A DNA stretch of 59,790 bases from a bacterium (GTDB lineage Bacteria; Actinomycetota; UBA4738; HRBIN12), in assembly GCA_046735355.1 (NCBI GenBank), contig JBKPTC010000076.1, positions 1-59,790 of the forward strand, read 5' to 3'. The notes under the pieces are model-generated. The model searched no databases, was not told where the DNA came from, and worked only from the letters and a program-made list of their open reading frames with translations. Positions 1 through 59,790 of this stretch are shown piece after piece (within the stretch, counting starts at the first letter, position 1; the number at the start of each line of letters is the position of its first letter). Both the position numbers and the translations under genes were made by a program.

Positions 1-106
1 GTCCACGGACGTCGCGGCCGCGGCCGATACGGCGACCGACGCCGAGGCCGCATCGGCGGCCGCCGTGGACCCGGTGGTCGTGGAGGAGTCCGCGCCGGCG
101 GAGTGA
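1..106 (+). CDS. 3' end of upstream gene, probably the acidic Ala-rich tail of NusA (partial)
   Basis: Open frame from base 2 (STDVAAAADTATDAEAASAAAVDPVVVEESAPAE*) whose TGA overlaps the ylxR GTG; identity inferred only from the usual nusA-ylxR-infB order. Confidence 0.5.
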   Translation, partial: STDVAAAADTATDAEAASAAAVDPVVVEESAPAE

Positions 107-420
107 GCGGTCGCGGGCCGGACCCTGTTCGCACGTGCGTCGGCTGCGGAGCGCGCTCACCGAAGGGTGAGCTGCTCCGGGTCGCCTCGAGCGACGGTGC
201 GTTCGCGCCGGATCCGGCCGGCCGCGCGGCCGGGCGCGGTGCGTACGTGCACCGGGCGCAGGGATGCGTGGACGAGGCCCTGCGACGCGGGTCACTCGCC
301 AAGGCGCTGCGGCTGACGGCGCGCGGTTCGCACGCAGACGGAGCCGCTAGGCTACGAGAGGCCGTTCGGCCGACGGCAGACGCCGGTCCGAACGACCGTT
401 CCGACGACGAAGGGCGCTGA
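103..420 (+). CDS. ylxR: YlxR/RnpM (DUF448) family RNA-binding protein
   Basis: PVRTCVGC..K.ELLRV..GRGAYVH..C motifs; directly upstream of infB. Confidence 0.9.
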   Translation: MSGRGPDPVRTCVGCGARSPKGELLRVASSDGAFAPDPAGRAAGRGAYVHRAQGCVDEALRRGSLAKALRLTARGSHADGAARLREAVRPTADAGPNDRSDDEGR

Positions 421-425
421 AGAAC

Positions 426-2630
426 GTGAGGGTGCACGAACTCGCGAAGGAGCTCGGCGTCGCCAGCAAGGATCTGTTGGCGTCGCTCAGCGAGATGGGG
501 ATCGACGGGCTGACGGCGTCGTCCTCGGTGCCCGACCAGGCCGTTTCGCGCCTGCGCGCGTCGGGCGGCAAGGCGGTACCCGAGGCCAAGATCCGCGAGG
601 CGCGCGAGGAGCCCCTGCCGAAGGCCCGCCCGAAGAAGCTCGAGACCAAGCGAAAGGTCACTCCGGAGCCCGAGTCGAAGGCCGCCGAGGACGCCCCCGC
701 CGCTCCCTCGTCCGCCGAGGGTGCGGCCGCCGCCGAGCAGGTGCTCACGCCCAGCGGGAACGGGTCGGCCGCCGCCGCCGCCGCCTCTGCGGCGTCACCC
801 GCGGTCGCGTCGACGCCGCCGGCGTCCGCTCCGGTCGCTTCGGGGAGGACGGGGGCGCCCGCGACCGCTCGCGCCGCGGACCTTCCGGTGCTGCGCGTGA
901 CCCGCGGGTCGACGGCACAGGAGGTCGCGGACAAGACCAACCGCGGCGCCGGCGAGATCGTGAAGATCCTGTTCTCGATGGGGGAGATGGTCACGGCGAC
1001 CCAGTCGTTGTCGGACGACGCCATCTCGCTCATCGCGACCGAGCTCGGCTACGAGCCCGACATCGTCGCGCTCGACGAGGGGGCCGAACTGGAGGAGGAG
1101 CCGGTCGACGAGAGCCGGCTCGTGCCGCGACCGCCCGTCGTCACGGTCATGGGGCACGTCGACCACGGGAAGACGCTGCTGCTCGACGCGATCCGGAGCA
1201 CCGACGTCGTCGCCGGCGAGTTCGGCGGCATCACGCAGCACATCGGCGCCTACCAGGTGCACGTCAACAACCGGGAGGTCACGTTCATCGACACGCCGGG
1301 CCACGAGGCCTTCACCGCGATGCGCGCGCGCGGGGCGCAGGTCACCGACATCGTCGTCCTCGTCGTCGCCGCGGACGACGGCGTCAAGCCGCAGACGGTC
1401 GAGGCGCTCGACCACGCCAAGGCGGCGATGGTGCCGATCATCGTGGCGGTCAACAAGGTCGACAAGCCGGAGGCCGACCCGCAGCGCGTTCGCCAGCAGC
1501 TCGTGGAGCGCGAGGTCGTTCCGGTGGAGTGGGGCGGTACGTACGAGTTCGTCGACGTCTCGGCGAAGGCGCGGACCAACCTCGACTCGCTGCTCGAGAC
1601 GATCCTGCTCGTCGCCGACGTCGAGGAGCTGAAGGGCGATCCCGAGGGTCGAGCCAGAGGCGCCGTCGTCGAGGCGAACCTCGACAAGGGGCGGGGACCC
1701 GTCGCGACGGTGCTCGTGCAGCGGGGAACGCTCGAGGTCGGCGACGCGCTGGTGGCCGGAACGGCCTGGGCCAAGATCCGCGCGATGTTCGACGAGAACG
1801 GCCGGAGCGTCGAGGTCGCCGGCCCGAGCAAGCCGGTCCAGATCCTCGGCTGGTCGCACGTGCCCGACGCGGGTGACGACTTCCGCGAGGTCGACGACGA
1901 GCGCGAGGCGCGCCACGTCGCGCAAGAGCGCGAGGCGAAGGTCCGGGCGTCCGAGCTGGTGACCAACCGGCCGCCGACCCTGTCCGAGCTGATGGCTGCC
2001 GCGCGCGATGCCGAGGTTCCGGAGCTCAACATCATCCTCAAGGCGGACGTCCAGGGTTCGCTCGGTGCATTGCAGGACGCGTTCGCCAAGCTGCCGCAGG
2101 ACGAGGTCCGCGTGAACACCGTTCGGACGGGCGTCGGCGCCGTCACCGAGAGCGACATCTCGCTCGCGCTCGCGTCGCAGGCGGTCGTCATCGGGTTCAA
2201 CGTGCGGCCCGACGTCTCGGCGCGCGAGCTGGCCGAGCGCGAGGGCGTCGACATCAGGCTCTACCGCGTCATCTACGACGCGATCGACGACGTTCGCAGC
2301 GCGCTCGGCGGCATGCTGTCGCCGGAGCAGCGCGAGGCCGAGCTCGGGCGCGCCGAGGTCCGCGCGACGTTCCGAGTGCCGCGGCTCGGCGTCGTCGCTG
2401 GGTGCATGGTCGTGGGCGGAACGATCGTCCGGAACTCGCGCGCGCGGGTGGTTCGAGACGGCGTCGTCGTGTACGACGGTCGGGTCGGGTCGCTGCGGCG
2501 CTTCAAGGACGACGTCCGCGAGGTCGCCGAGGGGTACGAGTGCGGCATCGGGATCGAGAACTTCCAGGACGTCAAGGAGGGGGACATCATCGAGGCCTAC
2601 GAGGTCCGCGAGGTCGCCCGGCAGCTGTAG
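426..2630 (+). CDS. infB: Translation initiation factor IF-2
   Basis: N-terminal [10 protein letters not shown]; G-domain [20 protein letters not shown]; C-terminal GYECGIG. Confidence 0.99.
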
Positions 2631-2649
2631 CGCGCTCGCACGGAGGGCC

Positions 2650-2946
2650 ATGCTCGTCGCGCTCGAACGCTTCGACCTGCGCATCCCGGCGTGCGGGTCG
2701 CTCAAGCAGAAGCGGCACGTCGTGAAGACGCTCACCACCGGCCTGCGCAACACGTTCAACGTGGCGGTCGCCGAGGTCGACCACCACGACCTGTGGCAGC
2801 GAACGACCATCGCGGTCTCGGCCGTCGCCGCGGAGGGGTATCACCTGAAGCGCGTCATGCACGAGGTCGAGAAGTTCGTCGATCGGTGGACCGAGGTCGA
2901 GGTGATCGACGCCGAGCTGACGCTCCACGACCCGGAGGACGAGTGA
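2650..2946 (+). CDS. DUF503 (YlxP-like) protein
   Basis: SLKQKR..FNVAVAEVDHHDLWQR motif; between infB and rbfA; GGAGGG RBS. Confidence 0.92.
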   Translation: MLVALERFDLRIPACGSLKQKRHVVKTLTTGLRNTFNVAVAEVDHHDLWQRTTIAVSAVAAEGYHLKRVMHEVEKFVDRWTEVEVIDAELTLHDPEDE

Positions 2947-3344
2947 GCACGCGAGGCGAGAGCGCACGGACCAGCCGCGTGTCCGAGGAGTTCAGGGAGA
3001 TCCTCGCCGAGGAGATCCCGCGGCTCAAGGATCCGCGGATCGGCTTCATCACGGTCATCGGCGTCAGGGTCTCGCCGGATCTACGGCACGCCTGGGTCTA
3101 TTACACGGCGCTCGGCGACGAGCGCGAGCGGCGTGCGAGCGCGGCGGCGCTCCGCTCCGCCGGTCCGCACCTGCGCCGCGTGATTGGCTCGCAGGTCCGC
3201 CTCAAGGTGCTGCCCGACCTCGCGTTCGAGGAGGACGACACGCAGGCGACCGCGGATCGGATCGAGACGCTGATCCGCACGATGCACGAGTCGGGCGCGA
3301 GCGAGCCTGGTTCGCGAGGAGGTGAGGACGATGAGCACGACTGA
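2943..3344 (+). CDS. rbfA: Ribosome-binding factor A
   Basis: LKDPRIG..VRVSPDLRHAWVY..LPDLAFEED; GTG overlaps upstream TGA. Confidence 0.95.
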   Translation: MSTRGESARTSRVSEEFREILAEEIPRLKDPRIGFITVIGVRVSPDLRHAWVYYTALGDERERRASAAALRSAGPHLRRVIGSQVRLKVLPDLAFEEDDTQATADRIETLIRTMHESGASEPGSRGGEDDEHD

Positions 3345-4329
3345 CGACCTCGACATCGCGACCTCGATCGATCGCGCCGCGGAAGCGCTGTCGTCGGCGA
3401 CGTCGGTCGCGCTCGCCTGCCACCTCAACCCGGACGCCGACGCGCTCGGCTCCATGCTCGGGCTGTCCAACTTCCTGCGCGAACGCGGCGTCCGGACGGT
3501 CTGCTCGTTCGGCAACGAGCCGCTCGAGCTGCCGCGCTGGGCGGGCCTGCTGCCCGGCTCCGAGGACATCGTCCAGGCGCCGGCGTTTCCCGCAGCGCCC
3601 GAGGTCTTCGTCACGTGCGACACGGCGTCGCTCGATCGCCTCGGCGCGCTCGCGCGCGTCGTGCCCAAGGCGCGCGAGGTCATCTGGATCGATCATCACG
3701 TGAGCAACTCGGGGCTCGGCACGATCCCGCTGATCGATCCGGCCGCCTCGTCGACCGCCGAGGTCGTGTATCGACTCCTCCGCAGGATCGGCGGAGACAT
3801 CTCGGCGGCGACCGCCGTCTGCCTGTACGCGGGTCTCGTGACCGACACCGGCCGATTTCAGTACGGCGCGACACGTCCGGACACCCTGCGGATCGCGGCG
3901 GATCTCCGAGAGCGACCCTTCGACCACGTCGCCCTCGCGCAGGCGCTGTACGAGGACGGATCGGCGCGATACCTCCGAGTGCTGGCGACCGCACTGGGCC
4001 GGCTCGAGCTCGACGACGCCGCCGGTCTCGTCTGGACGTACCTCACGCAGGCCGACCTCGCAGACGCGCAGGTCGAGCCGTCGGAGACCGACGACCTCAT
4101 CGACGTCATCCGCATCGCGCGCGAGGTCGACGTCGCCGCGATCATCAAGCAGCAGCGGGACGGCCGGTTCAAGGTGAGCATGCGCTCGCGCGGCGGGCAC
4201 GACGTCGCGGCGGTGGCGTCGGCGTTCGGCGGGGGCGGCCACCGCCTCGCGGCCGGCTACACGTCGGCGTTCGGGGTGGCCGAGACGGTCGAGCGGCTCC
4301 GAGAGGCCCTCGCCGAGCACGCGGCGTGA
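3331..4329 (+). CDS. nrnA: DHH/DHHA1 oligoribonuclease / pAp phosphatase (NrnA-like)
   Basis: HLNPDADALGS, IDHH, DTGRFQY, GGGGHRLAAG motifs. Confidence 0.9.
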   Translation: MSTTDDLDIATSIDRAAEALSSATSVALACHLNPDADALGSMLGLSNFLRERGVRTVCSFGNEPLELPRWAGLLPGSEDIVQAPAFPAAPEVFVTCDTASLDRLGALARVVPKAREVIWIDHHVSNSGLGTIPLIDPAASSTAEVVYRLLRRIGGDISAATAVCLYAGLVTDTGRFQYGATRPDTLRIAADLRERPFDHVALAQALYEDGSARYLRVLATALGRLELDDAAGLVWTYLTQADLADAQVEPSETDDLIDVIRIAREVDVAAIIKQQRDGRFKVSMRSRGGHDVAAVASAFGGGGHRLAAGYTSAFGVAETVERLREALAEHAA

Positions 4330-5171
4330 CCGCGCCGGAGGGGCTCGTCCTCGTCGACAAACCGGCCGGCGCCACCTCGCACGACGCCGTCGACGCGGTG
4401 CGGCGCGCGCTCGGCACGCGCAAGGTCGGCCACGCGGGCACGCTCGATCCGATGGCCACGGGGCTGCTCGTCCTCGGGGTCGGGCGTGCGACGCGGCTGC
4501 TGCGGTACCTCGGCGAGCTCGACAAGACGTACGAGGGCGGGGCGGTGCTCGGCGTCGAGACCGACACCCTCGACGCCGACGGCGGCGTGGTGCGGACCGC
4601 GCCGGTGGACGTGGGCCGCGAGGACATCGAACGGGTGGCGGCGTCGCTCGTCGGCGAATCGATGCAGCGGCCGCCCGCCTACTCGGCGGTCAAGGTCGGC
4701 GGGCGCAAGCTCTACGAGGCGGCCCGCGCGGGGGAGGAGCTCGAGGCCGAGCCGCGGCCGGTCGTGGTGCGTGCGTTCGACGTCACGTCGTTCGACGGCG
4801 CGTCGTTCGAGTTCCGCGCCGTCGTCTCCTCCGGAACGTACATCCGGGTTCTCGTCGCCGAGGCCGGCGCGGCCCTCGGCTGCGGCGCGCACCTTGACCG
4901 GTTGGTCCGAACGGCGATCGGCCCGTTCAGCCTACGGGAGGCCTCGTCGCTCGACGCCGTCTCGCTGCATCCGATCGAGCGCGCCGTGGCGCATCTGCCG
5001 AGCGTGCGACTGCACGCCGACGAGGCGCGCGTCGCGGCGAACGGCTCCATCCTTGGTCCGGCCGGGATCGAGGGTCCGTACGCCGTGTTCGCGCCGGACG
5101 GCCGCATGATCGGGGTGTACCGCGACGACGGCGGCAAGGCGCGACCGGACATGATCCTGGCGCCGGCGTGA
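4326..5171 (+). CDS. truB: tRNA pseudouridine(55) synthase
   Basis: DKPAGATSHD, KVGHAGTLDPMATG, PPAYSAVK, SSGTYIR. Confidence 0.97.
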   Translation: MTAPEGLVLVDKPAGATSHDAVDAVRRALGTRKVGHAGTLDPMATGLLVLGVGRATRLLRYLGELDKTYEGGAVLGVETDTLDADGGVVRTAPVDVGREDIERVAASLVGESMQRPPAYSAVKVGGRKLYEAARAGEELEAEPRPVVVRAFDVTSFDGASFEFRAVVSSGTYIRVLVAEAGAALGCGAHLDRLVRTAIGPFSLREASSLDAVSLHPIERAVAHLPSVRLHADEARVAANGSILGPAGIEGPYAVFAPDGRMIGVYRDDGGKARPDMILAPA

Positions 5172-5205
5172 CGCGCCCGCGACGGACGCGCGCCATACTG
5201 CACCG

Positions 5206-6324
5206 ATGAACGACGACACGTCCCCGTCCGAGCGGCCGAAGCGCAAGAGCCGCGCCTGGCGGGTCGCGCAGGTCGCCGTCTCGCTCGTCGTGGTCATCGC
5301 CATCTTCGCGTTCGCGATCCCGAAGATCGCCGACTACTCCTCGGTGTGGCGCGCGGTCACGGGGATGACGTGGCTCGAGATCGCCTCGCTCGTCCTGGCG
5401 ACGGTGTTCAACCTGTTCACGTACTGGTGGCAGAACATGGCGTCCATGCCGGGCCTGGGGCTGTGGCAGGCGGCGGTGAACAACCAGACGACGACCTCGA
5501 TCGCCGACACGATCCCCGGCGGCGGGTACGTCGCGGTTCCGCTCGGATACGCGATGTATCGCTCGTGGGGGTTCTCGAACTCCGCGATCGCGCTGTCCGT
5601 CGCCACGACCGGTATCTGGAACATCCTGATGAAGCTCGCGCTGCCGATCATCGCGCTCGCGTTGCTCGCGGTCACCGGCCAGGCGAGCGCCAGCCTCGTC
5701 ACGGCCGCGCTCATCGGGTTGGTGGTCCTCGTCGTGGCCGTCGCGCTGTTCGCCCTGATGCTGTGGCGGGAGTCGTTCGCCGTCCGGATCGGATCGGCGC
5801 TCGGGCGGCCGGTCAGCGCCGTCCGGCGGCTGTTCCACCGGCAACCCGTCGAGTGGGGTCCGGCGGCCGCTCGCTTCCGCCGCGACGTGATCGGGCTCGT
5901 GCGCGAGCGGTGGCTGGCGCTCACCTTCACCACGGTGCTCAGCCATCTCGCGCTCTGGTTCATCCTGTTGCTCTCGCTCCGCCACGTCGGTATCTCCGAG
6001 TCGGAGATCTCGACGGCGCAGGTACTCGGCGTGTTCGCGTTCGGGCGGCTGATCTCGGCGCTGCCGCTCACGCCCGGCGGCGTCGGCGTCGTCGAGCTCA
6101 CGTACATCGGCGGGCTCGTCCTGGCCGGGCGAGCGAACGCCGATGTCCCACCCGACGTCTTCCGCGCTCAGGTCGCGGCGGCGGTGCTGGTCTTCCGAAC
6201 GCTCACGTACGGGGTGCAGATCCCGATCGGCGCGCTCACGTATCTGGTGTGGCGGACGAAGGGCGAGTGGCGTCGTGAGGACGCTCCGGAGGGCCGGCCC
6301 GAACCGGCGGCGCGCCGGGCGTGA
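5206..6324 (+). CDS. LPG-synthase-TM / UPF0104 (flippase-like) integral membrane protein
   Basis: Multiple TM segments, IPGGG, LPLTPGGVGVVE and FR.LTY..IPIG motifs. Confidence 0.8.
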   Translation: MNDDTSPSERPKRKSRAWRVAQVAVSLVVVIAIFAFAIPKIADYSSVWRAVTGMTWLEIASLVLATVFNLFTYWWQNMASMPGLGLWQAAVNNQTTTSIADTIPGGGYVAVPLGYAMYRSWGFSNSAIALSVATTGIWNILMKLALPIIALALLAVTGQASASLVTAALIGLVVLVVAVALFALMLWRESFAVRIGSALGRPVSAVRRLFHRQPVEWGPAAARFRRDVIGLVRERWLALTFTTVLSHLALWFILLLSLRHVGISESEISTAQVLGVFAFGRLISALPLTPGGVGVVELTYIGGLVLAGRANADVPPDVFRAQVAAAVLVFRTLTYGVQIPIGALTYLVWRTKGEWRREDAPEGRPEPAARRA

Positions 6325-6985
6325 TCCCGGCGCGGCGCGCGGCGACGTCTCGCAGCTCCGTCGCCAGGGCGGCCGCGCCGAGCGCAACGCCGCCGCCGAG
6401 CAGGACGCCGGCCACCACGTCGGAGAACCAGTGCGCGTGCAGGTACACGCGCGACAACGCCATCACGAACGCGAACGCCGCCGCCACGAGCTCCCACTTC
6501 CGCCGTCGCGGGCCGCTCGGCATCAGCACGAGCACGAGCGCGACGGCCGTCGCGGCCGCCGCCACCGCGTGTCCTGAGGGGAAGGAGTAGCCGACCACGG
6601 CGACGGCCCGCTCCGGCGGCCGACCGCGGTGGAAGAACGCCTTGGCCGCCGTGAGCAGGACCTCGGCGCTCGCCCACGTGAGCAGCCACGCGGTCAGCGC
6701 CCGCCACCGCGTTCGGACCGCGAGCCACGCCGCGACGACGACGCGGAGCGGGATCGTCACCGTGCCGCCGCCGATGACGTTCAGCGCGCGCGCCGCGGCC
6801 GTCAGGAGCCCGTTCCGGATGTCGTCCGTCAGGTGGTACACGGTCAGGTCGAGCCGGCCGATCGGGAGGAAGGTCGTGGCTGGCGCGTCGGCGGGATCGT
6901 GGCGTCCGACGCCGACGAACAGGGCCGTCGTCGCGAGCAACAGGCCGAGCGACCACCAGAACGTCCGCCGGTGGTTCGCGAGCAC
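6236..6985 (-). CDS. PAP2-family membrane phosphatase
   Basis: Intact K-x6-RP (KAFFHRGRP), FPSGH and SRVYLHAHWFSD motifs; GTG start chosen just after upstream TAA. Confidence 0.85.
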   Translation of the reverse strand: MLANHRRTFWWSLGLLLATTALFVGVGRHDPADAPATTFLPIGRLDLTVYHLTDDIRNGLLTAAARALNVIGGGTVTIPLRVVVAAWLAVRTRWRALTAWLLTWASAEVLLTAAKAFFHRGRPPERAVAVVGYSFPSGHAVAAAATAVALVLVLMPSGPRRRKWELVAAAFAFVMALSRVYLHAHWFSDVVAGVLLGGGVALGAAALATELRDVAARRAGITPGAPPVRAGPPERPHDATRPSSATPDT

Positions 6986-6987
6986 GG

Positions 6988-7551
6988 TTATCCGGGGCAG
7001 CGCGGCGCGCCGGCGCCGCACAGCGTCAGCCCGATCTTCTCGAGCGCGCGACGAACGTCCTCCCGCGGCCGGACGCCGAGGGCCTGCTGGACCTCGAGCG
7101 CCGCCGTGGCGGGCGCCGGCATCGAGAACCGGAACTCGTACGTGATGCAACCGCCCGGGAACCGGAGGAATCGGTCGGCCGAGAAGTTCGGCGCGAGGCC
7201 GAGCGGCCGCTCGTACGTCCGGATACCCGGCGCCGAATCCGGCACGGGGATCTCGACCGCGTCCGACACGTCGCAGGTCGGTGTCAGGCCGATCCGAACG
7301 GCGTGCACGCCCGCGCGGTCGGAGTCGAGCCAGGCCGTGTACGAACCGCGCTCGATCCGCGACCCGGTCAACATCCACCCCGTCGGAAGCGTTCGAACGC
7401 ACGGAAGATACGTCGCCGACGGAACCGACTGCGCCACCAGCAGCCACGGATCGTCCTGGGCGCCGCACGGCGGTGCGTCGGAGCCCGACGACGAGCACGC
7501 GGGGATCAGCGCGGCCAGGGCGAGCACGGCGAACGCCACGCCGCGTCTCAC
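6988..7551 (-). CDS. Putative lipoprotein, unknown function (Cys-containing extracytoplasmic domain)
   Basis: GTG overlapping stop of kinase gene (GTGA); signal peptide ending LIPAC; 187 aa. Confidence 0.75.
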   Translation of the reverse strand: MRRGVAFAVLALAALIPACSSSGSDAPPCGAQDDPWLLVAQSVPSATYLPCVRTLPTGWMLTGSRIERGSYTAWLDSDRAGVHAVRIGLTPTCDVSDAVEIPVPDSAPGIRTYERPLGLAPNFSADRFLRFPGGCITYEFRFSMPAPATAALEVQQALGVRPREDVRRALEKIGLTLCGAGAPRCPG

Positions 7552-9242
7552 GCGGCGACCGCCCAGTTGTTCACGACGAGCGTGATCGCGATGAACGCGA
7601 GGAAGACCACCTCGACGGTGAGCACCACGCGGCGAACGGACCAGCGCTGGATCGAGATCGGCGGCCGCGGCGGCGTCATCGCGCGGAACTGCGCGACCAG
7701 ATCGCGACCGTCCGCCTTCAGCACCGTTCGCAGCTGCGTCGGGCTCGCCACGCCTCGAGCCGCCGCGAACGCCTCGGCGATCTCGTCGTCGGTGAACAGC
7801 CGGCGGGCGTGCGCGTAGACGCGTTCGGCGTCCGAACGTACGGCGAGCACGAGCATCATGTTCGCGAGGTCGACCGCCTGGCGCCACGGCGAGGGCCGCA
7901 CCTGGACGAAGAAGACGTCGATCACCAGGACCTTGCCGTCGCGGACCATGAGGTTGGCCGGCTTGATGTCGCGGTGAGCGAGCCCGGCGTCCCAGAAGCG
8001 CCGGATGATCGAAAGGCCGCTCGCGATGACGTCGTCGTCGACGTCCGCCTCGCCGATCTCGACCGCGCCCTCGAAGAACTCCATCACGATCAGGTACTCG
8101 CGCTCCGGCGTGATCTCGACGACGCCGTACGGTGTCGGCGTCGGGATCCCGGCGTCGCGCAGGAGCCGCAGCGTGTAGTCCTCGTACTCGACGAACCGAC
8201 GCACCGTGCCGAACGGGGTCTCGTCCTCGAGCGCGCCGTACAACACCGCTCGGCCGAGCTTGTACCAACGGTCCGCGCGCACGTGGCTCTTGGCGTAGAG
8301 CTTGCCGAACAGGTCCCGCTCGGGCTCGTCCTCGGTCGCCGCAACGCGCATCCGCAGCGGAGTCGAGCCACCGGATCCCTCCAGGCCGACCGGCTTGAGG
8401 TCGATGACGTCGAGGCCGAGCTGGTCGCGGATGGCCCGCCGGATCGCGTCGCCGCGCCGCCCGCCGACGTCGAGATGCGCGGCCTTGCCGCGCCGGTAGC
8501 TGACCGGGAAGACGTCGTTCGGCGTGAACCATCGGAACGCGATCAACGGGATCGCCACGCCGATCACGATCCCGAACAGCACGTCGGTCGGGTGATCGAC
8601 CGCGAGGTACACGCGTGCGAGCGCGAGCGCGCCGACGACCGCGCCCGCGATGAGCTTCCCCGTCCAGCGCGGTCGTCCCGGAACGATCAGCGTGTACAGG
8701 ATGCCGACGAGCGACGCCGCGAGACCGAGCACCGGGCGCGACGGCAGCGCGTACCCGCTCCACGGGCCGAGCACCACGACCCCGAGCGGTCTCGATCGCG
8801 TGAGCGCGATCGAGGCCTGGTAGCCGATCAACTCGACGACCAACACGCTTCCGGCGAAGACGAGCAGGTGCCGCCATCTGCGGTATGCGACCAGCCCGAG
8901 GATCGTGCCCCACCGCAGCACCCGGATCGTCCAGCGCGATCCGAGCACACCGACCCAGAGCGCGAGGTGCGTCAGCCATCCGGTCCGCAGGCCCGCGATC
9001 GTCGTCAGCACGCGATCCTCCGCGCGTTCCATCACGGCGCCCGATCCCGAGATGAACGCGACGCCGGCGATCGTCGTCGCGAGCAGGACGAGCATCGACA
9101 TCCAGAACCGGCCCGTCCGTCCGAGGTCGTGGGGCAGCGGAGGCGCTTCGCCGGACGGGCGGCGCCGTCTGCTCGCCCGGGTGAGCAGGCGATGGCGCTC
9201 GTCGGCGAGGCGTTCCGTGGGAAGGTCGATGGGGGTCTCCAT
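7548..9242 (-). CDS. Membrane protein: degenerate PAP2 domain fused to protein-kinase-like domain, C-terminal TM helix
   Basis: PAP2-like RSRP/LPSRP/ARVYLAVDHPTD; kinase FGKLY and HRDIKPANL..IDVFF. Confidence 0.85.
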   Translation of the reverse strand: METPIDLPTERLADERHRLLTRASRRRRPSGEAPPLPHDLGRTGRFWMSMLVLLATTIAGVAFISGSGAVMERAEDRVLTTIAGLRTGWLTHLALWVGVLGSRWTIRVLRWGTILGLVAYRRWRHLLVFAGSVLVVELIGYQASIALTRSRPLGVVVLGPWSGYALPSRPVLGLAASLVGILYTLIVPGRPRWTGKLIAGAVVGALALARVYLAVDHPTDVLFGIVIGVAIPLIAFRWFTPNDVFPVSYRRGKAAHLDVGGRRGDAIRRAIRDQLGLDVIDLKPVGLEGSGGSTPLRMRVAATEDEPERDLFGKLYAKSHVRADRWYKLGRAVLYGALEDETPFGTVRRFVEYEDYTLRLLRDAGIPTPTPYGVVEITPEREYLIVMEFFEGAVEIGEADVDDDVIASGLSIIRRFWDAGLAHRDIKPANLMVRDGKVLVIDVFFVQVRPSPWRQAVDLANMMLVLAVRSDAERVYAHARRLFTDDEIAEAFAAARGVASPTQLRTVLKADGRDLVAQFRAMTPPRPPISIQRWSVRRVVLTVEVVFLAFIAITLVVNNWAVAA

Positions 9243-9266
9243 GCGCGTCCGATCGGTGCGGCGACT

Positions 9267-10178
9267 CTATCCGACCTCGCCTCCCGACCCGTTCGGCGAC
9301 AGCCACTCGGACGCGACCGCCGCAACGGATCGGTGTCGAAGGGATACCGCCTCGTTCAACGTCCGGAGCGCGCGCGTCGTGAGCGCCGCCGATACGGCGT
9401 CGAGCGCCTCCGCGAGGCGCGCGCCGAATCGGTCCAGCGTGCTCGTGCGCACGATCGGCGTGATGTTCTCCGCCGGTTGCAGCGACCGGTCGTCGCCAAG
9501 CACGACGAGGTCGTTGGCCTCGATGGAGCCGTCGCTGCTGAACATGACGGCCGCTTGCACCTGGCCGGCGACCAGCGCCGCCGCCGTGACCGGTCCGCTC
9601 TCGTCGAGCGGCACGAACCGCTCGAACGACAGCCCGTACGCCGAACGCAGCCCGGGAAGGCACAGCGGGCGGTCCGGGCACTCGGGTGGGCCGCCGAGCA
9701 CGACGTGATCGTCGACCGCCGCCAGGTCCGAGACCGTCCCGACGTCGAGCTCGGCGGCCGTCTCCCGCGTGACGACGAGGACGTTGCGATCCTGCGCAGG
9801 GGCCGGCGACAGGGCCGTGAGGCCTCGCGACGTCAAGGCGTCGCGCAGCGCCCGCGCCACCGCCTCGGGATCGGCGCTCGCGGGACGGGCCGTGAGGAAC
9901 GTCAGCAGGCTCCCGGCGTATTCGGGAACGACCTCGACGAGCCCTCGCTCGAGCGCCGGCTCGACGAGCTCGCGCGTGCCGAGCTGGAACGCGCGGCGCA
10001 CGGGAAACCCGGCGCCCTCGAGCGCCTGGGCGTAGATCTCGCCGAGCAGGCGGCTCTCCGAGAAGTTGAACGCGCCGACCGTGACCGCGTCGTCCCTCGC
10101 GTCGGATCCGCGCGGGGTGGCGTGCGTGCAGCCGGTTCCGAGCAGCACCACACACGTGATCAGCGCGATCGAGCGCAT
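9267..10178 (-). CDS. OpuAC/OsmF-type glycine betaine ABC substrate-binding lipoprotein
   Basis: Lipobox LGTGC; VTVGAFNFSESRLLGEIYAQALE, VPEYAGS, ECPDRPLCLPGL, QPAENITP. Confidence 0.88.
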   Translation of the reverse strand: MRSIALITCVVLLGTGCTHATPRGSDARDDAVTVGAFNFSESRLLGEIYAQALEGAGFPVRRAFQLGTRELVEPALERGLVEVVPEYAGSLLTFLTARPASADPEAVARALRDALTSRGLTALSPAPAQDRNVLVVTRETAAELDVGTVSDLAAVDDHVVLGGPPECPDRPLCLPGLRSAYGLSFERFVPLDESGPVTAAALVAGQVQAAVMFSSDGSIEANDLVVLGDDRSLQPAENITPIVRTSTLDRFGARLAEALDAVSAALTTRALRTLNEAVSLRHRSVAAVASEWLSPNGSGGEVG

Positions 10179-10236
10179 GCGGTGCACGGTACGCCGTTCC
10201 TCGCCGAGCCGGGGACCGGCGGATACGCTCCGTTCC

Positions 10237-11172
10237 ATGGAGGTTCGCGAGGGACTCGACGCGCTGCCTCGCGACGGCCGGGCGTCGGTCGTGACGATCG
10301 GGTTCTTCGACGGCGTCCACCGAGGGCACCGCGCGGTGTTCGCGCGGATCGCCCAGGCGGCCGCCGAGCGCGGCGCGCGGTCGGTCGCCGTCACGTTCGA
10401 TCGGCATCCGCGTGAGGTCCTCACGCCCGGCACCGAGCCGCGGCTGCTCACGACGATCGAACGCAGGGCCGAGCTGATCGCAGAGAGCGGCGTCGATGAG
10501 CTCGTGGTCCTCGAGTTCACGCCGGAGTTCTCGGGCTGGTCGCCGGAGTCCTTCGTGGATCGGGTGCTCGTCGAGGGCGTGTCGGCCTCGCACGTCGGCG
10601 TGGGCGGCAACTTCACGTTCGGTCATCGGGCGCGGGGCAACATCGCGCTCCTGCGCGCGCTCGGACCGGCGCGAGGGTTCACGGTCGAGGAGGTGCCGCT
10701 GCTGCGGATCGACGGGCGGGTGGTGTCGTCGTCCTCGATCCGTGAGGCGCTTCTCGAGGGCGACCTCCGGTGGCCCGCCACGGCGCTCGGGCGGCCGCAC
10801 GCCGTCGACGGCGTCGTCGTGAGCGGCGCGGGCCGCGGCCACGGCCTCGGCTATCCCACGGCGAACCTGCGCGCGTTTCCGCGGCTGCTGCTTCCGAAGG
10901 CCGGCATCTACGCCGGCCGGGCTCGGACGCCGCTCGGAACCCACGTCGCGGCCATCAGCGTCGGCACCAACCCGACGTTCGGGACCGAGCCGCTGCACAT
11001 CGAGGCGTTCCTCCTCGATTTCGACGGCGATCTCGTGGGCGCCGACGTCTCGATCGAGTTCGTCGAGCGCCTCCGCGACGAGGAGCGGTTCGCGACGCCC
11101 GGGGACCTCGTCCGCGCGATGGACGACGACGTCTCGCGAACGCGCAGGATCGTCGACGGGCACGAGCGGTGA
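10237..11172 (+). CDS. ribF: Bifunctional riboflavin kinase/FAD synthetase
   Basis: IGFFDGVHRGH, VSSSSIR, GRGHGLGYPTANL, GTNPTF. Confidence 0.97.
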   Translation: MEVREGLDALPRDGRASVVTIGFFDGVHRGHRAVFARIAQAAAERGARSVAVTFDRHPREVLTPGTEPRLLTTIERRAELIAESGVDELVVLEFTPEFSGWSPESFVDRVLVEGVSASHVGVGGNFTFGHRARGNIALLRALGPARGFTVEEVPLLRIDGRVVSSSSIREALLEGDLRWPATALGRPHAVDGVVVSGAGRGHGLGYPTANLRAFPRLLLPKAGIYAGRARTPLGTHVAAISVGTNPTFGTEPLHIEAFLLDFDGDLVGADVSIEFVERLRDEERFATPGDLVRAMDDDVSRTRRIVDGHER

Positions 11173-12227
11173 CGGCCGCGCACCGTCGTCGCAGCCGGAT
11201 CCCGTTCGCGGCGGTCGCCGCGTGTCTAGCGGTCGCCGCCGTCGCGCTCGGTGTCGGGCGGAGGGTCGCGACGGGCGATCGAGCCGCATCCTCGGCTCGG
11301 TCGGTGGTCGGGCACGACGGTCGAACCGACGCCGGCGGCGACGCGGCCGCTCCGACGCAGTCGTCGGCGCCTCGTCGGCGCGCGCTCGTGATCCACGGCA
11401 CCGGGGACGTGAGCCTCGACCCGTCGTATCTGCCGGTGTTCGGATCGAACGGCTACGGCTGGGCGTGGAGCGGCCTCGACGGTCTGTTCGAGCGCGACGA
11501 TCTGACGGTCATCAACCTGGAGTGCCCGGCGACCGACGTCGTCGCGCCCGTGCCGAAGGAGTTCAACTTCCGCTGCGATCCGGCCGCGCTGCCCGCGGCG
11601 CGCCGCGCCGGTGTCGACGTCGCGAGCCAGGCGAACAACCACGCGTACGACCAGGGACCCGACGGTCTCGTCGACTCGATCGAGCGGATCCGAGATGCGC
11701 GGATCCAGCCAGTCGGCGCCGGTCGCGATCAGGCCGAGGCGGTGGCACCGGCGACGTTCGAGGTCAACGGGTGGCGCATCGCGGTCGTCGGCATCGATGA
11801 GGTCCTCGACCCGGTCACGATGGTCGCGGGGCCGGGCAAGCCGGGCACCGCCGCGGGGCACGACTTCGACGTGGCGCTCCGTGCGATCCGAGCGGCCGCG
11901 GCCGATGCCGACGTCGTGGTGGTCGAGATCCACTGGGGCGTCGAGCTGGACACGCGGCCGAGGGGGTACCAGGTCCAGGAGGCGCGCCGAATGATCGACG
12001 CCGGCGCCGACGTCATCTTCGGGGCGCATGCGCACCGCCTCCAGCCCATGGCTAGGTACCGCGGCCGCCCGATCTTCTACGGCCTCGGCAACTTCGTGTG
12101 GCCGCGGTTCTCCGCCGAGGGCTCGACGACGGCGGTCGCCGAGGTGCGCGTCTCCCCGGACGGCCGGTTCGAGGGCCGGTTGCTCCCCGCGACCATCGTG
12201 TCGGACGGACATCCGGAGCTCGGCTGA
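11169..12227 (+). CDS. CapA-family metallophosphoesterase with N-terminal membrane anchor
   Basis: GDV, NLE, ANNH, HWG, GAHAH, YGLGNF motifs. Confidence 0.88.
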   Translation: MTAAHRRRSRIPFAAVAACLAVAAVALGVGRRVATGDRAASSARSVVGHDGRTDAGGDAAAPTQSSAPRRRALVIHGTGDVSLDPSYLPVFGSNGYGWAWSGLDGLFERDDLTVINLECPATDVVAPVPKEFNFRCDPAALPAARRAGVDVASQANNHAYDQGPDGLVDSIERIRDARIQPVGAGRDQAEAVAPATFEVNGWRIAVVGIDEVLDPVTMVAGPGKPGTAAGHDFDVALRAIRAAAADADVVVVEIHWGVELDTRPRGYQVQEARRMIDAGADVIFGAHAHRLQPMARYRGRPIFYGLGNFVWPRFSAEGSTTAVAEVRVSPDGRFEGRLLPATIVSDGHPELG

Positions 12228-12281
12228 AGCGCGGCCGCGAGGGCGACGCGGCCGCGAACCTGCTGGTAGCCTTGGCAACGC

Positions 12282-12551
12282 ATGTCGCTCACCAAGGAAG
12301 CCAAGGCTCAGATCATCTCCGAGTACAAGCGCGGAGACACCGACACCGGATCCGCAGAGGTCCAGATCGCGGTGCTGTCCAAGCGCATCTCGGACCTGAC
12401 CGAGCACCTCAAGACCCACAAGAAGGACCACCATTCGCGGCGCGGGCTGCTGATGCTGGTCGGGCGCCGCCGCCGGCTGCTCGACTACCTCCGCCGCGAG
12501 GACATCGAGCGCTACCGAGAGCTGATCGCCCGCCTCGGCCTGCGCCGGTGA
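12282..12551 (+). CDS. rpsO: 30S ribosomal protein S15
   Basis: [21 protein letters not shown]; 89 aa; upstream of pnp. Confidence 0.99.
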
Positions 12552-12635
12552 CGCGACCGCACCGGGCGGCCCGCCCGCCCGCCGCAGCAGGAGGGATGCC
12601 GACGACCGACTAGAACCCCAGGGGAGGGGAGCGCT

Positions 12636-12713
12636 GGTCGGTTCTCAGTTGCGAACCCCCGGGCCCGATGTCGAACCCCCGGTCTCCGGTGGCTCACCAC
12701 TGACAACCTGGCC
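12636..12713 (+). promoter_or_regulatory. Stem-loop in rpsO-pnp intergenic region (candidate pnp leader/processing stem)
   Basis: GGTC-GGTT-C-TCAGT (12636-12649) pairs with ACTGA-C-AACC-T-GGCC (12699-12713). Confidence 0.5.
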
Positions 12714-12785
12714 GTCCTCCCCACCCGGACCGCTCGTCCGGATGCGCCGCGTCCCGCGGCGCCGACACCAAGGAGGCAGGCCCCA

Positions 12786-15155
12786 ATGGCCACCACCACC
12801 ACGCTCAGCAAGACCATCGGCGGTCAGACGATGACCTTCGAGGCCGGCAAGCTCGCCATGCAGGCGCGCGGCTCGGTCGTCGTGACCTACGGCGAGACGC
12901 AGGTCCTCGGCACGTGCACCACGTCCAACCCCCGGGAGGGGATCGATTTCTTCCCGCTCACCGTCGACGTCGAGGAGCGGATGTACGCCGCGGGCAAGAT
13001 CCCCGGAGGGTTCTTCCGTCGCGAGGGTCGACCCTCCGAGACCGCGATCCTCACCGCCCGCCTGACCGACCGCCCGCTGCGCCCGACGTTCCGCGACGGC
13101 TTCCGCGACGAGGTGCAGGTCGTCATCACGGTGCTGTCGGTCGACATGGCCAACCCGTACGACATCCCCGGCATCAACGCCGCGAGCCTCGCGACGATGG
13201 CGGGCGGGCTGCCGTTCGACGGCCCGATCGGCGCCGTCCGCATGGCGCTGATCGGCGGCGAGTGGCGCGTGAACCCGACGTTCCAGGACCTCGAGCAGGC
13301 GACGTTCGACGTCGTGGTGGCCGGGCGTCGCAACGACCAGGGCGGCATCGACGTCCTGATGATCGAGGGGGAGGCGCCCGACGAGACGTGGCAGCTGCTG
13401 CAGGACGGCGGCGCGTCGGTCGCGCCGACCGAGGAGGTGGTCGCCGAGGGCCTCGAGGCCGCCAAGCGCGCGATCGGCGAGGTCATCGACTTCCAGAACG
13501 AGTTCCTCGGCAAGCTGCACATCGAGCAGATGCCGTTCGAGCCCAAGCCGCTCTACAGCGACGAGACGTGGCGCGCCGTCGAGTCGTTCGCGGCCGACAA
13601 GGTCCGCGCCTCGATCGTCGCCGACAAGCGGCAGCGCGACGAGGCGCTCGCCGCCGTGAAGGACGAGCTCAAGCAGCACCTGCACCAGACGTGGGGCGAC
13701 GAGGCGTACGCCAGCGCGCAGGGCGAGATCTCGCCGGCGTTCAAGGACCTACAGAAGAAGATCATGCGCGAGCGCGTTCTGACCGAGGGTGTCCGGCTCG
13801 ACGGCCGCGGCGTGGAGGACATCCGCCCGCTGTCGTCGGAGGTCGGGCTGATCCCGCGCGCGCACGGGTCGTCGCTGTTCCAGCGTGGCGAGACGCAGGT
13901 GCTGAACGTCACGACGCTCGGGATGCTCCGGATGAACCAGATGATCGACACCCTCGATCCGGAGGACTCGAAGCGGTACATCCACCACTACAACTTCCCG
14001 CCGTTCTCGACGGGCGAGACCGGCCGGATCGGCTCGCCGCGCCGGCGTGAGATCGGACACGGCGCGCTCGCCGAGCGGGCGCTCGTGCCGGTCATCCCGC
14101 CCGAGGACGAGTTCCCCTACACGCTGCGACTCGTGTCGGACGTGCTGTCCTCCAACGGCTCGACGTCGATGGCCAGCGTGTGCGCGTCGACGCTCTCGCT
14201 CATGGATGCCGGCGTGCCGATCAAGTCGCCGGTCGCCGGGATCGCGATGGGGATGATCGCCGAGGGCGATCGGTTCGTGACGCTGACCGACATCCTGGGC
14301 GCCGAGGACGCGCTCGGCGACATGGACTTCAAGGTCGCTGGCACGCGCGACTGGGTGACGGCGATCCAGCTCGACATGAAGGTGACCGGGCTCCCCGCCG
14401 AGGCGCTCGCGCAGGCGCTCAAGCAGGCGCGCGAGGCGCGGCTGTTCATCCTGGAGTCGATGCTGCGGACGATCTCCGGCCCGCGCGACGCCGTGAACCC
14501 GAAGGCGCCGCGGATCCTCACGATCTCGATCCCGGTGGACAAGATCGGCGAGGTGATCGGGCCGAAGGGCAAGCGGATCAACGAGATCATCGCGGCGACC
14601 GGCGCCGACATCGACATCCAGGACGACGGCACGGTGTTCATCGGCTCGCGCGCGGGCGAGGGCGCCGACCAGGCGGCCAAGATGATCGACGAGATCGCGA
14701 ACCCGCGGCCGCTGTCCGTCGGCGAGACGTTCAACGGCAAGGTCGTGAAGACCACGACCTTCGGGGCGTTCGTGAACCTCGTTCCCGGTCGTGACGGGCT
14801 CGTCCACATCTCGAAGCTCGGCCGCGGCAAGCGGCTGAACAGCGTCGAGGAGTCGGGCCTCAAGGAAGGCGACATGCTCGAGGTCGAGATCCAGGACATC
14901 GACCCGACGGGGCGCATCTCGCTCAAGCCGATCGGCGAGGAGTGGGCGATCCCCGAGGGCATGGAGCCCGAGCCGCAGCGCGAGCGTCGCGATCGCGGAC
15001 CGCGGGACCGTGACCGCGGACGCGGCCGAGACCGCGACCGGGACCGCGACCGCGACCGCGGTGGGCGGCCGCCGCGCGACCGCGATCGTGACACCCAGCC
15101 GCAGGAGACGTCGCAAGCGAGCAGCACGCCCAGCACCGATCAGCCGGCGGAGTAA
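12786..15155 (+). CDS. pnp: Polyribonucleotide nucleotidyltransferase (PNPase)
   Basis: DFFPLTVD, RREIGHG, SNGSTSMAS, GDMDFKVAG, KH and S1 domains; RD-repeat tail. Confidence 0.99.
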   Translation: MATTTTLSKTIGGQTMTFEAGKLAMQARGSVVVTYGETQVLGTCTTSNPREGIDFFPLTVDVEERMYAAGKIPGGFFRREGRPSETAILTARLTDRPLRPTFRDGFRDEVQVVITVLSVDMANPYDIPGINAASLATMAGGLPFDGPIGAVRMALIGGEWRVNPTFQDLEQATFDVVVAGRRNDQGGIDVLMIEGEAPDETWQLLQDGGASVAPTEEVVAEGLEAAKRAIGEVIDFQNEFLGKLHIEQMPFEPKPLYSDETWRAVESFAADKVRASIVADKRQRDEALAAVKDELKQHLHQTWGDEAYASAQGEISPAFKDLQKKIMRERVLTEGVRLDGRGVEDIRPLSSEVGLIPRAHGSSLFQRGETQVLNVTTLGMLRMNQMIDTLDPEDSKRYIHHYNFPPFSTGETGRIGSPRRREIGHGALAERALVPVIPPEDEFPYTLRLVSDVLSSNGSTSMASVCASTLSLMDAGVPIKSPVAGIAMGMIAEGDRFVTLTDILGAEDALGDMDFKVAGTRDWVTAIQLDMKVTGLPAEALAQALKQAREARLFILESMLRTISGPRDAVNPKAPRILTISIPVDKIGEVIGPKGKRINEIIAATGADIDIQDDGTVFIGSRAGEGADQAAKMIDEIANPRPLSVGETFNGKVVKTTTFGAFVNLVPGRDGLVHISKLGRGKRLNSVEESGLKEGDMLEVEIQDIDPTGRISLKPIGEEWAIPEGMEPEPQRERRDRGPRDRDRGRGRDRDRDRDRDRGGRPPRDRDRDTQPQETSQASSTPSTDQPAE

Positions 15156-15161
15156 CGCCGG

Positions 15162-16421
15162 ATGGCGATCGGCCGGACCGAGTTCACCTCGGGCCTGCGC
15201 GTCCTCACCGAGCGCATGCCCGGGGTGCGCTCGGTGGCGCTCGGGTTCTGGGTGCTCGCAGGATCGCGCGACGAGCCGCCCAGGATCAGCGGCTCCAGCC
15301 ACTTCCTCGAACATCTGCTGTTCAAGGGAACCAAGACCCGATCGGCGACGGACATCGCCGAAGCGTTCGACGCGGTGGGCGGCGACGTGAACGCTTTCAC
15401 CGCCAAGGAGTACACGTGCTTTTACGCGCGCGTGCGGGACCGCGATCTTCCGATGGCGGTCGATCACCTCTGCGACATGCTGCAGAACAGCCTGATCCGC
15501 GCGTCCGACGTCGATGCCGAACGGCAGGTGATCCTCGAGGAGATCAACATGCACGAGGACACGCCGGACGACGCGATCCACGACCTGTTCAACGAGACGC
15601 TGTGGCCCGACCACCCGCTGGGTCGCCCGATCCTCGGAACCGTCGAGAGCATCGCCGCAGCGACGCCCGCGCAGATCCGGCGCTTCTACCGGAAGCACTA
15701 CGTGCCGGGGAACGTCGTCGTGGCCGCGACCGGCAACGTCAAGCACGACGACCTCGTCGGGCGGATCGGCGCGCTCATGGACGCGGGCCGTGTCCGGTCG
15801 GGCGGCGCGTCGGCGTGGAACCTTCGGACGATCGGCAAGACCCCCACGCCGTCGGGCGAGACCGTCGTCCGGCGGCGGAAGACGGAGCAGGCGCACATCG
15901 TGCTCGGAACCAACGGTGTGTCGAGGAGCGATCCCGATCGGTTCGCGCTCGGCATCGCGAACGTCGCGCTCGGCGGCGGGATGTCCTCGCGGCTGTTCCA
16001 GGAGGTGCGCGAGAGGCGCGGCCTGGCGTACTCGGTGTACAGCTATCACATGCAGTTCGTCGACGCCGGTCTGTTCGCCGCGTACGCCGGCACGACGCCG
16101 GCGCGCGGCCGCGAGGTCCTGTCGATCCTGCGCGAGCAGCTCGCGGCGTTCGCGGACGGCGGCCTTACCGCGGTCGAATACGAGCGCGCGAAGGGACACA
16201 TGAAGGGATCGCTCGTCCTGTCGCTCGACGATCCGTCGGGCCGGATGTCGAGGCTCGGCAAGTCCGAGATCTCGCACGGGGAGATCCTGACCGTGAACGA
16301 GACGCTCGAGCGTATCGACGCGGTGACGTACGACCATGCGCGCGAGGTCGCGGAGCGCGTGCTGTCCCAGCCGATGGCGCTGGCGGTGATCGGCCCGTTC
16401 GCGAAGGGCGCGCTGCGATGA
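15162..16421 (+). CDS. M16-family zinc peptidase
   Basis: HFLEHLLFKGT inverted zinc motif, LGGGMSSRLFQEVRE; usual neighbour of pnp. Confidence 0.93.
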   Translation: MAIGRTEFTSGLRVLTERMPGVRSVALGFWVLAGSRDEPPRISGSSHFLEHLLFKGTKTRSATDIAEAFDAVGGDVNAFTAKEYTCFYARVRDRDLPMAVDHLCDMLQNSLIRASDVDAERQVILEEINMHEDTPDDAIHDLFNETLWPDHPLGRPILGTVESIAAATPAQIRRFYRKHYVPGNVVVAATGNVKHDDLVGRIGALMDAGRVRSGGASAWNLRTIGKTPTPSGETVVRRRKTEQAHIVLGTNGVSRSDPDRFALGIANVALGGGMSSRLFQEVRERRGLAYSVYSYHMQFVDAGLFAAYAGTTPARGREVLSILREQLAAFADGGLTAVEYERAKGHMKGSLVLSLDDPSGRMSRLGKSEISHGEILTVNETLERIDAVTYDHAREVAERVLSQPMALAVIGPFAKGALR

Positions 16422-16473
16422 GCGATACGGTCGTCCGTCGCCCGTCGCGCCGCCCGGCGGGAGGCGTCGAACC

Positions 16474-17274
16474 GTGATCCGCGTCGGCGTCATCGGCGCG
16501 TGCGGACGGATGGGGCAGACCGTCGCGCGCGCAGTCGCGGACGCCGAGGACCTCGCGCTGGTCGCCGCCGTCGACCGGTCGCGCGTCGGGGAGTCGGTCG
16601 GCCGGATCATCGGACGTCCGGAGCTCGACGTTCCCGTCGCCGACCGGCTGGATCGCCTGCTCGAGGCCGAGGTCGAGGTCGCCGTCGACTTCACGCACCC
16701 CGACGTCGTGTTGGACGACGTTCGGTGGTGCGTCGACCACGCGATCCACGTCGTGGTCGGGACGACCGGCCTGGACGACGAGCGGCTGCGGGAGATCGGC
16801 CGCCGGCTCGACGACGCCGGCTCGGGCTCGAACGTGGTCGTCGCGGCGAACTTCGCGATCGGCGCCGTGCTGATGCAACGGTTCGCCGAGATGGCGTCAC
16901 CACACTTCGCCGCGGTCGAGATCGTCGAGCTGCACCACGACGGAAAGGTCGACGCGCCGTCCGGAACCGCCATGGCGACGGCCCGTCGCATCGCCGACGC
17001 GTCGCAGACGCGCAGCGTCGGTGCCGGGCGCGAGAGCGTCGGCGGCGCGCGGGGCGGCGTGGTCGACGGCGTGCGGATCCACTCGGTGCGGCTGCCGGGT
17101 CTCGTCGCCCACCAAGAGGTGCTGTTCGGCGGCGAGGGCCAGACGCTCACGATCCGTCACGACTCGACCGACCGCACGTCGTTCATGCCGGGCGTCCTGC
17201 TCGCGGTTCGGTCGGTGGCGACTCGGCCGGGGCTGACGATCGGCCTCGAGCCGCTGCTCGATCCGTCCGCATGA
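16474..17274 (+). CDS. dapB: 4-hydroxy-tetrahydrodipicolinate reductase
   Basis: GACGRMG, VVGTTG, ELHHDGKVDAPSGTA. Confidence 0.97.
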   Translation: MIRVGVIGACGRMGQTVARAVADAEDLALVAAVDRSRVGESVGRIIGRPELDVPVADRLDRLLEAEVEVAVDFTHPDVVLDDVRWCVDHAIHVVVGTTGLDDERLREIGRRLDDAGSGSNVVVAANFAIGAVLMQRFAEMASPHFAAVEIVELHHDGKVDAPSGTAMATARRIADASQTRSVGAGRESVGGARGGVVDGVRIHSVRLPGLVAHQEVLFGGEGQTLTIRHDSTDRTSFMPGVLLAVRSVATRPGLTIGLEPLLDPSA

Positions 17275-18053
17275 CGTACCGCCTCGCCGGTCTCTTCGCG
17301 CATCCGGACGACGACGCCTTCGGGATCAGTGGCTCGTGCGCGCTGCACGCCGACGAGCTCGACCTGATGGTGGTGTTCGCGACGAGTGGCGACGCGGGTC
17401 GCATCGCCGACGCGACCCTCGCCACGCGCGAGAACCTCGGAGCCGTCCGTGAGGCGGAGGCCCGCTCGGCGTACGCCGTGCTCGGGGTGTCGGCCGATCT
17501 GCGGTTCCTTCGATACCGCGACGGGCACGTCGCCGAGGTGCCGGACGACGAGCTGGTCGCGCGGTTCGCCGACGCGCTCGAGGAGTTCCGGCCGGACGTC
17601 GTCGTCACGTTCGGGCCGGACGGCATCACGGGTCACGCGGACCACATCGCCGCGGGGCGCGCGGGCACCGAGGCGTTCCGGGTCGCGCGCGAGCGCATGG
17701 GCGACGCGGGGCCGCGACGGCTGTTGCACAACGCGCTGGCGCAGGGCGAGCTCGAGCGGCTCGGGCGCGAGCTCCGGGCCCGCGGGCTCGAGCCGCCCGA
17801 TCCCGCCGAGCCGTTCCAGCCGCGCGGCGTGCCGGACGAGCGCATCGGTGTGCGCGTCGATTGTTCGAGCGTCTACAAGCGCAAGCTCGCCGCGCTCCGC
17901 GAGCACAAGACGCAGGCGCAGGATCTCGAGGACTTCCCGCAGGACCTGTGGCCGGAGATCCTGTCGACCGAGACGTTCGCCATCGCATGGCCGACGCGCG
18001 AGCCCGGAGCGCCGGTGCTCGCCGACCCGTTCGACCACCTCCCGGGCTCGTAG
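17271..18053 (+). CDS. PIG-L/LmbE family deacetylase
   Basis: FAHPDDD, ATSGDAG, R..EA, GITGHADH, HKTQ. Confidence 0.9.
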   Translation: MTYRLAGLFAHPDDDAFGISGSCALHADELDLMVVFATSGDAGRIADATLATRENLGAVREAEARSAYAVLGVSADLRFLRYRDGHVAEVPDDELVARFADALEEFRPDVVVTFGPDGITGHADHIAAGRAGTEAFRVARERMGDAGPRRLLHNALAQGELERLGRELRARGLEPPDPAEPFQPRGVPDERIGVRVDCSSVYKRKLAALREHKTQAQDLEDFPQDLWPEILSTETFAIAWPTREPGAPVLADPFDHLPGS

Positions 18054-18077
18054 CCTCGGCGGCTAGGCTCGCCCGCG

Positions 18078-19295
18078 ATGGACGTCTCGATCCGCACGAT
18101 CGCGCCCGAGGAGCTCCGCGAGTACTTCGCCGTCGTCGAGACCGCCTTCGGCGGTCACCTCACGACGGCGTTCCTCGAGTTCCACGGGCCGCACGTCGAG
18201 CTCGATCGCGCGCACGCCGCGTTCGACGACGGCGCGGTCGTCGGAGCGGCGGGCGTCAGCTCGTTCGCCATGACCGTTCCCGGCGGTGAGGTCCGGGCGG
18301 CGGGTGTCACGGGCGTCGGCGTGCTGCCGACGCACCGGCGACGCGGCATCAACACGGCGCTCATGCGGACACAGCTCGACGACGTGGCCCGGCGCGGCGA
18401 GCCGGTCGCGGTGCTGTACGCGTCGCAGGGAAGCATCTACGGCCGGTACGGCTACGGGCTGGCGTCGAGGAACGCATCGATCGACGTGGAGACGGCGCGC
18501 TCGTCGTTCGGTCCGTGGTACGAACGCTCCGGCTCGGTGCGGCTGGTCGAGCGCGACGAGGCGGTCGTCGCGTTCCAGCCGGTCTACGACCTCGTCCGCC
18601 GCTCGCGGCCGGGGATGATGCGGCTCGATCGCGACGCGTTCGCCTACCGGCTCGACGACCGCTTCCGGGACGACGGCAAGGAGCAGCCCGGGTTCCTCGC
18701 GGCGCACGAGACGGACGGCGTCGTCGACGGCTACGTGCAGTACCGCGTCCGACAGGACTGGGACGTCGTGCCGAGGAACGAGCTGATGGTCGACGATCTC
18801 GTCGCGACGGGCGGCGGCGCCTACGCCGACCTGTGGCGCCACGTGCTCGACGCAGACCTGATGTTCCGCGTCACCGCGTGGAACCGGCCGCCCGACGATC
18901 CGCTGTTCGATCTGGTGCTCGAGCCGCGACCGCTGCAGTTCCGTCTGAAGGACGCGCTGTGGCTCCGGATCGTCGACGTCGAGTCGGCGCTGTCCTCGCG
19001 CGCGTACCGCGCCGAGTCCTCGATCGTCCTCGAGGTGCGCGACGGCTTCCGCCCCGAGACCTCGGGAACGTACGAGGTCGTCGCCGAACCCGGCGGCGCG
19101 TCCTGCCGGCGCACGGATCGGGCGCCAGATCTCGTCCTCGGCGTCGCCGAGCTCGGTGCCGCGTACCTGGGCGGAACCCGCGTCGCGGCGCTCGCGCGCG
19201 CCCGGCGCGTCGAGGAGCGGACGCCGGGCGCCGTCGAGCGCGCCGACGCGATGTTCGCGTGGGATCCCGCGCCGTGGTGCTCGTTCATGTTCTGA
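18078..19295 (+). CDS. Eis-family GNAT acetyltransferase with SCP2-like C-terminus
   Basis: VGVLPTHRRRG, LYASQGSIYGRYGYG, LWLRIVDV..AL..R.Y, LGAAYLGG. Confidence 0.88.
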   Translation: MDVSIRTIAPEELREYFAVVETAFGGHLTTAFLEFHGPHVELDRAHAAFDDGAVVGAAGVSSFAMTVPGGEVRAAGVTGVGVLPTHRRRGINTALMRTQLDDVARRGEPVAVLYASQGSIYGRYGYGLASRNASIDVETARSSFGPWYERSGSVRLVERDEAVVAFQPVYDLVRRSRPGMMRLDRDAFAYRLDDRFRDDGKEQPGFLAAHETDGVVDGYVQYRVRQDWDVVPRNELMVDDLVATGGGAYADLWRHVLDADLMFRVTAWNRPPDDPLFDLVLEPRPLQFRLKDALWLRIVDVESALSSRAYRAESSIVLEVRDGFRPETSGTYEVVAEPGGASCRRTDRAPDLVLGVAELGAAYLGGTRVAALARARRVEERTPGAVERADAMFAWDPAPWCSFMF

Positions 19296-19358
19296 CGCAC
19301 GTCGGAGCACGGTCCGGCCGCCGTCCCGCAGCACGCGGTCGCGTATCATGCGCGCCTC

Positions 19359-19799
19359 ATGAGGTCGTTGGCTCGCGTCGGCGTGGCGGTCGTCGCGCTG
19401 CTCGCCTTCGCCGCCTGCACCGGCGGCGGCCGCCCGATCAGCAGCGCCGAGCCGTCGTCGACGTCGCCGAGCGCCGCCGTGACGATCAGCGTCGCGCCCG
19501 GCGAGGGCGCGTACCTCTATCAGAACGCCGGACTGACGGCGACGCTCGAGCTCGACGCCGGCGCCGGAACGCTCGAGATCGAGAACGACACCGGCCGCGA
19601 CCTGGCACCGCCGGCCTTCTACCTGCTCGACGCGCGCGACGGGCGCCGGGTCCCCGGCACGGTCGCGGACGCCACGCCGACGCCGGACGGGCAGACGACG
19701 ACGTTCGACGTGTCGTTCTCCGGTCTCGACGTGAAGAACATCGGCCTGGCGGTCCTGCTGATCGGGTCCGACAACTACGGCGCGTTCGTTCGGCAGTAA
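19359..19799 (+). CDS. Putative lipoprotein, unknown function
   Basis: Signal peptide with lipobox FAAC; host-like codon usage. Confidence 0.75.
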   Translation: MRSLARVGVAVVALLAFAACTGGGRPISSAEPSSTSPSAAVTISVAPGEGAYLYQNAGLTATLELDAGAGTLEIENDTGRDLAPPAFYLLDARDGRRVPGTVADATPTPDGQTTTFDVSFSGLDVKNIGLAVLLIGSDNYGAFVRQ

Positions 19800-20016
19800 C
19801 CGCGCGCCCCGCCGGCCGAGGTACGTATCCGTCTTGGTGGAGATGCCCGGCGGCCGGCTAGGATAGCCCGGTCGCGGCTCCCGCCCGACGGGCATCGAAC
19901 GCCACCGACGTGCGTCTCGCGTGGAACATGTGGCTGTTGTGGCGCTTGTGAGTCGTTCGGATCCGATGATAGGGTCCGGCCGGCTCCGCCGCCGCACGGA
20001 GCGACAGGAGGGATCC

Positions 20017-20901
20017 ATGGCCGCACGATTCGGCGCCGTGGTGACCGCGATGGTCACCCCTTTCCGGCAGGACCACACGCTCGATCTCGACGGAGCGCAG
20101 ACGCTCGCTCGGCATCTGCTCGAGCACGGTACGGATTCGATCGTGGTCGCCGGCTCGACGGGCGAGTCGCCGACGCTGTCGCATCGGGAGAAGCTCGACC
20201 TGTTCCGCGCGGTGATCGAGGCGGTGGACGGCCGCGGCCGCGTGATCTGCGGCACGGGGACGTACAACACCGCCGAGACGATGCAACTGTCGCGCGAGGC
20301 GCAGGACCTCGGCGCGGAAGGCCTGCTCGTCGTCACGCCGTACTACAGCAAGCCGCCGCAGCGCGGCCTGCTGGAGCACTTCACGCGCGTGGCCTCCGCC
20401 GTCGACCTTCCCGTCATCGCGTACAACATCCCCGGCCGCACCGGGACGCGGATCGAGCACGAGACGCTGCTGCGGATGGCCGAGGTTCCGAACATCGTCG
20501 CGGTGAAGGACTCGACCGGCGACTTCCAGGCGATCTCCAAGCTGATATCGGAGGCACCCGCCGACTTCGAGGTGTACTCGGGCGACGACTGGGCGACGTT
20601 CGGCTATCTGTGCCTCGGCGCCGTCGGTGTCGTCTCGGTCGCGGCGCACGTGGTCGGCGACCGGATCCACCACCTCACGGATCTCGTGTTGTCGGGCGAC
20701 ATCCCGGCGGCGCGGAAGGTCCACGAGGAGCTCTCGCCGTTGTTCAACGCGCTGTTCATCACGACCAACCCGATCCCGGTCAAGACCGCGCTCGACGTCC
20801 TCGGCCTGCCCGCCGGTCCGCCTCGTCTGCCGCTCGTTCCCGCGACGCGGGACGAGCGCGCGCGGATCGAGAAAGCCCTGTCCGATGCAGGGCTCGTCTG
20901 A
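20017..20901 (+). CDS. dapA: 4-hydroxy-tetrahydrodipicolinate synthase
   Basis: GSTGESPTL, TPYYSKP, YNIPGRTG, AVKDS; AGGAGG RBS. Confidence 0.97.
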   Translation: MAARFGAVVTAMVTPFRQDHTLDLDGAQTLARHLLEHGTDSIVVAGSTGESPTLSHREKLDLFRAVIEAVDGRGRVICGTGTYNTAETMQLSREAQDLGAEGLLVVTPYYSKPPQRGLLEHFTRVASAVDLPVIAYNIPGRTGTRIEHETLLRMAEVPNIVAVKDSTGDFQAISKLISEAPADFEVYSGDDWATFGYLCLGAVGVVSVAAHVVGDRIHHLTDLVLSGDIPAARKVHEELSPLFNALFITTNPIPVKTALDVLGLPAGPPRLPLVPATRDERARIEKALSDAGLV

Positions 20902-22597
20902 CGACGCGCTCGGCGCGGATCGCGCCGTACCGGCCTCCCGGATCGCGCGGGTCGCGTTCCTCGGCGGCGTCGGCGAGGTCGGACGCAACATGGCCGTCGT
21001 CGAGCTCGAGGGTCGGATGCTGGTGCTGGACTGCGGCCTCTCGTTCCCGCACGCCGAGATGCCCGGCATCGACCTCGTCCTTCCGGACTTCGAGTACGTC
21101 CGCGGGGCCAAGGACCGCATCGAGGCCGTCGTCCTCACGCACGGCCACGAGGATCACATCGGCGCGCTGCCGTACCTGTTGCGGGAGTTCGCGGGTCGAA
21201 CGATCCCGGTGTACGGCACGCCGTTCACGCTCGCGCTGCTGAACGGCAAGCTCGAGGAGCACGGCGTCCGCGATCGCGCCGACTTCCGACCCGTCACGCC
21301 GGGCAACGCCGAGCGGATCGGGCCGTTCTCCATGCGGTTCATGCGCGTCACGCACTCGATCCCCGAGGGCGTCGCCGTCGCGATCGACACGCCCGTCGGC
21401 GTGATCCTGCACACCGGCGACTTCAAGATCGACCAGACGCCGCTCGACGGTCGTCCGACCGATCTGCACTCGCTCGCGGAGGAGGCGGGCAGGGGCGTTC
21501 ACCTGCTGCTGTCCGATTCGACCAACGCCGAGGAGGCCGGCTACACCGCGAGCGAACGGAGCGTCGGCCCGGTGCTCACGGACATCATCGCCCGGGCGCC
21601 GCAGCTCGTGGTCGTCGCGTGCTTCTCGAGCCACATCCACCGCATCCAGCAGGTCGTCAACGCGGCGCGAGCGAGCGAGCGCGTGGTGGCGTTCCTCGGC
21701 CGCTCGATGCATCAGAGCGTCGACGCGGCCCGGCGCCTCGGACTGCTGAGCGTTCCGGAGGACGACGTCGTCCTGATCGAGGAGCTCGACGATCTCGATC
21801 CGTCGCGCGTCGTCGTCGTGTCGACCGGTTCGCAGGGCGAGCCGCTGTCCGCGCTGTCGCTGATGGCGGCCGAGCAGCACAAGTGGGTCAAGCTCCACGA
21901 GGGCGACACCGTGATCCTGTCCTCGTCGCTGATCCCCGGAAACGAGCCGGCGATCCACCGCGTCATCGACGGCCTGTACCGGACGGGCGCCGACGTCTAC
22001 CACGTCCCGTCCGCGCCCGTGCACGCGTCGGGCCACGGCGCACAGGAGGAGCTTCGGTTGATGCTGTCGCTCGTGCGGCCGCGCTGGTTCATCCCGGTCC
22101 ACGGCGAGCGGCGACACCTCGCGCATCACGCCAAGCTCGCCACGGAGGTCGGCGTGGCGCCTGACCACGTGGTCATCTGCGAGGACGGCGACCAGGTCGA
22201 GGTGGGGGAGAAGGTCGAGATCGTCGGTCAGGTTCCGGCGGGGATGACCTTCGTCGACGGGCTCGGCATCGGCGACGTGGGAAAGGCCGTGCTGCGCGAC
22301 CGGCGCAAGCTGTCGGCGGACGGCGTCGTCGTCGTCGTCGTCGCGATCGATTCGCACCGCGGTGATCTCGTCGCCGGGCCCGACCTCGTCAACCGCGGGT
22401 TCGTGTTCGACGAAACGGCCGGCGACATCCTTGAACAGGGCCGCGACCGCGTCATGATTGCGCTTCGGGAGTCGGCGGCCGGCGAGGTCGTCGACCGAAC
22501 CGTGCTCGAACAGACCGTGCGACGAACGCTCGGCCGGTACTTCTACGAAGTGACCCAGCGCAAGCCGGTGATCCTGCCCGTGATCCTGGAGGTGTAG
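20885..22597 (+). CDS. rnj: Ribonuclease J
   Basis: LGGVGEVGRNM, THGHEDHIG, HTGDFK, HASGHG, PVHGE; start approximate. Confidence 0.96.
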   Translation: MQGSSDDALGADRAVPASRIARVAFLGGVGEVGRNMAVVELEGRMLVLDCGLSFPHAEMPGIDLVLPDFEYVRGAKDRIEAVVLTHGHEDHIGALPYLLREFAGRTIPVYGTPFTLALLNGKLEEHGVRDRADFRPVTPGNAERIGPFSMRFMRVTHSIPEGVAVAIDTPVGVILHTGDFKIDQTPLDGRPTDLHSLAEEAGRGVHLLLSDSTNAEEAGYTASERSVGPVLTDIIARAPQLVVVACFSSHIHRIQQVVNAARASERVVAFLGRSMHQSVDAARRLGLLSVPEDDVVLIEELDDLDPSRVVVVSTGSQGEPLSALSLMAAEQHKWVKLHEGDTVILSSSLIPGNEPAIHRVIDGLYRTGADVYHVPSAPVHASGHGAQEELRLMLSLVRPRWFIPVHGERRHLAHHAKLATEVGVAPDHVVICEDGDQVEVGEKVEIVGQVPAGMTFVDGLGIGDVGKAVLRDRRKLSADGVVVVVVAIDSHRGDLVAGPDLVNRGFVFDETAGDILEQGRDRVMIALRESAAGEVVDRTVLEQTVRRTLGRYFYEVTQRKPVILPVILEV

Positions 22598-24864
22598 TGG
22601 CGACGAAGAGCAAGCGGCGCGCGTCCGCCAGCACCAAGCGCGCCGCCTCCTCGAAGCGCGCGCGCCGAACCCCCGTCCGACAGCACCTCGCCCCGTGGGC
22701 GAGGGACGCGATCGGCATCGGTCTGGTCGTGTTCGGGCTCATCGCGGTGCTCGGCGTGTGGTTCGACGCCGCGGGCGTCGTCGGGCACGCCATCAACGTC
22801 GCGCTGCACGCCGTCGTCGGCTCCGCGGCCGTCGCCACCCCGATCGTCGCGGCGTACTGGGGCGTGGTCCTGATCCGGGACTCGGTCGCGGCCGAGCGCG
22901 TCCGCATGTTCATCGGCTTCGCGATCGCCGCCGCCGGCATCCTCGCGCTGGTCTCGATCGCGTCCGGCAACCCGCGTCCGCTGGCGGGCTACGACGCGGT
23001 CCGCGACGCGGCAGGCGTCGTCGGCGCCGTCGTCGCGTGGCCGCTCTCGAGGGCGCTGTCCGCCGTCGGATCGGCGATCGTCGGCGCCGGTCTCGCGGTG
23101 CTCGGCCTCCTCATCTTCACCGGAACGCCGCTGTCCACGGTGTCGACGCGGACCGCCGAGCGCGTCGAGGCGATCCGCGAGCGCGCGAGCGCCGCACGGT
23201 CGGCTCGGCACGCCGCCGAGCAGATGGGTGGTCGACTCGGCACGTCGGCCCCGCTGCCGGTGGTCGACCTCCGTGACGAGCGCTCTGCCGACCTCGTGCT
23301 CGAGGAACCGCCGGACGACGGCTCGGCGGACGAGGTCGGCGGCGCCGAGGATGAATACGAGGACGCCGAGCTCGTCCCGATGCTTGCGAAGCCCGAGCAC
23401 GGCGCGTACGCGCTGCCGCGGATCGACCTGCTCCGCACGGCGCCGCCGTCGACGGCGAGCTCGCAGGACGAGGACCACACGATGCAGGCGCTCGAGCGGA
23501 CGTTCCACACCTTCGGCGTTCCGGCGCACGTGGTGGCCGCACACCGCGGGCCGACCGTGACGATGTACGAGGTCGAGGTCGAGGCCGGAACGAAGGTCAA
23601 CAAGGTGCTCAACCTCGCCGAGGACATCGCGTACGCGCTCGCGACGCCGGACGTCCGCATCATCGCGCCGATCCCGGGCAAGTCGGCGATCGGCGTCGAG
23701 GTGCCGAACAAGGTCCGCGACTTCGTGATGCTCGGCGACGTGCTGCGCTCGGCGAGCAAGGACGACCGCCATCCGCTCTCGGTCGCGCTCGGCAAGGACG
23801 TCCACGGCCGCGCGCAGATGGTGAACCTCACCAGGATGCCGCACCTGCTGATCGCGGGCGCGACCGGAGCCGGCAAGTCGAGCCTCATCAACTGCTTCAT
23901 CACCAGCGTGCTCATGCGGTCGACGCCCGACGAGGTGAAGCTCGTCCTGGTCGACCCCAAGCGGGTGGAGCTGTCGCACTTCGCCGACCTTCCGCATCTG
24001 CTCTCGCCCGTCATCGTGCATCCCAAGCGCGCGGCCGAGGCGCTCGGATGGGTCGTCCGCGAGATGGAGCAGCGCTACGAGCTGCTCGCCATGGTCGGCG
24101 TCCGCGACATCGACGGCTATCGCGCCGGCCTCCAGGACGGGACGCTGCGGATCCCGCCAGGCCAGGAGGACAAGTTCACGGACCTCCCGTACATCGTCGT
24201 CGTGATCGACGAGCTCGCGGACCTCATGATGGTCGCGCCTCGGGACGTCGAGGACGCGATCTGCCGGATCGCGCAGATGGCGCGCGCGGTCGGCATCCAC
24301 CTGGTCGTCGCGACGCAGCGCCCGAGCGTCGACGTCGTCACCGGTCTCATCAAGGCAAACATCCCGAGCCGGATCGCGCTGATGACGTCGAGCCAGGCCG
24401 ACTCGCGCGTGATCCTCGACATGAACGGCGCCGAGAAGCTCGTCGGGCACGGGGACATGCTGTTCGCGCCGTCGTCCGCCAACAAGCCGGCGCGGCTGCA
24501 GGCGGCGTGGGTGACCGAGAAGGAGATCTTCGGCATCTCCGAGTGGATCCGCGCGCAGCGCGAGCCCGAGTACGAGGCGCACGTCGAGGGGCTCGGACGG
24601 CCGCCGGTGGAGGGCGAGGACGAGTCCGGCGGGCTCGGCGGGGACGACGAGCTGCTCCGCCAGGCAGCGGATCTGGTCATCCGGTCGCAGCTCGGCTCCA
24701 CGTCGATGCTCCAGCGCAAGCTGAAGGTGGGGTTCGCGCGCGCGGGCCGCCTGATGGATCTCCTGGAGGAGCGCGGGATCGTGGGGCCGTCGCTCGGCTC
24801 GAAGGCGCGCGACGTGCTCGTCACGCCCGAGGAGTGGGCCGAGTCGCGCGCCGCGTCGGGCTGA
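22597..24864 (+). CDS. ftsK: DNA translocase FtsK
   Basis: N-terminal TM region, AGATGAGKS Walker A, VIDELAD, ATQRPS, C-terminal gamma domain. Confidence 0.97.
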   Translation: MATKSKRRASASTKRAASSKRARRTPVRQHLAPWARDAIGIGLVVFGLIAVLGVWFDAAGVVGHAINVALHAVVGSAAVATPIVAAYWGVVLIRDSVAAERVRMFIGFAIAAAGILALVSIASGNPRPLAGYDAVRDAAGVVGAVVAWPLSRALSAVGSAIVGAGLAVLGLLIFTGTPLSTVSTRTAERVEAIRERASAARSARHAAEQMGGRLGTSAPLPVVDLRDERSADLVLEEPPDDGSADEVGGAEDEYEDAELVPMLAKPEHGAYALPRIDLLRTAPPSTASSQDEDHTMQALERTFHTFGVPAHVVAAHRGPTVTMYEVEVEAGTKVNKVLNLAEDIAYALATPDVRIIAPIPGKSAIGVEVPNKVRDFVMLGDVLRSASKDDRHPLSVALGKDVHGRAQMVNLTRMPHLLIAGATGAGKSSLINCFITSVLMRSTPDEVKLVLVDPKRVELSHFADLPHLLSPVIVHPKRAAEALGWVVREMEQRYELLAMVGVRDIDGYRAGLQDGTLRIPPGQEDKFTDLPYIVVVIDELADLMMVAPRDVEDAICRIAQMARAVGIHLVVATQRPSVDVVTGLIKANIPSRIALMTSSQADSRVILDMNGAEKLVGHGDMLFAPSSANKPARLQAAWVTEKEIFGISEWIRAQREPEYEAHVEGLGRPPVEGEDESGGLGGDDELLRQAADLVIRSQLGSTSMLQRKLKVGFARAGRLMDLLEERGIVGPSLGSKARDVLVTPEEWAESRAASG

Positions 24865-24873
24865 GGCCGCCGC

Positions 24874-25257
24874 TCAGAGCACGGCGAGTAGCTCGTTCAC
24901 CAGCAACAGCGTCTCGGCCGAGCGTTCCTCGTCGACGACCACGTTCGCGCCGGTCCACGGCTCGTTGGCCCAGTACTCGAACACGTCGGACGGCGCGAAC
25001 CCGCGCGCGACCGCGTTTCGGTGGCTGCGGACCATCTCGGTGCCGTTACCCACGCCCCACGGATGGATCAGGAAGCCACCGCGCCGGCCGTCCTCGGACA
25101 GCCAGATCGCGCCGATCGCGCCCCAGAGCCCGTCGTCCTGCCGGCCCGACACGAGGAGGTAGCGGACACGCCGCTCGGCCTGGAGCTCGAGCACGGACGG
25201 GGTCTCGACGGCGGCGAACGGCGACGCGCCGAGCGCGGCGGTGCTGGTGCGTTCCAT
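24874..25257 (-). CDS. Hypothetical protein
   Basis: GGGAGG RBS before ATG at 25257; globular-looking 127 aa; no family recognised. Confidence 0.6.
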   Translation of the reverse strand: MERTSTAALGASPFAAVETPSVLELQAERRVRYLLVSGRQDDGLWGAIGAIWLSEDGRRGGFLIHPWGVGNGTEMVRSHRNAVARGFAPSDVFEYWANEPWTGANVVVDEERSAETLLLVNELLAVL

Positions 25258-25467
25258 CCGGTCCTCCCGACCGTCGCCGAACATACTCGCCCGGGCCTCC
25301 GGAGACATCGGGCGGAGGAACTAGGACCTCGAGCCGGCCGCGGCGGCTGAGCGATCGCGCCTGCGCGCACGGCGATCGCCTCCGTCCGACGATCCGAGCG
25401 TCGTGGGCCTTCGGGTGGCCGGGTCCGATAGGATGCCGGGACCCCATCGACCGCACGAGGAGGCAGC

Positions 25468-26187
25468 GTGCAGCGTTCGACGATCGGGGTGGGCCCGGCT
25501 CTGCGCAAGGCCAGACAGGCGCGCGGTGTCTCGATCGCCGAGGCGAGCCGGGACACTCGGATCCGGCCGGAGTTCCTCCGGGCGCTCGAGGACGAGGAGT
25601 TCGACCGCCTGCTGGGCGACGTCTACGTTCGCGGTGCGCTTCGGTCCTATGCGACGTACCTCGCCGTTCCGGCCGACCGGGTCCTCCAGCGCTACGCCCG
25701 GGCGGTGGGGGAGATGGAGCCGACGCCTCCGGGGCCGCCGCCCGCCGCCGATCCCGTCGTGGGAGCGCCGCGGCGACGCGACAACCACGTGCTCGTCGGG
25801 ATGCTCGCCGCCGTGTTCGTCGTGCTGGCCGTGTCGTTCGGGATCCTGTCGCCGCGCGCCTCGGCTCCCGCGCCCGCGTCCGCCGTCGGCCAGCCGACCG
25901 CGCACGCCGCGGGTCGCGGGATCTCGTTGTCGGTCTCGACGTCCACGCAGCCGGTCGACGTGTCGGTCCGGGTCGACGGCGAGGACGCTGCGTCGTTCCG
26001 GCTGCTGCCCGGTGAGAGCCGGTCGTTCCTCGCCGACGAGTCGCTCTCGGTGCGCGTCACGCCCGGCGGCACCGCGGACGTCGTCGTGAACGGCGAGAGC
26101 AAGGGCGCGCCCGGCCGATCGGCGGGCTCGTGGTCGCACACGTACAGCTACGGGACGCCGACGGCGTCCGCCCCCGCCAGCGGCTGA
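25468..26187 (+). CDS. RodZ-like HTH membrane protein
   Basis: N-terminal HTH (TRIR..L.ALE..F..VYVRG.LRSYA), one TM, C-terminal beta domain. Confidence 0.85.
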   Translation: MQRSTIGVGPALRKARQARGVSIAEASRDTRIRPEFLRALEDEEFDRLLGDVYVRGALRSYATYLAVPADRVLQRYARAVGEMEPTPPGPPPAADPVVGAPRRRDNHVLVGMLAAVFVVLAVSFGILSPRASAPAPASAVGQPTAHAAGRGISLSVSTSTQPVDVSVRVDGEDAASFRLLPGESRSFLADESLSVRVTPGGTADVVVNGESKGAPGRSAGSWSHTYSYGTPTASAPASG

Positions 26188-26191
26188 TCGC

Positions 26192-27454
26192 GTGCGCGCC
26201 GAGGTCGTGGGTGTCGGCACCGAGCTGCTGCTCGGTCAGATCGCGAACACCAACGCGCAGTGGATCTCCGAGCGGCTGGCCGAGATCGGCGTCGACGTCG
26301 TGTTCCACGACGCCGTCGGCGACAACCACGAGCGGATCGTCGAGGTGCTCGCAGCAGCCACCCGGCGCTCGGACGCCGTGATCGTCACCGGCGGGCTCGG
26401 ACCGACGCAGGACGACATCACGCGTGAGGCCGTCGCCGAGGTCGCGGGCGTGCGCCTCGTCCGTCGTCCGGAGATCGAGGAGTGGCTCCGCCGGCGCTTC
26501 GAGCGCATGGGACGCGAGATGCCCGACTCGAACCTTCGCCAGGCCGACGTGCCCGAGGGCGGCGAGGTCGTCGAGAACGAACGCGGGAGCGCGCCGGGTC
26601 TCGTTGTTCGCGCGGCCGATGCCACGATCTTCGCGCTGCCGGGCGTGCCGTCGGAGATGCGTCAGATGATGCGCGCCGCCGTGCTGCCGCGCCTGACGGC
26701 CGAGGCGGGGCCGGCCGGGATCGTGTCGAGACAGGTGCGGGTCGTCGGGATGGCCGAGTCGAGGATCGCGGAGCTCCTCGACGACCTGTTCCACGGCTCG
26801 TCGAACCCGACCGTCGCGTATCTCGCCGGAGGAGGCGAGGTCCGGGTGCGCCTCACCGCGAAGGCGGCGAGCCTCGGCGAGGCCGAGGATCTGCTCCGCC
26901 CGCTCGCCGAGGAGGTGCAGCGGCGGCTCGGCGACGTCGTGTACTCGACCGGAGACGAGGAGCTCGAGCAGGTGATCGGTCGTCAGCTCAAGGCGGCGCG
27001 GAAGACGGTCGCGGCGGCCGAGTCGCTCACGGGCGGTGGGGTGGCGCGGCGGCTGACCGCGGCGCCGGGCGCGTCGGCGTACTTCCGGGGCGCGGCGGTC
27101 GTGTACACGGCCGAGGCGAAGGAGCGTGTGCTCGGCGTCTCGGCCGAGACGATCGAGCGCGAGGGCGTGGTGAGCGAGGCGACGGCGCGGGAGATGGCGG
27201 CCGGCGCGCGGAGGATCTTCGAGGCGGACGTCGCGGTGGCGCTCACCGGATCCGCCGGCCCCGAGCCGCACGACGGGGCCGCGCCCGGAACGGTCTGGAT
27301 CGCGCTCGAGGCGGACGACCGTTCGCACGCGCGTGAGCTCCGCGTTCCGGGCGACCGGACCACGGTGCTGCGCTGGTCCGAGCAGGCCGCGCTCGATCTG
27401 CTGCGGCGGTACCTCGGCGACATCCCGCTGCCGGCCGGCCCGACGCTCGTGTGA
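26192..27454 (+). CDS. cinA: Competence/damage-inducible protein CinA
   Basis: GTELLLGQIANTNA, GGLGPTQDDIT, AESLTGG. Confidence 0.95.
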   Translation: MRAEVVGVGTELLLGQIANTNAQWISERLAEIGVDVVFHDAVGDNHERIVEVLAAATRRSDAVIVTGGLGPTQDDITREAVAEVAGVRLVRRPEIEEWLRRRFERMGREMPDSNLRQADVPEGGEVVENERGSAPGLVVRAADATIFALPGVPSEMRQMMRAAVLPRLTAEAGPAGIVSRQVRVVGMAESRIAELLDDLFHGSSNPTVAYLAGGGEVRVRLTAKAASLGEAEDLLRPLAEEVQRRLGDVVYSTGDEELEQVIGRQLKAARKTVAAAESLTGGGVARRLTAAPGASAYFRGAAVVYTAEAKERVLGVSAETIEREGVVSEATAREMAAGARRIFEADVAVALTGSAGPEPHDGAAPGTVWIALEADDRSHARELRVPGDRTTVLRWSEQAALDLLRRYLGDIPLPAGPTLV

Positions 27455-28029
27455 TGGACGTCGACCGCGTCTCGCGAGCCGAGGCGAGGTCGCGCAGGCT
27501 GTTCGTCGCCGTCGACGTGCCGGACGCGGTTCGCGCGCTCGTCGCGTCGGCGGCCCGGGCGCTTCGCGACGACCATCCGCGTGCGCGCTGGGTGCCCGAG
27601 CGGAACCAGCACGTCACCCTCAAGTTCCTCGGATCGACGGACGCCGGGCTGCTCGACCGCGTGACCGCTGCCGTTGCGGAGGTCGCGGCGGGCGAGCGCG
27701 CGTTCCGAACGCGCGTCGCCGGCTTCGGCGCGTTTCCGAACCCTCGCCGCGCGCGCGTGCTGTGGGCGGGGCTGTCCGACGAGGACGAGCGGCTCGCCGC
27801 GCTGGCCGGCGCGCTGGACCGCGCGCTGGTCCCGGAGTTCGAGCCGGAGGGACGCCCGTTCACGCCGCATCTGACGGTCGCCCGGTTCGACCCGCCGGCA
27901 CGGGTCGGCGAGGTACCGGAGGTGCGTTCGGAGCCGTTCCTCGTCGATCGGGTGGTGCTGTTCGAGAGTCACGTCCGGCGACCGGCGCCGGTGTACGAGC
28001 CGATCGCCGAGTGCGCGCTCGGTCGTTGA
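27454..28029 (+). CDS. thpR: RNA 2',3'-cyclic phosphodiesterase (2H family)
   Basis: RLFVAV, HVTLKFLG and PHLTVAR 2H motifs. Confidence 0.93.
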   Translation: MDVDRVSRAEARSRRLFVAVDVPDAVRALVASAARALRDDHPRARWVPERNQHVTLKFLGSTDAGLLDRVTAAVAEVAAGERAFRTRVAGFGAFPNPRRARVLWAGLSDEDERLAALAGALDRALVPEFEPEGRPFTPHLTVARFDPPARVGEVPEVRSEPFLVDRVVLFESHVRRPAPVYEPIAECALGR

Positions 28030-28054
28030 ACCCGAACACGTGTTCGAGTATGGT
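28026..28054 (+). promoter_or_regulatory. Distal recA promoter with LexA (SOS) box in the spacer
   Basis: TTGAAC (28026-31)-17 nt-TATGGT (28049-54); CGAAC-ACGT-GTTCG at 28033-28046. Confidence 0.85.
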
Positions 28055-28156
28055 GCCGGGGTTGCAGCCGGGTAGTTACAGCGATGTAATGGCCGGCGCG
28101 GGCGGACGCCGGAGCGGCCAGCTCCGCGGCCGGGCGCCGGTGAGGGCCGGTGGCGG

Positions 28157-28178
28157 TGTCAGACCCTCGCACTAGCGT
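28157..28178 (+). promoter_or_regulatory. RecA-NDp (PafBC-type) proximal recA promoter
   Basis: TGTCAG-10 nt-TAGCGT matches the actinobacterial TGTCRG-N10-TANNNT motif. Confidence 0.72.
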
Positions 28179-28244
28179 TCGCGAGCATCGAGGGGGACCG
28201 GCACGGCACGACCGACGCGCCGTGCCACGTGAGGAGGAGGCTCG

Positions 28245-29348
<1,104 letters not shown>

Positions 29349-29349
29349 C

Positions 29350-29832
29350 GTGGGGAACAAGCTTCCCCTGCACGAGCGCGCGCTCGGGCTGCTCGCCGTT
29401 CGGCCGCGCACGCGGCGCGAGCTCCACACGCGCCTGCTCCGCGCCGGGTTCGACGCCGACGAGGTCGGGGCGGAGCTCGACCGGCTCCAGCAGGTCGGGC
29501 TCGTCGACGACGTCCGGTTCGCGGCGGACTTCGTCGAGCACGCCCTCGACCGCCGGCTCGAGGGCAGGCGCTCGATCGCCTCGCGCCTCGCGGCCAAGGG
29601 CCTCGACCGGAGCCTGATCCGGGACGCGCTCGAGGCGGCGGGAGGCGACGACGAGGAGCGGCTCGAGCGGCTGGCGCGGGCCCGGGCGGGGCGGTTGGGC
29701 GGCCTCGCGCCCGACGCCGCGTACCGACGCCTCGTCTCCTTCCTGGTCCGTCGTGGGCACGAACCGTCGGCCGCTCGGGCCGTCGCGGCCCGCGTCCTTC
29801 GCTCCGACGCAGACGCCTCCGAGATGGTCTAA
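29350..29832 (+). CDS. recX: Regulatory protein RecX
   Basis: ALGLLAVRPRT..EL..RL, GLVDD.RFA, FLVRRG; follows recA. Confidence 0.9.
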   Translation: MGNKLPLHERALGLLAVRPRTRRELHTRLLRAGFDADEVGAELDRLQQVGLVDDVRFAADFVEHALDRRLEGRRSIASRLAAKGLDRSLIRDALEAAGGDDEERLERLARARAGRLGGLAPDAAYRRLVSFLVRRGHEPSAARAVAARVLRSDADASEMV

Positions 29833-29846
29833 GCCCGCCGGCCGCC

Positions 29847-29875
29847 TTGCCTGACCTGCGGGCAGGCCGTACATT
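29847..29875 (+). promoter_or_regulatory. Housekeeping-sigma promoter upstream of structured RNA/rny
   Basis: TTGCCT-17 nt-TACATT; predicted start about 29882. Confidence 0.7.
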
Positions 29876-29882
29876 GTGCGTT

Positions 29883-30057
29883 CGAGAGGCTGTTCCCACA
29901 CGATCGTTCGACCGACGATGTCCGATCACCGAATCCTTCGTACGCAGGCAGCACACCGGCGCCGGGAACGCGGGATCCCGTGGAGGGTTCCGCGGGCCTA
30001 GGCGTTTCCTCCGTCATCCGGACACACGGCCGGCCGTGGCCGTGGGAAGGCCTCTCG
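29883..30057 (+). ncRNA. Candidate ~175-nt rod-shaped RNA with central bubble (6S-like RNA or rny leader)
   Basis: End-to-end pairings: CGAGAGGC/GCCTCTCG, TTCCCAC/GTGGGAA, TGTCCG/CGGACA, GGCGCC/GGCGTT, CGCGGGATCC/GGGTTCCGCG; begins at predicted TSS. Confidence 0.55.
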
Positions 30058-30090
30058 CGACGCCTTTCCTGATGTCTGGAGGCAACACAG

Positions 30091-31623
30091 ATGGCACCCG
30101 TGATCGCCGGGGTCGTGGCCCTGGTCCTCGGGGTGGCGATCGGCTTCGTCGTCCGAAAGACGATGGCGCAGTCGCAGGCCCAGAGCGCCGAGTCGCGAGC
30201 CCAGAAGGTGGTCCTCGACGCGGAGCGCGAGGCGGAGCAGGTGGTCCGCACCGCGCTCGTCGAGGTCAAGGACGAGATCGCCGCGATGCGGCGCGAGGCC
30301 GAGGAAGAGGTTCGGATCCGGCGCGAGGAGCTGTCGCGCCAGGAGAGCCGCCTCACGCAGAAGGAGGAGAGCCTCGAGGGCAAGCTGACGGATCTCGACC
30401 GCCGCTCCCGCGAGATGGACGACCGCGACCTCCAGCTGCAGAAGGTGCGGCAGCATCTCGAGCACGCGGCGGAGCAGCATCGGCAGCGGCTCCAGACCGT
30501 CGCGCAGATGACCTCGCAGGAGGCGCGCGAGGCGCTCATGGCGCAGGTCGTCGACGAGGCCAAGCGCGCCGCGATGGCGCAGGTGCGCGAGATCGAGCAG
30601 CGAGCCCGCGAGGAGGGTGAGGAGCGCGCCCGGAAGATCGTCACGATCGCGATCCAGCGCGTCGCGTCCGAGCAGACGAGCGAGTCGACGGTGAGCGTCT
30701 TCTCGCTGCCGTCGGAGGACATGAAGGGCCGCATCATCGGCCGCGAGGGCAGGAACATCCGCTCGTTCGAGGCCGTGACCGGCGTGAACCTCATCATCGA
30801 CGACACGCCCGAGGCCGTGGTCCTCTCGTGCTTCGATCCCGTTCGTCGCGAGACCGCCCGGCTGACGCTCGAGAAGCTCGTGTCCGACGGCCGCATCCAT
30901 CCCGCTCGCATCGAGGAGACGTACGAGCGCTCGCAGAAGGAGATCGAAGAGCAGATCCGGCGCGCCGGCGAGGAGGCGGTCCTCGAGGTCGGCGTGACCG
31001 ACATGCACCCGGAGCTCATAAAGCTGCTCGGACGGCTGCAGTTCCGGACGTCGTACGGCCAGAACGTGCTCCGGCACCTGATCGAGTCGGCGCACATCGC
31101 GGCGGCCATCTCGGCTGAGCTCGGGCTGGATCCGCGCGTCCCCAGGCGCGGCGCGCTGCTCCACGACATCGGCAAGGCCGTGACGCACGAGGTCGAGGGG
31201 TCCCACGCCATCATCGGCGCCGAGATCTCACGGCGCCTCAAGGAGTCGCCGGAGGTCGTCCACTGCATCGAGTCGCATCACGGCGAGGTCGAGCAGCGGA
31301 CCGTCGAGGCCGTGATCGCGCAGATCGCGGACGGCATCTCCGGCGGACGTCCCGGCGCGCGCCGCGAGTCGCTCGAGACGTACGTCAAGCGGCTCGAGCG
31401 CCTCGAGGAGATCTGCACCAGCTATCCGGGCGTCGAGAAGGTCTACGCGATGCAGGCCGGTCGCGAGGTCCGCGTCATGGTCAAGCCGCAGGACATCGAC
31501 GACCTCTCGGCGCAGGTCATGGCGCGCGACATGGCGAAGCAGGTCGAGGAGGAGCTCCAGTACCCGGGGCAGATCAAGATCACCGTCGTCCGGGAGACGC
31601 GGTCGGTCGAGTACGCCCGGTAG
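30091..31623 (+). CDS. rny: Ribonuclease Y
   Basis: N-terminal TM, coiled coil, KH (MKGRIIGREGRNIR), HD domain (LLHDIGK), RPGARRE. Confidence 0.97.
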   Translation: MAPVIAGVVALVLGVAIGFVVRKTMAQSQAQSAESRAQKVVLDAEREAEQVVRTALVEVKDEIAAMRREAEEEVRIRREELSRQESRLTQKEESLEGKLTDLDRRSREMDDRDLQLQKVRQHLEHAAEQHRQRLQTVAQMTSQEAREALMAQVVDEAKRAAMAQVREIEQRAREEGEERARKIVTIAIQRVASEQTSESTVSVFSLPSEDMKGRIIGREGRNIRSFEAVTGVNLIIDDTPEAVVLSCFDPVRRETARLTLEKLVSDGRIHPARIEETYERSQKEIEEQIRRAGEEAVLEVGVTDMHPELIKLLGRLQFRTSYGQNVLRHLIESAHIAAAISAELGLDPRVPRRGALLHDIGKAVTHEVEGSHAIIGAEISRRLKESPEVVHCIESHHGEVEQRTVEAVIAQIADGISGGRPGARRESLETYVKRLERLEEICTSYPGVEKVYAMQAGREVRVMVKPQDIDDLSAQVMARDMAKQVEEELQYPGQIKITVVRETRSVEYAR

Positions 31624-31633
31624 CCTGGACGCC

Positions 31634-32989
31634 GTGACCGCACCGGCCGGCGAGCGCCGCTATCTGCTGCGCACCTTCGGGTGCCAGATGAACGAGCACG
31701 ACTCGGAGCGGATCGCCGGGTTGCTCACCGCCGACGGGTACGTGCCGACTCCGGACGCCGTCGATGCCGAGGTAGTCATCTTCAACACGTGCGCGATCCG
31801 TGAGAATGCCGACAACCGTCTGTACGGCAACCTCGGCCACCTCCGGCCGCTCAAGCAGCGGAACCCGCGGATGCGCATCGTGGTCGCGGGGTGCCTGGCC
31901 CAGAAGGACCAGGGTCGGATCCAGGAGCGCGCGCCGTGGGTCGACGTGGTCGTCGGCACCCACGCGCTTCCGGGCCTGCTGGAGCTGATCCGGCGGTCCG
32001 AGGACGACGGCCCCCAGATGGACGTCCGCGAGCAGACCGAGGTGTTTCCGAGCGCGCTGCCGGCCCGTCGCGACGTCGCGCATCACGCGTGGGTCTCGAT
32101 CGCCGTCGGCTGCGACAACGCGTGCACGTTCTGCATCGTGCCGCTGGTCCGCGGCCCACAGCGCTCGAGGTCGATCGGCGACGTCCTCGCCGAGGTGCAG
32201 GCGCTCGCCGCGCGCGGCGTCGTCGAGGTCACGCTCCTCGGCCAGAACGTCAACACGTACGGCCGCGATCTGACGGTTCCCGGCTCCAGCCGCCGCCCGC
32301 TGTTCGCCGAGCTGCTTCGATCGGTGAACGAGGTCGAGGGCCTGCGCCGGATCCGGTTCACGAGCCCGCATCCGCACGACTTCACGCCCGACGTCGTCCG
32401 TGCGATGGCGGAGAGTGACAAGGTGTGCGAGCACATCCACTTCCCGCTGCAGTCCGGCTCGGATCGCGTGCTTCGCGCGATGCAGCGCTCGTATCGCAGC
32501 GACCGGTACCTCGGATGGCTCGATCGCATCCGCGACGCCATCCCCGACATCGCCGTCAGCACGGACGTCATCGTCGGCTTCCCCGGCGAGACCGAGGAGG
32601 ACTTCGAGGCGACGCTCGCCGTCGTCGAGCGTGCGCGGTTCGATCAGGCGTACACCTTCCAATACTCGCCGCGGCCGGGCACCCGCGCGGGTCAGATCCG
32701 CGATCAGCTGCCGAAAGACATCGTGCAGGAGCGGTTCGATCGCCTCGTCGCCCTGCAGGAGTCCGTCTCGCTGGGCAAGATGCGAACCGAGGTCGGCCGC
32801 GTGCACGAGGTCCTCGTCGAGGGCGTCGGCCGCAAGGGCGGGGCGCAGGGACGGACGCGAACCAACAAGGTCGTGCATCTCGACGTCGACGCGGCGCCCG
32901 GAACGTTCGTGCACGCGCGCATCCGCTCGGCGCATCCGCACCACCTCCTCGGCGAGCCCGTCCTTCGGGAGCCCGTTCCGGCGGCGTGA
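31634..32989 (+). CDS. miaB: tRNA-i6A37 methylthiotransferase
   Basis: TFGCQMNEHDSE, NTCAIRE, CDNACTFC radical-SAM motif, TRAM domain. Confidence 0.96.
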   Translation: MTAPAGERRYLLRTFGCQMNEHDSERIAGLLTADGYVPTPDAVDAEVVIFNTCAIRENADNRLYGNLGHLRPLKQRNPRMRIVVAGCLAQKDQGRIQERAPWVDVVVGTHALPGLLELIRRSEDDGPQMDVREQTEVFPSALPARRDVAHHAWVSIAVGCDNACTFCIVPLVRGPQRSRSIGDVLAEVQALAARGVVEVTLLGQNVNTYGRDLTVPGSSRRPLFAELLRSVNEVEGLRRIRFTSPHPHDFTPDVVRAMAESDKVCEHIHFPLQSGSDRVLRAMQRSYRSDRYLGWLDRIRDAIPDIAVSTDVIVGFPGETEEDFEATLAVVERARFDQAYTFQYSPRPGTRAGQIRDQLPKDIVQERFDRLVALQESVSLGKMRTEVGRVHEVLVEGVGRKGGAQGRTRTNKVVHLDVDAAPGTFVHARIRSAHPHHLLGEPVLREPVPAA

Positions 32990-33909
32990 TGTCCGGCGAA
33001 CCGCTGCTCGCGCTCGTCGGTCCGACGGCGTCGGGCAAGAGCGAGGCGGGGGTCGCGCTCGCCGAGTCGCTCGGCGGCGAGATCGTCTCGGTCGACTCGA
33101 CGACGGTGTATCGAGGGATGGATCTCGGCAGCGCGAAGCCGACCGTCGAGCAGCGCGCACGCATCCCACACCATCTCGTCGACGTCGCCGACCCCCACGA
33201 GCCCTTCACGGTCGCCCGGTATCAGCGTCTCGCACGCGCAGCGATCGACGCGGTCCGGTCGCGCGGCCGGCGGGTCCTGCTCGTCGGCGGCTCGGGTCTG
33301 TACTACCGGGCCGTCGTCGACGAGCTCTCGTTCCCTCCGACCGACGCGGCGACGCGCGCGGCGCTCGAGGACGAGGCCGCGCGCGTCGGTGCCGGCGCGC
33401 TGTACCGGCGACTCGAGGCGTCGGATCCGGAGGCGGCCGTTCGGATCGAGCCAGACAACGTCCGCAGGACGGTCCGCGCGCTCGAGGTGCCGGCCATCAC
33501 CGGGCGACGGTTCTCCGAGTTCGGCCGCGCGTGGGACGCGTATCCGCCGGGTCGCGTCCGCGCGGCCGGCATCGACGTGCCGCGGGCGGTCCTGGCCGAT
33601 CGCATCGAACGACGTGTGCGGGCCCAGATCGAGCACGGACTGGTCGACGAGGTGCGCGGCCTGCTCGACGGCGGACTGGAACGATCTCCGAGCGCGCGAC
33701 AGGCCATCGGGTACGCTGAGGTCGCGGATCATCTCGCCGGGCGATGCACCCTCGACGAGGCGATCGCGGGCACGGTGAGGCGGACGAAGGCGCTCGCCCG
33801 ACGTCAGATGGCGTGGTTCCGGCGGGATCCGCGCATCCGCTGGTTCGAGGCGGGCGAGGGCGGGGCCGCGGACGTCGTGGACGAGGTGCGGGAGTACCTG
33901 CGTGGCTGA
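32989..33909 (+). CDS. miaA: tRNA dimethylallyltransferase
   Basis: GPTASGKS, VYRGMDLGSAKP, VGGSGLY, ARRQMAWFR. Confidence 0.96.
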   Translation: MSGEPLLALVGPTASGKSEAGVALAESLGGEIVSVDSTTVYRGMDLGSAKPTVEQRARIPHHLVDVADPHEPFTVARYQRLARAAIDAVRSRGRRVLLVGGSGLYYRAVVDELSFPPTDAATRAALEDEAARVGAGALYRRLEASDPEAAVRIEPDNVRRTVRALEVPAITGRRFSEFGRAWDAYPPGRVRAAGIDVPRAVLADRIERRVRAQIEHGLVDEVRGLLDGGLERSPSARQAIGYAEVADHLAGRCTLDEAIAGTVRRTKALARRQMAWFRRDPRIRWFEAGEGGAADVVDEVREYLRG

Positions 33910-34783
33910 TCGAACCGTCTGGAAGTACCACGGGACGGGCAACGACTTCGTGCTGCTCGAGGACCTGGAGGACGAGCGGCCGCTCTCGCCGGCGCTCGTC
34001 GCCGCGCTCTGCGACCGGCACACGGGTGTCGGCGCCGACGGCGTGATCCGCGTCGTCCGCGGCGCGGCCTCGACGGGCGCCGCGTTCTTCATGGACTACT
34101 GGAACGCGGAGGGCGCGCCGTCCGAGATGTGCGGCAACGGCATCAGGTGTCTCGGCAAACTCGTGTTCGAGCGCGGGCACGTCGACGCGACCGAGTTCGA
34201 CGTGGACACCCGCGCCGGCGTGAAGCACCTGCGACTCGACGTCGACGACGGCGGGAGCGTCCGCTCGGTCACCGTCGGGATGGGCGCGCCGGTGCTTCCT
34301 CGCGGCCGCGTGCCGATGACGGGCGGCGACCCGGGCGAGCCGTTCCTGCTCGAGCCGTTCGAGCTCGACGGGCGGACCTACAAGGCGTCCGCCGTCTCGA
34401 TGGGCAACCCGCATCTCGTGCTGTTCGTCGAGGGCGATCCGGCCGACGTCGACGTCCACCGCATCGGGCCGTTGGTCGAGCGCGACCCGAGGTTCCCCAA
34501 CCGGACGAACGTGGAGTTCGTCGCGGTCGACGGTGACGGGCTGCGGCTGCGCGTCTGGGAGCGGGGCGTCGGCGAGACGATGGCGTGCGGCACCGGCGCG
34601 TGCGCCGCGCTCGTCGCGGCGAACGAAGCCGGCCTCGTCGGGCGCCGGGCGCCGGTGCGCTATCCGGGCGGCGAGCTGCTGGTCGAGCGGACCGACGAAC
34701 AGGTGTTCCTCACGGGACCCGCCGAGCGGGTCTTCGAGGCGACCCTCGACCCGGTGTGGCTCCGCTCGCGGGGGCTTGCGTGA
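33902..34783 (+). CDS. dapF: Diaminopimelate epimerase
   Basis: KYHGTGNDF, EMCGNGIRC, MGNPH, ERGVGETMACGTG. Confidence 0.97.
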   Translation: MADRTVWKYHGTGNDFVLLEDLEDERPLSPALVAALCDRHTGVGADGVIRVVRGAASTGAAFFMDYWNAEGAPSEMCGNGIRCLGKLVFERGHVDATEFDVDTRAGVKHLRLDVDDGGSVRSVTVGMGAPVLPRGRVPMTGGDPGEPFLLEPFELDGRTYKASAVSMGNPHLVLFVEGDPADVDVHRIGPLVERDPRFPNRTNVEFVAVDGDGLRLRVWERGVGETMACGTGACAALVAANEAGLVGRRAPVRYPGGELLVERTDEQVFLTGPAERVFEATLDPVWLRSRGLA

Positions 34784-35934
34784 GGATCGCGAGGCGCATC
34801 GAGAGCCTGCCGCCGTACCTGTTCGCGGGGCTCGACGCCAAGCTCGACGCCAAGCGCGCGGAGGGCGTCGACGTGATCTCGCTCGGCGTCGGCGACCCCG
34901 ACCGTCCGACGCCCGAGCACATCGTCGACGCGATGCGCGAGGCGCTCGCCGATCCCGCGACGCACCGCTATCCGTCGTACGTGGGAAGCCTCGAGTACCG
35001 GACGGCCGTCGCCGACTGGTACCGGTCGCGGTTCGGCGTCGAGCTCGATCCGGCGACCGAGGTCATGGCTCTGATCGGATCGAAGGAGGGCCTCGCGCAC
35101 CTCACCGTCGCGTTCGTCGACCCGGGCGACGAGGCACTGGTGCCCGACCCCGGCTATCCCGTGTACGCGGGTGGGACGCAGCTCGCCGGCGGGACCGTCG
35201 TCGACCTGCCTCTGCTCGCCGAGAACGGCTATCAGCCCGACTACGACGCGGCGCGCGTGTCGGCCCGCACGAAGATCCTGTGGCTCAACTATCCGTCGAA
35301 CCCGACGGCGGCCGTCGCGGAGCTCGACGACTTCGAACGCGCCGTCGCGTTCGGACGTGATCACGACCTGCTCGTCGCGCACGACGCCGCGTACTCCGAG
35401 ATCACCTTCGACGGCTACGTCGCGCCGTCGCTCCTCCAGGTGCCCGGCGCCACGGACGTCGCCGTCGAGTTCGGCTCCCTGTCGAAGCACTACAACATGA
35501 CCGGCTGGCGGATCGGCTACGTCGTGGGCAGCGCCGAGGCGATCCGGGCGCTCTCGATCGTGAAGACCAACCTCGACTCGGGGCAGTTCACCGCGATCCA
35601 GCGCGCGGCCGTCGCGGCGTTGTCCGGTCCGCAGGACCACCTCGACGTGCTGCGCGACGTCTATCGCGCGCGGCGCGACCTGGTCGTCGACACGCTGAAC
35701 TCACTCGGCTGGTCGCTCAAGCCGCCCCTCGGGTCGATCTACGTCTGGGCGCCCACGCGGGACGGGATGTCGTCGGCCGAGTTCGCCGACCTGCTGCTGG
35801 ACCGCGCCGGCGTCTTCGTCGCTCCCGGCAACGGGTACGGCGCGCGCGGCGAGGGCTACGTCAGGTTCGCGCTGAGCGTTCCGGACGATCGCCTGGCCGA
35901 GGCGATGGACCGGATCGGAAACGCCCTTGCCTGA
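34780..35934 (+). CDS. dapL: LL-diaminopimelate aminotransferase (class I/II PLP enzyme)
   Basis: LPPYLF..ISLGVGDPD.PTP, LIGSKEG, NYPSNPT, SLSKHYNMTGWRIG; coupled to dapF. Confidence 0.82.
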   Translation: MRIARRIESLPPYLFAGLDAKLDAKRAEGVDVISLGVGDPDRPTPEHIVDAMREALADPATHRYPSYVGSLEYRTAVADWYRSRFGVELDPATEVMALIGSKEGLAHLTVAFVDPGDEALVPDPGYPVYAGGTQLAGGTVVDLPLLAENGYQPDYDAARVSARTKILWLNYPSNPTAAVAELDDFERAVAFGRDHDLLVAHDAAYSEITFDGYVAPSLLQVPGATDVAVEFGSLSKHYNMTGWRIGYVVGSAEAIRALSIVKTNLDSGQFTAIQRAAVAALSGPQDHLDVLRDVYRARRDLVVDTLNSLGWSLKPPLGSIYVWAPTRDGMSSAEFADLLLDRAGVFVAPGNGYGARGEGYVRFALSVPDDRLAEAMDRIGNALA

Positions 35935-35964
35935 CCGCGCGGCCTCGCGCAGCGGGATGCGCTG

Positions 35965-37305
35965 ATGTCGCAGGACGGACGCCGCCGCGGCGAGCACCGC
36001 ACCACGACGCTCGAGTCGCCGCTGTCGGCCACCTGGACGCCGCGCGTCCGCGAGAAGGCGGTGCTCGTCGGCGTCGGTCCCGGCATCGCCGACGCCGACC
36101 TCGACGAGCTGTCCGCGCTCGCGGACTCCGCCGGCGCGGAGACGGTCGCGCGGGTCCTTCAGACGCGGGCCGATCCCGACCCGGCGACGTTCGTCGGAAA
36201 GGGGAAGCTCCGCGACATCCACGACGCCGTGCATCGGAGCGGCGCCGACGTGGTGATCCTGGACCGCGAGCTGTCGCCGGGCCAGCTGCGGAACCTGGAG
36301 GAGCGGCTCGGAACCAAGGTCATCGACCGAACCGCGTTGATCCTCGACATCTTCGCGTTGCACGCGCGCTCGCGCGAGGGCAAGGCGCAGGTGGAGCTCG
36401 CGCAGCTCAACTATCTGCTGCCGAGGCTCCGAGGATGGGGAGAGGCGCTGTCGCGGGCCGGCGGTGGCATCGGAACCCGGTTCGGCGGCGGCGAGACCAA
36501 GCTCGAGATCGACCGGCAGCACATCCGGCGGCGGATCAGCAAGCTCCGGAAGGACCTGAAGGAGCTCGCGCGCACACGCGACGTCAAGCGTGGCGCTCGC
36601 GAGCGCAGCGGCATCCCGCAGATCGCGATCGCCGGATACACCAACGCGGGGAAGTCGACCCTGATGCGCGCGCTGACGCAGGCGGACGTGATCGTCGCCA
36701 ACCAGCTGTTCGCGACGCTCGATCCGACGACCCGTCGCATCGAGCTGCCGAACGGCCGCGCCGCGACGCTGTCCGACACCGTCGGGTTCGTCTCCAAGCT
36801 TCCGCACGATCTCGTCGAGGCGTTCCGATCGACGCTCGAGGAGGTCTCGCGCGCGGATCTCGTCCTCCACGTCGCCGACGCGTCGTCGGACGACGTCGAC
36901 GGGCAGATCGCCGCGGTGCGCTCGGTGCTCGAGGAGATCGGCGCGGGCGAGGTCCCGGAGGTGCTCGCCCTCAACAAGTCGGATCTGCTCGACGCCGACG
37001 CGCTCGATCGCGTGACCGCGCGCGTCCCCCGCGGCGTGCCGATGTCCGCGTTGGCCGGCGACGGGCTCGACGCGCTGCTCGAGCGGATCGAGCGCGACCT
37101 CCCGCGTCCGCCCGTCGAGCTGCGCGCGCTCATCCCGTACGAGCGCGAGGATCTCGTCGCGCGCCTGCATCGCGACGCCGACGTCCTCGAGACCGAGCGA
37201 ACCGACGACGGCACGATCGTGCACGCACGTGTGGGCGATCGCGAGGCCGCCGAGCTGGAGCCGTTCATCCTGTCGTCGCGGCCCCGGCGCGCGACCGCGG
37301 GCTGA
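35965..37305 (+). CDS. hflX: GTPase HflX
   Basis: LILDIFA, GYTNAGKSTL, LFATLDPT, DTVGF, NKSD. Confidence 0.97.
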   Translation: MSQDGRRRGEHRTTTLESPLSATWTPRVREKAVLVGVGPGIADADLDELSALADSAGAETVARVLQTRADPDPATFVGKGKLRDIHDAVHRSGADVVILDRELSPGQLRNLEERLGTKVIDRTALILDIFALHARSREGKAQVELAQLNYLLPRLRGWGEALSRAGGGIGTRFGGGETKLEIDRQHIRRRISKLRKDLKELARTRDVKRGARERSGIPQIAIAGYTNAGKSTLMRALTQADVIVANQLFATLDPTTRRIELPNGRAATLSDTVGFVSKLPHDLVEAFRSTLEEVSRADLVLHVADASSDDVDGQIAAVRSVLEEIGAGEVPEVLALNKSDLLDADALDRVTARVPRGVPMSALAGDGLDALLERIERDLPRPPVELRALIPYEREDLVARLHRDADVLETERTDDGTIVHARVGDREAAELEPFILSSRPRRATAG

Positions 37306-37311
37306 CGAGGG

Positions 37312-38301
37312 TCAACGCGGCCGCGGCATCCCGATCGACCATAGATCCTCGTCCGCCCACGCGTCCGTGATGACGACGTCGGGGTTCTGACCCCGCTCGA
37401 GCGCGAACCGGAGCGCCAGGAGCTGCAACCTCGCCGTCAGCGGGATCTGCGCGAGGATCGGTGGTAGGTCCTCGCCCGTCTCGGACAGCCGCGTGACCGA
37501 GATGTCCTCGGACTCGGCCGCGTGCGCCACACCCTCGACGAGACCGTCGGTGTCCGGTGGCGACAGCGCGATCAACCGATCGGCGTCGGTGAGCGGCACG
37601 GCCGAGCCGTGCAGCAGGTACTCGACGTCATAGCCCTCCCCGAGGAAGCGCGAGGCTTCGCGCACCTTGAGCGCACCCTCTCGAGCCGTGACCGCCGCCG
37701 GCCCCTCGCCGAACAGCACCAGCGCGCGCGCGGGGATCGGGATCGCGTCGGTGCCCGGCGCGTCGATCGCCTCCTGGACGGCGTCGGGAACGCGGTCGAG
37801 CGCCTCGGCGCTGATCCGATCCGAGCCGAGCCCGGCCGCCAGCCGCGCGAGCAGCATCAGCACGGCCGTGTAGCTCACCGAGTACGTGTGCGACTGCTCC
37901 TTCGGCACGGTCTCGAGCGCGTGGGGGAGCCCGGATCCCTGCCGCGTGATCGCGATGACGCGCAGCCCGGCCTCGGTGGCGAGCGCGTACGCGGCCGACG
38001 CATAGGCCGTCTCGGCCCCCGCGTTGTGACTGATGAGGACGACCCCGTCGTCGCCGCCGACCGGAGGGGCCGCGTTCACGAACGCCATGGAGGACACCGC
38101 GGTGGCCGCGCGCCCGGCGTCGTGGAACATCATCGCGCCGAGCTCGGCGGCATGCAGGCTGGTCCCGGTTCCCACGAGCCAGATCCGCCGGCACTGCCGG
38201 AGCGCCTCTACCTGCGAGTGGAGGTCACCGGCGCGCGCGAGCCGGGCGAGCTGCTCGGGCTGGGAACGGATCGCGCGTTCGAGCTGCGTGGGTCCGGGCA
38301 T
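37312..38301 (-). CDS. Double SIS-domain sugar isomerase/deaminase (GlmS C-terminal-like)
   Basis: SQPEQL, LVGTGTSLHAA, AREGALKVRE, YLLHG, GQNPD. Confidence 0.8.
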   Translation of the reverse strand: MPGPTQLERAIRSQPEQLARLARAGDLHSQVEALRQCRRIWLVGTGTSLHAAELGAMMFHDAGRAATAVSSMAFVNAAPPVGGDDGVVLISHNAGAETAYASAAYALATEAGLRVIAITRQGSGLPHALETVPKEQSHTYSVSYTAVLMLLARLAAGLGSDRISAEALDRVPDAVQEAIDAPGTDAIPIPARALVLFGEGPAAVTAREGALKVREASRFLGEGYDVEYLLHGSAVPLTDADRLIALSPPDTDGLVEGVAHAAESEDISVTRLSETGEDLPPILAQIPLTARLQLLALRFALERGQNPDVVITDAWADEDLWSIGMPRPR

Positions 38302-38372
38302 GGTGGTCCCTCCTCGATGCGGAGACGCCGACGCTCGGGCCGGGCGTCGCATCGCCCGGCGACCGGCGGAGC

Positions 38373-38987
38373 CTAGAGCCTGCGGAGAACCGCCACCACC
38401 CTGCCGGCGATGCGGCCGTCGGTCATCTCGAACGGGTCGAGCGCCGGGTTCTCGGGAACCAGCACGACCCTGCCCGCCTTGCGCGAGAGCCGCTTCACCG
38501 TCGCTTCGTCCTCCGCGGGGCCTGGCAGGACGGCGACGACGATGTCGCCGGTGCTCGCGTCCTCCTGGCGCCGGACGATGACGACGTCGCCGTCGAAGAT
38601 GCCGGCGCCGATCATCGAGTCGCCCTGCACCCGGAGCGCGAAGTGGTCGGCGCCGTCGACGAACCCCATCGGAACGGGGACGTACTCCTCGACGTTCTGC
38701 TCGGCCAGGATCGGCGCGCCGGCGGCGATCCGGCCGACGAGCGGGACGACGGCGACCTCCGGCCGCGCCTCGGCGAGCCCGATCGCGCGTGGCTTGGTGG
38801 GATCTCGACGGAGCAGCCCCTTGCGCTCGAGGTTGGCGAGCTGGCTGTGCACGCTGGAGGAGGAGGTCAACCCGACGGCCTCACCGATCTCGCGGACGGT
38901 TGGCGGATAGCCCCGCTGCCTCACGGTGTCGGCGATGAAGGTCAGGATCCGCTCCTGCCGGGCGGTGACGGCCTGTTCGGACGGCAT
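38373..38987 (-). CDS. lexA: SOS repressor LexA
   Basis: GYPPTVREIG HTH, IAAG cleavage site, GDSM serine, EATVKR lysine. Confidence 0.98.
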   Translation of the reverse strand: MPSEQAVTARQERILTFIADTVRQRGYPPTVREIGEAVGLTSSSSVHSQLANLERKGLLRRDPTKPRAIGLAEARPEVAVVPLVGRIAAGAPILAEQNVEEYVPVPMGFVDGADHFALRVQGDSMIGAGIFDGDVVIVRRQEDASTGDIVVAVLPGPAEDEATVKRLSRKAGRVVLVPENPALDPFEMTDGRIAGRVVAVLRRL

Positions 38988-39047
38988 CTCGTGCTCCCCG
39001 CGATCGAGGGCCCGACCGGCCGGTCGCGATCGTTCGGCGGTGCCGGA

Positions 39048-39069
39048 TGTCAGAGCCCGTGGCTAGCGT
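39048..39069 (+). promoter_or_regulatory. RecA-NDp (PafBC-type) promoter facing the LysM gene
   Basis: TGTCAG-10 nt-TAGCGT, hexamers identical to the recA copy. Confidence 0.68.
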
Positions 39070-39073
39070 CGGG

Positions 39074-39176
39074 ACGGTAGCACGGCCCCGGAAAGGGTTC
39101 AAACATATGTTCGGTCGAAGGCTTGACGCCGAACGCGTGTTCGATAGGATGACCCCATGAATCGAACACGCGTTCG
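39074..39176. promoter_or_regulatory. Divergent lexA/LysM promoters with three LexA boxes
   Basis: CAAAC-ATAT-GTTCG 39100-13, CGAAC-GCGT-GTTCG 39130-43, CGAAC-ACGC-GTTCG 39163-76; minus TTGAAC-17-TACCGT; plus TTGACG-16-TAGGAT. Confidence 0.88.
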
Positions 39177-39441
39177 ACGTCGGCGGACGACGCTCGTCGC
39201 CACCGTCGCGCTGGTCGGCGGCGTGTGGGCGGGGCCGATCGCGCACGCGAGCGGCTCGGACGCGCGCCCGGTCGCGTCGCATCGGTACGTGGTGCGCGCC
39301 GGCGACACGGTGTGGGCGATCGCGACGCGCTTCTCGCGGGGCCAGGATCCACGCCCGTTGTCCGATGCCATCGCCTCGGCCAACCACGTACGGGCCGGCC
39401 TCGTCCGGCCCGGTCAGACGCTCGTCATCCCGTCCGCGTGA
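39157..39441 (+). CDS. LysM-domain protein, SOS division-inhibitor-like (YneA/ChiZ position)
   Basis: TM/signal then [21 protein letters not shown] LysM; divergent from lexA. Confidence 0.85.
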
Positions 39442-40069
39442 CCGCATCCGTCGCCGCGTGGGCGGCCAGCTTCAGCTCCCGCCGCGCGACGACCCGATCG
39501 ACCACCCCGTAGGCGACGGCCTCCTCGGGCTCGAGGATGAAGTCCCGGTCGAGGTCCTCGTGCACGCGGTCGTACGGCTGGTGCGTGTGTTCGGCGAGGA
39601 TCTCCTCCATCCGGCGGCGCTGGCGAAGCACCTCGCGCGCGTGGATCTCCATGTCGGCCGACTGGCCCTGGATCCCTCCGTGCGGCTGGTGCAGCAGTAC
39701 GCGGGAGTTCGGAAGCGCGAACCGCTTTCCCGGCGCGCCGGCGGCGAGCAACACCGCCGCGGCGGATGCCGCCTGTCCCAGGCAGTAGGTCGCCACGTCC
39801 GCGGCGAGGAACTGCATCGCGTCGTAGATCGCGAACAGCGCCGTCACGTCGCCGCCCGGGGAGTTGATGTAGACGGAGATGTCGCCGGCACCCTGTGAAT
39901 CGAGATGCAGGAGCTGTGCGACGACGAGGTTCGCGAGGTCGTCGTCCATCACACGGCCGAGGAACACGACGCGTTCGCGCAGCAGCCGCGAGTAGATGTC
40001 GAACGCGCGCTCGCCGCGGTTGGTGTCCTCGACGACCGTCGGAACCAGGTTCGCGTGGCCGATCTGCAT
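39425..40069 (-). CDS. clpP: ATP-dependent Clp protease proteolytic subunit
   Basis: [22 protein letters not shown] (Ser), LLHQP (His), DRD; GGAGG RBS. Confidence 0.95.
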
Positions 40070-40092
40070 GTGAGCCTCCTCCGTCGTACGAT

Positions 40093-40154
40093 GCAACCTC
40101 ATGGTTGCGAAAGAGGCTACGACGCCGTTCGCCGAACAGCAACCGACGGGTTGC
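40093..40154. promoter_or_regulatory. Two palindromic operators GCAACC-N4-GGTTGC (probable ArsR sites)
   Basis: GCAACCTCATGGTTGC 40093-40108 and GCAACCGACGGGTTGC 40139-40154. Confidence 0.75.
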
Positions 40155-40156
40155 AC

Positions 40157-40519
40157 ATGAGCGACGCCGTCCGCCGGTCGATCGTCGTGCCGAACGACGC
40201 GAGCGAGGTATGGGCGGCGCTCACCGATCGCGAGCGCCTGCGCCTGTGGTTCGGGGGCGAGATCGATCTCGAGGCGCACGCGGGCGGCGAGGTTCGGGCG
40301 GCGTGGCCCGACGGCGCCCGGTCGGTCGGCTCGGTGGAGCTCGCCGAGGAGCCGGTCCGGCTCGTGTTCCGCTGGCGGCGGATCGACGGCGTGGGATTCG
40401 CGTCGTCCGTCGGCGACGCGACCCGTGTGACGTTCGAGCTCGAGCCCGTCGACGGTGGAACCAACGTCTCGGTGACTGAGGAGCCGGTCGAGCTCGCGAG
40501 CGCGGTGGGCGCACGGTGA
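40157..40519 (+). CDS. SRPBCC/AHSA1-like domain protein
   Basis: [29 protein letters not shown]. Confidence 0.85.
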
Positions 40520-40833
40520 GCGACGTCGACGCCGTCTTCGCGGCCCTGTCCGATCCGACCCGTCGCGACGTCATCCGGGCGCTGTCGGAGGAGGGGCCGG
40601 TGACGGCCACGGAGCTGGCCGAGCGCATCCCGGTCTCGCGCCAGGCGATCGTCAAGCATCTCGCGTCGCTCGAGGACGCCGGTCTCGTCGCGTCGGCCGT
40701 CGACGGTCGGAGCCGCCGCTTCCGCCTGACGCCCGGTCCGATGCGCGACGCGATGGGATGGATGGCCGACGTCGGCGCCGAGTGGGACGACCGTCTCGAG
40801 GCCCTCCGCCGGCACCTCGCGCGTCCGCGCTGA
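40516..40833 (+). CDS. ArsR/SmtB-family transcriptional regulator
   Basis: [32 protein letters not shown]. Confidence 0.92.
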
Positions 40834-40880
40834 TCGCCACCGCCGTTGACGCCGACCCGCCGGCCCCGTACGGTCGGTCG

Positions 40881-40896
40881 GCCCAACATGTTGTGG
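40881..40896 (+). promoter_or_regulatory. NrdR-box-like site upstream of nrdR
   Basis: GCCCAACATGTTGTGG fits the CWAtATnTWG core. Confidence 0.6.
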
Positions 40897-40910
40897 TCTG
40901 AGGAGGACGG

Positions 40911-41387
40911 GTGCGCTGTCCGTGGTGTGGTCACGAGGACGACAAGGTCGTCGACTCGCGCCCGGCCGACCGCGGGTCCGCCATCCGCCGCCGTCGCGAG
41001 TGCCTCGGGTGCGCGCGCCGGTACACGACGTTCGAGCGCATCGAGGATGTCGGCCTGTACGTCGTCAAGCGCGACGGCTCACGGGAGCCGTACCAGCGCG
41101 CCAAGGTCGTCTCCGGGATCCGAAAGGCGATCGTGAACCGTCCGGTCACCGAGGAGCAGGTCGCGGTCGCGGCCGACCGGATCGAGGCGCGCCTGCGCCG
41201 CAAGGGCCCGGACGTGACGTCGCAGCAGGTCGGCGTCGAGGTGCTGTCCGAGCTGAAGAAGATCGATCACGTCGCGTACATCCGGTTCGCGAGCGTCTAC
41301 AAGGACTTTCAGGAGGTCACCGACTTCGAGCGCGAGCTCGGTCAGCTCCCGACCAAGAAAGAGTCCGCCAAGACGCGCACCCGCTGA
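40911..41387 (+). CDS. nrdR: Transcriptional repressor NrdR
   Basis: CPWC..VVDSR..IRRRRECLGC zinc ribbon, ATP cone, VAYIRFASVY. Confidence 0.98.
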   Translation: MRCPWCGHEDDKVVDSRPADRGSAIRRRRECLGCARRYTTFERIEDVGLYVVKRDGSREPYQRAKVVSGIRKAIVNRPVTEEQVAVAADRIEARLRRKGPDVTSQQVGVEVLSELKKIDHVAYIRFASVYKDFQEVTDFERELGQLPTKKESAKTRTR

Positions 41388-41406
41388 CCAGCGCGAACGT
41401 TCGCGG

Positions 41407-41492
41407 GTACAATATCTAGTGGTCGAAATCGACCCGGACCACTACATCTACGGACGGAAACGCTTGACGGCAGCGACCCCGAGGACAAGAAT
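41407..41492 (+). promoter_or_regulatory. Tandem NrdR boxes and nrdJ promoter
   Basis: GTACAATATCTAGTGG (41407-22) and CCACTACATCTACGGA (41439-54), 32 bp apart; TTGACG(41464-69)-17-AAGAAT(41487-92). Confidence 0.8.
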
Positions 41493-41541
41493 CACAGCGT
41501 TGTCATTCCGGATGGATCCCGGTTCCATCCTCCCCACGTCG

Positions 41542-41659
41542 GGGGTCCGGTGGGCTCAAGCAGCGAGCGTCAAGGCGCGAGCGGTAGCCCCCGGCAGAAG
41601 GGGTCCGGGGGGCTCAAGCAGCGAGCGTCAAGGCGCGAGCGGTAGCCCCCCGGCGAGAA
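41542..41659 (+). repeat. Two tandem ~58-bp hairpin-forming repeats in the nrdJ leader
   Basis: GGGGTCCGG(T/G)GGGCTCAAGCAGCGAGCGTCAAGGCGCGAGCGGTAGCCCCC(C)GGC at 41542 and 41600. Confidence 0.92.
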
Positions 41660-41675
41660 GGAAGGGGGCTTCGCT

Positions 41676-44434
<2,759 letters not shown>

Positions 44435-44438
<4 letters not shown>

Positions 44439-44872
44439 CGGAACTGCCGTTCCAACGGCTCGACCCGGGTGCGCGCCTTCCCGAGCGCGCGCACTCGGGC
44501 GACGCCGGTCTCGACCTCCGATCCGCGGTCGACGTCGACGTCCAGCCGGGGGAGCGGGCGCTCGTCCCGACCGGTCTCGCGGTGGCGATCCCCGAGGGGC
44601 ACGCGGGCCTCGTGCTTCCGAGGTCTGGGTTGGCATCTCGCGTCGGGCTCACGCTGGCGAACGCGCCGGGCTTGATCGACGCCGGATACCGCGGCGAGAT
44701 CGTGTGCGCCGTCGTGAACCTTGATCGCGACTCCGCTGTCCGGATCGAGCGGGGCGACCGGATCGCGCAGCTCGTGATCGTGCGACTGCCCAACGTCGAA
44801 CCGATGCTCGTCGACGAGCTGCCCGTATCGTCTCGAGGTGCGGGCGGCTTCGGATCGACCGGAACGGCCTGA
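44435..44872 (+). CDS. dut: dUTP diphosphatase
   Basis: [33 protein letters not shown]. Confidence 0.97.
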
Positions 44873-44921
44873 CGGCGGCGGTTGAACCGCCCCGGCGCCC
44901 GCCCGTAGACTAGGTGGCCTC

Positions 44922-44997
44922 GCGGACGTGGCTCAGCTGGTAGAGCACCACCTTGCCAAGGTGGGGGTCGCGGGTTCGAATCCCGTCGTCCGCTCCA
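44922..44997 (+). tRNA. tRNA-Gly (GCC)
   Basis: GCGGACG/CGTCCGC acceptor stem, anticodon loop TTGCCAA, GGTTCGAATCC, encoded CCA; TAGACT -10 at 44906. Confidence 0.98.
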
Positions 44998-45050
44998 GGT
45001 CAGAGGCGTGTGAGCGCCGAATCACACCGGTGGAACCCGTCAACGGTCCG

Positions 45051-45250
45051 TCAATGGTCCGTCTCGCGCACGCCTGACGCACGGTAGAGGTCGTCGATCG
45101 CATCGGCGAGACTCCGGCCGGCGGCCTCGTAGAGCTTGACGTAGACGCCGTCGACCATCCGCGTAGAGGTGTGGCCTAGCTGCCTGCTGACTGCCTTGAG
45201 ATCCGTGGACGCGGCGTAGGCAAGGCTCGCGCCCGAGTGCCGGAGCCACC
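45051..45250 (-). pseudogene. Tyrosine integrase C-terminal remnant
   Basis: LRHSGASLAY..DLKAVSRQLGHTSTRMVDGVY; N-terminal part missing. Confidence 0.85.
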
Positions 45251-45551
45251 CCGGCCGCGACAGGTGCCCGCCGACCCCCGCGCCGACTTCTCCGACGACG
45301 TCTCCGCTCCGATCACTCATGTTCCGCCCAGCGACGACGGGAGGATCACACGCCTGACTTACGACGAGCTGTTTCCCGACTCCGACGAAAGCGATGAAGA
45401 GCCTTGATCCAGGACCACAGAGCACGCATCGTTGTCGACGTCGAAGTGCCGTCGGCGGACGTTGTTCCCATCGTCGCTGATGGGGTTGCCGAGGCTCTTG
45501 CGGCCCTCACCACATGGCGACGTGATTGCGACTCGTGCCGAGTTGAATTGA

Positions 45552-46073
45552 ATGGACGCTAGCGACGCTCGAAGGGCGCGGCATGAGGCAGGTCACGCTG
45601 CGGCAGGTCTGATGGTCGGCGCGCACGTTGCTGTAGTGACACGTCTCAAGACGGTTCACGGGAACGGCGTCGCGCTGTTCAAGCGGGGAGACCGCCAAGC
45701 GGTGTGGCTCGCTCCCTTCATTGAGGCGTTCGATCGCGGGGATGTGCGCGGCGAGGGGTATTCCTACGACCTCCGCCAAGCTTGCGACGAGGGGGACATC
45801 GGCTCGGCGGTCAGGCGAACCTTGGAGCTGGTGCGCGACCGCCGCTATCAGAAGCTCCGCGCCACGATCGAGGCGGAGCTGTACTCGAGACCCCTACTCC
45901 AGGCCGACGACCTCGCTGCGATTGCCCGGCGGTACGAGATCTGCCCCGCCGTCCAGACCCTGACTTGTCGGTGCCCGCTCGCCAATGTCCTGCTCCGCCT
46001 CCTCAGCTACGCGGACGAAGCCTTGCCCGCTGACGTTACGCTGTGCAGAAGTTGGAGCCAGAGGGAGGACGCC
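45552..46073 (+). CDS. HExxH (HEAGH) M41-like peptidase-like ORF; no stop, runs in frame into next gene
   Basis: ARHEAGHAAAG near N-terminus; frame continues to 46370. Confidence 0.45.
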
Positions 46074-46370
46074 ATGGCGAAGTGGGCGAGGCTCACGAGG
46101 GTCAAGGGTGATTCGGGACGCTACGACGAGGCTGCGAAGATGGTCGAGGAGAACGTCCTCCCATCTGCACGCAACCTCCAGGGGTTCGCTGGCGGCATCT
46201 GGTTTGGCAACCGCGAAACCGGTGAAGTCTCAGGCCTCACGCTGTTTGAGTCGAAGGAGGCTCTGGAGGCATCGGAAGCCGGCGCACAGCAAATCCGCGA
46301 GCGCGCTGCCGGTGCGCTCGGTGGTGAAGTGATCGAGGTGGAGCGCTTCGAGGTCTTCCTCGAGGTCTAG
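46074..46370 (+). CDS. Small dimeric alpha-beta barrel (ABM-like) protein
   Basis: GGGAGG RBS; VLP.AR...GF.G..ETGE...LTLFESKEAL pattern; 98 aa. Confidence 0.75.
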   Translation: MAKWARLTRVKGDSGRYDEAAKMVEENVLPSARNLQGFAGGIWFGNRETGEVSGLTLFESKEALEASEAGAQQIRERAAGALGGEVIEVERFEVFLEV

Positions 46371-46413
46371 AAGAGCAGAAGCGGATGGTCGAATCGGGGC
46401 GGAGGGCAACCGA

Positions 46414-46588
46414 CTACATGCGTCCGCGCCGATCTGCGAGAAGCGCCAGCAACGTGAGCACCGCACCGACGACGAAGACCAGCGTCGCGAGATAGATAAG
46501 CCCGAGATGTCCAAGCGTGTCGAAATGGTTCGGATAGTGGGCAGGCAGCGCGACGGCAAGTGCCAGGACGGGTGCGGCGACGGCCGCG
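46414..46588 (-). pseudogene. 3' fragment of a paralogue of the 49290-49805 membrane protein gene
   Basis: 175-bp ungapped match to 49290-49464 encoding AAVAAPVLALAVALPAHYPNHFDTLGHLGLIYLATLVFVVGAVLTLLALL; no start codon. Confidence 0.88.
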
Positions 46589-46747
46589 GGCTTCGGGGTG
46601 AAGCGCGAGCCGCCTGGCTGGAAGTCGTACTGGCTCGGGCGGCCCTGAGTTGGGCCGATCAGGTCGTTCCGCTGGGTATCGCGGCTGCGCTTCCAGGCGG
46701 TCCGGTCGAAGAACCCCAGTCCGAAGAGTAGGCGTACGGCGGGCGGG

Positions 46748-46981
46748 CTAGTCGGTCAGCCGCGCGGGAACGTTGTCGAACAGGCCAACGGCCGCGCGCG
46801 CGGCGTCCTCTGAGTGAAGCATCGTGACGAAACCGCGCGCCTTTCGCCACATATCCGCCGCGGCGGCCGCCGAGGCCTTGGCCACGACGAATGTCGGGCG
46901 CCGTTCAACGATCTGTATGTCGGGACGTGCGAGTACGTCATCAACCGACGCCCCAACAGCGAGCACGAACCGCTGGACCAT
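46748..46981 (-). CDS. Small hypothetical protein (paralogue family member 1)
   Basis: MVQRFVLAVG..SEDAARAAVGLF; similar to 47238 and 47504 ORFs. Confidence 0.6.
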   Translation of the reverse strand: MVQRFVLAVGASVDDVLARPDIQIVERRPTFVVAKASAAAAADMWRKARGFVTMLHSEDAARAAVGLFDNVPARLTD

Positions 46982-47237
46982 GGACGAAGTGTCTGTCAGC
47001 GAGACGCCCGGCACCAATAGTGCGCGAGTAGAGACTTGCTGTAGTCCTTCGCGGCCTGGACCGTGGACTAAAGACCTAGGGCGCCGAACGAACACGGTAG
47101 TTAGCTCGACGCTGCGTCGGTAGACGAAATGGCTCTTGGCGCGGCACGCGGATTCGGCAGGTCACGTCGGCGCCACGCCGCGATTTCGCTCGGAATGGCT
47201 GTGCACCGGAGTTCGACCGCTATCCGATGACTCCTGC

Positions 47238-47507
47238 GTGTCCGCTCCCCTCAGATACGTGCTGGCCGCTGGAAACGACGCCCGCCGGGTACTCGATGAG
47301 TGCCCCACCAGCCTCGTCGATCGCCTCGATCAGGCCGTCCTCGTCGTCACCGACCCGACGACGGCCACCTGGCTCGTCTCGTCCAGCGGCGGGCACGTCT
47401 ACGTCTATGACAGCGAAGAGGCCGCCCGATCGGTCTTTCCCTGTTGGCACGAGCTTCGCTCGTCCAGTGGCTCTCGGGGCGTATGCGGTGAGCAGCGCTA
47501 CCGATAG
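47238..47507 (+). CDS. Small hypothetical protein (paralogue family member 2)
   Basis: LRYVLAAG..VYVYDSEEAARSVF; GTG start uncertain. Confidence 0.55.
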   Translation: MSAPLRYVLAAGNDARRVLDECPTSLVDRLDQAVLVVTDPTTATWLVSSSGGHVYVYDSEEAARSVFPCWHELRSSSGSRGVCGEQRYR

Positions 47508-47713
47508 GAACCCGGTGGATTCTTGCGCTCGCCGACGACGCGGCCCGTGTGAAGACGACGCCCGGCGTAAGCATGATCGACGAGGTTCCCGGCGTCGTAC
47601 TCGCTGAGGCCGATATCACGGTCGCGAAGCGGCTGGTCCGAGAGGGCGAGTACGTGGGGGTCTACGGCTCCCTCGCGGACGCGTATCGGGCGTTCAGTCT
47701 GTTCCTTCGGTAG
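47504..47713 (+). CDS. Small hypothetical protein (paralogue family member 3), absent from ORF track
   Basis: (I)GTRWILALADDAARVKTTPGVSMIDEVPGVVLAEADITVAKRLVREGEYVGVYGSLADAYRAFSLFLR*; only ATA at 47504 or internal ATG at 47573 as start. Confidence 0.5.
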   Translation: MGTRWILALADDAARVKTTPGVSMIDEVPGVVLAEADITVAKRLVREGEYVGVYGSLADAYRAFSLFLR

Positions 47714-47729
47714 CGCAGAGGGGCGAGAG

Positions 47730-48026
47730 TCATTGCTCGAGCCTGATCTCGGGACGTGCGTCGAGTCCGACGGCCTCCAGGACCCGTTTGATGCGGGGGT
47801 GCGGGTTCCGAAGTACGACGGGTCGCTCGGCGCTGATCCGGAGCAGACCTCGAATCCCGGTTGAGTCCATGAACGTGAGGTCGCCCACGTCGAGAACGAC
47901 GGGTCCGGGCCCCTCACAGATGATCGGCAACCAGGCGTCGAAGACGTCCTGGCAGGTGATATCGAACTCACCAGCGAGGAGAAAGACGCCCTGCTCGGTT
48001 CCCTGCCGCACCTCGAGCGTGGCCAT
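47730..48026 (-). CDS. STAS-domain anti-anti-sigma factor
   Basis: LAGEFD, VVLDVGDLTFMDSTG (phospho-Ser), VLRNP; GAGAGGG RBS. Confidence 0.88.
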   Translation of the reverse strand: MATLEVRQGTEQGVFLLAGEFDITCQDVFDAWLPIICEGPGPVVLDVGDLTFMDSTGIRGLLRISAERPVVLRNPHPRIKRVLEAVGLDARPEIRLEQ

Positions 48027-48178
48027 GGCTCGCCCTCTCGGCTCGGAATATCCCACCCGGCGACTTCAGCACGCAACCTCCCCCGCGGCCGATGGGGCTC
48101 ATACCTCGGATGACCGAGTGTTGCTCCGGGGCTGACCGGGTACTGGCTCCGTGAGCGGCGTAGAGGGGCATCCGTCAG

Positions 48179-48571
48179 TTGGAGTGGCACACCCAGCTTC
48201 GGCTACCGGCCGAGTCGATCGCGCCTGCCCTTGCGCGAGCCGGCATCCGGCCGGTCACCGACGCTCTGCCGGAGCGAACGGCGGCGGACGTCGCGCTCCT
48301 TACGAGCGAGATCGTTTCGAACGCAGTGCAGCACGTTTCGGGCAGTGCTCGAGACGAGATCATCGTCCGGATCGGCGGAGACAAGGTCATCCGAGTGGAG
48401 GTCCTCGACTGCGGTGCTCTTTTCGATGCGCCGGCGCCACGACAGCCATGGGACGCCCGGTCGAACGGGTGGGGCCTGTACCTCGTGGATAGCGTCGCTC
48501 AGGCGTGGGGCGTGGAGTCCGAAGGTCCCGGCAAGAGAGTGTGGTTCGAGCTCGATCCGGGCCCGGACTAG
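48179..48571 (+). CDS. RsbW-like anti-sigma factor (HATPase)
   Basis: LLTSEIVSNAVQH, IRVEVLD, GWGLYLV, WGV..GKRVWFEL. Confidence 0.88.
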   Translation: MEWHTQLRLPAESIAPALARAGIRPVTDALPERTAADVALLTSEIVSNAVQHVSGSARDEIIVRIGGDKVIRVEVLDCGALFDAPAPRQPWDARSNGWGLYLVDSVAQAWGVESEGPGKRVWFELDPGPD

Positions 48572-48623
48572 AACGGTCACGAAGTGCCGACGTTGTCGGC
48601 TGGACGGCACGAAGGGAGGTCCA

Positions 48624-48848
48624 ATGCCACGCCGAAAGTTCGTCGTTTCGCCGAACAAGCGCGAGGGCGGTTGGAGAGTCCAGAGCGCCGGCATCGTGCA
48701 GCCGTTCGACACGAAGCAAGAGGCCCTCAACGCTGCTGCGAAGCAGGCCCGCTCAATGGGCAACTCGCAGGTCGTCATCCAGAAGAAGGACGGCACGATT
48801 CAGTCTGAGCGGACGTACGGCAACGACCCGAGGCGTTCCAAGGGCTAA
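48624..48848 (+). CDS. DUF2188-family protein
   Basis: GGWRV..FDTKQEA..VVIQKKDGTIQSERTYGNDP..SKG; GGGAGG RBS. Confidence 0.85.
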   Translation: MPRRKFVVSPNKREGGWRVQSAGIVQPFDTKQEALNAAAKQARSMGNSQVVIQKKDGTIQSERTYGNDPRRSKG

Positions 48849-48910
48849 CGGACCGACGACCACCGTTTCGCGAAGCCGTTCCAGGTCCGCATCTTTGTGA
48901 GGAGGGCGCC

Positions 48911-49201
48911 ATGTATGGAACCATCGCACGCGCGAGCATTAAGCCGGAGAATCGAGAGCGTCTGCGCGACGTGATGAGGCAACAGGCGTACGGCGACCGC
49001 GACATCGAGGGGTATGTTGCCTCGTACGTAATGTCGCCCGACACACGGGACGACCAGATATGGCTCGTCGCGATCTTTCGGGATGAGGAGACATACCGTC
49101 GGAACGCTGATAGTCCCGAACAGGACGCTCGGTACCGTGAGTTCCGCGCGCTTCTCGAGTCAGACCCGCAGTGGGTGGACGGAGCGTTCGATACGGAGTA
49201 G
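48911..49201 (+). CDS. ABM-like dimeric alpha-beta barrel protein
   Basis: MYGTIAR..KP..F.DEETYRRNADSPEQDARY..LLE.DP.W.DG; GAGGAGG RBS. Confidence 0.78.
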   Translation: MYGTIARASIKPENRERLRDVMRQQAYGDRDIEGYVASYVMSPDTRDDQIWLVAIFRDEETYRRNADSPEQDARYREFRALLESDPQWVDGAFDTE

Positions 49202-49289
49202 GCGGACGTCGTTCACCACCGCGACGGACGACGTTCTTCCCATGTCGTCGAACCGGATCGTATGAAGGCGCGACTAAAGCAGAACGGAT

Positions 49290-49805
49290 TTACATCCGTT
49301 CGCGCTGGCTTCCGAGAAGCGCCAGAAGCGTTAGCACAGCACCGACGACGAAGACGAGCGTCGCGAGATAGATGAGTCCCAGGTGTCCGAGCGTGTCGAA
49401 ATGGTTCGGATAGTGGGCAGGCAGCGCGACGGCAAGTGCCAGGACGGGTGTGGCGACGGCCGCGATCCACGCCCACAGTAGTCCTCGACGGACACCGAAG
49501 ATGACGAGGAGCAGAACGGCTAGCCCCGTCGCTGCGATGAATCCCGAAAGCGCGATCTGCAGGTGGCTGATGTACTCATACAACGAGGGACTGAACGACT
49601 GGATCTCGTCCTTGCCGACATTCACCTCGTTCGGACCGATACCGAGCTCGAGGAAGCTGTCGGTGAAGTTCCGGATGAAGAACAGCACGGCGTAACCGAT
49701 GAAGCCGACGGCGGCTGCGCCCATCAGCCAACTACCGAGCCGCAGCGATCCTTCAGCTGGAACCGTCCGTCGCTCGTGTCGCTCGTGCATTCCGATGTCT
49801 GCCAT
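49290..49805 (-). CDS. Hypothetical 4-TM membrane protein with conserved-looking His residues
   Basis: Four hydrophobic segments; YISHLQ, PAHYPNHFDTLGHLG; GGGAGGGG RBS. Confidence 0.75.
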   Translation of the reverse strand: MADIGMHERHERRTVPAEGSLRLGSWLMGAAAVGFIGYAVLFFIRNFTDSFLELGIGPNEVNVGKDEIQSFSPSLYEYISHLQIALSGFIAATGLAVLLLVIFGVRRGLLWAWIAAVATPVLALAVALPAHYPNHFDTLGHLGLIYLATLVFVVGAVLTLLALLGSQRERM

Positions 49806-50101
49806 TGGCGTCCCCTCCCAGTAACGCTTAGGGCCGATCGTACGCCTGGCTTCGCCGTAGGCGCCATCGAGGCAGCGAAGTACGTGTGTCTGTGTGTACA
49901 TGAATTCTCAGGCCCGTTTGGCCGCGGAGTCCCTGCCGGCCGGAACCGGTGGTCCTCGCGCTCGCCGACGACGCTGCCTGGCCGACGGCTACCGAGCGTT
50001 CTCGCTGTTCCAGCGAGGCGCAACGGTTCCGATACCCAATCGGCTTCCTGAAGCACAGTTGACCGACCGACGCACCGTCGTCCGCTCCAAGAAAGCGCCG
50101 G

Positions 50102-50400
50102 TCAGCCGGTACGTTTCCGGGAACGCGGTGAGGCGTCTTGCGAGCGATCCCGAGGATATCCCGCAGCAGGATCGAGCGCCGCTGCGATCTGCGCGTCCAT
50201 CGACTCGAGCAGACTGCCGTGATGGGCCTCGATCATCCGCGTGGACGCGTGTCGGAGGCGGAACGCGACCAAGACCGGCGGCATGAGCCGAGCGCCATCC
50301 GTCGCGTGGGTACGCCGCAGGTTCGGAAACGCGAAGCTGTCCAGGGCCGGCTCGTTCGACGGCGGGCAGACGCGGCGCATGAAGTTCTGCCGGGCGGACC
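50102..50400 (-). pseudogene. Second tyrosine integrase C-terminal remnant (degenerate)
   Basis: NFMRRV..F.FPNLRRTHAT..VAFRLRHASTRMIEAHHG.LL..D..IAAALD; lies right after the att repeat. Confidence 0.75.
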
Positions 50401-50524
50401 GGCCCGCCGTTCGGTGCCGTGAAGACGTGCTCCTCGAAGGTACACGCGGGGAAACGGAGTGCACATGCAGCATCGCTGAAGGGCCGGGATTGACAGCGGC
50501 CAGCGTCGGGAAGGCACCCCAGAG

Positions 50525-50596
50525 ATGCCCTTCCTCCTGCTCGTGGTACTGCTGATCGTCGTCGTGCTGGCGTTGTGGTTCCGGCGGCCCCGTTGA
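50525..50596 (+). CDS. Putative 23-aa single-TM peptide
   Basis: MPFLLLVVLLIVVVLALWFRRPR*; GGGAAGG about 10 nt upstream. Confidence 0.4.
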   Translation: MPFLLLVVLLIVVVLALWFRRPR

Positions 50597-50944
50597 CCAC
50601 AGCCCTCCCCGCGGGATGCGTGCCTGCGGGAACGAGGGCCGTGTCGCCCGGCGAGGGTCCGCATCCGGGCGTGCGTTCGTATCGGCCGCCGGCCCTCAGC
50701 CGCTAAAAGCGCGAGGCTCCCCTCAGCGCCATGGTCGCTGCTCCGGCGGCGTCTCGCCCCTCTCATGCCCGCAGCGAGAGGCGCGGATGCCCAGCCGGAA
50801 GCCGATCCCGAAGGTGGCCGGGGAGCCTCGACGGAACGATGATGCGTCGCGTCGGAGCGGGAATACAAGCCTGCTTTAGGCCATTGCGGAGATTCTCGGC
50901 TCACCCGCTAAGGGGACACTGGCTGTCGGCCGATAGGAGTGCTG

Positions 50945-51157
50945 ATGGGCCGACAGGTCGAACTCAGGGACGTGGGCGCGTACCCATGGTCATCCCGAGC
51001 AATCGCTTGGGGGTACGACACCACTACGGGCGAGCATGTTGCGTTCGCCGTTTCGAAGAGCAAGGGTGCCGCGCTTCGGGATCGACTTGAGAACGACCCA
51101 AGCGCGATCATCGATGTGAACCCTCTGGACGTGCTCTTCGCTCGGCCGCCCGAGTAG
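50945..51157 (+). CDS. Small hypothetical protein
   Basis: AGGAG RBS; 70 aa with globular composition. Confidence 0.55.
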   Translation: MGRQVELRDVGAYPWSSRAIAWGYDTTTGEHVAFAVSKSKGAALRDRLENDPSAIIDVNPLDVLFARPPE

Positions 51158-51300
51158 TCGCTGGGTCTGGGACGCTCGACCCAGCCGGCAACCCCGGATG
51201 TCCACGTGAGGCTGCTGGCTCCACCGCCCCATCTCGGTTCATAGATGGAGATGGGATACGCCCTCAACGTTGCTACCGCGGTAGCAGGCGAGCTAACGGT

Positions 51301-51495
51301 TCAGCTGGCCAGCCTGACCGTCGGCAGATCTTCGACGATCCCGATCTCGTCGAGCATGTGCCTTAGCTTGCTGTACGCGACGGGGCGCTCCCGCTTGTTG
51401 AACCACAAGGGCGGCAGCCGATCCTCCTCGAAGTGGAGGCTGATCGTGTCGCCCTGCTCGACGACCTGGAATGTGACTTCAGCTCGGCGCGTCAT
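51301..51495 (-). CDS. Small hypothetical protein
   Basis: GAGAGGGG RBS; MTRRAEVTFQVVEQG.., 64 aa. Confidence 0.55.
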   Translation of the reverse strand: MTRRAEVTFQVVEQGDTISLHFEEDRLPPLWFNKRERPVAYSKLRHMLDEIGIVEDLPTVRLAS

Positions 51496-51956
51496 GGGTT
51501 CCCCTCTCGCGCGCGCTGCGAACCGCGCTGTCGCCTTGGACCACGTCTCACGACGCGCCCGCCGAGCGTCGCTCTCACGCACGACTGCCGCCGGCGACAA
51601 TCCGTTAGGCCTCGGGCCGAAGCCTCATGTCCGACGCGTACCCGCCCTCCGGGCGACGCTAAACGGGGCGCGTCGGCCGGGGATGGCTCATTTTCGGCTT
51701 CTGCGCGGCGGCAGGAGAGTACGTAGTTGACCTGGGAAGCCTTCGCCTGGAGGACGCCGATGAACAGCGTCATCCGGATCCGTGATCGCCTCGCGGTTCC
51801 TCGTAATCCCGCGGACATCACCACAGGACGTTCGGAATGCACCGAAACGACCAGACGACCTGAGGCTAGAAAGACGTTCAATGCCGTGCGGTGCGAACGG
51901 GCCCTAGGAAGCGGCGCCCTCGCCTAGCCCGAAGGCGCCGCTTCCGGGATGGGGTG

Positions 51957-52171
51957 TCAGACTTCGCAGCCTCTCTTGACCGCTGCGCTGACGCATCGGT
52001 CACGTCCGGGGCCGCCGCGAGCGGTGCCCGGACCCGATCCGCCGAACAACGCGTCGCGACCCCGGCCGCCGCTCATGAGGTCGTCGCCGCCGCCGCCGAG
52101 GATCTCCGGTCACGTCCGCGACGGCCGATGAGCGTGTCGTCACTGCCGCGCCCGCACAGCACGTCCGCGTT
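51957..52171 (-). pseudogene. Frameshifted C-terminal fragment of an RTX-type Ca-binding repeat protein
   Basis: NADVLCGRGSDDTLIGRRGRDR / ILGGGGDDLMSGGRGRDALFGG..GGPGRDRC..GCEV*. Confidence 0.7.
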
Positions 52172-52258
52172 CAGACGGGGACCGTCCGCCTGGGGACCTG
52201 GACGAGGTCGCCGATCACTTAGCAACGTAGCTCCACGGGGGGCCGGTCGCCGGACGCG

Positions 52259-53278
52259 TCAGCTCCACCGAACGCTGATCGCGCGGGTGATGCCGGGCAG
52301 CGGGAGCGAGGCCGCCTCCGCCTCGACAGCTTCGCGTTGCCCACGCGTGAGTCTCCGCCAGATTTCGATCGAGACGACCTCGTTCGCGCGGCGCCAGGTG
52401 CCGACGATGTCGCCGTTCACGAGCAGCGCGCCCGGCCACACACGGCTCGTCCACAGCGCGGCGCGCTGCGAGGCGTTCGGAACCAGCAGCTCGCGATCTT
52501 CGGCGTAGAGGAGGAAGTACGCATCGCCGCTCGGGAGGAGGCGAGCGGCGGCGGACGGTCCGGCCGGTTCGCCGAGCGCCTGCTCGTCCCTCGTGAGGGT
52601 CCGCGCGTCGCCGATCGGCGTTCGGACCGACGTGAGCTCACCTGCGAGCGCATCGAACGCGGCGACGGCATCGCGCCGGGCGAGTCCCGACCACCGTGCG
52701 AACGAGTCGGGCGTTGTCGGGCCGTAGACGTTGAGGTACCGCCTCGCGAGCTCCAGACGGGCGTCGGCCGGATCGACGTCCGGCGGCGGAATGGTCCAGA
52801 TGAGCGACGACCGCGCGCCGGTCCACCGGATTAGCACCCTGCCGGTCGCGGCGGCGTACCGGAGGCTGTTCGGATGGATCCCGAGGCCGAGCCCCGCCTC
52901 GTCGTACGTCATCGTGCGCCCCGCGAGGAACGTGTCGAGCCGGGCGGCCACATCGTCGGACCGCCACCGCGCCTTGCTGCCGTTTGGATCCAGAAGCGCG
53001 AGCGTGAAGACGGCGCGGTCGCGCGCGGGGACGACGAAGACGTTGTACCGAGGACCCCAGATCTGCACGAGCGACCGATCCGCCCAGGCGTCGGGCGTCG
53101 TTCCCGCGACCCGCGCGTGGATCGACAGCAGGGCGGCACGCGGCATGCTGTCCTGGAGGCCGGCCCACGCGGCCGTGCGCAGCGACGCTTCGCCGAGCTC
53201 CATCCGCTGTTCGAGCGAACCCGCGCGCCGCCGGAAGGCGAGGATCTGCGATCGAGTCACCCGCAGCGGCGTCGGCAT
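52259..53278 (-). CDS. AlkZ-like (HTH_42) DNA glycosylase family protein
   Basis: GLQDS..LSIHARV, RRYL.VYGP.T...FARWSGL, RLLPSGDAY, LVNG.IVGTW. Confidence 0.8.
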   Translation of the reverse strand: MPTPLRVTRSQILAFRRRAGSLEQRMELGEASLRTAAWAGLQDSMPRAALLSIHARVAGTTPDAWADRSLVQIWGPRYNVFVVPARDRAVFTLALLDPNGSKARWRSDDVAARLDTFLAGRTMTYDEAGLGLGIHPNSLRYAAATGRVLIRWTGARSSLIWTIPPPDVDPADARLELARRYLNVYGPTTPDSFARWSGLARRDAVAAFDALAGELTSVRTPIGDARTLTRDEQALGEPAGPSAAARLLPSGDAYFLLYAEDRELLVPNASQRAALWTSRVWPGALLVNGDIVGTWRRANEVVSIEIWRRLTRGQREAVEAEAASLPLPGITRAISVRWS

Positions 53279-53411
53279 GTCGGCCGCCCAGTCTGCTTCC
53301 TGAGCTTGTCGACGTCAGCCGAGGCGCCGGCGGCCCCGATCTCGCGATTCAGGCGTACGCGAGGCCTTCGGTAGACTGGGCGCCGTCCTCCGGTTCTGAG
53401 GGCAATCGATC

Positions 53412-53482
53412 GGCGGGGTGGCCGAGTGGTTAGGCAAGGGTCTGCAAAACCCTCTACACCGGTTCAATTCCGGTCCCCGCCT
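53412..53482 (+). tRNA. tRNA-Cys (GCA)
   Basis: GGCGGGG/CCCCGCC acceptor, loop CTGCAAA, GGTTCAATTCC; CCA not encoded. Confidence 0.97.
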
Positions 53483-53524
53483 CGAACAGTCCCAGCGGTC
53501 GAGTACGATTCGACGCCCGAACGC

Positions 53525-53599
53525 GGGCGCTTAGCTCAGGGGTAGAGCGCTTCCTTGACGCGGAAGAGGTCAGAGGTTCGAATCCTCTAGCGCCCACCA
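53525..53599 (+). tRNA. tRNA-Val (GAC)
   Basis: GGGCGCT/AGCGCCC acceptor, CTTCC-TTGACGC-GGAAG arm, GGTTCGAATCC, CCA. Confidence 0.97.
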
Positions 53600-53818
53600 G
53601 CAAAATGGCGGCCATCGCGCCGGCGCGTGGACGATCCTCGGCGATGCAGCCGAGTAGCCCTTCGCGAGACACGGCGGGTGCTGCTCGAGGCGGTATGTCA
53701 GCATGGGTCAATGACGTCGAAACAGGCTGCCGAGCTCACTGACTCGATCACAAGCCGTCAAGGTGACGCTGTGGAGGATGACTCGAGACGGTCAGCTGAA
53801 GGGCGACCAGGGTCGTTA

Positions 53819-53926
53819 CTCCTAAGAACGCTCCTAAGAACGGCTGTAACCGCTGTAACCGAGTACCGCAGGTCGAGGATGGCGGTAAATGGGGCTACAG
53901 TGGTTACGCCGCTTCCAAGCGTTACG
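53819..53926. repeat. Short tandem and inverted repeats (iteron-like)
   Basis: CTCCTAAGAACG x2 (53819-42), GCTGTAACC x2 (53843-60), opposite-orientation GTTAC at 53903 and 53921. Confidence 0.7.
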
Positions 53927-53927
53927 G

Positions 53928-54159
53928 ATGCGTGAGGACGTTCGCACGAGGGCTGCACGGTATCTCGTCGCCGGGCCGTCTCGAGGTGCGCGACATCGAC
54001 GGCCGAACGATCGAGGCGCGGTGTCGAGGGGGCAATGCCCAGCGGTACGAGCTCTGCTACCGGCGCGGTGGGTGGTCCTGCACCTGTCCTGCACGCGGGC
54101 GGTGCTGTCACCTCCAGGCATTGCACCGGGTCGCGCTACGACCGGAAGGAGAGTCCTGA
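53928..54159 (+). pseudogene. Frameshifted SWIM zinc-finger protein
   Basis: MREDVRTRAARYLVAG / RLEVRDIDG..WSCTCPARGRCCHLQAL; length 3n+1. Confidence 0.7.
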
Positions 54160-54288
54160 TGGGTCTGCTCGGACCGATGGATCCCGACTTCGGCGCGCCC
54201 ACCCGACTGGGATGGGTAGTGGGTCAGATCGCCGAGCGGCTCTCGACGGAGATTGCCGTTCGCTCGACAACCCAATAAGTTCTGTTTG

Positions 54289-54627
54289 ATGGTCGAAGGG
54301 TTCTCGACCAAGGTCGACGCGACGGCCGAGGGGACGATCATCCACGTCCGCGGCGAGATCGACATAGCGACCGCGGGACGGCTCCGGGATGTCATCGAGC
54401 CCCACATGGGTCCCAAGCAGACGATCATTTTGGACTTCTCCAAGGTGGAGTTCATGGACTCGTCGTGCCTGAACCTCCTCGTCCAAGCGCGAGGTCGGCT
54501 CACCGAGAACGGGGGATCACTAATCCTCCGCAACCCGTCGAGAGCGGCGCACCGCCTGCTCTCCATCAGGGGCGCGACCGACCTCCTCGAAACTGACGCC
54601 CAGGATCACCCCGCCGAGTCGAACTGA
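54289..54627 (+). CDS. STAS-domain anti-anti-sigma factor
   Basis: VRGEIDIATA, ILDFSKVEFMDSS, LRNPS. Confidence 0.9.
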   Translation: MVEGFSTKVDATAEGTIIHVRGEIDIATAGRLRDVIEPHMGPKQTIILDFSKVEFMDSSCLNLLVQARGRLTENGGSLILRNPSRAAHRLLSIRGATDLLETDAQDHPAESN

Positions 54628-54819
54628 CCCACTACGACTGGGCTGGGTCGGGTGTTCACCGAGGTCGAAGGATCCCACACGAACAAGTCGACGGAGCACT
54701 CTGCGCGGACGGAGTTGGTTCTCGCGACATGCTCGGGCAGGTGCTGTCCGAAGAAGGGGCAATCGCATTGACAACGGGCAGCCTGGTGACGTTGCGCCGA
54801 GAGGGCGTTGAGACGGCTT

Positions 54820-54983
54820 TCACCCCGTTCGCCGTGCGTCTGCCTGACCAAGTCGGACCCAGCCGACCATCGCCTCGAGCACCGGATCTCGCTCCAGACG
54901 CCGGACGTCGCCGCACTCGGGACACGTCCACGTCGCACGACCGGAGCCGTAGGCAACGGCACCTCGCACGGATGGTGGCTCAT
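54820..54983 (-). pseudogene. Frameshifted small zinc-ribbon protein, copy 1
   Basis: MSHHPCEVPLP / GSGRATWTCPECGDV..VLEAMVGWVRLG; AAAGGTGAG RBS. Confidence 0.55.
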
Positions 54984-55160
54984 CCGCTCACCTTTCGCGA
55001 CGCCACAGTAGGCGGGCCGCTCGCGCCACGGACGGATCCGCCGCGCAAGCGACCCAACTCGATTGTGTCTGCGCGGTGCAACTCTGCCGGTTCCGGTGTA
55101 TGCGACAGAAGCGCGGGTAAAACCGAAACAGGATCGGAGGAAACCCGAATCGAACGCCAT

Positions 55161-55538
55161 ATGGAGCTACATCTGCCGGCGGATGCGATCGCTCCGGCGC
55201 TGGCGCGAGCGGGTTTGCGCACACTAACCGCCGACCTCTCCGATGAGGCGGCCGCAAACGTCACGCTGCTGACGACCGAACTCGTGTCGAACGCCGTCCG
55301 GCACGGAACGCCCGACCCGGCCGACGAGATCCTCGTCCGGGCTTCGTTAGACGGTGCAATCCGCGTCGAAGTTCTGGACGGAGCCCCAAGCGTGGCTGCT
55401 CCGGGGCCGGCGCCCTCGTCCGACCCAGCGCCCGGCGGGATGGGGTTGTTCATCGTCGACACCGTCGCGCGGTCGTGGGGCGTCGCCAGGGATGGCAACC
55501 GAGAAATGGTCTGGTTCGAGCTCGATTGCGCGGCATAG
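55161..55538 (+). CDS. RsbW-like anti-sigma factor (HATPase), paralogue of 48179-48571
   Basis: LLTTELVSNAVRH, IRVEVLD, GGMGLFIV, VWFEL; true start may be ATC at 55149. Confidence 0.88.
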   Translation: MELHLPADAIAPALARAGLRTLTADLSDEAAANVTLLTTELVSNAVRHGTPDPADEILVRASLDGAIRVEVLDGAPSVAAPGPAPSSDPAPGGMGLFIVDTVARSWGVARDGNREMVWFELDCAA

Positions 55539-55548
55539 CGTGTCAGGC

Positions 55549-55683
55549 ATGGACGAAGACGTCGGGGCAGATGTCGCCCAGATCGCTACGGACGTCGCCG
55601 GCACCGCAGCCCTTCTTCAAGATATCGTGGCGACGGTAGCGCGAATTGCATCGGCGTTGGAGAGCGAGAGTCGGAAGCGATAG
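55549..55683 (+). CDS. Putative 44-aa helical protein
   Basis: TAGCGT 7 nt before ATG (leaderless-like); amphipathic MDEDVGADVAQIATDVA.. Confidence 0.4.
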   Translation: MDEDVGADVAQIATDVAGTAALLQDIVATVARIASALESESRKR

Positions 55684-55755
55684 TCGAGCGTCGGTGGTTT
55701 CGCGGTCTGGGCTCTCCGAACCTCCTATGGTGGCTTATGGCGTGGCGCTCACCAT

Positions 55756-55856
55756 CGTCTGCCTCGCCGAGCCGGACCCAGACGACCATCGCCTCGAGCA
55801 CTGGGGTCTCGCTCCATACGCCAGACGTCGCCGCACTGTGGACACGTCCACGCCGC
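55756..55856 (-). pseudogene. Frameshifted small zinc-ribbon protein, copy 2
   Basis: Homologous to 54837-54936; WTCPQCGDVW..(+1 nt)..VLEAMVVWVRLG. Confidence 0.6.
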
Positions 55857-55883
55857 GCCGGTCCGAGAGAACTGCTGGGCACG

Positions 55884-56817
55884 TCATGCATCTTCGCTGC
55901 TCGGACGTACGACGCAGCGGAACCCGAGATGGCCGGTTGTGGTGTGGATCGGCTCGCCTTGTCGAGCAGCCGGCCGGTACCGGTGGCAATAGTTCGGCGC
56001 GCACAGATGCGAGCCGCCCTTCGTCACGCGACGGGGGATATCGGGGAGGACCGTCGTCGGTGCCGGGGCGCAGCATGCACCCGCCTTCGCTTTCGCGTGG
56101 GAAGCCGTCCAGTCGTCGCGCGTCCACTCCCACACGTTGCCGGTGACATCGAACAACCCGTACCCGTTCGGCGGGAACGAGCCAACCGGCGACGTTCCCG
56201 CGAACCGATCGAGCACGAGGTTCTGCCACGGGAATTCGCCCTGCCACGTGTTGGCCATCAGGCGTCCGCGGGGCGCGAACTCGTCTCCCGATGCGTACGT
56301 CCCTCCTTCGAGCGCGCCGCGCGCGGCAAGCTCCCATTCGGCCTCAGTCGGCAGGTCCTTGCCGGCCCAGCGCGCGTACTCCCGCGCGTCCGCGAACCCG
56401 ACGTGTGTCACGGGGTGGCGGTCGCGGCCGCCGACCTTGCTCGACGGGCCCTCGGGGTGTCGCCAGTCGGCGCCCGCCGCGTAGCTCCACCAGACCCGAT
56501 GATCGTCGAGCGGAACGGGTCGGTCCGGCGGCGTGAACACGAGGGAGCCGGGGACGAGATCGGCGGGGTTGGCGCCCGGTTGAGCGCCGGTCCGGAGGAC
56601 GTTCCGCAAGCGTCACATAGCGGGTTGCAGCGACGAAGCGGCGGAACTCCGCGACGTTTCGGGGGTGTTCGTCGATCCAGAAACCGTCGACGGTCGCGCG
56701 TCGGACGGGCGGTTCCTCCGGAGAGAAGTCCGCCGAGCCCAGCGCGAACGATGCGGATGGGATCCACGTCATGCTCTTCCGCACGTCGTCCGGCCGGACG
56801 CGCCCGTCAGGCGACAT
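55884..56817 (-). pseudogene. Formylglycine-generating enzyme (FGE-sulfatase) family, frameshifted near 56580-56600
   Basis: N-part MTWIP..F.LGS..VDGFWIDEH..AEFRRFV in one frame; C-part LPTEAEWE, GNVWEW, KGGSHLCAPNYCHRYRPAAR, GFRC in another. Confidence 0.85.
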
Positions 56818-56879
56818 CTGCGGTTCGCGGCTGCTGATCAGCGGTTCTCGGGAGGTGGGTGCCCCGAGGTCGCCTGCCC

Positions 56880-57324
56880 GAGCGACGAGGACCGAACAGC
56901 CCGCTTCGCGCAGGAGGCGCGCGGTCACACGACCGATGCGCGGTGGTGCGGTCACCAGGCCGGCGTCGGGTCCGACGCAGACGAGACCGACCGCGTTCTC
57001 ATCCGCCTCCTCCATCAAGCGCGTCGCCGGATCGCCCGCGATCTTCCGCGTCTCGGACTCGACGCCGTCCTGCGTCGCCAGGACGACCGCCCTCCCGAGC
57101 GCCGCCGATGCGACCGCGTCGACCGGCGGGTCGTGCGGGCGACCGGTGTCGATCACGAACAGGGCCTCGAGGCGCGCGCGTGTGGCCGACGCGAGTCGGG
57201 CGGCCTGCGTCACGGCGACCTCGGCACGCGGGGAACCGTCCGTGCCTACGAGGGTTCGCGAAAAGAGGCCGTCCGCGACGCCGATTCGACCCGCCATCCG
57301 ATCCTCCGGTCCTTCCGGTTCCAT
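56880..57324 (-). CDS. Universal stress protein domain, in frame with the FGE N-terminus (no stop between)
   Basis: LVGTDGS..A..A, GDPA..L, IG.V...LL..A.CSVLVAR. Confidence 0.7.
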
Positions 57325-57442
57325 GCCGGTTCTCCGTCCACCGAACGCGGAACCGTCCGCAGATCGATCTGCCGTGGCGTACGGCGGGCAGTTGTCTGAC
57401 CGCTCGTGCGATCGTCGCCCAGATGTCCGTATCGTCCCTAGC

Positions 57443-58066
57443 GTGACGAAACGCTCGACGGGACGGGTGTGGCTCTCGTCAACGGTGACGGCGATCGTGG
57501 TCGTCGTCGCGGCAACGCTCGGGCTGCGGGGCTGGGCGGGGACCATCGACACCCTGTCCAACGCCCGAGCCGCTCGTCTTCCGGGTCTGCTGCGGACTAC
57601 AGCGCCGTGGCCGAACAACACCTTGCAACTCTCGGCGCGGATCGCCGCCATGGGGTTGCCGCCACCAGGGTCCATCGAGCACGTCCACGTCTTCCTCGTC
57701 GTGTTCGTGCACGGGCGGCGCGTTCCGGTTCCGAGTGATGTCGGGCTGGCGCGCGACACGGAGTCGCCGTTGCATACGCACGCCGGCGAACCCGGAATCG
57801 TTCATGTCGAATCGCTTCTTCCGTTCTGGCATCCGACGCTGGGCGAGTTCTTCGACGTATGGGGCGTGCGACTCTCGTCGACCTGCCTCGGTGCGTACTG
57901 CACACGCGGCGCCGAACGGTTGGCCGTCTTTGTGGACGGGACGTACGTCAACGGCGATCCCCGCTTGATCCAGTTGGCCGACCACGACGCCATCGCGGTC
58001 GTCTTCGGAACGGCGGATCAAGCCCCTCGGGAGTTCCCGGTCGTCGACTGGTCGCGCGCGCTGTGA
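57443..58066 (+). CDS. Membrane-anchored His-rich hypothetical protein
   Basis: N-terminal TM; HVH, LHTH, IVHVES, TLGEFFDVWG motifs; TATCGT 7 nt before GTG. Confidence 0.75.
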   Translation: MTKRSTGRVWLSSTVTAIVVVVAATLGLRGWAGTIDTLSNARAARLPGLLRTTAPWPNNTLQLSARIAAMGLPPPGSIEHVHVFLVVFVHGRRVPVPSDVGLARDTESPLHTHAGEPGIVHVESLLPFWHPTLGEFFDVWGVRLSSTCLGAYCTRGAERLAVFVDGTYVNGDPRLIQLADHDAIAVVFGTADQAPREFPVVDWSRAL

Positions 58067-58115
58067 CTTGTGCTACCCGAGCTCTCGACGTACGGTGATC
58101 GTCCGCGAGCATCGA

Positions 58116-58155
58116 AGAAAGAGCCCCGACAGAAGCACCGGTCGGGGCTCTTTCT
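58116..58155. terminator. Probable bidirectional intrinsic terminator
   Basis: 15-bp stem AGAAAGAGCCCCGAC/GTCGGGGCTCTTTCT between convergent genes. Confidence 0.85.
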
Positions 58156-58162
58156 CGTCCCG

Positions 58163-58348
58163 TCAGCAGAAGATGCTGACCCCGCCGGGCCCGATCAGCA
58201 GGCCGACGATGATCAGCACGATGCCCGCGAGGATGCCGCCGCGGATCAGGGTCACGATTCCCGCGATGACGAGGATCGCGGCGATGATCCACAGGATCGT
58301 CGAAACGGAGCCGCTGCACGTGTTGGCGGCGAGAAGCACGGTTGCCAT
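58163..58348 (-). CDS. GPGG-motif small membrane protein
   Basis: ILWIIAAILVIAGIV..GLLIGPGGVSIF; GGGAGG RBS. Confidence 0.85.
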   Translation of the reverse strand: MATVLLAANTCSGSVSTILWIIAAILVIAGIVTLIRGGILAGIVLIIVGLLIGPGGVSIFC

Positions 58349-58477
58349 GTTCAGCCTCCCTTCCGGGTTCGCCGCGGCTTTACCCGAGGATACCTCCTGC
58401 GATGCATCGTGATGGCTGATTAGCCACGCGGAGGAGGGGTACGGCCCATCCGACTCCGGAAGGGGGAGGGTGAACCA

Positions 58478-59236
58478 ATGCTGGCAGACATCGACTATCA
58501 ACAGGGACTGGAGAACGCCTGGGCGAAGGTGGTGGCGTTCGCGCCCAAGCTTCTCGGCTTCTTCATCATCCTGCTGATCGGCTATTTCATCGCGAAGGCG
58601 CTCTCGAAGGTAACCAACGCGGTTCTAGAGCGGATCGGGTTCGACAACTGGGTCGAGCGCGGCTCGCTGAAGACGGCGCTCGAGCGCAACAAGACAGACG
58701 CCTCGGACATCGTCGCCGTCATCGTGTTCTGGGCGGTCTTCCTCATCGCGCTCCAGCTGGCATTCGGCATCTGGGGCCCGAACCCGATCAGCGATCTTCT
58801 CCACGGTCTGATCGCGTACCTCCCGAACGTCTTCGTCGCCGTGATCATCCTCGTCATCGCGGCGGCGCTCGCTCGTGTCGTGACCGACATGTTGCAGGCG
58901 ATGCTCGGTGCGGTCACGGGAGGCGAGTGGATCGCCCGATTGGCCGGCGTGGCTATCCTGGTGGTCGGCATCTTCGCGGCGCTCGACCAGCTGAACGTCG
59001 CGCCCGCGATCGTGACGGGACTGTTCTACGCGCTCCTCGTCGTGATCGCTGGTTCGCTCGTCATAGCGTTCGGCGTCGGTGGTATCCCCGTGGCGCGACG
59101 CTACGTCGAGCGGTGGGCGGCGCGAGCCGACACGACCGCCCAACAGGCCCGGGTAACGGCAGATCCGGAGGCGGGGAGGGCCGCGGCGCGGGCGCGCATC
59201 GAGCAGGAGCGTCAGCAGATGCGGTCCGAGGAATAG
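58478..59236 (+). CDS. Conserved TM-helix repeat (CmpX / mechanosensitive-channel-like) membrane protein
   Basis: Repeated (F/Y)xPx(L/V)..IL.IG modules, AFGVGG; GGAGG RBS. Confidence 0.82.
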   Translation: MLADIDYQQGLENAWAKVVAFAPKLLGFFIILLIGYFIAKALSKVTNAVLERIGFDNWVERGSLKTALERNKTDASDIVAVIVFWAVFLIALQLAFGIWGPNPISDLLHGLIAYLPNVFVAVIILVIAAALARVVTDMLQAMLGAVTGGEWIARLAGVAILVVGIFAALDQLNVAPAIVTGLFYALLVVIAGSLVIAFGVGGIPVARRYVERWAARADTTAQQARVTADPEAGRAAARARIEQERQQMRSEE

Positions 59237-59263
59237 TAGCCGAGGTCCTTTGTGCGCGGTCAC

Positions 59264-59770
59264 CTAGCGCGAGCGGAGCCGAACCACGGTCCGCCGCCCG
59301 GCGACCGCCTCTCGGAGCTCCTCCCGCGCCGGCATCTCGTCGCCGATCACGTCGACTCCGATCTTGGTGGCCTTCGCGTTGGCGAGCCCGATGTGTTCGA
59401 TGAGGGCCTCGTAGATCGCCGCCACCTCGTCCGGGTCCTCGACAAGCTCGGCGCGCATCGGCACGCGACGTCCCTCGTGCACGAGCTCTACATCGGCGCC
59501 GCCTCGAAGGTTGCTCCTCCAGGGCGCCGCGGTCAGGATCACCGGTTCGCCGTTCAGCTCGTGGTAGGCGACGGGAATCTCATACCGCTTCCCCGAACGC
59601 CGACCCACGAACGACAGCAGCGCGAGCTCGTGGATGCCCTTCGCCGCGGAGGACCTCAGCAGCGGCCGAACGAGCCCGTTCGCGAGCCTGGTCATCCTGA
59701 CGAAACCGGTGTTCGGCTCGAAGCACCGGACGCGCGATTCGACGTTCGTCTGCGTCGTCATCGTCCTCAC
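59264..59770 (-). CDS. F420-dependent nitroreductase-like (DDN) split-barrel protein
   Basis: LL.FVGRRSGK.Y.IPV.Y, W..NL; AAGGAG RBS. Confidence 0.72.
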   Translation of the reverse strand: MRTMTTQTNVESRVRCFEPNTGFVRMTRLANGLVRPLLRSSAAKGIHELALLSFVGRRSGKRYEIPVAYHELNGEPVILTAAPWRSNLRGGADVELVHEGRRVPMRAELVEDPDEVAAIYEALIEHIGLANAKATKIGVDVIGDEMPAREELREAVAGRRTVVRLRSR

Positions 59771-59790
59771 GCTCCTTCTGACCCCAGTTC

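Follow-up and report, generated by a model that had tools for sequence, protein, structure and literature searches.

A five-gene actinobacterial module centred on a membrane kinase with a dead lipid-phosphatase domain

What could be the function of a membrane kinase that carries a lipid-phosphatase-like domain and is encoded, together with two lipoproteins and lipid-handling membrane proteins, between truB and ribF? This question is raised by a contig of an uncultured soil actinobacterium (Actinomycetota; UBA4738; HRBIN12; assembly GCA_046735355.1, contig JBKPTC010000076.1), of which we have analyzed a stretch of 59,790 nt, referred to here as the window. The host genome has 72% G+C and is 95.7% complete, in 168 contigs. 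A sequence-only reading had described four minus-strand genes at this site. The gene models agree with these four, but a fifth gene, which encodes a flippase-like protein on the plus strand, had been missed, and the module consists of five genes centred on a membrane kinase with a dead lipid-phosphatase domain (Table 1). The flippase-like gene converges on the PAP2 gene and their 3' ends overlap by 89 bases. A promoter and terminator scan of positions 5000-10600, uninformative at 72% G+C, returned no promoter-like sites and two terminator-like sites, both inside the flippase-like gene and not exceeding the shuffled controls. In three of five relatives that lack the kinase, truB is directly followed by ribF, which fits a gain or a loss of the cassette, in either direction.

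Table 1. Features of the module and its flanks (positions in the window).
Feature	Positions	Strand	Remarks
truB (flank)	4332..5171	+	start approximate
LPG_synthase_TM (MprF-type flippase-like) membrane protein	5206..6324	+	372 aa; fifth module member
Intact PAP2 lipid-phosphate phosphatase (predicted)	6236..6985	-	249 aa; all three PAP2 motifs
Cys-rich lipoprotein	6988..7551	-	187 aa; detached outer domain of kinase
Membrane kinase, PAP2-like::kinase fusion	7548..9242	-	564 aa; Pfam RIO1, weak PAP2
Last TM helix of kinase (aa 536-563)	7554..7637	-	AF2 helix
Kinase domain (about aa 262-525)	7668..8459	-	alignments, structure matches
PAP2-like transmembrane domain of kinase (about aa 40-240)	8523..9125	-	alignments
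OpuAC-like solute-binding lipoprotein	9267..10178	-	303 aa; Pfam OpuAC
ribF (flank)	10237..11172	+	flanking gene

The kinase begins with a cytoplasmic RRRPSGEPPPLP motif, which is followed by a six-helix PAP2-like domain, the kinase domain and a last transmembrane helix that had been expected from the sequence and is present in the AF2 model (pLDDT 79.6). PAP2 phosphatases are characterized by three motifs, C1 (K-x6-RP), C2 (PSGH) and C3 (SR-x5-H-x3-D). In the PAP2-like domain of the kinase the translation shows PSRP in place of PSGH and R-x5-D in place of R-x5-H, and according to the alignments the C1 Lys is gone while the C2 and C3 His are changed to Pro and Asp, respectively. The absence of both catalytic His, already noticed in the window, extends to the whole family, as conservation is at least 90% for both P170 and D216 in 52 sequences, which show no conserved C1 Lys. 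Both phosphate-binding Arg (R151 and R210) are retained. The Pfam PAP2 model (cut-off 27.2 bits) gives 22.2 bits with the window kinase, below the cut-off, and 36.2 bits with its homolog L085, above it. Because the C1 Lys and both His are missing throughout the family, the domain is best regarded as a PAP2 homolog that is predicted to be catalytically dead and not to act as a phosphatase.

The kinase domain itself contains a G-loop (GSGGST), K314, E354 (the presumed alpha-C Glu), the loop H423-R-D-I-K-P-A-N430 and D442, and each of the 52 aligned homologs has G286, S290, G291, S293, T294, K314, E354, H423, R424, D425, K427, N430 and D442. This conservation is in line with the ATP binding that the earlier reading had made a condition of its proposal. 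The sequence-only reading had reported an intact HRDIKPAN with DVF replacing DFG. Both are found, the DFG position being occupied by IDVFF with D442 as its Asp, but DVF does not represent a loss of the metal-binding residue because D442 is invariant in the 52 homologs. With this Asp kept in DVF and no variation at any catalytic position, the kinase is likely to be active. About 14 residues separate D442 from the helix QAVDLANMM, there is no APE, and a short segment replaces the activation loop; together with weak Pfam profile matches to Kdo/WaaP and APH, this makes a lipid or sugar substrate possible. The best NCBIfam and Pfam matches are Bud32 and RIO1, the latter with 24.0 bits (cut-off 22) over aa 346-443 only. 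Pfam Pkinase is not reported for the window kinase, and some of its homologs carry a precomputed PF00069 assignment. The best Foldseek matches of the model are Rio1, PRPK/Bud32, RIOK1/3 and PknB. Rio1 is the top one (TM-score 0.53-0.58, normalised to the target), yet the window kinase has HRDIKPAN as its catalytic loop and is integral to the membrane.

The Cys-rich lipoprotein had been described as translationally coupled to the kinase, and in fact its GTG start overlaps the TGA stop of the kinase as GTGA and its lipobox Cys is Cys19. No Pfam or NCBIfam family covers it, and a Protein Atlas look-up gave only unnamed actinobacterial clusters, the nearest named family being DUF4245 with a score of 0.83, below the meaningful level. 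Its AF2 model (pLDDT 87.6) matches BT_1490 in Foldseek with moderate significance (E 5e-4), and VIA-align gave Z values of 6.9 for Tsi3, 6.8 for MTC28, 6.2 for LpqN and 4.7 for the PknH outer domain, all under the clear level of Z 8. With moderate confidence, the model suggests a fold like Mog1/PsbP/LpqN, which is also that of MTC28, Apa and the PknH sensor. The idea that this lipoprotein could be a detached ectodomain of the kinase is supported because natural fusions of the kinase and the outer domain exist. The outer domain is fused after the last transmembrane helix in 32 of 71 related loci, in four of 21 aligned homologs, in which the chain continues past that helix, and in almost all of the 126 longer database matches. 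Furthermore, among the best 80 of 559 public loci, 71 of the 75 that could be assessed have it next to the kinase or fused to it. A tree of the split and fused forms separates two clades, one with fused kinases in 31 of 33 rows and the other with split kinases in 40 of 48; this tree was only midpoint-rooted and the order of fission and fusion is not read from it. The fusions identify the lipoprotein as the outer domain of the kinase in detached form, and the module offers a clean natural case of one receptor that occurs both as a single chain and as kinase plus lipoprotein.

The separate PAP2 protein, which had been taken for an intact phosphatase, has all three motifs: C1 as KAFFHRGRP, C2 as PSGH and C3 as SRVYLHAHWFSD. 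It reaches 63.8 bits with Pfam PAP2 (cut-off 27.2) and is predicted to be a live lipid-phosphate phosphatase, although the NCBIfam equivalogs PgpB, SepP and UppP gave 22-36 bits against cut-offs of 229-261. In the case of the fifth protein, Pfam LPG_synthase_TM gave 54.1 bits (cut-off 33.4). This protein comprises the transmembrane domain only, without the C-terminal aminoacyl-PG synthase, and the bifunctional MprF equivalog gave 34 bits against 600, so it is flippase-like only and not an MprF.

The OpuAC-like protein has a signal peptide and Cys17, a residue that is invariant in 15 aligned homologs, and it matches Pfam OpuAC with 148.9 bits (cut-off 21.2, E 2.6e-43). It has 27 solved relatives, the best being Lmo1422, OsmF, EgtUC and ProX (E 1e-23 to 1e-16). 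The invariant residues include C17, Y87, N132, C167, C173, F213, E237 and N238. At the positions that we take to be those of the ProX aromatic cage, placed through the alignment with Lmo1422, Y87 and F213 are kept and the invariant N132 and E237 stand in place of Tyr. The host genome has a second OpuAC-like gene, which has no betaine transporter beside it and adjoins a membrane adenylate cyclase. As noticed before, no ABC permease or ATPase accompanies the binding protein in the window, and the contig contains none of the 41 BPD_transp_1 permease matches and none of the 60 ABC-ATPase matches of the host genome. A distant ABC partner, which would have spoken against a signalling role, was also searched for in the 95.7%-complete genome. 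The ProV equivalog gave at best 255 bits (cut-off 326.6) with a protein that is PotA, and the choline/ProW-type permease model gave at best 46 bits (cut-off 363) with a TauC/SaoP-like permease. Because the genome has neither a betaine-type ABC permease nor a betaine-type ATPase, the binding protein is an orphan, without a cognate ABC transporter in this genome.

The gene arrangement is not due to chance and recurs in many genomes. Among the best 80 of 559 public loci, with assessable loci as denominators, the kinase is immediately preceded by the OpuAC-like gene in 53 of 72, with the PAP2 gene within 1 kb downstream in 41 of 69 and the flippase-like gene within 3 kb in 34 of 52. The co-occurrence that the earlier reading had proposed to survey is borne out in the 39 split-type loci (OpuAC in 34/35, PAP2 in 34/36 and the flippase-like gene in 25/27). 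The OpuAC-like gene is found beside 17 of 31 fused-type kinases and is missing at the other 14, so it is not obligatory. As truB and ribF are present in only two of 20 fused-type loci, OpuAC and kinase are paired in the two deep clades and also away from the truB-ribF site. The complete set of five genes is found in 10 of 20 loci of relatives, and three of those loci lack truB or ribF and still hold the five genes, in other orders; 15 divergent fused loci show new arrangements, with Pfam PAP2 in four and LPG_synthase_TM in seven. Within 41 related genomes, 22 encode a full-length kinase, and the lipoprotein (20 genomes) and OpuAC at E<=1e-70 (18 genomes) are all found among these 22, with weaker OpuAC-like matches in six of the 19 kinase-less relatives. 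A relative is present in at least 559 species-level genomes, and there are 543 clusters at 50% identity with E<=1e-30. Uncultured Actinomycetota of soil and sediment commonly contain the module, and no cultured organism was seen among the public loci. A full-text literature search found no description of the PAP2-like-kinase fusion or of the five-gene set. The main texts of a bacterial STK atlas preprint and of a pseudokinase review contain no occurrence of PAP2, LPG or flippase, and the supplements of the preprint could list the family.

Domain fusions in cluster representatives place the PAP2-like-kinase unit in several contexts, although some of these architectures were called on metagenome sequence and may result from reading frames that run on: a receiver domain (P0247, and P0259 with a LuxR HTH), a STAND NTPase-TPR (P0249, P0250, P0251 and P0263), TPR alone (P0304) and a live PAP2 (P0282). 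One frame with a C-terminal OpuAC fragment followed by the kinase (P0300) was not counted as a real fusion, because such a protein would have an inconsistent topology and only about 24 bases separate the two genes. In four of the seven divergent loci with LPG_synthase_TM, the flippase-like protein is fused to a pseudokinase, a domain homologous to the module kinase (28% identity, E 4e-7) but without the Asp of HRD and of DFG.

Taken together, the module looks like an undescribed way to sense the envelope or the surroundings and to adjust membrane lipids. We favor, with moderate confidence, that it is a binding-protein-assisted receptor kinase that controls the pair formed by the lipid phosphatase and the flippase-like protein. 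The kinase is anchored by a six-helix domain descended from a PAP2 lipid phosphatase, whose vestigial pocket faces outward. The kinase domain, probably active, is cytoplasmic, and the last helix leads to a disulfide-rich putative sensor domain outside that in this lineage is made as a separate, translationally coupled lipoprotein. In the direction of signalling that we infer, the OpuAC-like lipoprotein most likely passes information on a ligand, probably not a betaine, to the receptor's outer face, like GlnH in the GlnX-PknG system, and both lipoproteins would act as sensors. The most likely substrates or partners of the kinase would be the live PAP2 and the flippase-like protein, which it may phosphorylate or pair with. 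Points against this reading include the short activation segment with the weak Kdo/WaaP and APH matches, the fused-type loci that lack OpuAC and the weaker OpuAC-like matches in kinase-less relatives; also, the neighbors in the module are lipid enzymes, and classic kinase substrates, such as FHA proteins, are not among them.

More tentatively, it is possible that the module represents a new class of receptor kinase in which the dead PAP2 domain is a membrane sensor whose pocket still binds lipid phosphate, for example a polyprenyl phosphate carrier or phosphatidic acid, and which together with the PsbP-like domain and the orphan OpuAC protein sets the action of the kinase on the flippase/phosphatase pair. 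To the best of our knowledge, little is known about how bacteria monitor the state of their membrane lipid carriers, and a module of this kind would let the cell measure and correct the state of its envelope lipid carriers and would give a sensory role to a pseudo-enzyme.

It seems rather unlikely to us that the five proteins instead perform a cycle of lipid phosphorylation, flipping and dephosphorylation, in which the kinase would be a lipid or lipid-linked-sugar kinase, the PAP2-like domain would keep it at the membrane and present the substrate, the flippase-like protein would move the phosphorylated lipid outward, the live PAP2 would remove or transfer the phosphate outside, and the binding protein and the outer domain would supply or sense the acceptor. 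All the partners are lipid-handling membrane proteins, the kinase is always fused to a domain derived from a lipid phosphatase, and some neighborhoods also contain an ABC1/UbiB kinase, a PLD or a fatty-acid desaturase, which is consistent with such a cycle, as are the missing activation loop and the weak Kdo/WaaP and APH matches. Moreover, the fusion of kinase-like and flippase-like domains in relatives recalls the synthase-flippase layout of MprF; however, the fused domain, without its catalytic Asp residues, cannot be the enzyme of the cycle. The Lys of an HRDIKPAN-type catalytic loop is typical of Ser/Thr protein kinases, all of the closest structures belong to protein kinases, with no lipid or small-molecule kinase among the 50 Foldseek matches listed, and the receiver and STAND-TPR fusions point to signalling. 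Finally, with the PAP2 pocket outside and the kinase inside, the dead domain cannot hand a ligand directly to the kinase.

We consider it improbable that the dead PAP2, kinase and outer domains together serve as a regulatory scaffold, a RIO/Bud32-like ATPase switch for the assembly of an envelope machine without phosphotransfer to a substrate, with the binding protein in a purely structural role. RIO1 and Bud32, the best profile matches, act largely as ATPases, the activation segment is short, and several copies per genome are frequent, one genome having as many as 5 near-full-length matches (E <= 1e-100). Identical data, however, fit a true kinase, and the receiver and STAND fusions and a basic RRRPSG motif that is conserved in the homologs fit phosphorylation-based signalling. 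It is very improbable that the OpuAC-like protein serves ordinary transport and lies next to the kinase only by inherited synteny, with an ABC partner in the unassembled 4% of a genome in 168 contigs or of a non-betaine type, because, although a TauC/SaoP-like permease weakly matches the choline permease model and kinase-less relatives contain OpuAC-like matches, it is paired with the kinase in each deep clade, also at sites other than truB-ribF, the second OpuAC-like gene also lacks an adjacent betaine transporter, and two of the four presumed cage positions are replaced by invariant Asn and Glu.

Several known systems share parts of this design. The kinase resembles RIO/Bud32 and Hanks-type (PknB) kinases in its fold and catalytic residues, combining a Hanks-like catalytic loop with a RIO-like size and a missing activation loop, but in contrast to RIO/Bud32 it is membrane-embedded on both sides and has none of the RIO or KEOPS partners, and its anchor is PAP2-like whereas PknB has a single helix and PASTA domains. 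Compared with PAP2 phosphatases like PgpB, SepP, LpxE or LpxT, the separate PAP2 protein has the three motifs, with equivalog scores far below the cut-offs, and in the homologous N-domain of the kinase the C1 Lys and the two His are missing family-wide. In the SEAE1 'PAP2-PIK-like' module of Segetibacter, as summarized by its authors, a kinase-like protein, a neighboring PAP2 and a secreted protein of unknown function are proposed to cooperate; however, that kinase is soluble, belongs to another family, comes from Bacteroidota and has no PAP2-like fusion, and the authors report the arrangement from one genus only (bioRxiv 10.64898/2026.09.18.752743). The pseudokinase fused to a flippase-like partner in relatives of the module resembles MviN of M. 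tuberculosis, which is outlined as a MurJ lipid-carrier flippase with the ActPs3 pseudokinase (with a shortened activation loop) and an outer domain, regulated by a membrane Ser/Thr kinase, with PknB and FhaA (PMC12599244; bioRxiv 10.1101/2025.01.12.632604), but the module has LPG_synthase_TM and not MurJ, and the flippase-like protein of the window has no pseudokinase.

Another close parallel is GlnH-GlnX-PknG of Mycobacterium and Corynebacterium, which one review presents as the only characterized Ser/Thr kinase that is stimulated by a binding protein (PMC8050422). Both systems are actinobacterial and encode a solute-binding lipoprotein beside a kinase and a membrane transducer, in both the binding protein gene is linked to the kinase without a transporter, and GlnH is described as working in signalling and not in transport, which is the role that we propose for the OpuAC-like protein. 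However, as described for the GlnH system, its binding protein belongs to the SBP_bac_3 type, the outer domains of GlnX are four-helix bundles and the kinase, PknG, is soluble and separate, whereas the module has an OpuAC-type protein and a transducer made of a dead PAP2 and a putative PsbP-like outer domain, fused to the kinase, and its partners are lipid enzymes in place of GarA-type substrates. The module would thus be a second, differently built binding-protein-driven kinase system after GlnH-GlnX-PknG.

Five genes lie between truB and ribF in this window (G+C ~72%; coordinates are collected in the table below). The four minus-strand genes described by the sequence-only reading are present, arranged head to tail in the order OpuAC-like lipoprotein, PAP2-like::kinase fusion, outer-domain lipoprotein and PAP2 phosphatase, but that reading had missed the fifth, plus-strand gene, which encodes a flippase-like protein. 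The OpuAC-like gene is separated from the kinase fusion by 24 bases, the GTG start of the lipoprotein gene and the kinase stop share GTGA, and 2 bases separate the lipoprotein gene from the PAP2 gene. The PAP2 and flippase-like genes converge, and their 3' ends overlap by 89 bases (window 6236-6324); convergent overlaps were also found in the orthologous loci L014 (29 bases), L022 (82) and L024 (95). All NCBIfam matches were sub-threshold: OsmF for the OpuAC-like protein, Bud32 and Rio1 for the fusion, PgpB, SepP and UppP for the PAP2 protein, and MprF or 'flippase-like domain' for the fifth. Homologues carry generic public names ('RIO1 family regulatory kinase/ATPase', 'phosphatase PAP2 family protein', 'Bud32'), and we found no published description of the kinase family or of the gene set in the literature, on which closed preprint supplements may bear. 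We take the module to be a binding-protein-assisted receptor kinase, in which the OpuAC-like protein would assist the kinase and the output would pass to the live PAP2 lipid phosphatase and its flippase-like partner.

Coordinates of the module genes and of related features elsewhere (Pfam cut-offs in brackets)
Feature	Location	Coordinates	Strand	Length	Pfam match
truB	window	ends at 5171	+		
Flippase-like gene (fifth)	window	5206..6324	+	372 aa	LPG_synthase_TM 54.1 bits (33.4)
Live PAP2 gene	window	6985..6236	-	249 aa	PAP2 63.8 bits (27.2)
Outer-domain lipoprotein	window	7551..6988	-	187 aa	no Pfam family
PAP2-like::kinase fusion	window	9242..7548	-	564 aa	RIO1 24.0 bits (22); PAP2 22.2 bits (27.2, below cut-off)
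N-terminal motif of the fusion	window	9134-9169		aa 25-36	
OpuAC-like lipoprotein	window	10178..9267	-	303 aa	OpuAC 148.9 bits (21.2)
ribF	window	10237-11172	+		
Second, diverged core copy	contig C163, same genome (locus L121)	7966-11904			
Region of the second OpuAC-like gene	contig C11, same genome (locus L034)	~25160-27513			
Closest gene to it in genome G002	locus L013	14355-15263			
Pseudokinase-flippase protein	locus L107	11142-13649			
Pseudokinase-flippase protein	locus L105	11083-13521			
Pseudokinase-flippase protein	locus L099	3568-5985			
Pseudokinase-flippase protein	locus L097	~9152-11602			

Sequence comparison identifies the lipoprotein as the outer domain of the kinase. Of 21 aligned homologues, 4 have a kinase reading frame that continues past the last helix into a full-length lipoprotein-like domain (fused type, as opposed to the split type of the window), and a lipoprotein search limited to longer proteins gave 126 matches at E ≤ 0.001, nearly all of them 680-750 aa proteins annotated PAP2/Bud32. 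Among the best 80 of 559 confirmed public loci, 71 of the 75 that could be assessed have an outer-domain homologue either fused to the kinase or as its next gene downstream; these 71 include 32 natural fusions, which bear out the earlier suggestion that the lipoprotein is a detached kinase ectodomain. The 4-base overlap of the two genes recurs in at least five split-type orthologues. A FastTree phylogeny of 81 kinases divides, with a local support of 99, into a half of 33 rows, 31 of them fused, and a half of 48 rows, of which 40 are split and 3 'fused'; its root is a midpoint root and does not set a direction of change between the two types. AF2 gave a confident model of the lipoprotein (pLDDT 87.6, pTM 0.80), whose best fold matches, of moderate strength, all belong to the Mog1/PsbP type, with BT_1490 from Foldseek (E 5e-4) and VIA-align Z scores of 6.9 for Tsi3, 6.8 for MTC28, 6.2 for LpqN, 5.5 for Apa and 4.7 for the PknH sensor domain. 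The invariant C51, C93 and C135 and the nearly invariant C178 and C185 fit an extracytoplasmic, disulfide-bonded domain.

Co-occurrence in other genomes, which the sequence-only reading had put up as a check, was found. In 20 loci (from 18 related genomes plus the genome's own paralogue), kinase and outer domain were both found in 18 and all five genes in 10, three of which (L025, L026, L028) have other gene orders and are without truB and ribF. A full-length kinase (E < 1e-100) is present in 22 of 41 related genomes, and every genome with the lipoprotein (20/41) or with an OpuAC-like match at E ≤ 1e-70 (18 of 41) is within these 22; weaker OpuAC-like matches occur in 6 of the 19 kinase-less genomes. 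Leaving out unpublished genomes, the tallies are 21/40 for the kinase and 19/40 for the lipoprotein (G023 excluded) and 17/38 for the OpuAC-like protein (G023, G029 and G037 excluded), and no conclusion rests on these three. In three of five kinase-less relatives of the same family (L122, L124, L125) truB is directly followed by ribF, so the five-gene module is present or absent there as one block and behaves as a cassette at this housekeeping site; in the other two the locus ends or has no ribF within 1.5 kb. Most split-type public loci keep the same neighbours (table below). When 85 ORFs from 15 fused loci were searched with Pfam, 4 of the loci proved to hold additional PAP2 genes and 7 to hold LPG_synthase_TM genes, on either side of the kinase and on either strand.

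Neighbours of the kinase gene in the best 80 of 559 public loci, which are the most query-like, so that counts describe near relatives (39 split-type and 34 fused-type loci, the tblastn counts of the fused type being underestimates)
Neighbour	All	Split type	Fused type
OpuAC directly upstream, same strand	53/72	34/35	17/31
PAP2 ≤1 kb downstream	41/69	34/36	7/29
Flippase-like gene within 3 kb	34/52	25/27	9/22
truB and ribF both present	21/43	19/20	2/20

All of these 80 loci come from metagenome-assembled genomes, labelled mostly Actinomycetota or 'uncultured Actinomycetes', and the fused type extends to Acidimicrobiia (Microthrixaceae, Ilumatobacteraceae) and to bins that carry the labels Mycobacteriales and Streptosporangiaceae. 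One full split-type module (L043, kinase 67% identical) is in a bin labelled Armatimonadota, all others being Actinomycetota, and this label may be a binning error. The genome studied here also has a diverged core copy on contig C163, with a kinase 48% identical to that of the window, a lipoprotein paralogue overlapping its stop, then an adenylate/guanylate cyclase-domain protein, and a live PAP2 gene (63.7 bits) in the opposite orientation; the 12-kb contig showed neither an OpuAC nor a flippase-like gene.

By gene content, the OpuAC-like binding protein is an orphan. Two OpuAC matches were found in the genome (95.7% complete), and the window's contig has none of the genome's 41 BPD_transp_1 or 60 ABC-ATPase (ProV model) matches, in agreement with the earlier statement that the window offers no ABC partner. 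For a distant transporter, the counter-case raised at the time, there was no betaine-type candidate either: no ATPase in the genome exceeded the ProV cut-off (best 255 bits vs 326.6), the three best ProV-model loci being Pot, Cys and Tau/Sao-type transporters, and the only choline/ProW-type permease match scored 46 bits vs 363. The second OpuAC-like gene (C11), 44% identical to the window's, has as neighbours a peptide transporter with its own binding protein and a membrane class III adenylate cyclase, not a betaine transporter. In the genome G002 its closest gene adjoins a second kinase-lipoprotein pair. Several membrane signalling enzymes may be served by orphan OpuAC-type proteins. The solved relatives bind betaine, choline, carnitine or ergothioneine (E 1e-23 to 1e-9). 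The binding pocket is predicted to be lined by E41, R69/E70, Y87, N132, F213, D229/D230 and E237/N238. In what we take to be the aromatic cage, Y87 and F213 are kept and the other two positions are the invariant N132 and E237; together with the invariant subfamily signature (GGPxECPxRxLC and QPAEN), this suggests that the ligand is probably not a classical betaine.

The motifs previously quoted for the two PAP2 domains and the kinase were all recovered in translation. The live enzyme has KAFFHRGRP, PSGH and SRVYLHAHWFSD, while the fusion has PSRP and ARVYLAVDHPTD; across 52 aligned homologues its C2 His position is Pro and its C3 His position Asp (each ≥90%), C1 has no conserved Lys, and R151 and R210, the counterparts of the phosphate-binding Arg pair of PAP2 enzymes, are conserved. 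We take this dead domain to be either an anchor or a lipid-phosphate sensor. In the kinase (GSGGST Gly-rich loop, K314, E354, HRDIKPAN, IDVFF), the catalytic residues are invariant in 52/52 homologues. The replacement of DFG by DVF had been correctly noticed, but it does not cost the kinase its function: the residue that counts is the Asp, and this is invariant. AF2-model helices and a positive-inside N-terminus predict a cytoplasmic N-terminus, six helices with the vestigial PAP2 pocket facing outward, a cytoplasmic kinase and a last helix (536-563) leading out, after which the chain would stop within a few residues. Before the first helix there is a nearly invariant basic-Ser motif, RRRPSGEPPPLP, which may be a phospho-acceptor or docking site; its Ser is Thr or Ala in some paralogues.

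The main rival makes the enzyme a lipid kinase, taking part in a cycle of phosphorylation, flipping and dephosphorylation. All the module neighbours are lipid-related, the kinase has weak Pfam matches to Kdo and APH, and the homologue alignment revealed no activation loop or APE motif, with ~14 residues from D442 to the next conserved helix. However, the catalytic loop is of the Ser/Thr type, and the structural neighbours of the AF2 model (pLDDT 79.6) are protein kinases: Rio1, PRPK/Bud32, RIOK1/3 and Hanks kinases such as PknB (all E ~1e-6), with no lipid or small-molecule kinase among the 50 structure matches listed. Receiver and STAND fusions also speak against a lipid kinase. A full library search with the kinase gave 2016 representatives at E ≤ 0.001 (543 at E ≤ 1e-30). 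In some of them a further domain stands ahead of the PAP2-like-kinase unit: a receiver domain (P0247; P0259, with a LuxR HTH), a STAND NTPase with TPR (P0249, P0250, P0251, P0263), TPR only (P0304) or a live PAP2 (P0282, 84 bits). Being gene calls from metagenomes, these could partly be run-on frames, but several independent clusters agree.

Finally, a lipid-kinase cycle is also disfavoured by the catalytically dead kinase-like domain that the flippase partner carries in some relatives. Four loci (L097, L099, L105, L107) encode proteins of 805-835 aa in which the flippase-like domain makes up the C-terminal half. Residues ~290-540 of these proteins share homology with the kinase of the window (28% identity, E 4e-7), but HGV replaces HRD and TGL replaces DVF, so that the HRD and DFG Asp are lost and this part is a pseudokinase. 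Immediately after the receptor kinase, L106 and L107 carry an ABC1/UbiB-type kinase. In M. tuberculosis, the flippase MviN is joined to a pseudokinase whose activation loop is shortened; phosphorylation of MviN recruits FhaA and inhibits the synthesis of peptidoglycan (PMC12599244; 10.1101/2025.01.12.632604). The proteins of these four loci resemble MviN in that they too join a pseudokinase to a flippase-like part.

Follow-up and report, generated by a model that had tools for sequence, protein, structure and literature searches.

The window, a stretch of 59,790 nucleotides, contains the RNase Y gene rny (30091..31623; Pfam RNase_Y_N, KH_1, and HD) downstream of recX (29350..29832; Pfam RecX_HTH1/2/3), both on the plus strand, on which all further features described here are located. 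The recX stop codon lies 14 nt upstream of the −35 box of a promoter (29847..29875) that consists of TTGCCT (29847-52), a 17-nt spacer, and TACATT (29870-75), and the position of which predicts a transcript start at about 29881-83. The Shine–Dalgarno sequence of rny, GGAGG, is found at 30078-82, and the sequence and the list of open reading frames (ORFs) place the start codon ATG at 30091-93. Between the promoter and this ribosome-binding site (RBS) lies a leader RNA element (29876..30072), which is matched over its full length by a covariance model of the leader, R1 (104.9 bits, E 6e-22). The promoter was present in the sequence as the earlier note on this DNA had claimed, and its pattern (TTG-N3, 17-nt spacer, TA-N3-T) was kept in the alignment in 30/30 relatives examined. 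A consensus promoter scan of the window called no promoter at the TTGCCT/TACATT site, because 8 of the 12 consensus positions are matched and the threshold is 9. An inverted repeat spanning the promoter spacer (−11.0 kcal/mol in the window vs. −5.0 kcal/mol for shuffles) was dropped as a candidate, since the relatives were inconsistent (mean z = −0.53; 5/30 below −1.5).

According to the earlier note, the RNA downstream of this promoter can be folded end to end into a rod of five helices (29883-90/30050-57, 29893-99/30042-48, 29919-24/30019-24, 29958-63/30001-06, and 29969-78/29985-94). The folding supports this description: all 37 pairs named are standard, and a fold that holds all of them reaches −82.6 kcal/mol at best, 1.7 kcal/mol short of the optimum (−84.3 kcal/mol), which retains the closing stem and has the apical hairpin in the other register. 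The 5′ strand of the closing helix P1 (CGAGAGGC..UUCCCAC, 29883..29899) lies at the very start of the transcript; both the optimum and the centroid fold contain it as a paired strand, and it covaries with its partner, the P1 3′ strand (GUGGGAA.GGCCUCUCG, 30042..30057). The alignments revealed a conserved block, GAUCGUUCGAC (consensus CUGUUCGAC, 29902..29912), complementary to CGAACAG, the 5′ arm of a hairpin found in relatives. Helix P2, formed by UGUCCG (29919..29924) and CGGACA (30019..30024), appears in the centroid fold; its 5′ strand overlaps the start codon of a short ORF, and its 3′ strand is also seen in relatives. The apical domain (29958..30006) comprises P2b (GGCGCC, 29958-63, with GGCGUU, 30001-06) and the enclosed hairpin P3 (29964-29998), for which folding gave two registers of nearly equal energy. 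A small hairpin, ACGGCCGGCCGUGGCCGU (30026..30043), occupies the site at which relatives carry the 5′ arm of a terminator-like hairpin (GGCCGAACAG...), an arm that is degenerate here. The two sides of the inner loop differ greatly in length (roughly 33 vs. 12 nt by the coordinates of the earlier note). The energy of the fold (29882-30060) was better than that of most shuffles (z = −1.97; 5/200 shuffles equally stable), but this is marginal when taken alone, and the minus strand performed equally well (z = −2.27); for the whole spacer, z was −1.08. The evidence for a rod beyond chance therefore comes from the relatives.

For the rod, 34 pairs were evaluated in 56 distinct sequences (alignment A5). 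The sequences were realigned with a covariance model based on a structure set by hand; a plain MAFFT alignment, on which RNAalifold yielded only 4 pairs, was set aside because it is structure-unaware and two folds compete. In the alignment of rny-upstream regions, as suggested in the earlier note, the rod was found to covary: 83.1% of the cells are paired, compared to 33-49% with the partners slid, two-sided changes occur in 20/34 pairs, and the observed values were reached by 0/500 shuffles; pair counts and shuffle tests are inflated, since the rod model guided the fitting of A5 and its sequences share ancestry. Cognate strands of P1 form a more stable duplex than non-cognate strands (−19.9 vs. 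−15.7 kcal/mol), and 0/5000 permutations were as good, which was also the outcome of the same test for P2b and P3 (0/5000). Compensatory changes in P1 are exemplified by ACGCAAGG/CCUUGCGU, ACGAAGC/GCUUCGU, and GAGAGAC/GUCUCUC. In the relatives, 90% of P2 (helix 4) is paired. For the CUGUUCGAC block (helix 3), pairing is retained to 86% but shows hardly any covariation (461/5000). At five rod positions, G-U is the commonest pair, which fits the plus strand only. By these alignments, the secondary structure of the leader is conserved with compensatory changes.

The element is strictly linked to rny. Neither in the window nor elsewhere in the genome does R1 match any other site, and it matches 48/101 genomes of the family (19/33 genera) and 49/151 genomes of the order, the latter in families f1, f2, f3, f6, and f7 with one partial match in f8. 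Outside the class, a single marginal match (E 0.009) was obtained among 151 sampled genomes of the phylum. There is one R1 locus per genome; in a genome with two matches, the second covers the same place on the opposite strand. In all loci fetched (30/30 rny loci and 20/20 distant matches), the element is located directly 5′ of the RNase Y start, and the arrangement of the window, between promoter and rny RBS on the same strand, holds throughout. A DNA similarity search with the spacer retrieved only two genomes of the same genus (80% and 72% identity), and no family in Rfam matched the element. Judged by their listings, none of the papers retrieved in a literature search treats an rny leader motif or an rny arrest peptide. 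The leader, absent from Rfam 15, is a well-defined, covarying rny leader in an uncultured class of soil Actinomycetota.

The P1 3′ strand is common to two alternative folds. Most relatives use it a second time, as the 3′ arm of a terminator-like hairpin that often has a U-tract behind it. A single local hairpin across both arms is predicted in 53/56 leaders; in the genus of the window, two smaller hairpins are predicted in its place. The competing hairpin was evaluated in the same alignment and is 86.6% paired, compared to 31-55% with slid partners; 8/14 of its pairs change on both sides, one of them occurring as AU in 34 and as GC in 17 sequences. The tail of the hairpin contains at least 4 U within 8 nt in 29/56 leaders and fewer than 4 U in 27/56. 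A terminator scan called the hairpin of one leader (L046, 14-bp stem), did not call it in 2/3 of the relatives' loci tested, and found no terminator in the window. The earlier note's statement that no terminator precedes the rny RBS is thus correct for the window and does not extend to most relatives, which carry the terminator-like hairpin. In family f6, the P1 3′ strand serves instead as the 5′ arm of a hairpin covering the rny RBS. There the rod is the optimum fold, and the isolated 3′ part pairs GCCUCC with the RBS (GGAGGC) in 4/5 leaders folded. The leaders of relatives hence have two mutually exclusive folds, one of them terminator-like or RBS-covering.

In the window, folding of the 3′ part alone gave a local alternative hairpin (30044..30069), in which GGGAAGGC (30044-51) pairs with GCCUUUCC (30062-69). 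It excludes P1, is not followed by a U-tract, and is also predicted in two leaders of the same genus (L032 and L033). Forced pairing of GCCUCU (30050-55) with GGAGGC of rny (30078-83) costs 6.2 kcal/mol relative to the rod. The window RBS can also be covered by CCUCC (30008-12) when the 5′ part is removed; this pairing is not claimed as an RBS cover, because inspection by eye showed CCUCC to be broken in two same-genus leaders. In the window and its genus, the rod is the predicted optimum, beside which there is only the weaker local hairpin without a U-tract. The terminator-like hairpin and a putative arrest motif described below are both lost or degenerate in this genus, and the switch may be vestigial at exactly the locus of the window.

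The earlier note had proposed that the RNA is either a 6S RNA or an autoregulatory leader of rny. A 6S-like rod would bind the RNA polymerase holoenzyme in trans once termination or processing had freed it from the rny mRNA. The element may be likened to 6S RNA (RF00013) in overall rod shape, large inner loop, and length (~180-195 nt), its closing stem, asymmetric inner loop, and apical stem would fit, its own promoter together with the hairpin of the relatives could yield a discrete RNA of ~195 nt, and with no canonical 6S RNA found in the genome, the niche is not visibly filled. However, nothing in the spacer reached a gathering score, nor did 6S RNA anywhere in the window, the Rfam search of 29750-30200 gave no match to 6S or any other family up to E = 10, and a genome-wide search (95.7% complete) with RF00013 was likewise empty at E ≤ 10. 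The element is always fused to rny and its RBS, the inner loop is very asymmetric, and this "bubble" contains an ORF conserved in a codon-like manner and does not look like an open-promoter mimic. Above all, the closing strand is also used as an arm of a covarying terminator-like hairpin or of a hairpin with the rny RBS, which makes sense for a cis-acting leader and not for a trans-acting polymerase decoy. The 6S reading is therefore extremely improbable, and the rod should be annotated as a leader and not be filed as 6S RNA. The second proposal is supported in the limited form of a cis-regulatory leader of rny, on the grounds of the position between promoter and RBS, the covarying alternative folds, and the strict linkage.

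Taken together, we consider the rod RNA to be the conserved 5′ leader of the rny mRNA and a cis-acting fold switch (probability about 0.78), because the P1 3′ strand is common to the rod and the competing hairpin. A leader of ~210 nt would be transcribed from its own conserved promoter just past recX, its start, 3′ end, and any termination being predictions from sequence. In the rod, the first ~20 nt of the transcript would pair with ~20 nt just 5′ of the rny RBS and thereby close, as P1, a long irregular hairpin that holds P2, P2b, and P3. Alternatively, the P1 3′ strand could enter the terminator-like hairpin in most relatives or, in another family, the hairpin covering the Shine–Dalgarno sequence. 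For the direction of the switch, we infer that the rod represents the "on" fold, in which termination would be prevented or the RBS freed since the P1 3′ strand is taken, and that the local hairpin represents the "off" fold.

A short ORF lies within the rod (29918..30001; ATG, 27 codons, TAG). This embedded ORF and the alternative fold are additions to what the earlier note had described. The aligned start codon is GTG or ATG in 48/56 leaders, with GCG occurring as a natural variant, and the aligned stop codon is TAG, TGA, or TAA in 55/56 and never TGG. At one place, the motif R-(A/E)-G-P was found in 35 of 74 distinct leaders in 24 spellings, which differ almost only at third positions; its frequency was 3.0% in shuffles and 4/74 in reverse complements. 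Of the 56 family leaders, 21 have REGP and 5 have RAGP, which is also the form in family f7. The column entropies at codon positions 1/2/3 are 0.9/0.8/1.8 for Arg and 0.35/0.5/1.8 for Pro, and within the motif stretch of the 84-nt class, synonymous changes make up 0.50 of the codon differences, compared to 0.19 in the other two frames. The N-terminal half of the ORF displayed no coding signal (0.077 vs. 0.089 and 0.063). An in-frame start is present in 33 of the 35 motif-bearing leaders, and a stop follows 0-7 codons past Pro in 34; in L082, no stop occurs after Pro within the stretch read. The aligned short ORF is in frame in 41/56 leaders, and the stretch between the aligned start and stop codons reads through without a break in 39/56, the frame being broken in 17/56. 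Frame conservation was not used as support for coding, because a rough count gave about as many frame-keeping as frame-breaking length changes. The window copy lacks R-(A/E)-G-P and reads RGIP at the aligned motif position; by eye, its ORF differs from that of the closest relative mostly at codon positions 1 and 2. A leaderless ORF from a GTG just past the −10 box was rejected as a candidate, since this codon lies only 0-2 nt after the hexamer, which, going by usual promoter geometry, is too near for a transcript start.

A conserved start, a conserved stop, and an R-(A/E)-G-P core that varies synonymously would also be expected of a small-protein gene, in which the ORF would encode a functional, trans-acting peptide of 20-34 residues and the RNA structure would be of lesser importance. 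This is very unlikely in view of the remainder of the peptide, which is unconserved even within a genus, the broken frames (17/56), the RNA helices that covary across the ORF, and the lack of a ribosome-binding site before it. Conservation of the C-terminal core only is the pattern described for arrest peptides in the accessible part of PMC10987492. According to the accessible parts of PMC12992588 and PMC10987492, the arrest motif of SecM ends in RAGP, and RAGP in YwcI causes stalling in which Gly occupies the ribosomal P site. Most motif-bearing members carry REGP rather than RAGP, and it is for RAGP that those parts describe arrest. For the input of the cis-acting fold switch, translation of the short ORF is the candidate we rank first, at somewhat less than an even chance. 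A ribosome on the ORF, more so if arrested, would prevent P2, P2b, and P3 from closing, and the "off" hairpin would prevail. Such translation is spoken against by the GUG, which has no Shine–Dalgarno sequence before it, the pairing of the start codon in P2, the broken frames and length changes, the position 1 and 2 differences between the window and its closest relative, the N-terminal half without a coding signal, and the prevalence of REGP. More specifically, and more doubtfully, a SecM-like R-A/E-G-P arrest ORF in a bistable leader might set RNase Y synthesis via the terminator or RBS hairpin. If so, RNase Y output would be tied to how busy or available ribosomes are, and an arrest peptide would operate outside the protein-localization pathways, via a long-range antiterminator instead of the direct melting of a hairpin close by.

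By analogy with Bacillus subtilis, an input of about equal plausibility is that RNase Y cuts its own leader, which is compatible with translation of the ORF. As an explanation that dispenses with the ORF, RNase Y feedback would make the leader a substrate of the enzyme, so that an excess of RNase Y lowers rny expression. A cut in the single-stranded, less G+C-rich inner loop or near the 5′ end would free or remove the P1 5′ strand, after which the P1 3′ strand would enter the "off" hairpin or a 5′ exonuclease would gain access. There is a precedent in Bacillus subtilis, where, according to the accessible part of PMC10303841, a promoter of its own gives rny a 5′ UTR of 164 nt; this leader is cleaved by RNase Y mainly in the first 50 nt and trimmed by RNase J1 after this cut. 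The strict linkage of the element to rny points in the same direction, as does the burial of the transcript 5′ end in P1, which would matter for 5′-end-dependent decay. In genera without an R1 match, a GAGAGG-like 5′ segment complementary to the stretch preceding the RBS was recognized by eye, which would also suit feedback. However, a post-transcriptional cut cannot steer a co-transcriptional choice of terminator, as suggested by the hairpin in 53/56 leaders with at least 4 U in the tail in 29, and the third-position variation in R-(A/E)-G-P is left unexplained. Feedback without a role of the ORF is accordingly a possibility to be taken seriously, with the odds somewhat against it; it amounts to an alternative input to the same switch and is compatible with the main explanation.

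A riboswitch or protein-binding leader would share the "on" architecture, in that a core closed by P1 shares the 3′ strand of this helix with the expression platform. The inner loops together with P2, P2b, and P3 would bind a metabolite or a protein that stabilizes P1, and the ORF would be incidental. The conserved unpaired blocks and the two kinds of platform in different families agree with this, and the lack of an Rfam match would make it a new class. Metabolite riboswitches, however, usually govern several genes of one pathway, whereas this element occurs once per genome and always at rny. Its inner part varies greatly among families, unlike a ligand pocket, and the periodic, codon-like conservation is unexpected of an aptamer. 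A riboswitch or protein-binding leader is therefore unlikely.

RNase Y, the main endonuclease of mRNA decay, governs how fast messages are turned over in many Gram-positive bacteria. To our knowledge, control of its level is known only for B. subtilis, without a defined RNA structure, and a leader with two expression platforms makes this control directly testable. If the R-(A/E)-G-P frame stalls ribosomes, RAPP-like arrest peptides would reach beyond genes of the secretion machinery, and translation status would be linked to the synthesis of the nuclease that initiates decay.

Among known systems, the B. subtilis rny 5′ UTR is similar in being a long leader (164 nt vs. ~210 nt) with its own sigma-A-type promoter directly 5′ of rny, and it holds RNase Y synthesis in check (accessible part of PMC10303841). 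The 5′ part of the B. subtilis leader contains 76% A+U and a single stem-loop, whereas the present leader is rich in G+C and strongly structured, and both of its alternative folds covary. A conserved rod, a terminator, and a short ORF are not described for B. subtilis in that part of the report. The short ORF resembles RAPP-like and SecM-type arrest peptides in its position directly before the regulated gene and the variable N-terminal part, and in relatives it may also resemble them in a conserved core near the C-terminus (R-A-G-P in some, R-E-G-P in most). As described in the accessible parts of PMC10987492 and PMC12992588, the known RAPP-like ORFs are mostly located upstream of secA, secDF, or yidC, with the exception of YwcI upstream of sacT, and their N-terminal parts are localization signals. 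In contrast, the peptides encoded here (20-34 residues, polar) carry no evident N-terminal localization signal, as judged by reading, and the downstream gene is rny and not a gene of the Sec/YidC pathway. Furthermore, the ORF here is embedded in a covarying RNA switch and lacks a Shine–Dalgarno sequence, and the window copy is without the motif. Attenuators and "on" riboswitches likewise use the 3′ strand of a closing helix in a terminator or RBS hairpin as well, with platforms that differ by lineage. Unlike these, the leader occurs in one copy per genome without a counterpart in Rfam, and its antiterminator would be the whole leader, the 5′ end of which pairs with the terminator region ~150 nt away.

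The rod-shaped RNA between recX and rny, read here as the 5′ leader of the RNase Y mRNA, is a promoter-proximal, rny-linked and covarying element with two mutually exclusive folds. It is located in a 258-nt spacer between recX (29350-29832) and rny (30091-31623); recA (28245-29348) precedes recX, and a miaB-like gene is found in the same window, all four on the plus strand. The promoter is present in the sequence where the earlier note had placed it, with TTGCCT, a 17-nt spacer and TACATT. It was not called by a simple promoter scan of the window because only 8 of 12 positions match; its arrangement, including the spacing, is kept in 30 out of 30 relatives. An inverted repeat directly after the recX stop (29833-29869; GCCUG..CAGGC inside GCCCGC..GCGGGC) covers the −35 box together with the spacer that follows it. 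The repeat is strong in the window (−11.0 kcal/mol vs. −5.0 for shuffles) and inconsistently kept among relatives (mean z = −0.53, 5 out of 30 below −1.5).

A DNA similarity search with the spacer retrieved only two genomes of the same genus (80% and 72% identity). Because DNA similarity did not reach further, the rny-upstream regions of 30 genomes of the family were collected. The blocks common to them include the promoter, UUGAGAGG where the transcript begins, CUGUUCGAC, GUGCCUGA, a hairpin rich in G, CCC with UAG, UGA or UAA after it, and GGCCGAACAG...CUGUUCGGCC with a run of U's behind it. A covariance model of the leader (R1; 193 positions, 34 pairs) was built on this alignment with a hand-set rod structure. 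R1 matches a single place in the window (29876-30072, 104.9 bits). Within the family, 48 of the 101 genomes (19 of 33 genera) carry one matching locus each, the lone second match lying on the opposite strand at the same place. In the order, 49 out of 151 genomes gave matches (f1 24/79, f2 1/3, f3 2/2, f6 9/9, f7 11/27 and f8 1/27, the last partial and doubtful), and in the class sample 54 out of 151 did; the phylum sample (151 genomes) gave a single, marginal match outside the class (E 0.009). These tallies include hits in unpublished genomes (G041, G125 and G156 in the order, G041 and G125 in the class, G041 in the phylum), which were kept out of every alignment and sequence argument. The clade forms a class in the genome collection, for which sampling has shown one order and the families f1 to f8; the relatives identified via RNase Y are assemblies of uncultured soil bacteria named "Actinomycetota bacterium", one of which is labelled Solirubrobacterales. 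All 20 distant R1 matches fetched directly precede an RNase Y N-terminus; the same adjacency was found for the 30 initial loci and the R1 matches among rny-centred loci.

In leaders of other genera without an R1 match (L075-L108), the promoter is conserved as CTTGCCT..GGCCGTAGCAT. Inspected by eye, they also have a 5′ segment resembling ACGAGAGGAAC (GAGAGG-like) and complementary to GGUCCUUCUCG, which lies immediately upstream of the rny RBS, as in L075 (GAGAAGAAC/GUUCUUCUC), and several carry CCUCUCCCUG..CAGGGAGG hairpins over the RBS. These leaders may represent a wider superfamily of rny leaders beyond the reach of R1. The rny-upstream region of the cultured actinomycete Thermoactinospora rubra, whose RNase Y is 60% identical to that of the window, gave no match to the motif.

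The five helices proposed for the window's RNA comprise 37 pairs, all of them standard, and the best fold containing all 37 reaches −82.6 kcal/mol vs. −84.3 kcal/mol for the optimum. The closing stem P1 (29883-29899/30042-30057) is retained in the optimum and UGUCCG/CGGACA (P2, 29919-29924/30019-30024) in the centroid fold. The leader folds at z = −1.97, and 5 of 200 shuffles are equally good, so that energy alone is weak evidence. The minus strand of the leader folds at z = −2.27 and the whole spacer at z = −1.08. Covariation was evident among the 56 distinct sequences (out of 68 matches) aligned to R1: 83.1% of the cells are paired vs. 33-49% when partners are shifted by 1-3 columns, changes on both sides are seen at 20 of 34 pairs, and none of 500 shuffles reaches any of five measures, figures that are inflated by kinship among the sequences. 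Because the R1 alignment is fitted to the model, a test independent of a structural alignment was added, in which the duplex energy of a sequence's own two strands was compared with that of strands from other sequences. Own strands paired better than foreign ones for P1 (−19.9 vs. −15.7 kcal/mol), the P3 hairpin (29964-29998; −20.2 vs. −16.8 kcal/mol) and P2b (29958-29963/30001-30006; −7.2 vs. −6.0 kcal/mol), with 0 of 5000 permutations as good in each case and 2 of 5000 for P2; the initial set of 30 sequences gave the same P1 result. For the CUGUUCGAC block and CGAACAG, the pairing was not significant (461/5000). Kinship among the sequences inflates the duplex figures as well, but the P1 variants GAGAGGC/GCCUCUC, ACGAGG/CCUCG, ACGAAGC/GCUUCGU, ACGCAAGG/CCUUGCGU and GAGAGAC/GUCUCUC are several independent compensations. 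G-U is the commonest pair at five rod positions; since it would be a C-A mismatch on the opposite strand, the structure belongs to the plus strand, as does rny.

For most relatives, the lowest-energy fold is a strong, terminator-like local hairpin instead of the rod; it is made of GGCCGAACAG(R)GGCC and its complement, which is the 3′ strand of P1. In the R1 alignment, whose fitting did not involve this hairpin, it is 86.6% paired vs. 31-55% when slid, with both-side changes at 8 of 14 pairs (one pair is AU in 34 and GC in 17 sequences). A single local hairpin across both arms is predicted in 53 of the 56 leaders (−16 to −34 kcal/mol). At least four U's among the 8 nt that follow were counted in 29 of the 56 leaders, and at least five in 19. 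A terminator scan called the hairpin in L046 (14-bp stem) and not in L177 and L167, the stems of which are bulged. In family f6, the U-tract is absent and the rod is the optimum; in its isolated 3′ part, the P1 3′ strand (GCCUCC...) is predicted to form a hairpin with the rny RBS GGAGGC in four of five sequences folded. One rod is thus combined with two kinds of expression platform. The rod would be the "on" fold, permitting read-through into rny or its translation, and the local hairpin would block the gene.

The three leaders lacking the single hairpin are the window and two congeners, whose 3′ parts give two smaller hairpins. In this genus, the 5′ arm of the competing hairpin is missing (GCCGGCCG where relatives have GCCGAACAG). 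The terminator scan of the window found no terminator, as the earlier note had stated. The isolated 3′ part of the window forms ACGGCCGGCCGUGGCCGU and a hairpin of GGGAAGGC (30044-30051) with GCCUUUCC (30062-30069), which excludes P1, is not followed by a U-tract and is also predicted in both congeners. Because the 5′ arm is missing, the rod is the optimum and the local hairpin has no U-tract, the window's element is a derived form in which the rod probably prevails.

A 6S RNA, one of two identities suggested earlier, is the least likely explanation: a search of the whole genome (95.7% complete) with RF00013 gave nothing up to E = 10. The spacer gave nothing at the gathering score of Rfam 15; up to E = 10, its two matches, to gyrA RNA within rny and to Mnt IRES at the promoter, were chance ones; the leaders of six relatives had no Rfam match at E ≤ 1. 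The only gathering-score matches of the window are tRNA genes at 44922-44994, 53412-53482 and 53525-53596 (plus strand).

A short ORF of 27 codons extends in the window from ATG 29918 to TAG 30001. Of the 56 leaders, 47 have GTG and one has ATG at the aligned start; at the aligned stop, 42 have TAG, nine TGA, four TAA, one AAG and none TGG. An intact frame runs from start to stop in 39 of the 56, and it is broken in many lineages, lengths of 75, 81, 84, 87 and 90 nt dominating; as coding evidence, frame conservation alone is not convincing. Of 74 distinct leaders, 35 carry the motif R-(A/E)-G-P in one shared position (vs. 3.0% of shuffled sequences and 4 of 74 reverse complements), encoded by 24 different 12-nt versions differing almost only at third codon positions (column entropies 0.88/0.78/1.84 for the Arg and 0.35/0.48/1.79 for the Pro codon). 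An in-frame start is present in 33 of the 35, and a stop follows Pro within 0-7 codons in 34, with none in the stretch read of L082. In the 84-nt class (17 leaders), the synonymous share of codon differences is 0.50 in the motif stretch vs. 0.19 in both other frames, while the N-terminal part shows no signal (0.077 vs. 0.089 and 0.063). By its substitution pattern, the motif stretch looks like coding sequence. Several points stand against translation of the ORF: the GUG lacks a preceding Shine-Dalgarno sequence, the start codon lies inside P2, most members have Glu rather than Ala, the window's genus has RGIP, CQNP or RGDP at the aligned place, and differences between the window and its closest relative, counted by eye, fall mostly on codon positions 1 and 2.

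The ORFs of family f7 end in ...RWRAGP-stop, ...RWRAGPLT-stop, ...RQRAGPCR-stop or ...RRRAGPRSP-stop, and part of the motif sits in the P3 loop. L167 and L170 carry GGAGG 5 nt before the GUG of a mini-ORF (M-R-x-R-A-G-P...), in L170 the sole in-frame start for the motif; this second, very short ORF may be the translated one in f7. The short ORF of f6 (L171, L172, L184, L185; 32-33 codons) has HAPSS, RAPSS, HAPSSP or HPSSS before the stop.

As the input to the switch, we tentatively favour a ribosome residing on the short ORF, where the arrest-like motif would prolong its stay (probability roughly 0.4). A ribosome on the ORF would prevent P2, P2b and P3 and deprive P1 of its scaffold. About as likely, by analogy, and compatible with a ribosome input is cleavage of the leader by RNase Y, for which a B. 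subtilis leader provides a precedent in the available text of PMC10303841. A metabolite or protein ligand is a less likely input.

According to the text available of PMC12992588 and PMC10987492, RAGP forms the C-terminal core of the arrest motif of SecM and can support arrest in other contexts too; at the RAGP of B. subtilis YwcI, the ribosome stalls while the Gly codon occupies the P site. The RAPP-like arrest peptides described there have this core alone in common, and most are encoded upstream of sec or yidC genes. The f6 ORF ends resemble the H/R-A-P-x cores of such peptides (PMC10987492, same text), although the same bases form the P3 3′ strand and conservation at the RNA level is possible. 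The paper library searched yielded no described rny leader motif and, judged by the listings, no arrest peptide at rny. The element lies outside any curated family and is a variant of known themes, namely the attenuator-type leader, the RNase leader and the RAPP-like upstream ORF.
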